A DNA stretch of 20,000 bases, taken from positions 44,812-64,811 of the forward strand of contig CAYFYA010000002.1 of the NCBI GenBank assembly GCA_964347325.1, read 5' to 3'. Made by a program: the position numbers and the translations under genes. The notes under the pieces are model-generated. The model did not search any database. It worked only from the letters and a program-made list of their open reading frames with translations, and was not told where the DNA came from. Positions 1 through 20,000 of this stretch are shown here, in pieces. This DNA is from an uncultured Methanomassiliicoccales archaeon. Lineage in GTDB: Archaea; Thermoplasmatota; Thermoplasmata; RBG-16-68-12; JAJISG01. Position 1 is the first letter of the stretch. Every line of letters begins with the position of its first letter.

Positions 1-313
1 GAGTCAACAGGAACACGGGGATGACCACGAGGCCCGCTAGGATGGGGACCACCAGGACGGCAGCCATCTGGAGGTCAACTCCCGCCCAGGAGGTGGCGGA
101 AACCAACACGTTGAGGCCTGGAAACTCAGGGTAGGTCAGCCCCCATCCGAGATACAGATCGGGGAGGGGTGATCCCATGGCCAGGGTCCTGGTAACGCCG
201 AAGTACTCGCCGAAATCGGCTCCCCAGTAGAGATACTGCGTGACGGGCACGAGCCTCAGGTATACGGAAAAGAGCGTAACCGAGAGCAGGGCAAAGAGGG
301 TGGACCGCCGCAC
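1..313 (-). CDS. Multi-pass membrane protein, partial (C-terminal part lies off the window); possibly glycosyltransferase/polysaccharide related
   Basis: Reverse-strand frame VRRSTLFALLSVTLFSVYLRLVPVTQYLYWGADFGEYFGVTRTLAMGSPLPDLYLGWGLTYPEFPGLNVLVSATSWAGVDLQMAAVLVVPILAGLVVIPVFLL is open to the window edge and hydrophobic. GTG start at 313 lies about 26 nt downstream of TATA-like CTTTATTAG (335..343). The ORF-track entry 126..323(-) is in a different frame. Confidence 0.65.
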   Translation of the reverse strand, partial: MRRSTLFALLSVTLFSVYLRLVPVTQYLYWGADFGEYFGVTRTLAMGSPLPDLYLGWGLTYPEFPGLNVLVSATSWAGVDLQMAAVLVVPILAGLVVIPVFLLT

Positions 314-408
314 GAGCCCCCATCTGAGGTGTGGCTAATAAAGGGCCCGGGGCGTAGATACCGTCGAGTTCCGGAAACGTATAAGGAGAGAGACCCGCTC
401 CCTGAGGC

Positions 409-1491
409 GTGCGGCTGGCCGTCTTGCACGATTACCTGGACAAGATTGGTGGTGGAGAGAGGCTCGCGCTGCTGCTGGCAAAACGCCTCGACGCCGACTT
501 CTACACCACCAACCTGAAGCCCGAGGCCGTGATGAAGATGGCCTCCCATCAAGCCCGCCTTCACGATCTGGGCAGTCTCATTCCAGTACCTCTCGTCAAG
601 CAGGTGCAGGCCTCATATCGATTCTACACGTGTCGCGTCGGGGACTACGACGCCTATATCTTCAGCGGTAACTGGGCGCATTACGCCTCTCGGCGACACC
701 ACCCAAGCATCTTCTACTGCCATACCCCCGTCCGCGCCTTCTACGATCAGAGGGATGCCATGGTCGGTCGCCTTCCATGGTGGCAGCGTCCCGCCTTCCG
801 AGCGTGGACCGCATGTCATGCCCGCTTCGACGGCTCCTCCGTCCGCCGAGTCTCGCGGATCGTGGCAAATAGCGACAACGTCCGTCGAAGAGTTGAGCGG
901 TACTACGGGAGGGAGGCCGCAGTGGTTCATCCTCCCCTCATGACCCGGGGTCTCCGCTACAAGGAGGTGGGAGACTTTTGGCTCAGCATCAACCGGCTAT
1001 ACCCCGAGAAGCGCATCGACCTTCAGCTGGAGATCTTCAGGCGGCTACCTTCAGAGAGGCTTGTGATAGTCGGGGAGTGGACGGAGGGGGACCACAGCGG
1101 CCGATACGTGAGAGGTCTGAGGCCGCCAGCAAACGTCGAGCTGGTCGGCCAGCTAGACGAGGAGTCTCTGGTGGACCTCTACTCTCGCTGTCGTGGCTTG
1201 ATTGCCACGGCGATGGACGAGGACTTTGGCCTTACACCGGTAGAGGCAATGGCAGCCGGGAAAGCGGTCCTCGCCACGCGAGAGGGCGGATACCTGGAGA
1301 GCGTCGTCGACGGCGAGACGGGCTGGCTCCTCCCCGCAGAGGCGGGAGCCTTTGTGGAGAAGATCAACACGTTGGATGAGGACACGCTTGTGGCCATGAG
1401 GTCGGCGTGTGAGGCCAGAGCGCTCCTCTTCGGAGAGGACCGGTTCATCGGCCGCATGCGCGCCATCCTGGAAGAGGTAGCATCCTCGTGA
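409..1491 (+). CDS. Glycosyltransferase family 4 (GT-B) protein
   Basis: 360 aa ORF: N-terminal MRLAVLHDYLDKIGGGERLALLLAKRL, and C-terminal GLIATAMDEDFGLTPVEAMAAGKAVLATREGGYLESVVDGETGWLL, which is the GT4 nucleotide-sugar binding signature. GTG start about 27 nt after CGTATAAG. Confidence 0.93.
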   Translation: MRLAVLHDYLDKIGGGERLALLLAKRLDADFYTTNLKPEAVMKMASHQARLHDLGSLIPVPLVKQVQASYRFYTCRVGDYDAYIFSGNWAHYASRRHHPSIFYCHTPVRAFYDQRDAMVGRLPWWQRPAFRAWTACHARFDGSSVRRVSRIVANSDNVRRRVERYYGREAAVVHPPLMTRGLRYKEVGDFWLSINRLYPEKRIDLQLEIFRRLPSERLVIVGEWTEGDHSGRYVRGLRPPANVELVGQLDEESLVDLYSRCRGLIATAMDEDFGLTPVEAMAAGKAVLATREGGYLESVVDGETGWLLPAEAGAFVEKINTLDEDTLVAMRSACEARALLFGEDRFIGRMRAILEEVASS

Positions 1492-1539
1492 GGCTCCTCG
1501 CCGCCTTGGGTTGACAAAGGTGCCCAGGTGGCGATTGGG

Positions 1540-2673
1540 CTATTCAGTGGTTGCCGGTCCCTCAGTGACGGATTCCACGATCGTCATAGCCCTGTCGATC
1601 ATCTCGAGGGAGGCCGCGTAAGAGAAGCGAAGGTGTCCCTCCCCCCTGTCACCGAAGGCGGAGCCGGGACTGCAGACAACGCCGGCCTTGAGGAGGCTCA
1701 GTGCGAACTCCTCCGATCCCACCGGGTAGTCGAAGGAGGGGAAGGCATAGAAGGCACCTCCAGGGAGGAGACAGTGGAAACCGGCTAGGGAGTTCAGCCT
1801 CCTCACAATGAACTCCCTACGACGGCGGAACTCCTCCAACATCTCCTTCAGGTACTCCTCGGCGCCATCGATGCCCGTCAGGACCGCGTATTGGGCGGGG
1901 GTGGGAGGACAGGCCACCATGTAGTAGTGGACCTTCGCCATGGTCTTGATGAACTCCCTTTTCGTGATCAGGTAGCCCAGTCTCCAGCCCGTCATGGAGA
2001 AAACCTTGGAGAAGGAGTTCACGTAGACCACGTCTTCCGTACGCCCCAGGAAGGACTCGTGGTCCCCCTCATAGACGATTCGATCGTATACCTCGTCGGC
2101 TATCAGGAGTAGGTCGTTGGCCTCCGCAAAGGCGGCCAAGGCGTCAACCTCCTTCCTCCTCATCACGCTCCCCGTAGGGTTGGAGGGGGTGTTGACGATG
2201 ATGGCCTTAGTCTTGGGAGTGACCATGGACTCAAGCTCCTCGAGCACGGGAAGGAAGCCGTTCTTCTCCAGCACAGAGTAGTAGACGGGAACGCCTCCGG
2301 CAAGGCGGATGTGGGGTGCGAAGAGGACGAAGCCGGGATCAGGCGTCAGCACCTCGTCTCCAGGGTCGACGAAGACCTGCATGGTCATCGCCAGGGCCTC
2401 CGTGGCTCCTACCGTTATGAGTACGTTCTCGGCGGTCACGTCCGCCTGGGAGGAGTGAGTCTCGGCCAGGGCTTCGCGCAGCTCCGGCAGTCCTCCCGTG
2501 GGTCCGTACTTGTTGTAGCCCAGATCCAGGGCCTTCTTCATGGCGTCGAGAATCGTGGCGGGCGGCTGAAAGTCAGGTTCGCCCAGGCCGAGATTTATCG
2601 TGTCGGAGCCAGCCAGGTCGAACATCTTCCGGATCCCCGACATTCTAAGGTGGCGGGCCCTCTCGGCGAACAC
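1540..2673 (-). CDS. Pyridoxal-phosphate-dependent aminotransferase, class I/II (aspartate aminotransferase-like)
   Basis: GLGEPDFQPPATILDAMKKAL, YGPTGGLPELREAL, NTPSNPTGSV and SFSKVFSMTGWRLGY (PLP lysine motif). The ORF opens at 2817, but GTG at 2673 (FAERARHLRMSGIRKMFDLAG...) is favoured by homology style and a TATA-like GTTAAT about 27 nt upstream; ATG 2643 is an alternative. Confidence 0.92.
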   Translation of the reverse strand: MFAERARHLRMSGIRKMFDLAGSDTINLGLGEPDFQPPATILDAMKKALDLGYNKYGPTGGLPELREALAETHSSQADVTAENVLITVGATEALAMTMQVFVDPGDEVLTPDPGFVLFAPHIRLAGGVPVYYSVLEKNGFLPVLEELESMVTPKTKAIIVNTPSNPTGSVMRRKEVDALAAFAEANDLLLIADEVYDRIVYEGDHESFLGRTEDVVYVNSFSKVFSMTGWRLGYLITKREFIKTMAKVHYYMVACPPTPAQYAVLTGIDGAEEYLKEMLEEFRRRREFIVRRLNSLAGFHCLLPGGAFYAFPSFDYPVGSEEFALSLLKAGVVCSPGSAFGDRGEGHLRFSYAASLEMIDRAMTIVESVTEGPATTE

Positions 2674-2770
2674 GATGGATAGAAACCACCTCCCGGCATT
2701 AACTCTTCGAGACAGGGCTTGACAGGGTGTCCTACAGCTTTTTGTACGTGAAGGAGTTGGCATCCCTCGC

Positions 2771-3037
2771 ATGGCCGATAGGTGCCCGCGCTGTCGTTTC
2801 CGACTCGACGACTCCAAGTCACTGGCTTGTCCTAACTGCGGTTACTCCCTCCGCTGGCCTGCGGTGGGCAAGGTCGGGGTCCTCCTTACAATCGTCGGCT
2901 TCCTCGCGTTACTCGCTCCCATCTTCATCGAGGATCTGTGGATCGAAGCCGTCGCTGGCGGCATCGGGGCCATCGCTATAGGTTTGGCGGCTGTATTGGC
3001 TGCCAGTTGGATGATTGGGAGGGCGCGCGGGGCCTAG
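2771..3037 (+). CDS. Small double-zinc-ribbon protein with two predicted TM helices, function unknown
   Basis: MADRCPRCRFRLDDSKSLACPNCGYSLRW (CxxC...CxxC) followed by hydrophobic segments VGVLLTIVGFLALLAPIF and AVAGGIGAIAIGLAAVLAASWMIG. CTTTTTGT TATA-like element about 29 nt upstream. Confidence 0.7.
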   Translation: MADRCPRCRFRLDDSKSLACPNCGYSLRWPAVGKVGVLLTIVGFLALLAPIFIEDLWIEAVAGGIGAIAIGLAAVLAASWMIGRARGA

Positions 3038-6000
3038 AGGAAGTCCTCCAGCTTCGAGACCTGCTTGCTCTCGTCCTGGAAGGTGGACTCGATGGCCTCC
3101 TCTACGAGGCCCAATCGCTGCCTGAGGTAGTTGGAGATCCCGTACTCCTCGGAGATTCTCTTGGAGACATCAAGGTACTTGATGACGCTGGACCGGTGGA
3201 CCGTCATGGTGAGGTTCCCGCCGCAGTGGGGGCACTCGCCCTTCAGGGGAATCCGACGGTATTTGGAGTTGCACTTGGTACAACGGAACTGCTGACTGGT
3301 GAAGGCCTTGAGGTTCCCAATCAAGTCGGGCAAGAAGTGGAAGTTGATTATGCGCGAGACCACGTCCTCCTCGTTCACGGCCCTGATCTTCCTAGCGAGG
3401 GCGAGCTGACCCTCCATCTTCGCAATCATGTTCCCCTCCTTGTACGAGGAACGCAAGGGGGCCTCTGTGATGCTCCCCACCGGATGGGTGAAGGCGAAGC
3501 CCTCAAACTGGAGGAGGGTCCCTATGCGCTTCCTGACGGTGTCCAGCATCCCCTCCACCTCACGGGGATGGGCGAAGCGCTGCGCCGCCCTGAAGAACTC
3601 CAGGGGCAGGGAGGGGCAGACTTCCATGTTCTGGGCCTCCTTGTCGATCTCTCGCGGGTCGATCCGCGTGCTCAGGACCAGAGGGGCGTCCATGAGGCCT
3701 CCCCGCTTCTGAGGCAGAAAGGATCGACTGAAGTTCAGGAGGCCGTCCATTAGTAGGATAACCGAGTCCTCGTCGCCATCCGCGTCTCTCCTCTTAGCGG
3801 CGTGATAGAATGGATGACCGAAGCAGACGCGGGCGGGTGAGACGCCGATGATTCGCACCAGAACGCCAACGGAGGTGTGGGGGGCGAGACCAACAACGAG
3901 GTGTCCTACGAGGTCCTCGGGGCTCTCCAGGCTGTAGAAGGGCTCGAGGTCGTACGCCTTCACCAGCAGGTCGTCCACGAACTGGGCCACCCTGAAGAGG
4001 TACTCGGCACAGACCCTGGAGACGATGATGTCCTGGGGTTTCAGCTCCAGGAGCTGCTCCTCGGAGTCCAAGGGACCGCGCTCCCAGTCCTCCCCATATC
4101 CTAGGCGTATTGCCACTGCCACGGACAGACCCACTTCGGCGGGTTTGAAGTGGGTCAAGGGCAGGTTGGTCATGTCGAAGCGAGTCGTACCATCCTTGAA
4201 CACGAAGATACTGTGCTTTGCCCGTAGCAGCGCCTTCTCCAGTGCCTCCGGCGTCTTCGGAAGGGATATCATGCCCTGGACGAGCTTTACGCCATCGATC
4301 CTGCCCTCCCCTAGCGACTGAGCCGCCTGCTGATGGAGTTCCCGAAGAGGGATGGATTGCTGACGGGCCCTCCCCGTGTGCACCGTGTGGCCGCCGCAGG
4401 GGCATCGAGATAGGAACCATGACCTACCACACACCCCACACCTCCGCATCCCCACCTCCACGGTGACGTCTTCCTTGCCGAGGGCTTTCGACAACAGTCT
4501 CTGAGGGCCGCCCGCAGTGCCTATAGGGAAGAGACCATTGGGGGGTGGCCTCATCAACCTCTGCTTTGCCTTCTCGGGCCTCCCCATGCGGGCCCCGATT
4601 CGGGTAGGCGCCCGCGCCCGTACAGTGAGTCCGCCCAGCCGCGAGACGTACTCCAAAGAGTCCGAGGCCTCCACATCTTCCCTGAGGCTGAGGCCCTCTT
4701 CCTCAGAGTCGATTCCGAGACATCGGAGTAGAACCGTAGAGTGCCGTCCCACGACGACCTCATCCCCTTCTCTTTCGAAGGGTGCTCCCAGGGTCGTGAT
4801 GAGACCCACCAACTCCTCATCCGCGGGAATGATGAGGCGGTCGCCATCCATACGCCCAGTCTTCGCCACAATCCCTCGCAGATGTCTCAGTTCCGCCACG
4901 CTGACGTCGTGCCAAAAGAGGTTGTAGTTCGGGTGCAGAGGGACACCATGGGCTCCCGAGAGCTGGAAAGCTTCCTCGGGGCTGGGCTTCTCCCAGTGGT
5001 CGGGAAGGCTCTCAGTGGCCGCCTCGAGCTCCGCCCTGTACCAGTCGAGGCCGTAGGCCCCGGGGACCAAGGGATGGTTGTTCTCGAGGAACTCTCCGTA
5101 GGCTATGAGGATCTCGCCCAGATTCACGATGCTCTGCACCTCGTCACGGAGACGGTGGGCCTGTGCCAGGCTCGTTACCTCTACCAGGCTGCCGTCACGA
5201 AGGAGGACCAGCGGGCCTTCGATGGATGTACATGGGGCTACCGCTCCAGCCTTTCCGGGCCTCTCCACCTTCAGCTGAGTACCGACGGCGATGAAGTCGT
5301 CCAGGAGGTGCATGGTGGCCGGATGAAGACCGATGGCGGCAAGCCCGGTGCCCCTCGATCTCCCGTACCTCAGGCTGAAGCCACCCCTCTGACTGGGATG
5401 CGAGAGGACTGGCCTCCCTGCAAGGATGTTCTGGATAAACTTGTAGCTCGGCTCGACTCCGGGGCCCTCCTCCTCTCCCCTCCGGGTCCTGACATAGGGC
5501 CGCAAGAACTCCCAGCCATCTATCCCCAGCTTCCGGACATGCTTTAGGATCTTCGGGGCCTTGAGGCAAAGTCCTTCAGCGACGACGAGGCATGCCCCGC
5601 CCCGCACCCGATTCGTCTCGACCCGCGGGAGGTCGCGGTAACCGCTGATCTCCTGCTCCTCAGTGCCCTCTCCGTTTATCCCGACAGGGCAGTTGCTCAC
5701 GACGAGCTCGATCTCCTCCTCCGTGGGAGTGTATTGTAGGTGCTGGAGCTGCTTGTAGACGGGCACCTCCTCCTTGAATCGCTCCACCTCCTCCCTGGTG
5801 GCTCTGTAGGCGCCGATGCCGAGCTCTCGCCGGACCACGTCGGCGATGAGGACGCTCAGGGCTTGGGCAGTTCCTCCCGCGGATCGAATGGGTCCTGCGT
5901 AGTACACATCCAGGTAGGTGCTCCCGTCTTGGTTTCTCTTCACCTTCACGCCCGCCAACCCCTCCAGGGGGGCCACGACGACGCCTTCCGTGAGCAGGGC

Positions 6001-6330
6001 GAGACCGGCCCTGAGAGCCCTCTCGATGCCCTCCTCCACGCTTCTGGCAGGCTGGGTCGCGAGCTCCTTCGCCATGATCAGCGAGGTCTCCTCTCGATCG
6101 TGATCCTTGCTCAACTCCCGTATCCGCTCGGCAACGCCCTCCACGCCGTACTCCTTCAGCAAGCTCTCGACCCGACTGGGGAGGTCCTCGGCTCGAAGAA
6201 TCTCGACGTGGAGCTCCGGGTCCAGCCCCCTTGCTCGAGCCTCGGAGGCAATCTCATAACATCGCCGGGCCTGGGCATCCAGACCTTCGAGATAATCGCC
6301 TATCTCCTTGCTGCAATGGAGGTTCCCCAT
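3034..6330 (-). CDS. polC: Archaeal DNA polymerase II (PolD) large subunit DP2, intein-free
   Basis: 1098 aa from MGNLHCSKEIGDYLEGLDAQ. Contains GPIRSAGGTAQALSVLIADVVR, NCPVGINGEGTEEQEISGYRDLPRVETNRVRGG, RMGRPEKAKQR, AAKRRDADGDEDSVILLMDGLLNFSRSFLPQKRGGLMDAPLVL, and C-terminal zinc fingers CTKCNSKYRRIPLKGECPHCGG. The start at 6330 is preferred over 6423 because of CTTTATAGG at 6368..6376. Confidence 0.97.
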   Translation of the reverse strand: MGNLHCSKEIGDYLEGLDAQARRCYEIASEARARGLDPELHVEILRAEDLPSRVESLLKEYGVEGVAERIRELSKDHDREETSLIMAKELATQPARSVEEGIERALRAGLALLTEGVVVAPLEGLAGVKVKRNQDGSTYLDVYYAGPIRSAGGTAQALSVLIADVVRRELGIGAYRATREEVERFKEEVPVYKQLQHLQYTPTEEEIELVVSNCPVGINGEGTEEQEISGYRDLPRVETNRVRGGACLVVAEGLCLKAPKILKHVRKLGIDGWEFLRPYVRTRRGEEEGPGVEPSYKFIQNILAGRPVLSHPSQRGGFSLRYGRSRGTGLAAIGLHPATMHLLDDFIAVGTQLKVERPGKAGAVAPCTSIEGPLVLLRDGSLVEVTSLAQAHRLRDEVQSIVNLGEILIAYGEFLENNHPLVPGAYGLDWYRAELEAATESLPDHWEKPSPEEAFQLSGAHGVPLHPNYNLFWHDVSVAELRHLRGIVAKTGRMDGDRLIIPADEELVGLITTLGAPFEREGDEVVVGRHSTVLLRCLGIDSEEEGLSLREDVEASDSLEYVSRLGGLTVRARAPTRIGARMGRPEKAKQRLMRPPPNGLFPIGTAGGPQRLLSKALGKEDVTVEVGMRRCGVCGRSWFLSRCPCGGHTVHTGRARQQSIPLRELHQQAAQSLGEGRIDGVKLVQGMISLPKTPEALEKALLRAKHSIFVFKDGTTRFDMTNLPLTHFKPAEVGLSVAVAIRLGYGEDWERGPLDSEEQLLELKPQDIIVSRVCAEYLFRVAQFVDDLLVKAYDLEPFYSLESPEDLVGHLVVGLAPHTSVGVLVRIIGVSPARVCFGHPFYHAAKRRDADGDEDSVILLMDGLLNFSRSFLPQKRGGLMDAPLVLSTRIDPREIDKEAQNMEVCPSLPLEFFRAAQRFAHPREVEGMLDTVRKRIGTLLQFEGFAFTHPVGSITEAPLRSSYKEGNMIAKMEGQLALARKIRAVNEEDVVSRIINFHFLPDLIGNLKAFTSQQFRCTKCNSKYRRIPLKGECPHCGGNLTMTVHRSSVIKYLDVSKRISEEYGISNYLRQRLGLVEEAIESTFQDESKQVSKLEDFL

Positions 6331-6437
6331 CCCACCACTCAAGAATCCGAAAGGGAATGGAGAGCGGCCTATAAAGCCTCTGCCGAGCCGACTCGCACGG
6401 GTCCGTTTGATATAGTGGTCCAAGCTAACTAAGTTGG

Positions 6438-6767
6438 ATGGCTAGCCCGACACCCACGGTCGACTTCAAGGACGATGTCCTCGAGTCCGAAGTCCCCGTC
6501 GTTGCCCTCTTCCACGCCAGATGGTGTGGCTTCTGCAGTTCGTTTCTGCCCACCTTCCGAGGCGTGAGGGCCGACGGGTTCAGGCTGGTGGAGGTGGACA
6601 TCAGCGACTATGATAGCCCCCTCTGGGATACCTACGGTATCGAGATAGTTCCGACCCTCATCGCCTTCGATCAGGGGGTCGTCATTGACCGGGTCGACGG
6701 TCGCTTCATGAGCGGACTCAGCGAGGATGACCTGGAGAGGATTGTTGAGGCCGTGCAGAAGCGTTAG
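6438..6767 (+). CDS. Thioredoxin-like protein
   Basis: VVALFHARWCGFCSSFLPTF (WCxxC active site), followed by GIEIVPTLIAF (cis-Pro motif). TATA-like TTGATATAG (about 6407..6415) about 27 nt upstream. Confidence 0.92.
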   Translation: MASPTPTVDFKDDVLESEVPVVALFHARWCGFCSSFLPTFRGVRADGFRLVEVDISDYDSPLWDTYGIEIVPTLIAFDQGVVIDRVDGRFMSGLSEDDLERIVEAVQKR

Positions 6768-6876
6768 GGAAGGGCTGACAGCGTTCCGCGGACCGAGAGG
6801 CCGTTAAAGCGGCACGGTTTACCGTTGTGCCCCTAGGCATAGCCCGGAGGCACTAGGCTCCGTACCTAGGCCAGAG

Positions 6877-7006
6877 GACCACGACCCTTCCGGGCCAAGC
6901 TTCCCACGGGCTCGCGCACCGCAGTACCTCAGGGAACGCAGGCGGGCTTAACTTCCGGGTTCGGGATGGGACCGGGTGTATCCCCGCCGCTTTGGCCGTC
7001 AAACCC
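6877..7006 (-). rRNA. rrf: 5S ribosomal RNA, solitary (ends approximate)
   Basis: Reverse strand GGUUUGACGGCCAAAGCGGCGGGGAUACACCCGGUCCCAUCCCGAACCCGGAAGUUAAGCCCGCCUGCGUUCCCUGAGGUACUGCGGUGCGCGAGCCCGUGGGAAGCUUGG... carries the hallmark archaeal 5S segments CCCAUCCCGAAC, GGAAGUUAAGCCC, GUACUG...GUGCGCGAG and UGGGAA. Proposed helix I is GG-UUU-ACGGCC / GGUCGU-GG-CC. Upstream TATA-like TTTAATAT at 7033..7040. Confidence 0.9.
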
Positions 7007-7032
7007 TTCCCGCACTCATCAACTTCAGCGGG

Positions 7033-7040
7033 ATATTAAA
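7033..7040 (-). promoter_or_regulatory. TATA box for the 5S rRNA gene
   Basis: Reverse strand TTTAATAT, about 26 nt upstream of a predicted transcript start near 7010. Confidence 0.55.
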
Positions 7041-7129
7041 CCTTCTGCCCATTGGTCCACGGTGCTTCCCAAACTCTCCCTCAGGCCAGACGGAGATAGG
7101 AACCCAGTCTCGAAGAGGGAAAGGGAGCT

Positions 7130-9160
7130 CTAGACGACTCCAGCAAGCAATAGAAACAGTGGTGCGAAGATGACCGCAACTTTGCCAACCAGCTTGATTA
7201 GGATGTTCAGCGACGGTCCCGCCGTGTCTTTGAAAGGATCTCCAACGGTGTCCCCAATCACGGCGGCCTTGTGGGCTTCTCCACCTTTCCCGCCGAGAAT
7301 CCCTGACTCTATGAGTTTCTTCGCGTTATCCCAGGCGCCGCCAGCGTTGGCCATTGCCACCGCCAGTAGGAAGCCGGAGAACAGAGCTCCTAGGAGGAGG
7401 CCCGCTAGCGCCTCTCGACCGAGTAGGAATCCCATGGCCAGGGGCACCGAGATCACGATGATGCCGGGAAGGAACATGGACTTGATAGCCCTCCGAGTTA
7501 CGAGGGATACGCAGGTCTCGTAATCTGCCTCGGCAGTTCCCTCTCTCAGTCCCGGGATCTCCCGGAACTGCCTTCGGACCTCCCCCACCACTTCGAAGGC
7601 CCCACGGCTGACAGCCTTCAGGGTGAGGGCGGAGAACAGGGCGGCCAGCATGGCCCCCACTAGGAGGCCCGCAACAACCCTTACGTCGCTGGCAATGAAG
7701 TCAGTCACTTCCGCGACCTCCAGATACGTGACGATCCAAGCCAGGGAGGCCAGGGCGGCGGAAGCGATGGCGAAGCCCTTCCCGATGGCAGCGGTGGTGT
7801 TCCCCACGGCGTCCAGAGCTTCCGATCTTTCGCGGGCCTCCTCTCCCAGGCCCGCCATCTCCGCTATGCCCGCCGCGTTGTCCGCTATCGGCCCATAGGC
7901 GTCGGTAGAGAGGAGCATGGCAAGGGTGAGAAGCATCCCAACGGAGGCGATGGCTACGCCGTAGAAGCCGGCGAAGAAGAAGGCTACCCAGGTGGCCACG
8001 GCCACTACCACCACAGGGACGACGGTACTGAGGAGACCCGATGAGAGTCCTTCGATGATGTTGATGGCTGCGCCCCTTCTGCTAGCCTCGGCGATGGCCC
8101 TTACAGGTCCATACTCGGAAGTGAAGTACTGCGTAGCAAGGCCGATTACTGAGCCAGCGATGAGCCCACTCACCATGGCAACGAACGGCCCAATGCCAGC
8201 ATCCCCCATCACCCCCGTGAAGGTGACGTATCCAAGCACGATGGTCAGTCCAGTGCTGACATAAACGCCCCGGTTCAGGGCCGATCTGGTCGCCCTGGCC
8301 TCCTTCTCATAGTCCTCCGGGACCTCCCTGGGTCTGACCACGGAGATGCCAACTATGGACGCGGCCAGCCCTGCTGCTCCCAGCAGAAGAGGCAGAAGAG
8401 CGCTCAGGGGGCCGAGGGTATCGTACAGCGTGACCACGCCCAGGACCATGGCCGCCGCCAGGGCCGAGACGTAGGACTCATAGAGGTCGGAGCCCATGCC
8501 AGCGACGTCGCCCACGTTGTCCCCAACATTGTCCGCTATGACTGCCGGGTTCCTTGGGTCGTCCTCCGGGATTCCGGCCTCAACCTTTCCCACCAGGTCC
8601 GCCCCCACGTCGGCGCTCTTGGTGAAGATCCCACCCCCGACCCTCAAGAAGAGCGCTACCGAACTCGCACCGAAGGCGTAGCCAAGCCAGATCTCACGAT
8701 CGTGGGGACCCCCTCCCTGGAAGAAGAGAAAGATGCTCGTCAGTCCCAGGAGGCCCAGCGCCACGGAGAGAGAGCCCATGACCGCTCCGCCGTAGAAGGC
8801 TGTTCGCATCCCGTGACTGAAGCTTGCCCGAACCACGTTGGCGGTCCTCACGTTGGCCCGCGTGGCAATCCACATGCCGATGTAGCCAGATCCCAGGGAG
8901 GCGGCGGTGCCTATGGCAAAGGCGAGGGCAACGGAGGGTTCGATGAAGGCCGCCAGGATGACGGCCATGGAGCCGGAGAAGAGAAGGATGGCCATCAGCT
9001 CGCGCCGAAGGAAGACCGAGGCACCCCCCCTTATGGCCGCGGCGATCCTGATCATCCTCTCGCTACCCTCCTCTCTGCGAAGGATGTAGAGGATCAGGCC
9101 TGCAGCGAAGACCAGTCCCAGGCCGCTAACTACAATTGGCAGGAGGTAGAGCAGTATCAT
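7130..9160 (-). CDS. hppA: Membrane-bound ion-pumping pyrophosphatase, K+-dependent-type signature
   Basis: [58 protein letters not shown] (PPase catalytic motif), [18 protein letters not shown] (Ala/Gly at the K+-dependence positions, versus Lys/Thr in K+-independent enzymes) and [22 protein letters not shown]. Start chosen at [13 protein letters not shown] (9160). Confidence 0.96.
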
Positions 9161-9227
9161 GGAGTTCAGCCGAGATCGGCGGGTGCAGAAGGAAGGGGGC
9201 CATATAAGTCCTGGGTCACGGGCCGCC

Positions 9228-10118
9228 TCACAAGAGGCCCAGCAGCAAGTTACCAACCACGAAGGTGAGGACGAAGGCGATGGCCATGGGGACCAGGAAG
9301 GGAATCTGGGGCGTGATCCACAGCCTCTTGATACCGAGTTCCTCTAGCCCGTCGAGCTCGGCTTCATCGACCTTCTTGCTCGGGAAGGCGTAATACCTGA
9401 CTCGCCCTTCCTCCGCTTCCTGCAGAGTCCAGGCGAAGCGTGGCAGTTTATCGACCGGCACTCTATAGCCGAGCAGCGCCTGGGGCCATCGGAAATCCCC
9501 CCTTACGACGTTGAGGAGCAGGAAGTACGGAGGGAGAAAGATGAGGAGGAGGGCTGCGTTCATCAGTGTGGATAGGGCGAATGGAAAGAAGACCTCGAAG
9601 GCTCCCAGGATTCGAGGGTCGAGGGGTATCAGGGGCAGCCCCAAGACCGCGGGGTATCCCGGTACGAGGAAGGCGATAGATATGAGGGCCTTGGCATCGG
9701 CCCCGCCCTTGAGAAGGCCCACGTAGTAGCAGAGGTACGTCAGGACCATCACGAAGAGCACCCCCAGTCCCCTCCTCAGCACACTCTGGGCCCCCTCATC
9801 GAAGGTCGTGAATCGAGCCAGGATCAGCACGACGGACAGGGCGCTAGCGGCGTAGATGAGAGCCGCGGAGAGCCTCTCGAACCTACCCTCCCCTCGTTCC
9901 CAGAGCAGGTCGATCAGCATTAGGGCCATAGGTACCAGGATGAGGTAGGTCCTCAGGTCCCCCGTCTGCGAAGCCGTCTCAATGCCCAAGACGACGAGGC
10001 CGACACCTCCCATCAGTGCCCAGGCCCAGTCTGGTGCGGTCCTCGTCTTCCAGTCGCGGAGGGCCACGTAGGAGAGGATGGCTGCTCCGAAGAGGAGGCG
10101 CACGAGGAAGAGGAGCAC
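9228..10118 (-). CDS. A24B-family preflagellin/prepilin peptidase-like membrane protease
   Basis: SYVALRDWKTRTAPDWAW (first catalytic Asp region after TM1) and LLKGGADAKALISIAFLVP (archaeal GGADAK second Asp motif), with multiple TM segments. An alternative GTG start at 10103 is better placed relative to a TATA-like CTTTTTAG (10120..10127). Confidence 0.85.
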   Translation of the reverse strand: MLLFLVRLLFGAAILSYVALRDWKTRTAPDWAWALMGGVGLVVLGIETASQTGDLRTYLILVPMALMLIDLLWERGEGRFERLSAALIYAASALSVVLILARFTTFDEGAQSVLRRGLGVLFVMVLTYLCYYVGLLKGGADAKALISIAFLVPGYPAVLGLPLIPLDPRILGAFEVFFPFALSTLMNAALLLIFLPPYFLLLNVVRGDFRWPQALLGYRVPVDKLPRFAWTLQEAEEGRVRYYAFPSKKVDEAELDGLEELGIKRLWITPQIPFLVPMAIAFVLTFVVGNLLLGLL

Positions 10119-10242
10119 AGGGATCGATTCACCTGTCCTCTAAAAAGGTTAAGCCACAGTTCGCACTCGTCGCTCCCAAGGGGCGGTCATCATAACTACC
10201 TGACAAACCTTTTATCCGCGACCCTTCTAGTGCCCTCGACCT

Positions 10243-12603
10243 ATGGCAAGCGAGGCTGTTACGTCGGAGAGACCCGTCAGGGCCCCGGTCCGCATCGAGC
10301 TAAGCCGTGATCTCGGGCTTTTCGACGTGACCATGATTGGCATAGGAGCCATGATAGGTGCTGGCATTTTCGTGCTGACAGGCAGTGCCGCCCACGTGGC
10401 TGGCCCCGCCGCAGTCCTAGCCTTCGGCATTAACGGCCTCGTGACGCTCCTAACGGCCTTTGCCTACGCAGAGCTAGGCAGCGCTTACCCCGAGGCAGGC
10501 GGCGGATACCTTTGGGCGAAGGAGGGGCTCCCGGCTCCCTCTGGCTTCTTAAGCGGTTGGATGTCCTGGGTGGCCCATATCATCGCCTGTGCTCTCTACG
10601 CCGCCGCGTTCTCACACGTCATCACTTTCACCCTTGGGGAGTACGGACTGCCCGTGGGAGGCGAGCCCATCTCAGTCGGGGGATTCACCTTCAACCTCGT
10701 GACTGTCTTCATCACGATAGCAATCGTGGCCTTCTTCGTCTTGGTCAACTACGTTGGGGCACAGACCACGGGGCGGACGGAGGGTCTTATCACCCTCGCC
10801 AAGATCGGAGTCCTCGCGGTCTTCATCGGCGTCGGCGCCTTCGCGATGGTCAAAGACCCGACGGCTCCGAGCCGATTCTGGGCCGACTTCGCCCCCAACG
10901 GCGCGGGGGGAATCCTACTCGCCATGGGCCTGACCTTTATCGCCTTCGAGGGCTACGAAATCATCGCCCAGTCAGGCGAAGAGGTGAAGCGCCCCAAGAG
11001 GAACATCCCCCGGGCGATCTTCCTCTCAATCGCCGTCGTTGTCACCACATACATCCTCACCTTTATCGTGGCCCTGGGCGTCGTGAGCTGCCCCGCTGAA
11101 CAGGAGGCTTGGCTATGCCTAGGCGGGCAGGACCCCGAGCTTGCCATGATTCGGGCGGCGGAGTCCCTCATGGGTCCCGTGGGCGTGGTCCTCATGGTGG
11201 GAGGCGCCCTCCTCGCCACGACCTCCGCCTTGAATGCCACAGTGTACTCCTCATCTCGGGTTAGCTTCGCCATGGGCCGGGATGGGGCGCTCCCCCGGTT
11301 CCTAGGCCGTGTGCACCCCCGTCGACACTCCCCTGCCAACGCTGTCCTCATCAGCGGCATCATCATTGTCATCTTCGCCGTCACGCTCCCCATCGAGCAA
11401 ATCGCCGCCTCGGCTGACATCATGTTCCTCCTCCTCTTCGTCATGGCGAACCTCAGCCTACTCAGCCTTCGCACGAAGCGGCCAGACCTGGATCGAGGCT
11501 TCCGGGTCCCCTTCGTCCCGTACATCCCGTTGGTGGCTATAGCTGCCAACATCTTCCTCGCCGTTTTCATCTGGAACCTGCCCGGTGAAGGCGTGGGCGG
11601 CGTTGGCGCCGGGCAGGTGGCCTGGTACATTGCCCTTCTTTGGCTCAGCGTAGGCCTCATCTATCACTTCTTCCGAGGAGGGCGGGAGGAGATAGCGAGG
11701 GCTCCGCCCATTAGGAGGGAGATCCTGGAGGTCATTGCTGCTCCCCTGCGAAGGGTGGAGAGGGTGGGGCGTCATGTCCTCCTTCCCCTTAGGGACCCCA
11801 CGAACCTGGGGATGGTGAGGCTTGGAGCCCAGGTGGCCAGGGAGCGAGAGGCGGAGCTCCTCATACTCCACGTCATCGAGGTGCCCCGGACGTTGCCCCC
11901 GAAGTCGGTCAGGTTCGGATACGTCGACGATCGCATCGCGGCGCTCCAGAAGCCAAGGGATCTGGCTCGCCAGATGGGCGTCCAGGCCTCCATACTGGTC
12001 AAGATTGCCCACAAGGTCTACGACACGATCCTCGAGACCGCCGAGCAGGAAAGGGTCGAGGCCATGATCCTGGGCTGGCGAGGGGAGCGTCCAGCGCGCG
12101 GTGGCCGCATCCTCGGCAGTAACATCGACTTCCTAGTTCAGAGGGCGAAGTGTGACGTGGTGGTGTACAAGCCCTTGGGCATCACGGAGAAGTTCGGGAA
12201 GATAACCCTCCTGGCCGGCCACGCATGGCACGTCACTCACGCTGCGAAGATGGCCGGCCTAGTCGCCAAGGAGCGCGGGGTCGAGGTCACTATCTTGAGC
12301 GTAATCCCCCACAAGTCGGTCGAGGAGGCGACCATCGCCGACGGCCGAAGGCTGAAGGCCGTCTTCGAGGAGATGGACGTGCAGAGCGAGCACAAGATCG
12401 TCTACTCTGGCTCTATAGTGGAGGCTGCGGCGAAGGAGTCGAGCAAGACCGACCTCCTGGTCATGGGTGCCAGTCCTACCTGGGTTCTCTCCAAGTACGC
12501 CTTCGGCCCCTTGGAGGACAGGATAGCCAAGCGGGTGACCTGCCCCGTGCTGATGTTCCGCAAGATGACCGAAAAACCTAGACTTGAAGAAACAGAAGCT
12601 TGA
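10243..12603 (+). CDS. APC-superfamily amino acid permease with C-terminal universal stress protein (USP) domains
   Basis: 786 aa: IGIGAMIGAGIFVLTG...AYAELGSAYPEAGGGYLWAKEG (APC motifs) and roughly 12 TM helices. The soluble C-terminus ELLILHVIEVP..AILGWRG..GRILGSNIDFLVQRAKCDVVVYKP continues to VTILSVIPHK...DLLVMGASPTWVLSKYAFGPLEDRIAKRVTCPVLMFRK (tandem USP-like). TTTTATC box about 30 nt upstream. Confidence 0.93.
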   Translation: MASEAVTSERPVRAPVRIELSRDLGLFDVTMIGIGAMIGAGIFVLTGSAAHVAGPAAVLAFGINGLVTLLTAFAYAELGSAYPEAGGGYLWAKEGLPAPSGFLSGWMSWVAHIIACALYAAAFSHVITFTLGEYGLPVGGEPISVGGFTFNLVTVFITIAIVAFFVLVNYVGAQTTGRTEGLITLAKIGVLAVFIGVGAFAMVKDPTAPSRFWADFAPNGAGGILLAMGLTFIAFEGYEIIAQSGEEVKRPKRNIPRAIFLSIAVVVTTYILTFIVALGVVSCPAEQEAWLCLGGQDPELAMIRAAESLMGPVGVVLMVGGALLATTSALNATVYSSSRVSFAMGRDGALPRFLGRVHPRRHSPANAVLISGIIIVIFAVTLPIEQIAASADIMFLLLFVMANLSLLSLRTKRPDLDRGFRVPFVPYIPLVAIAANIFLAVFIWNLPGEGVGGVGAGQVAWYIALLWLSVGLIYHFFRGGREEIARAPPIRREILEVIAAPLRRVERVGRHVLLPLRDPTNLGMVRLGAQVAREREAELLILHVIEVPRTLPPKSVRFGYVDDRIAALQKPRDLARQMGVQASILVKIAHKVYDTILETAEQERVEAMILGWRGERPARGGRILGSNIDFLVQRAKCDVVVYKPLGITEKFGKITLLAGHAWHVTHAAKMAGLVAKERGVEVTILSVIPHKSVEEATIADGRRLKAVFEEMDVQSEHKIVYSGSIVEAAAKESSKTDLLVMGASPTWVLSKYAFGPLEDRIAKRVTCPVLMFRKMTEKPRLEETEA

Positions 12604-13930
12604 AGCCCTCCTCGTGGAAGAGCTCCTGGGCCTTGGCGATCAGTTCGCTCTTGATCCTCTTCATCTCCCCGGGGTCAGTGATGTACGCCCACAGCTGGTA
12701 GCTCACTGTGTTTCCCTCCAGGTTCCGGGCGTAGACCTGGGGCTCAGGCTCTCCGAGGATTCCCTCGGTCCGCCTGGCGGCGTCAGTCAACAGGCTCTCG
12801 ACCTTCCAGTGGGGCACGTCGAAGCTCACGGTGACGTCCACGGTCATGGCGTAGGGCTTCGACCTGGTGAAGTTCATGATGGAGCTGGACAGTAGTTCCC
12901 TGTTCGGGAGGTTCACCATCTCTCCCTTGAGCGTCCGAACCTTTGTGCTGATGAGGCCCACCTCCAAGATATCACACACCAGGGACTCGCCCATCTTGAT
13001 CCGGTCTCCCTCGTGGAAGGGGTCGGTGTTCATGAGGCCGATCCCCGAAAGGGCGTTGCTGATGGGTTCGTAGAGGATCAGGACGGCGGTGAGGCCCACC
13101 AACACCAGGATGAGCCCGACCATGATGAGCTGGTCCGAGGAGAGTCCCGTGGAGAGGGTCATGAAGATGATCGCCAAGGAGGCCGCGCCGTACAGCATGT
13201 ACTTCGTGAAGACGCGGAAAAGGTCGACTACACGGGGGGTGAACTTGCCCGTCCTGGCCTTAAAATCGTCGTAGATGGAGTCGGCGAGTCGAAGGGCGAC
13301 GATCAGGAGGAACACAGTCGTGGCCAAGAGAGTGAGATAGCTTGGATTCAGAAGAGGAGCCAGAGGAGCGAATATGGCCTGGTCAATGAGGTCCCGAAGG
13401 GCCGCGTTCTCCGGCGGCAGGAGGGCAAGACCTCCGAGGACGGCTACGACGAGGCCGAGACCGTAGATGGTGTACTTGGAGATGACCTCCAGGGTTCCGA
13501 AGGAAGCGGCAGGCGCGACCTCATCGGGCTTCTCCTCCAGCTGGCCCCGTCTGTAGGACAGGTAACGACCCACAGCCCGGGCACCGATGACAGAGCCCAC
13601 GAGGGCGAAGACCACCAACAGGATAGACGGGACGTGGAGTACCAGGCCTCGGACTGGAGTTCTCATCTCCTGTATGTTCACGGCGAAGGCGACGAGAACC
13701 AGGATGGCGACGAGCCCTACCCAGGTGCCGACCAGGATCTTTCTGATGAGGTCCAGGGTTCGCCTCTCAAGGTACTTGCTCTCCTGGGCCTTCAGGTACT
13801 CGAAGAACCTGTTGACGTAGGCGATCAGATAGAGTAGCGCCACGCCGAGAAAGAAGGTGACGACAAAAGCCGGCCAGGAGGTGGCCAGAAACCCCGCCAG
13901 GTCCTGGGCGACCAGCGTGGGGGGGAGCAC
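12578..13930 (-). CDS. MscS-family small-conductance mechanosensitive channel
   Basis: SNALSGIGLMNTDPFHEGDRIKMGESLVCDILEVGLISTKVRTLKGEMVNLPNRELLSSSIMNFTRS is the MscS core. The ORF opens at 13972, but GTG 13930 sits about 26 nt after TATATA at 13954..13959, which lies inside the longer ORF. Confidence 0.88.
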   Translation of the reverse strand: MLPPTLVAQDLAGFLATSWPAFVVTFFLGVALLYLIAYVNRFFEYLKAQESKYLERRTLDLIRKILVGTWVGLVAILVLVAFAVNIQEMRTPVRGLVLHVPSILLVVFALVGSVIGARAVGRYLSYRRGQLEEKPDEVAPAASFGTLEVISKYTIYGLGLVVAVLGGLALLPPENAALRDLIDQAIFAPLAPLLNPSYLTLLATTVFLLIVALRLADSIYDDFKARTGKFTPRVVDLFRVFTKYMLYGAASLAIIFMTLSTGLSSDQLIMVGLILVLVGLTAVLILYEPISNALSGIGLMNTDPFHEGDRIKMGESLVCDILEVGLISTKVRTLKGEMVNLPNRELLSSSIMNFTRSKPYAMTVDVTVSFDVPHWKVESLLTDAARRTEGILGEPEPQVYARNLEGNTVSYQLWAYITDPGEMKRIKSELIAKAQELFHEEGFKLLFLQV

Positions 13931-13953
13931 GGACGCAATCAACCGAGGGTCTC

Positions 13954-13959
13954 TATATA
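13954..13959 (-). promoter_or_regulatory. TATA box for the MscS gene (overlaps the 5' end of the longest ORF)
   Basis: Reverse strand AATTATATAGAG, centred about 26.5 nt from the GTG at 13930, the spacing expected for an archaeal leaderless transcript. Confidence 0.6.
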
Positions 13960-13994
13960 ATTCTTTGTTCATGAGGACCGACCAGGATAATGGG

Positions 13995-14255
13995 TCAGAG
14001 AAGGTCGACGCTCACAGTCTCGACGCTGCTGACTCCCTGGATACCCTTCACGGCCTCCTCAGAGCGGTCCAGCTCACCGCCCGTGTCGTCCATCACGACG
14101 ATGGCCTCCAGGGCTACCAGTCCAAAGGCCACCGGCCTCTCAACGACCTCACGTAGGTCGTCGCCGAAGGCGTCGCGGAGGGTTTCCCCTATCCTGCCCA
14201 GGTCCGACTCCGCGTCGTCAGGCATGATCCTGAAAGTAACGGCAACTCTTGACAT
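13995..14255 (-). CDS. ef1b: Translation elongation factor 1 beta (aEF-1B beta)
   Basis: MSRVAVTFRIMPDDAESDLGRIGETLRDAFG...VERPVAFGLVALEAIVVMDDTGGELDRSEEAVKGIQGVSSVETVSVDLL matches the aEF1-beta family over its full length. Start is 4 nt after the upstream zinc-finger gene. Confidence 0.93.
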   Translation of the reverse strand: MSRVAVTFRIMPDDAESDLGRIGETLRDAFGDDLREVVERPVAFGLVALEAIVVMDDTGGELDRSEEAVKGIQGVSSVETVSVDLL

Positions 14256-14259
14256 GGGG

Positions 14260-14433
14260 TTACGGTCCCTGAAACCCGCACTCGGGACACTGGTAGGAGA
14301 CGCTCTGATCCCTACAGTGACCGCACCTCCCAACAGTAGCCTTCCCACAACTAGGGCATTTGAAGAGGACGGACCCCCTTTCAGTCAGGGGCTGGCCGCA
14401 GGAGACACAGCGGCTCTCGATCCATGCCAGCAC
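14260..14433 (-). CDS. Small zinc-finger protein (HVO_2753-like), linked to aEF1-beta
   Basis: ESRCVSCGQPLTERGSVLFKCPSCGKATVGRCGHCRDQSVSYQCPECGFQGP has four CxxC pairs and is adjacent to ef1b, a recurrent archaeal arrangement. GTG 14433 lies about 26 nt downstream of TTTTAATAAG (14454..14463). Confidence 0.85.
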   Translation of the reverse strand: MLAWIESRCVSCGQPLTERGSVLFKCPSCGKATVGRCGHCRDQSVSYQCPECGFQGP

Positions 14434-14595
14434 AGGCCGTCCCAAGGATGGCCCTTATTAAAACCCTTGCTTGTCGCGGTTCGGATGTGTTCAGGACCCC
14501 TCCATAGACGTCGCCCCTCTTCGATATTTTCAAGGGCCTGCAGCCCGATGCTGCTCACAACCGGGACCGCTGAGGCGACCCAGCGGGAGGTCCAC

Positions 14596-15237
14596 ATGGA
14601 GCGACGTGTAACTGACTGGGACAGCTACGTTCACTACAATCCATCCAACCTCCTCGTGAGGAAGCTATTCCTCGATGCGATGTTCAAGGGCTACCAGGAC
14701 CTGCTCAGACACGCCCTTTTCGTGAGACCCGTCTCGATCCTGGAACTTGGGGCCGGTACAGGCTACATCAGCCGACGCATCTCCGAGCTTCTGCCGACCC
14801 GAAGAATCACCCTGGTCGATTCTAATCCGAAGATGCTCGAAGTCTCGAAGAAGACCCTGGAGCCGACCGACTGCGAGAAGGAGTTCGTACACTCCGACAT
14901 CTTCGACCTGGACCTCGACAGGGGCTACGATGTGGTGCACAGCGCGGGCGTGGTAGAGCACTTCGGGTCCACCAGGAGGGCGGAGCTCCTGGCTCTCCAT
15001 GCAGCCTTCACGCTGGAGGGGGGATACTGTATTGTCTATGCCCCGACCCCAACTCGTGCCTACCGGTTCTGGCGCGGTCTCGCCGAGGCCCTCGACCTCT
15101 GGCCCTACCACGATGAGGCACCCCTAACAGCGGGGCAGTTGGTGCGAGAGGTGCAGTCCACGGGATTGGAGGTGCTCTCGGTTAACACCTTCTGGAACAT
15201 GTTTCTCACGGAGGCTGGGCTCATCGCCCGCAAGTGA
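14596..15237 (+). CDS. Class I SAM-dependent methyltransferase
   Basis: VRPVSILELGAGTGYISRRISELLPTRRITLVDSNPKMLEVSKKTL (motif I) and YDVVHSAGVVEHFGSTRRAELLALHAAFTLEGGYCIVYAPTPT (motifs II/III). The upstream part of the ORF-track entry (13990..14595) is antisense to ef1b and the zinc-finger gene and is not protein-like. Confidence 0.88.
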   Translation: MERRVTDWDSYVHYNPSNLLVRKLFLDAMFKGYQDLLRHALFVRPVSILELGAGTGYISRRISELLPTRRITLVDSNPKMLEVSKKTLEPTDCEKEFVHSDIFDLDLDRGYDVVHSAGVVEHFGSTRRAELLALHAAFTLEGGYCIVYAPTPTRAYRFWRGLAEALDLWPYHDEAPLTAGQLVREVQSTGLEVLSVNTFWNMFLTEAGLIARK

Positions 15238-15420
15238 AGCTTAACTGGACCGACCGTGGAGGGGCGAAACTTAATTATCGGAGTTGGGATTTCAGGTCAG
15301 TCTAGGGCGCTCGAACTACCCGATATGGCAAGGCATACCGTAAGGTTTATGAATTATCTCACACTTCCGCAAGAGCTGAACCCCGCCGCCGCTGACCGTG
15401 GGCCCGTAGCTCAGCTAGGT

Positions 15421-15447
15421 TGGACGGCCCGAGGCTGGTCCCTAGAA
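15421..15447 (+). other. tRNA-Lys intron 1 (27 nt), D-loop, position 20/21
   Basis: TGGACGGCCCGAGGCTGGTCCCTAGAA. Central helix CUAG(15415..15418)/CUAG(15442..15445), 5' bulge GU^U, 3' bulge AA^A, inner helix GGAC/GUCC extended by GGCC-cga-GGCU. Confidence 0.9.
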
Positions 15448-15464
15448 AGAGCATCTGGCTTTTA

Positions 15465-15507
15465 GGCGATGATCCCGAAGGCGAGGATAGGAGGGCGTTG
15501 CGTCGAA
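15465..15507 (+). other. tRNA-Lys intron 2 (43 nt), anticodon loop, canonical position 37/38
   Basis: GGCGATGATCCCGAAGGCGAGGATAGGAGGGCGTTGCGTCGAA. Bulges UA^G and AA^A, outer helix the anticodon stem, inner helix GCGAUG/CGUUGC plus CCC/GGG. The central 4-nt segment CUUU/GUCG pairs only at its ends. Confidence 0.88.
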
Positions 15508-15529
15508 ACCAGGTGGTCCGGGGTTCGAA

Positions 15530-15559
15530 ATTGCGTCTCTAAGGGAGGCGCAGCGAAAG
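15530..15559 (+). other. tRNA-Lys intron 3 (30 nt), T-loop, position 59/60
   Basis: ATTGCGTCTCTAAGGGAGGCGCAGCGAAAG. Outer helix T-stem CGGGG/CCCCG, central helix UUCG(15524..15527)/CGAA(15554..15557), bulges AA^A and AG^U, inner helix UUGCGUCUC/GAGGCGCAG with a G.U at each irregular position. Confidence 0.92.
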
Positions 15560-15602
15560 TCCCCGCGGGCCCGTCGGGCAGCGAGCAGCAGGAGGCTAAG
15601 CC

Positions 15603-15857
15603 ATGGCCTTCAACGTGATGGAACACGAACTGGTCCCCGAGCACTACCTCCTTTCGGATAAGGAAGCGGAGGAGGTCCTGGGTGAGCTTGGAGTGGACAA
15701 AGAGCAGCTTCCTAAGGTGAAGAGGGGAGATCCCTGTATCGAGTTTCTCGAAGAGGCCCTCGGGCAGGATATCGTCGAGGGTAGGATCATCAAGGTCGTT
15801 CGGAGGAGCCCCACGGCGGGCGTCTTCGTCGCCTTCAGAGTCGTAGTGGAGAGGTGA
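15603..15857 (+). CDS. rpoH: DNA-directed RNA polymerase subunit H
   Basis: [77 protein letters not shown] is typical of Rpo5/RpoH. SD-like AGGAGG about 8 nt upstream of ATG, directly upstream of rpoB. Confidence 0.96.
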
Positions 15858-15859
15858 GC

Positions 15860-18800
15860 ATGCGCGAACTCGTCGAGTCCTTCTTCAAGGAGAGGAGCAT
15901 CGTCAACCACCACATCGCTAGCTTTAACGACTTTCTGGCATCTGAGGACAACCCCAATAGCAGGATGCAGGGGATCGTGGACAGCCTTAGAGCCTCCCTG
16001 GAAGACGAAAGGCGTGGGATAATCAAGCTGGACGAGGACAGGACGGAGGGTCGGCTGGTGGAGATCCGCTTCGGTCGCCGGACCGACGACCGAGGGAGGA
16101 CCTCCGCTGAGGCTAAGCCTACGATCCACGTGAAGCTCCCAGAGGTGAAGGAGGCGAACGGGGCGTCCCACCCGCTGACGCCGCTGGAGTCCAGGTTGAG
16201 GAACCTGACCTACCAGGCTCCCCTCTACCTCGAGTTCACCATCATCGAGGACGGCATCGAGCGGGAGCCTGAGCGGGTATTCGTAGGCAACCTACCCGTC
16301 ATGGTGAAGTCGAAGAAGTGCAGGGTCTACCGTGAGAACCTGGAGGACGGTTACGACCTGACGGACGAGGAGTACTATAGGAAGCTCGCGGCGATGGGTG
16401 AGGATCCCTTCGATCCAGGCGGATACTTCATCATCGGGGGCACCGAGCGGGTTCTCATCTCCCTCGAGGACCTGGCTCCCAACCGCGTGCTGGTAGAGTT
16501 CAACGAGAGGTACGGAAGACAGCTCGAAGTCGCCAAGGTCTTCTCCCAGAAGGAGGGTTATCGCGCCCTCACCCTGGTCGAGAAGAAGAAGGACGGAGTC
16601 CTCATGGTGACCGTCCCGACGGCCTCGGGCCAGATCCCTCTAGTAATCCTGATGAAGGCCCTGGGGATGGAGAGCGACGAGGAGATCTTCAACTCCATAG
16701 CCTCCGACCCCAGGATGGGCAACATCGTCTTCGCCAACCTGGAGGAGATCCAGAACAGGAAGCTCTACCCCCCCACCGGCATATTCAGCCAGGAGGACGC
16801 CCTACTGTTCCTTGAGAAGAGGTTTGCCACGGGACAGGCGAAGGAGTATCGGGTCAAGAAGGTAGACTCGATGTTGGACCGGGCGCTGCTGCCTCACCTG
16901 GGTGACTCCAAGGACGACAGGATCAAGAAGTCCCTCTTCCTGGGCAGGATCGCCAGGACCATTCTGGAGCTCTCATACAAGATCCGCCGGGAAGACGACA
17001 AGGACCACTACGCCAACAAGCGACTGAAGCTGGCTGGAGACCTCATGGAGGACCTCTTCAGGGTGGCCTTCGCCAACCTGATTAAGGACCTGAAGTACCA
17101 GCTGGAGCGAAGCTACGCGCGGGGGAAGGGCCTCAAGATTTCCGCCGCCATTCGACCAGACCTGCTGTCGCAGCGCCTGCTGCACGCCCTAGCAACTGGC
17201 AATTGGGTGGGTGGGCGCGCGGGAGTGTCCCAGCTTCTCGACAGGACCTCTCACATGAGCGCCATGAGCCACCTGCGCCGAGTAACCTCCCCGCTCACCA
17301 GGAGCCAGCCCCACTTCGAGGCCCGGGATCTTCACCCGACGCAGTGGGGTCGGCTCTGTCCTAACGAGACCCCAGAGGGCCAGAATTGTGGGCTGGTGAA
17401 GAACGCTGCTCTTGTGATCGATGTTTCTGAAGGATTTGATGAGAATACTGTCAAGCTGCTGTTGGCGGACCTGGGAACCAAGCAGGTAGGGGGCCAACAA
17501 ACGGACCTTACCCGTGTCTACGTCAACGGAGACCTCGTTGGTCTCCATCAGGACGCCGAGAGGCTGGCCCAGGAGGTTCGGGAGAGGCGGCGGACGGGGC
17601 TGCTGAGCCACGAGGTCAACGTTCGCTTCGATCGCGGGATGAACGAGGTCATCATCAACTGTGACGAGGGACGCATGAGGAGACCTCTTCTCGTGCTCAC
17701 CGACGGGAAGCCCGTGCTGAGCCGCAAGGACCTGGAGGACCTGAGAATCGGGAAGCTGCGGTGGACCGACCTCATCGACAACGGCATCGTCGAGTGGTTG
17801 GACGCGGAGGAGGAAGAGGACACCTACATCGCCGTCTACGCCTACGACGTCCCCCAGGTGTGCTCCCACTGCCGCAAGCCTCTCTCCAGGAGGGATGTCG
17901 AGTGGATCAACCTCGGGCTCACCGTCGATGTGGTCGATCTCCAGTGCCAGTTTTGCGGCGAGACCTTCGAAGTCCCGTCCCTGCTCACCAAGGAGCACAC
18001 ACACATGGAGGTGGACCCCTTGGTCATTCTGGGCGTCAGCTCTGGTCTCGTCCCCTATGCCGAGCATAACTCCTCGCCACGCGTCACCATGGGTGCGGGC
18101 ATGATCAAACAGTCCCTGGGTCTACCCGCCTCCAACCATAGGATTCGACCCGACACGAGGGGCCATCTGCTCCACTACCCCGAGATTCCCCTGGTCCAGA
18201 CGGAGGCCATGAAGTATCTCCACTTCAACAGGCGGCCCGCGGGACAGAACTTCGTCGTGGCCGTGATGTCCTACCACGGGTGGAATATGGAGGACGCTGT
18301 GGTCATGAACAAGGCCTCCATCGAGCGGGGCCTTGGTAGGTCGACCTTCATGAGGACCTACAAGGCCGAGGAGCGTCGCTATCCCGGAGGCCAGGAGGAC
18401 CACTTCGAGATTCCCAGCCCCGATGTCCGTGGAGCAAGGGCTGACCTAGCCTACGCGAGCCTGACGCCGGACGACGGCCTCATCAGTCCAGAGGTCATCG
18501 TGGACGGCGGGGACGTCCTCATAGGTAAGACTTCCCCTCCCCGCTTCCTGGAGGAAGAGACCGACTTCCTGACGCCCCAGAAACGGCGGGAGACCAGCGT
18601 CACGGTCCGCCACGGAGAGTCCGGTTGGGTCGACTCTGTCATGCTGACGGAGTCTGAGAATGGCAGCAAGCTGGCCAAGGTGAAAGTGAGGGACCTCCGA
18701 GTGCCGGAACTGGGGGATAAGTTCGCCTCCAGGCACGGTCAGAAGGGGGTCATAGGCCTCATTGCGCCGCAGGAAGACCTTCCCTTCAACAAGGACGGAG

Positions 18801-19453
18801 TCGTTCCAGATCTGCTCATCAACCCCCACGCGATCCCCTCGAGGATGACGGTGGCCCACGTCTTGGAGATGATCGGCGGCAAGGTCGGGTCCGCAGAGGG
18901 GAGGACCGTGGACGGCACCCCCTTCAGCGGTGCGACGGAGGAAGCCCTCAGGAGTGGCCTAGTGGCGAACGGTTTCAAGAGCAACGGTAAGGAGGTGCTT
19001 TACGACGGGAAGACGGGACGAATGATTCCCGCGGAGATCTTCGTGGGAGTGATCTACTACCAGAAGCTGCACCACATGGTCTCCGGGAAGCTCCACGTTC
19101 GAAGCCGCGGTCCCGTCCAGATCCTCACGCGACAGCCGACGGAGGGCAGGTCCAGACAGGGAGGGCTAAGGTTCGGTGAGATGGAGAGAGACTGCCTTAT
19201 CGGTCACGGAGCCGCCATGGTAATCAAGGATCGCCTCCTCGACGAGTCGGACGGCATCCTATTATATGTTTGCGGGAACCCAGAGTGCGGCCACTTCGCC
19301 ATGAAGGACCGCAAGGGGAACCTGCGGTGCACTGTCTGCGGGAATAACTCGAACATCTATCCTGTCCAGACCTCATACGCTTTCAAGCTCTTGGTGGACG
19401 AGTTGCTATCGCTGGGCGTTTCCATGAGGCTCCAGCTGGAGGACCTCCGATGA
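15860..19453 (+). CDS. rpoB: DNA-directed RNA polymerase subunit B, unsplit (B'' and B' fused), intein-free
   Basis: [111 protein letters not shown] and a C-terminal CGNPECGHF...CTVCG. ATG 15860 is preferred; GTG 15854 overlaps the rpoH stop. Confidence 0.97.
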
Positions 19454-20000
19454 TGGCCATGCGCGGTGTCTCCAAGAGGATTCAGGCCCTGAAGTTCGCC
19501 CTTCTGAGTCCTGAGGAGATACGGCAGATGAGTGCCACCAAGGTCATTACCGCCGACACCTACGACGATGACGGCTTCCCCATCGACATGGGCCTCATGG
19601 ACCTCCACCTGGGAGTCATAGAGCCGGGGCTGCGGTGCAAGACCTGCGGAGGTCGCGTCGACGACTGTCCGGGTCACTTCGGTCACATCGACCTGGCGAT
19701 GCCCGTCATCCACGTGGGGTTCGTCAAGGAGATCAAGACACTCCTTCAGGCAACCTGCCGAGCCTGTGGCCGTCTCCTGCTGACGAAGGATGAGGCCGAC
19801 AAGTACCTGGAGGAGATGAGGAGGGCCGACGAGTTCAGCACGGGAGCCGACATGGCCGCCGTGGAGCTGTCGAAACTCACGGCCAAGGACGCCACTCGGC
19901 GCCAGGTCTGCCCTCACTGCAACGGAGAGCAGATGAAGATCACCCTGGACAAGCCTACCGCCTTCCGGGAGAACGGCCACAAGCTGACCCCCAAGGAGGT
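19453..20000 (+). CDS. rpoA1: DNA-directed RNA polymerase subunit A' (partial, runs off window)
   Basis: [110 protein letters not shown]. Overlaps the rpoB stop (ATGATG); ATG 19450 is also possible. Confidence 0.96.
   Translation, partial: MAMRGVSKRIQALKFALLSPEEIRQMSATKVITADTYDDDGFPIDMGLMDLHLGVIEPGLRCKTCGGRVDDCPGHFGHIDLAMPVIHVGFVKEIKTLLQATCRACGRLLLTKDEADKYLEEMRRADEFSTGADMAAVELSKLTAKDATRRQVCPHCNGEQMKITLDKPTAFRENGHKLTPKE

Follow-up and report, generated by a model that had tools for sequence, protein, structure and literature searches.

A three-intron tRNA-Lys(UUU) gene upstream of rpoH in an uncultured Thermoplasmata archaeon and its relatives

The stretch of DNA analysed here (20 000 nucleotides; hereafter the window) contains, at positions 15400-15573 of the plus strand, what is very probably a functional tRNA-Lys(UUU) gene with three introns, belonging to an uncultured soil Thermoplasmata archaeon near the Methanomassiliicoccales. 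The case for a functional rather than a decayed gene comes from comparison with orthologues, in which the exons are invariant, the intron helices covary and the intron sites are fixed.

Structure of the gene and its surroundings

Excision of three inserts of 27, 43 and 30 nt, which together make up 100 of the 174 nt of the gene, yields a 74-nt tRNA-Lys(UUU). The spliced 74-mer is called as tRNA-Lys(ttt) by ARAGORN, with stems of 7, 4, 5 and 5 bp (acceptor, D, anticodon and T, respectively) and the loops AGCTAGGTA, CTTTTAA and TTCGAAT; the canonical cloverleaf is thus regained once the inserts have been removed. An exhaustive search of three-deletion solutions giving the proposed 74-nt product returned this solution alone, the boundary of the anticodon-loop intron being ambiguous by 1 nt, and the spliced product differs from the intronless orthologues at only a few positions. 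The first-pass annotation, which was made from the sequence, had proposed a triple-intron tRNA-Lys(UUU) with inserts of these lengths and a product of this size, and had placed the introns in the D, anticodon and T loops. The former is borne out by the deletion search and ARAGORN, and the latter by spliced alignment and the BHB geometry described below.

All of the elements of the gene lie on the plus strand. Exon 1 (GGGCCCGTAGCTCAGCTAGGT; 15400-15420), which is invariant in 11 members of the clade, comprises the 5' strand of the acceptor stem, U8 and A9, the 5' strand of the D stem and the D loop as far as U20. It is followed by intron 1 (TGGACGGCCCGAGGCTGGTCCCTAGAA; 15421-15447, 27 nt), which interrupts the D loop at 20/21 in standard numbering. 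Exon 2 (AGAGCATCTGGCTTTTA; 15448-15464) resumes with A21 and contains the 3' strand of the D stem, A26, the 5' strand of the anticodon stem and the anticodon loop as far as A37, including the anticodon TTT (15461-15463). Intron 2 (GGCGATGATCCCGAAGGCGAGGATAGGAGGGCGTTGCGTCGAA; 15465-15507, 43 nt) occupies the canonical 37/38 site in the anticodon loop. Exon 3 (ACCAGGTGGTCCGGGGTTCGAA; 15508-15529) consists of A38, the 3' strand of the anticodon stem, the variable loop, the 5' strand of the T stem and the T loop as far as A59, and is separated by intron 3 (ATTGCGTCTCTAAGGGAGGCGCAGCGAAAG; 15530-15559, 30 nt; T loop, 59/60) from exon 4 (TCCCCGCGGGCCCG; 15560-15573), which supplies U60, the 3' strands of the T and acceptor stems and the discriminator G73. 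CCA is absent from the DNA-encoded 3' end of exon 4. Each of the three introns splits the penultimate from the last nucleotide of its hairpin loop.

An archaeal promoter-like element was read from the sequence at 15340-15357 (+): a purine-rich BRE-like GTAAGG is followed by the TATA-like box TTTATGAATTAT, which starts 54 nt 5' of the mature tRNA 5' end. A TTTAWA-type box is found at a comparable upstream distance in most of the relatives listed, both intron-bearing and intronless, and the element presumably acts as a promoter. The 5' leader segment GCTGACCG (15391-15398, +) is complementary to the 3' trailer segment CGGGCAGC (15575-15582, +) at seven of eight positions, as judged by eye and without statistics. 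L003-type relatives, also examined by eye, keep the pairing with other bases (GCTAGCCG / CGGCTCGC). Such pairing would lengthen the acceptor stem in the precursor.

Downstream of the tRNA, rpoH (Rpb5 C-terminal domain; 15603-15857, +; Pfam PF01191, E = 1.2e-23) starts 29 nt past the tRNA 3' end, with AGGAGG at 15590-15595 before its start codon, and is followed by an unsplit rpoB (15854-19453, +). Because the 29-nt gap has no space for a separate rpoH promoter, the tRNA is probably the first gene of the rpoH-rpoB transcript and would be co-transcribed with both. The other genes of the window encode a glycosyltransferase, an aminotransferase, PolD DP2, a thioredoxin, a solitary 5S rRNA, an H+-pyrophosphatase, an A24-type peptidase, a Usp-fused amino-acid permease, an MscS channel and a methyltransferase. 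Those on which the first-pass annotation had based its view of the context (PolD DP2, the A24 peptidase, recognized by its C-terminal domain, the solitary 5S rRNA and the unsplit rpoB) are confirmed. A second tRNA gene was found within the 20-kb window by neither ARAGORN nor Rfam.

The first-pass annotation had also suggested that standard scans might miss the gene, and for ARAGORN and the Rfam tRNA model this holds for the unspliced sequence. ARAGORN calls no tRNA in the unspliced window, and the unspliced gene gives no Rfam tRNA match at the gathering score and none at E <= 10 on 15300-15680; the intronless orthologues score 69-75 bits with the Rfam tRNA model (RF00005). The sole Rfam match on the region at E <= 10, to a togavirus frameshift element (13.7 bits), is spurious. 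Where annotation relies on ARAGORN or Rfam, genomes of this kind would be reported as lacking tRNA-Lys(UUU), or the isotype would be mis-assigned. tRNAscan-SE 2.0 contains BHB models (PMC8450103) and may well detect multi-intron tRNA-Lys genes, so that it may be the literature, and not the tools, in which these genes are missing.

The failure of the automatic finders is also the only support for the idea that the locus mimics a split tRNA by coincidence or through chimeric assembly, a reading of negligible probability that is already refuted. The spliced-alignment score at the locus is 127. Among 188 further 400-nt tiles taken from the window, the highest score is 43 (mean 18, sd 6, which places the locus ~17 sd higher), and in a shuffle control (n = 200) it is 33. 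Moreover, the same structure is present in independent NCBI, ENA, JGI and Logan assemblies, and near-identical copies occur in three further loci (L001, L122 and L126). Folded without constraints, the 174 nt give a minimum-energy structure that contains the stems of the acceptor, anticodon and T arms together with the intron helices (z = -2.46).

Lineage, orthologues and conservation

The RpoB encoded in the window is 94% and 89% identical to those of two 'uncultured Methanomassiliicoccales archaeon' MAGs, 80% identical to those of soil 'Thermoplasmata/Methanobacteriota archaeon' MAGs and 72-76% identical to those of 'Methanomassiliicoccus sp. UBA345' and relatives. Identities to other Thermoplasmata, including the Lutacidiplasmatales MAG AcS5-107 and DHVE2 (PMC9287336), are 58-67%. 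These matches identify the organism as an uncultured Thermoplasmata archaeon near the Methanomassiliicoccales, in line with the euryarchaeal or Thermoplasmatota-like lineage that the first-pass annotation had read from the surrounding genes. It does not belong to the Thermoproteales; RpoB, the presence of PolD DP2 and the two-unit EndA of relatives also speak against any other group whose EndA is of the (alpha-beta)2 type. GC content did not separate the lineages. Searches for a longer version of the window sequence gave, with RpoH, no more than one Logan contig of 921 nt (ERR2564004) and, with RpoB, nothing.

Some 60 related Thermoplasmata loci or species have a tRNA-Lys(UUU) gene directly upstream of rpoH. 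The number of introns in these orthologues ranges from 0 to 3, and the sites are exactly those seen in the window. ARAGORN calls an intronless copy in Methanomassiliicoccaceae-type, Methanomethylophilaceae-type, DHVE2 and Thermoplasmatales-type loci; where it makes no call or a wrong one, spliced alignment uncovers this mature sequence with interruptions at the three sites. Three introns are found in the clade of the window (L001, L003-L009, L062 and, by inspection of an alignment of 11 species, L022) and in L024. L017 also appears to have three, but with an anticodon-loop intron whose automatically set boundary is off by one. D-loop and T-loop introns together occur in about two dozen species, and a D-loop or a T-loop intron alone in a few. 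Intron content tracks clades on a neighbour-joining RpoB tree, which is read for its broad pattern only as six loci sit on artefactual long branches (the wrong ORF having been picked). The D-loop and T-loop introns extend to lineages with an RpoB only about 61% identical to that of the window. A metagenome scan for the form with a D-loop intron found at least 120 further contigs; among the matches listed, 57 have three introns and 54 have the D-loop and T-loop introns.

The D-loop and T-loop introns are a property of many Thermoplasmata lineages and not of one genome, but the unusual expansion of tRNA introns that had been suggested for this DNA is shown for the tRNA-Lys gene alone. A scan for the T arm and acceptor that allowed for a 59/60 intron without requiring it, run on 213 related loci (1.58 Mb) and on the window, found essentially only tRNA-Lys genes; its 17 non-Lys candidates lie mostly inside coding sequence or are known intronless tRNAs, and are uninformative.

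All three intron junctions have the same layout. Four exon nucleotides, ending two nucleotides short of the exon-intron junction, pair with intron positions -6 to -3 to form the central helix (H). The 4-nt helix is followed by a 3-nt bulge, with the predicted cut point after the second nucleotide of the bulge. The 5' bulge thus consists of the last two exon nucleotides and the first intron nucleotide, and the 3' bulge of intron positions -2 and -1 and the first nucleotide of the next exon. An intron-internal helix (h') comes after the 5' bulge, and the outer helix (h) is the stem of the arm itself. This register was set by where the 3' bulge lies in canonical introns at 37/38. Published descriptions of BHB motifs are consistent with it (PMC3239211, PMC4090602). 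The introns of tRNA-Lys fit the hBHBh' form or the relaxed variants accepted alongside it (HBh' or hBH).

The D-loop intron has a fully paired central helix (CUAG in the exon with CUAG in the intron, 4/4 pairs), the bulges GU|U and AA|A, and GGAC/GUCC as its h'. Its 3' bulge lies opposite A14 and G15 in a 2x3 internal loop, which makes the motif relaxed on that side; the same is found in 44 of 44 orthologues. At the T-loop intron the motif is a strict hBHBh', with the 5-bp T stem as the outer helix, UUCG/CGAA (4/4 pairs) as H, the bulges AA|A and AG|U and an h' of ten pairs. The anticodon-loop intron has the bulges UA|G and AA|A, a 6-bp h' (GCGAUG/CGUUGC) and the anticodon stem as its outer helix, which the counting script extended to seven pairs. 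In the window and L001, only the two outer pairs of its central helix form (CUUU versus GUCG, 2/4 pairs), as is also the case in the close relative L177; elsewhere H is fully paired in ten of 11 other orthologues and has 3/4 pairs in L006. The minimum-energy fold favours a non-BHB register at this intron.

Pairwise local alignment of the three introns gave scores no better than those of shuffled sequences. They share no sequence, and this lack of mutual similarity gives no sign of recent intron transposition such as that known from the Thermoproteales. A C/D-box sRNA was considered for the 43-nt intron and rejected by eye, with five of seven C-box positions matched and the D box absent in the window.

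Across the orthologues the helices of the BHB motifs covary while the intron interiors drift. Pairing in H is retained in 97% of cells at the D-loop intron (33 distinct sequences; 23-45% with a slid partner), 90% at the anticodon-loop intron (13 distinct sequences; 56-75%) and 99% at the T-loop intron (34 distinct sequences; 24-71%). Compensatory pairs in the D-loop H include CTAG/CTAG, GTAG/CTAC, CCCG/CGGG and CCAG/CTGG, and the inner helices of the anticodon-loop and T-loop introns also carry compensatory changes. In the alignment of 11 species from the clade of the window, the exon columns are 100% invariant and the intron interiors are barely alignable. RNAalifold independently predicts the acceptor, anticodon and T stems and the intron helices from these species, with 13 double-compensatory pairs; the anticodon stem accounts for one of them and the intron helices for the other 12.

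These observations bear on the possibility that the locus is a decaying tRNA pseudogene with three insertions, tRNA-Lys(UUU) being supplied by another gene, an alternative that the first-pass annotation had itself raised. The blindness of the standard finders and the weak central helix at the window's anticodon-loop intron could be taken in its favour. However, the exons are identical in 11 species whose RpoB is 76-94% identical to that of the window, while the introns diverge with compensatory changes that keep their helices, and the insertions fall at three nucleotide positions that recur unchanged across dozens of lineages. The stems are intact, the promoter box is kept and synteny with the intronless orthologues is preserved; exon changes, broken stems, a lost promoter and a patchy distribution, as would be expected of a pseudogene, are not seen. 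Neutral decay predicts none of these patterns. A pseudogene is accordingly very improbable and is already contradicted by the comparison of orthologous sequences.

Splicing pathway and endonuclease

On the best-supported reading, the three-intron gene would be expressed through the usual archaeal route, as follows. Transcription would start from the BRE/TATA-type promoter about 50 nt upstream and would probably continue into rpoH-rpoB. In the precursor, each intron would pair with the four loop nucleotides before the last two exon nucleotides to form a BHB, with the stem of the arm as the outer helix. EndA would then cleave between nucleotides 2 and 3 of each 3-nt bulge (six cuts in total), and the four exons would be joined by an RtcB-type ligase. 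Processing by RNase P and RNase Z and the addition of CCA would give the finished 74-nt tRNA.

Two features are counted against this pathway: the anticodon-loop central helix with two outer pairs only (window, L001 and L177), at which the minimum-energy fold also departs from the BHB register, and the relaxed D-loop 3' bulge opposite two unpaired nucleotides. The alpha'2 enzyme of A. fulgidus cleaves a comparable D-loop substrate from M. kandleri poorly (PMC5829648).

The endonuclease of relatives was sought with a five-sequence profile of known EndA catalytic units, in which the M. jannaschii sequence was verified against PDB entry 1A79. The search found 'Methanomassiliicoccales archaeon' EndAs, and the best 120 relatives of one of these are nearly all 338-381 aa in length, with a few shorter or partial. 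A doubled N+C domain pattern is present in all ten EndAs that were looked up, including those of M. luminyensis, Ca. M. intestinalis and soil MAGs. In an alignment of eight EndAs, the Tyr-His-Lys triad of the C-terminal unit is conserved throughout, and none of the eight has an insertion at the ARMAN-2-specific loop site between the catalytic Tyr and His. As judged from these features, the architecture in Methanomassiliicoccales-type relatives is that of a two-unit alpha'2 enzyme, a class that is described as strict (PMC3239211, PMC4090602, PMC12397907). The source assemblies of the EndAs (JAKRWA01, JBKGZV01, JACRNV01, JAAYTA01, DATIXC01, DATKKQ01 and JACXTP01) are outside the set of tRNA-bearing loci, and tblastn found no EndA in the tRNA/rpoB loci. 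The EndA of the present organism is likely to be alpha'2 as well, an assignment made only by phylogenetic bracketing, because the relatives' EndAs are unlinked to any intron-bearing genome.

It is possible, although we hold this view tentatively, that a large Thermoplasmata radiation, mostly of soil and sediment and with an ordinary alpha'2 EndA, has long kept introns at non-canonical positions. That the introns kept in this way include the relaxed D-loop motif and the half-mismatched anticodon-loop H of the window's subclade is put forward just as tentatively. If this were true, either the architecture of the endonuclease would not go with the intron repertoire in the way that textbooks hold or alpha'2 enzymes would be broader in specificity than recognized, and the placement of introns between the penultimate and last nucleotides of three loops would point to a structural rule for intron gain and tolerance.

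A variant of this explanation, which we consider rather unlikely, is that the gene is spliced by an EndA that is not a strict alpha'2 enzyme but a broadened or different one, as in intron-rich archaea. Such an enzyme might, with similarly low probability, have a loop insertion or an extra subunit or be epsilon2-like or (alpha-beta)2-like. It would suit two of the introns: that of the D loop, whose 3' side is relaxed in each of the 44 orthologues, and that of the anticodon loop, which is relaxed in the window's subclade. Relaxed or non-canonical introns have been tied to broad-specificity EndA types or inserts (PMC3239211, PMC5829648, PMC12397907). The sizes, the doubled domain pattern and the uninterrupted loop of the relatives' EndAs argue against it, although these enzymes come from genomes that are not among the intron-carrying loci.

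Comparison with known systems

Reviews describe Euryarchaeota with alpha4 or alpha'2 endonucleases as having only single, strict, anticodon-loop introns (PMC4090602). Multi-intron tRNAs have been listed for Crenarchaeota, Nanoarchaeum, Korarchaeum, ARMAN and two methanogens (PMC4033280), and Thaumarchaeota have been added elsewhere (PMC8450103). No report of multi-intron tRNAs or non-canonical tRNA introns in Thermoplasmata or Methanomassiliicoccales was found in the openly accessible literature. Multi-intron archaeal tRNAs are thus already known, but their occurrence in a Thermoplasmata lineage appears to be unreported, and the tRNA-Lys orthologues extend them to a widespread environmental lineage. 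With 0-3 introns at fixed sites in a single orthologous gene, they form a natural series from which the gain and loss of introns could be dated, and the gene offers one strict and two relaxed substrates with which to probe whether endonuclease architecture sets substrate range.

One of the closest parallels is with the Thermoproteales, for example Pyrobaculum calidifontis, in which there are up to three introns per tRNA gene (PMC8450103, PMC4033280, PMC4090602). In both cases the BHB introns are short, the sites include 20/21 and 59/60, which are established non-canonical intron sites in archaea (PMC4090602), and conventional finders miss the genes. Unlike the Thermoproteales, which belong to the Crenarchaeota and have an (alpha-beta)2 EndA, the host here is a member of the Thermoplasmata with relatives that have a two-unit EndA. 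Furthermore, the introns do not show the sequence sharing of the Thermoproteales transposition pattern, and their sites are stable across a deep radiation.

The pre-tRNA-Glu(UUC) of M. kandleri is likewise euryarchaeal and combines a canonical intron with a relaxed D-loop intron, which is HBh' in M. kandleri (PMC5829648). It has two introns and an (alpha-beta)2 EndA, whereas tRNA-Lys(UUU) has three and forms a family across many Thermoplasmata lineages. ARMAN-2 (Ca. Micrarchaeum) has disrupted tRNAs, including some with 59/60 introns, that are cut by an epsilon2 EndA (PMC3239211, PMC3488258, PMC12397907), and resembles the present case in having a T-loop intron at this site in a lineage outside the TACK group. 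However, the ARMAN-2 59/60 intron that has been tested is a relaxed hBH, whereas that of tRNA-Lys is a strict hBHBh', and the ARMAN-2-specific EndA loop insertion is missing from the EndAs of Methanomassiliicoccales relatives. In the site and geometry of intron 2, and in its likely alpha'2 endonuclease, the gene resembles ordinary euryarchaeal tRNAs with a single strict BHB at 37/38 (PMC4090602), from which it differs in having two extra introns at non-canonical positions.

Linkage of tRNA-Lys(UUU) to rpoH and complementarity of the tRNA flanks

Only 29 nt (window positions 15574-15602) separate the 3' end of tRNA-Lys(UUU) from the ATG of rpoH. This spacer carries an AGGAGG motif (15590-15595, + strand) before the rpoH ATG, and no promoter-like box of rpoH's own was found within it. 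The position of tRNA-Lys(UUU) immediately 5' of rpoH is kept in approximately 60 Thermoplasmata loci, with spacers ranging from approximately 13 to 150 nt among the genome loci L001-L080. Taken together, the layout of this spacer and the conserved adjacency suggest that the RNA polymerase operon is co-transcribed with tRNA-Lys and freed by 3' processing of the tRNA.

The sequences flanking the tRNA are complementary. A 5' leader segment (GCTGACCG; 15391-15398, + strand) can be matched with a 3' trailer segment (CGGGCAGC; 15575-15582, + strand) in seven of eight pairs, as read by eye, and this pairing would, judging from the sequence, lengthen the acceptor stem. Relatives of the type represented by genome locus L003 have other bases at these positions (GCTAGCCG in the leader and CGGCTCGC in the trailer) with the pairing retained, and genome loci L008 and L009 offer two alternative, mutually exclusive leader-trailer pairings.

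Variation in the introns and their helices

The T-loop intron (59/60), which elsewhere spans 20-40 nt, reaches 121, 164 and 109 nt in the metagenome contigs L131, L160 and L201, respectively; their exons are intact. According to a review, archaeal tRNA introns are 11-129 nt long (PMC4090602). Among the 80 genome loci the longest tRNA-Lys introns are those of L017 (CP070751.1), at 51, 67 and 34 nt.

In the anticodon-loop intron (15465-15507) the two outer pairs alone are left of the 4 bp central helix in the window and its closest relatives, L001 and the metagenome contig L177, with GTCG or GCTG lying opposite CTTT. The inner two positions of this helix vary among the closest relatives, while the intron-internal flanking helix h' is retained; in more distant members of the clade the central helix is mostly 4/4 paired.

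Annotation and record labels

When run with its intron search, ARAGORN miscalled the intron-bearing orthologues in L016, L020, L044, L055 and L059 as tRNA-Ala(cgc), tRNA-Ser(aga), tRNA-Glu(ttc) or a tRNA-Lys whose intron is misplaced. As a result, automatic gene calls for these genomes can assign the wrong isotype instead of leaving the gene out.

Two records with bacterial titles, L023 (CAVCVB010000018.1; 'Firmicutes bacterium CAG:194') and L054 (CAVHHN010000001.1; 'Faecalibacterium sp. CAG:74'), hold two archaeal genes, an rpoB that is 62-68% identical to that of the window and a tRNA-Lys. Both bins appear to be either mislabelled or contaminated by a gut Methanomassiliicoccales-type archaeon.

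Wider genomic setting

The splicing endonuclease gene EndA lies in a recurring neighbourhood in Methanomassiliicoccales-type MAGs (L082-L093 and L214), with an HTH regulator upstream and a zinc-ribbon/TPR protein, TFB or both downstream, followed in the longer loci by Gar1 and a PPS_PS-family gene (PF02006). In the window itself, a 786-residue protein (10243-12603, + strand) consists of an amino-acid permease, at residues 24-477, and a pair of universal stress protein (Usp) domains at the C-terminal end.

A solitary 5S rRNA gene (6885-7003, - strand; Rfam 79.4 bits) is flanked by thioredoxin and H+-pyrophosphatase genes, consistent with the unlinked rRNA genes reported in Thermoplasmatales and Methanomassiliicoccales (PMC4153887). 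The L017 record, labelled as the complete chromosome of a 'Thermoplasmata archaeon' MAG, has a length of 5.16 Mb; this is large next to the genomes reported for cultured Methanomassiliicoccales, which measure 1.7-2.6 Mb (PMC4153887).
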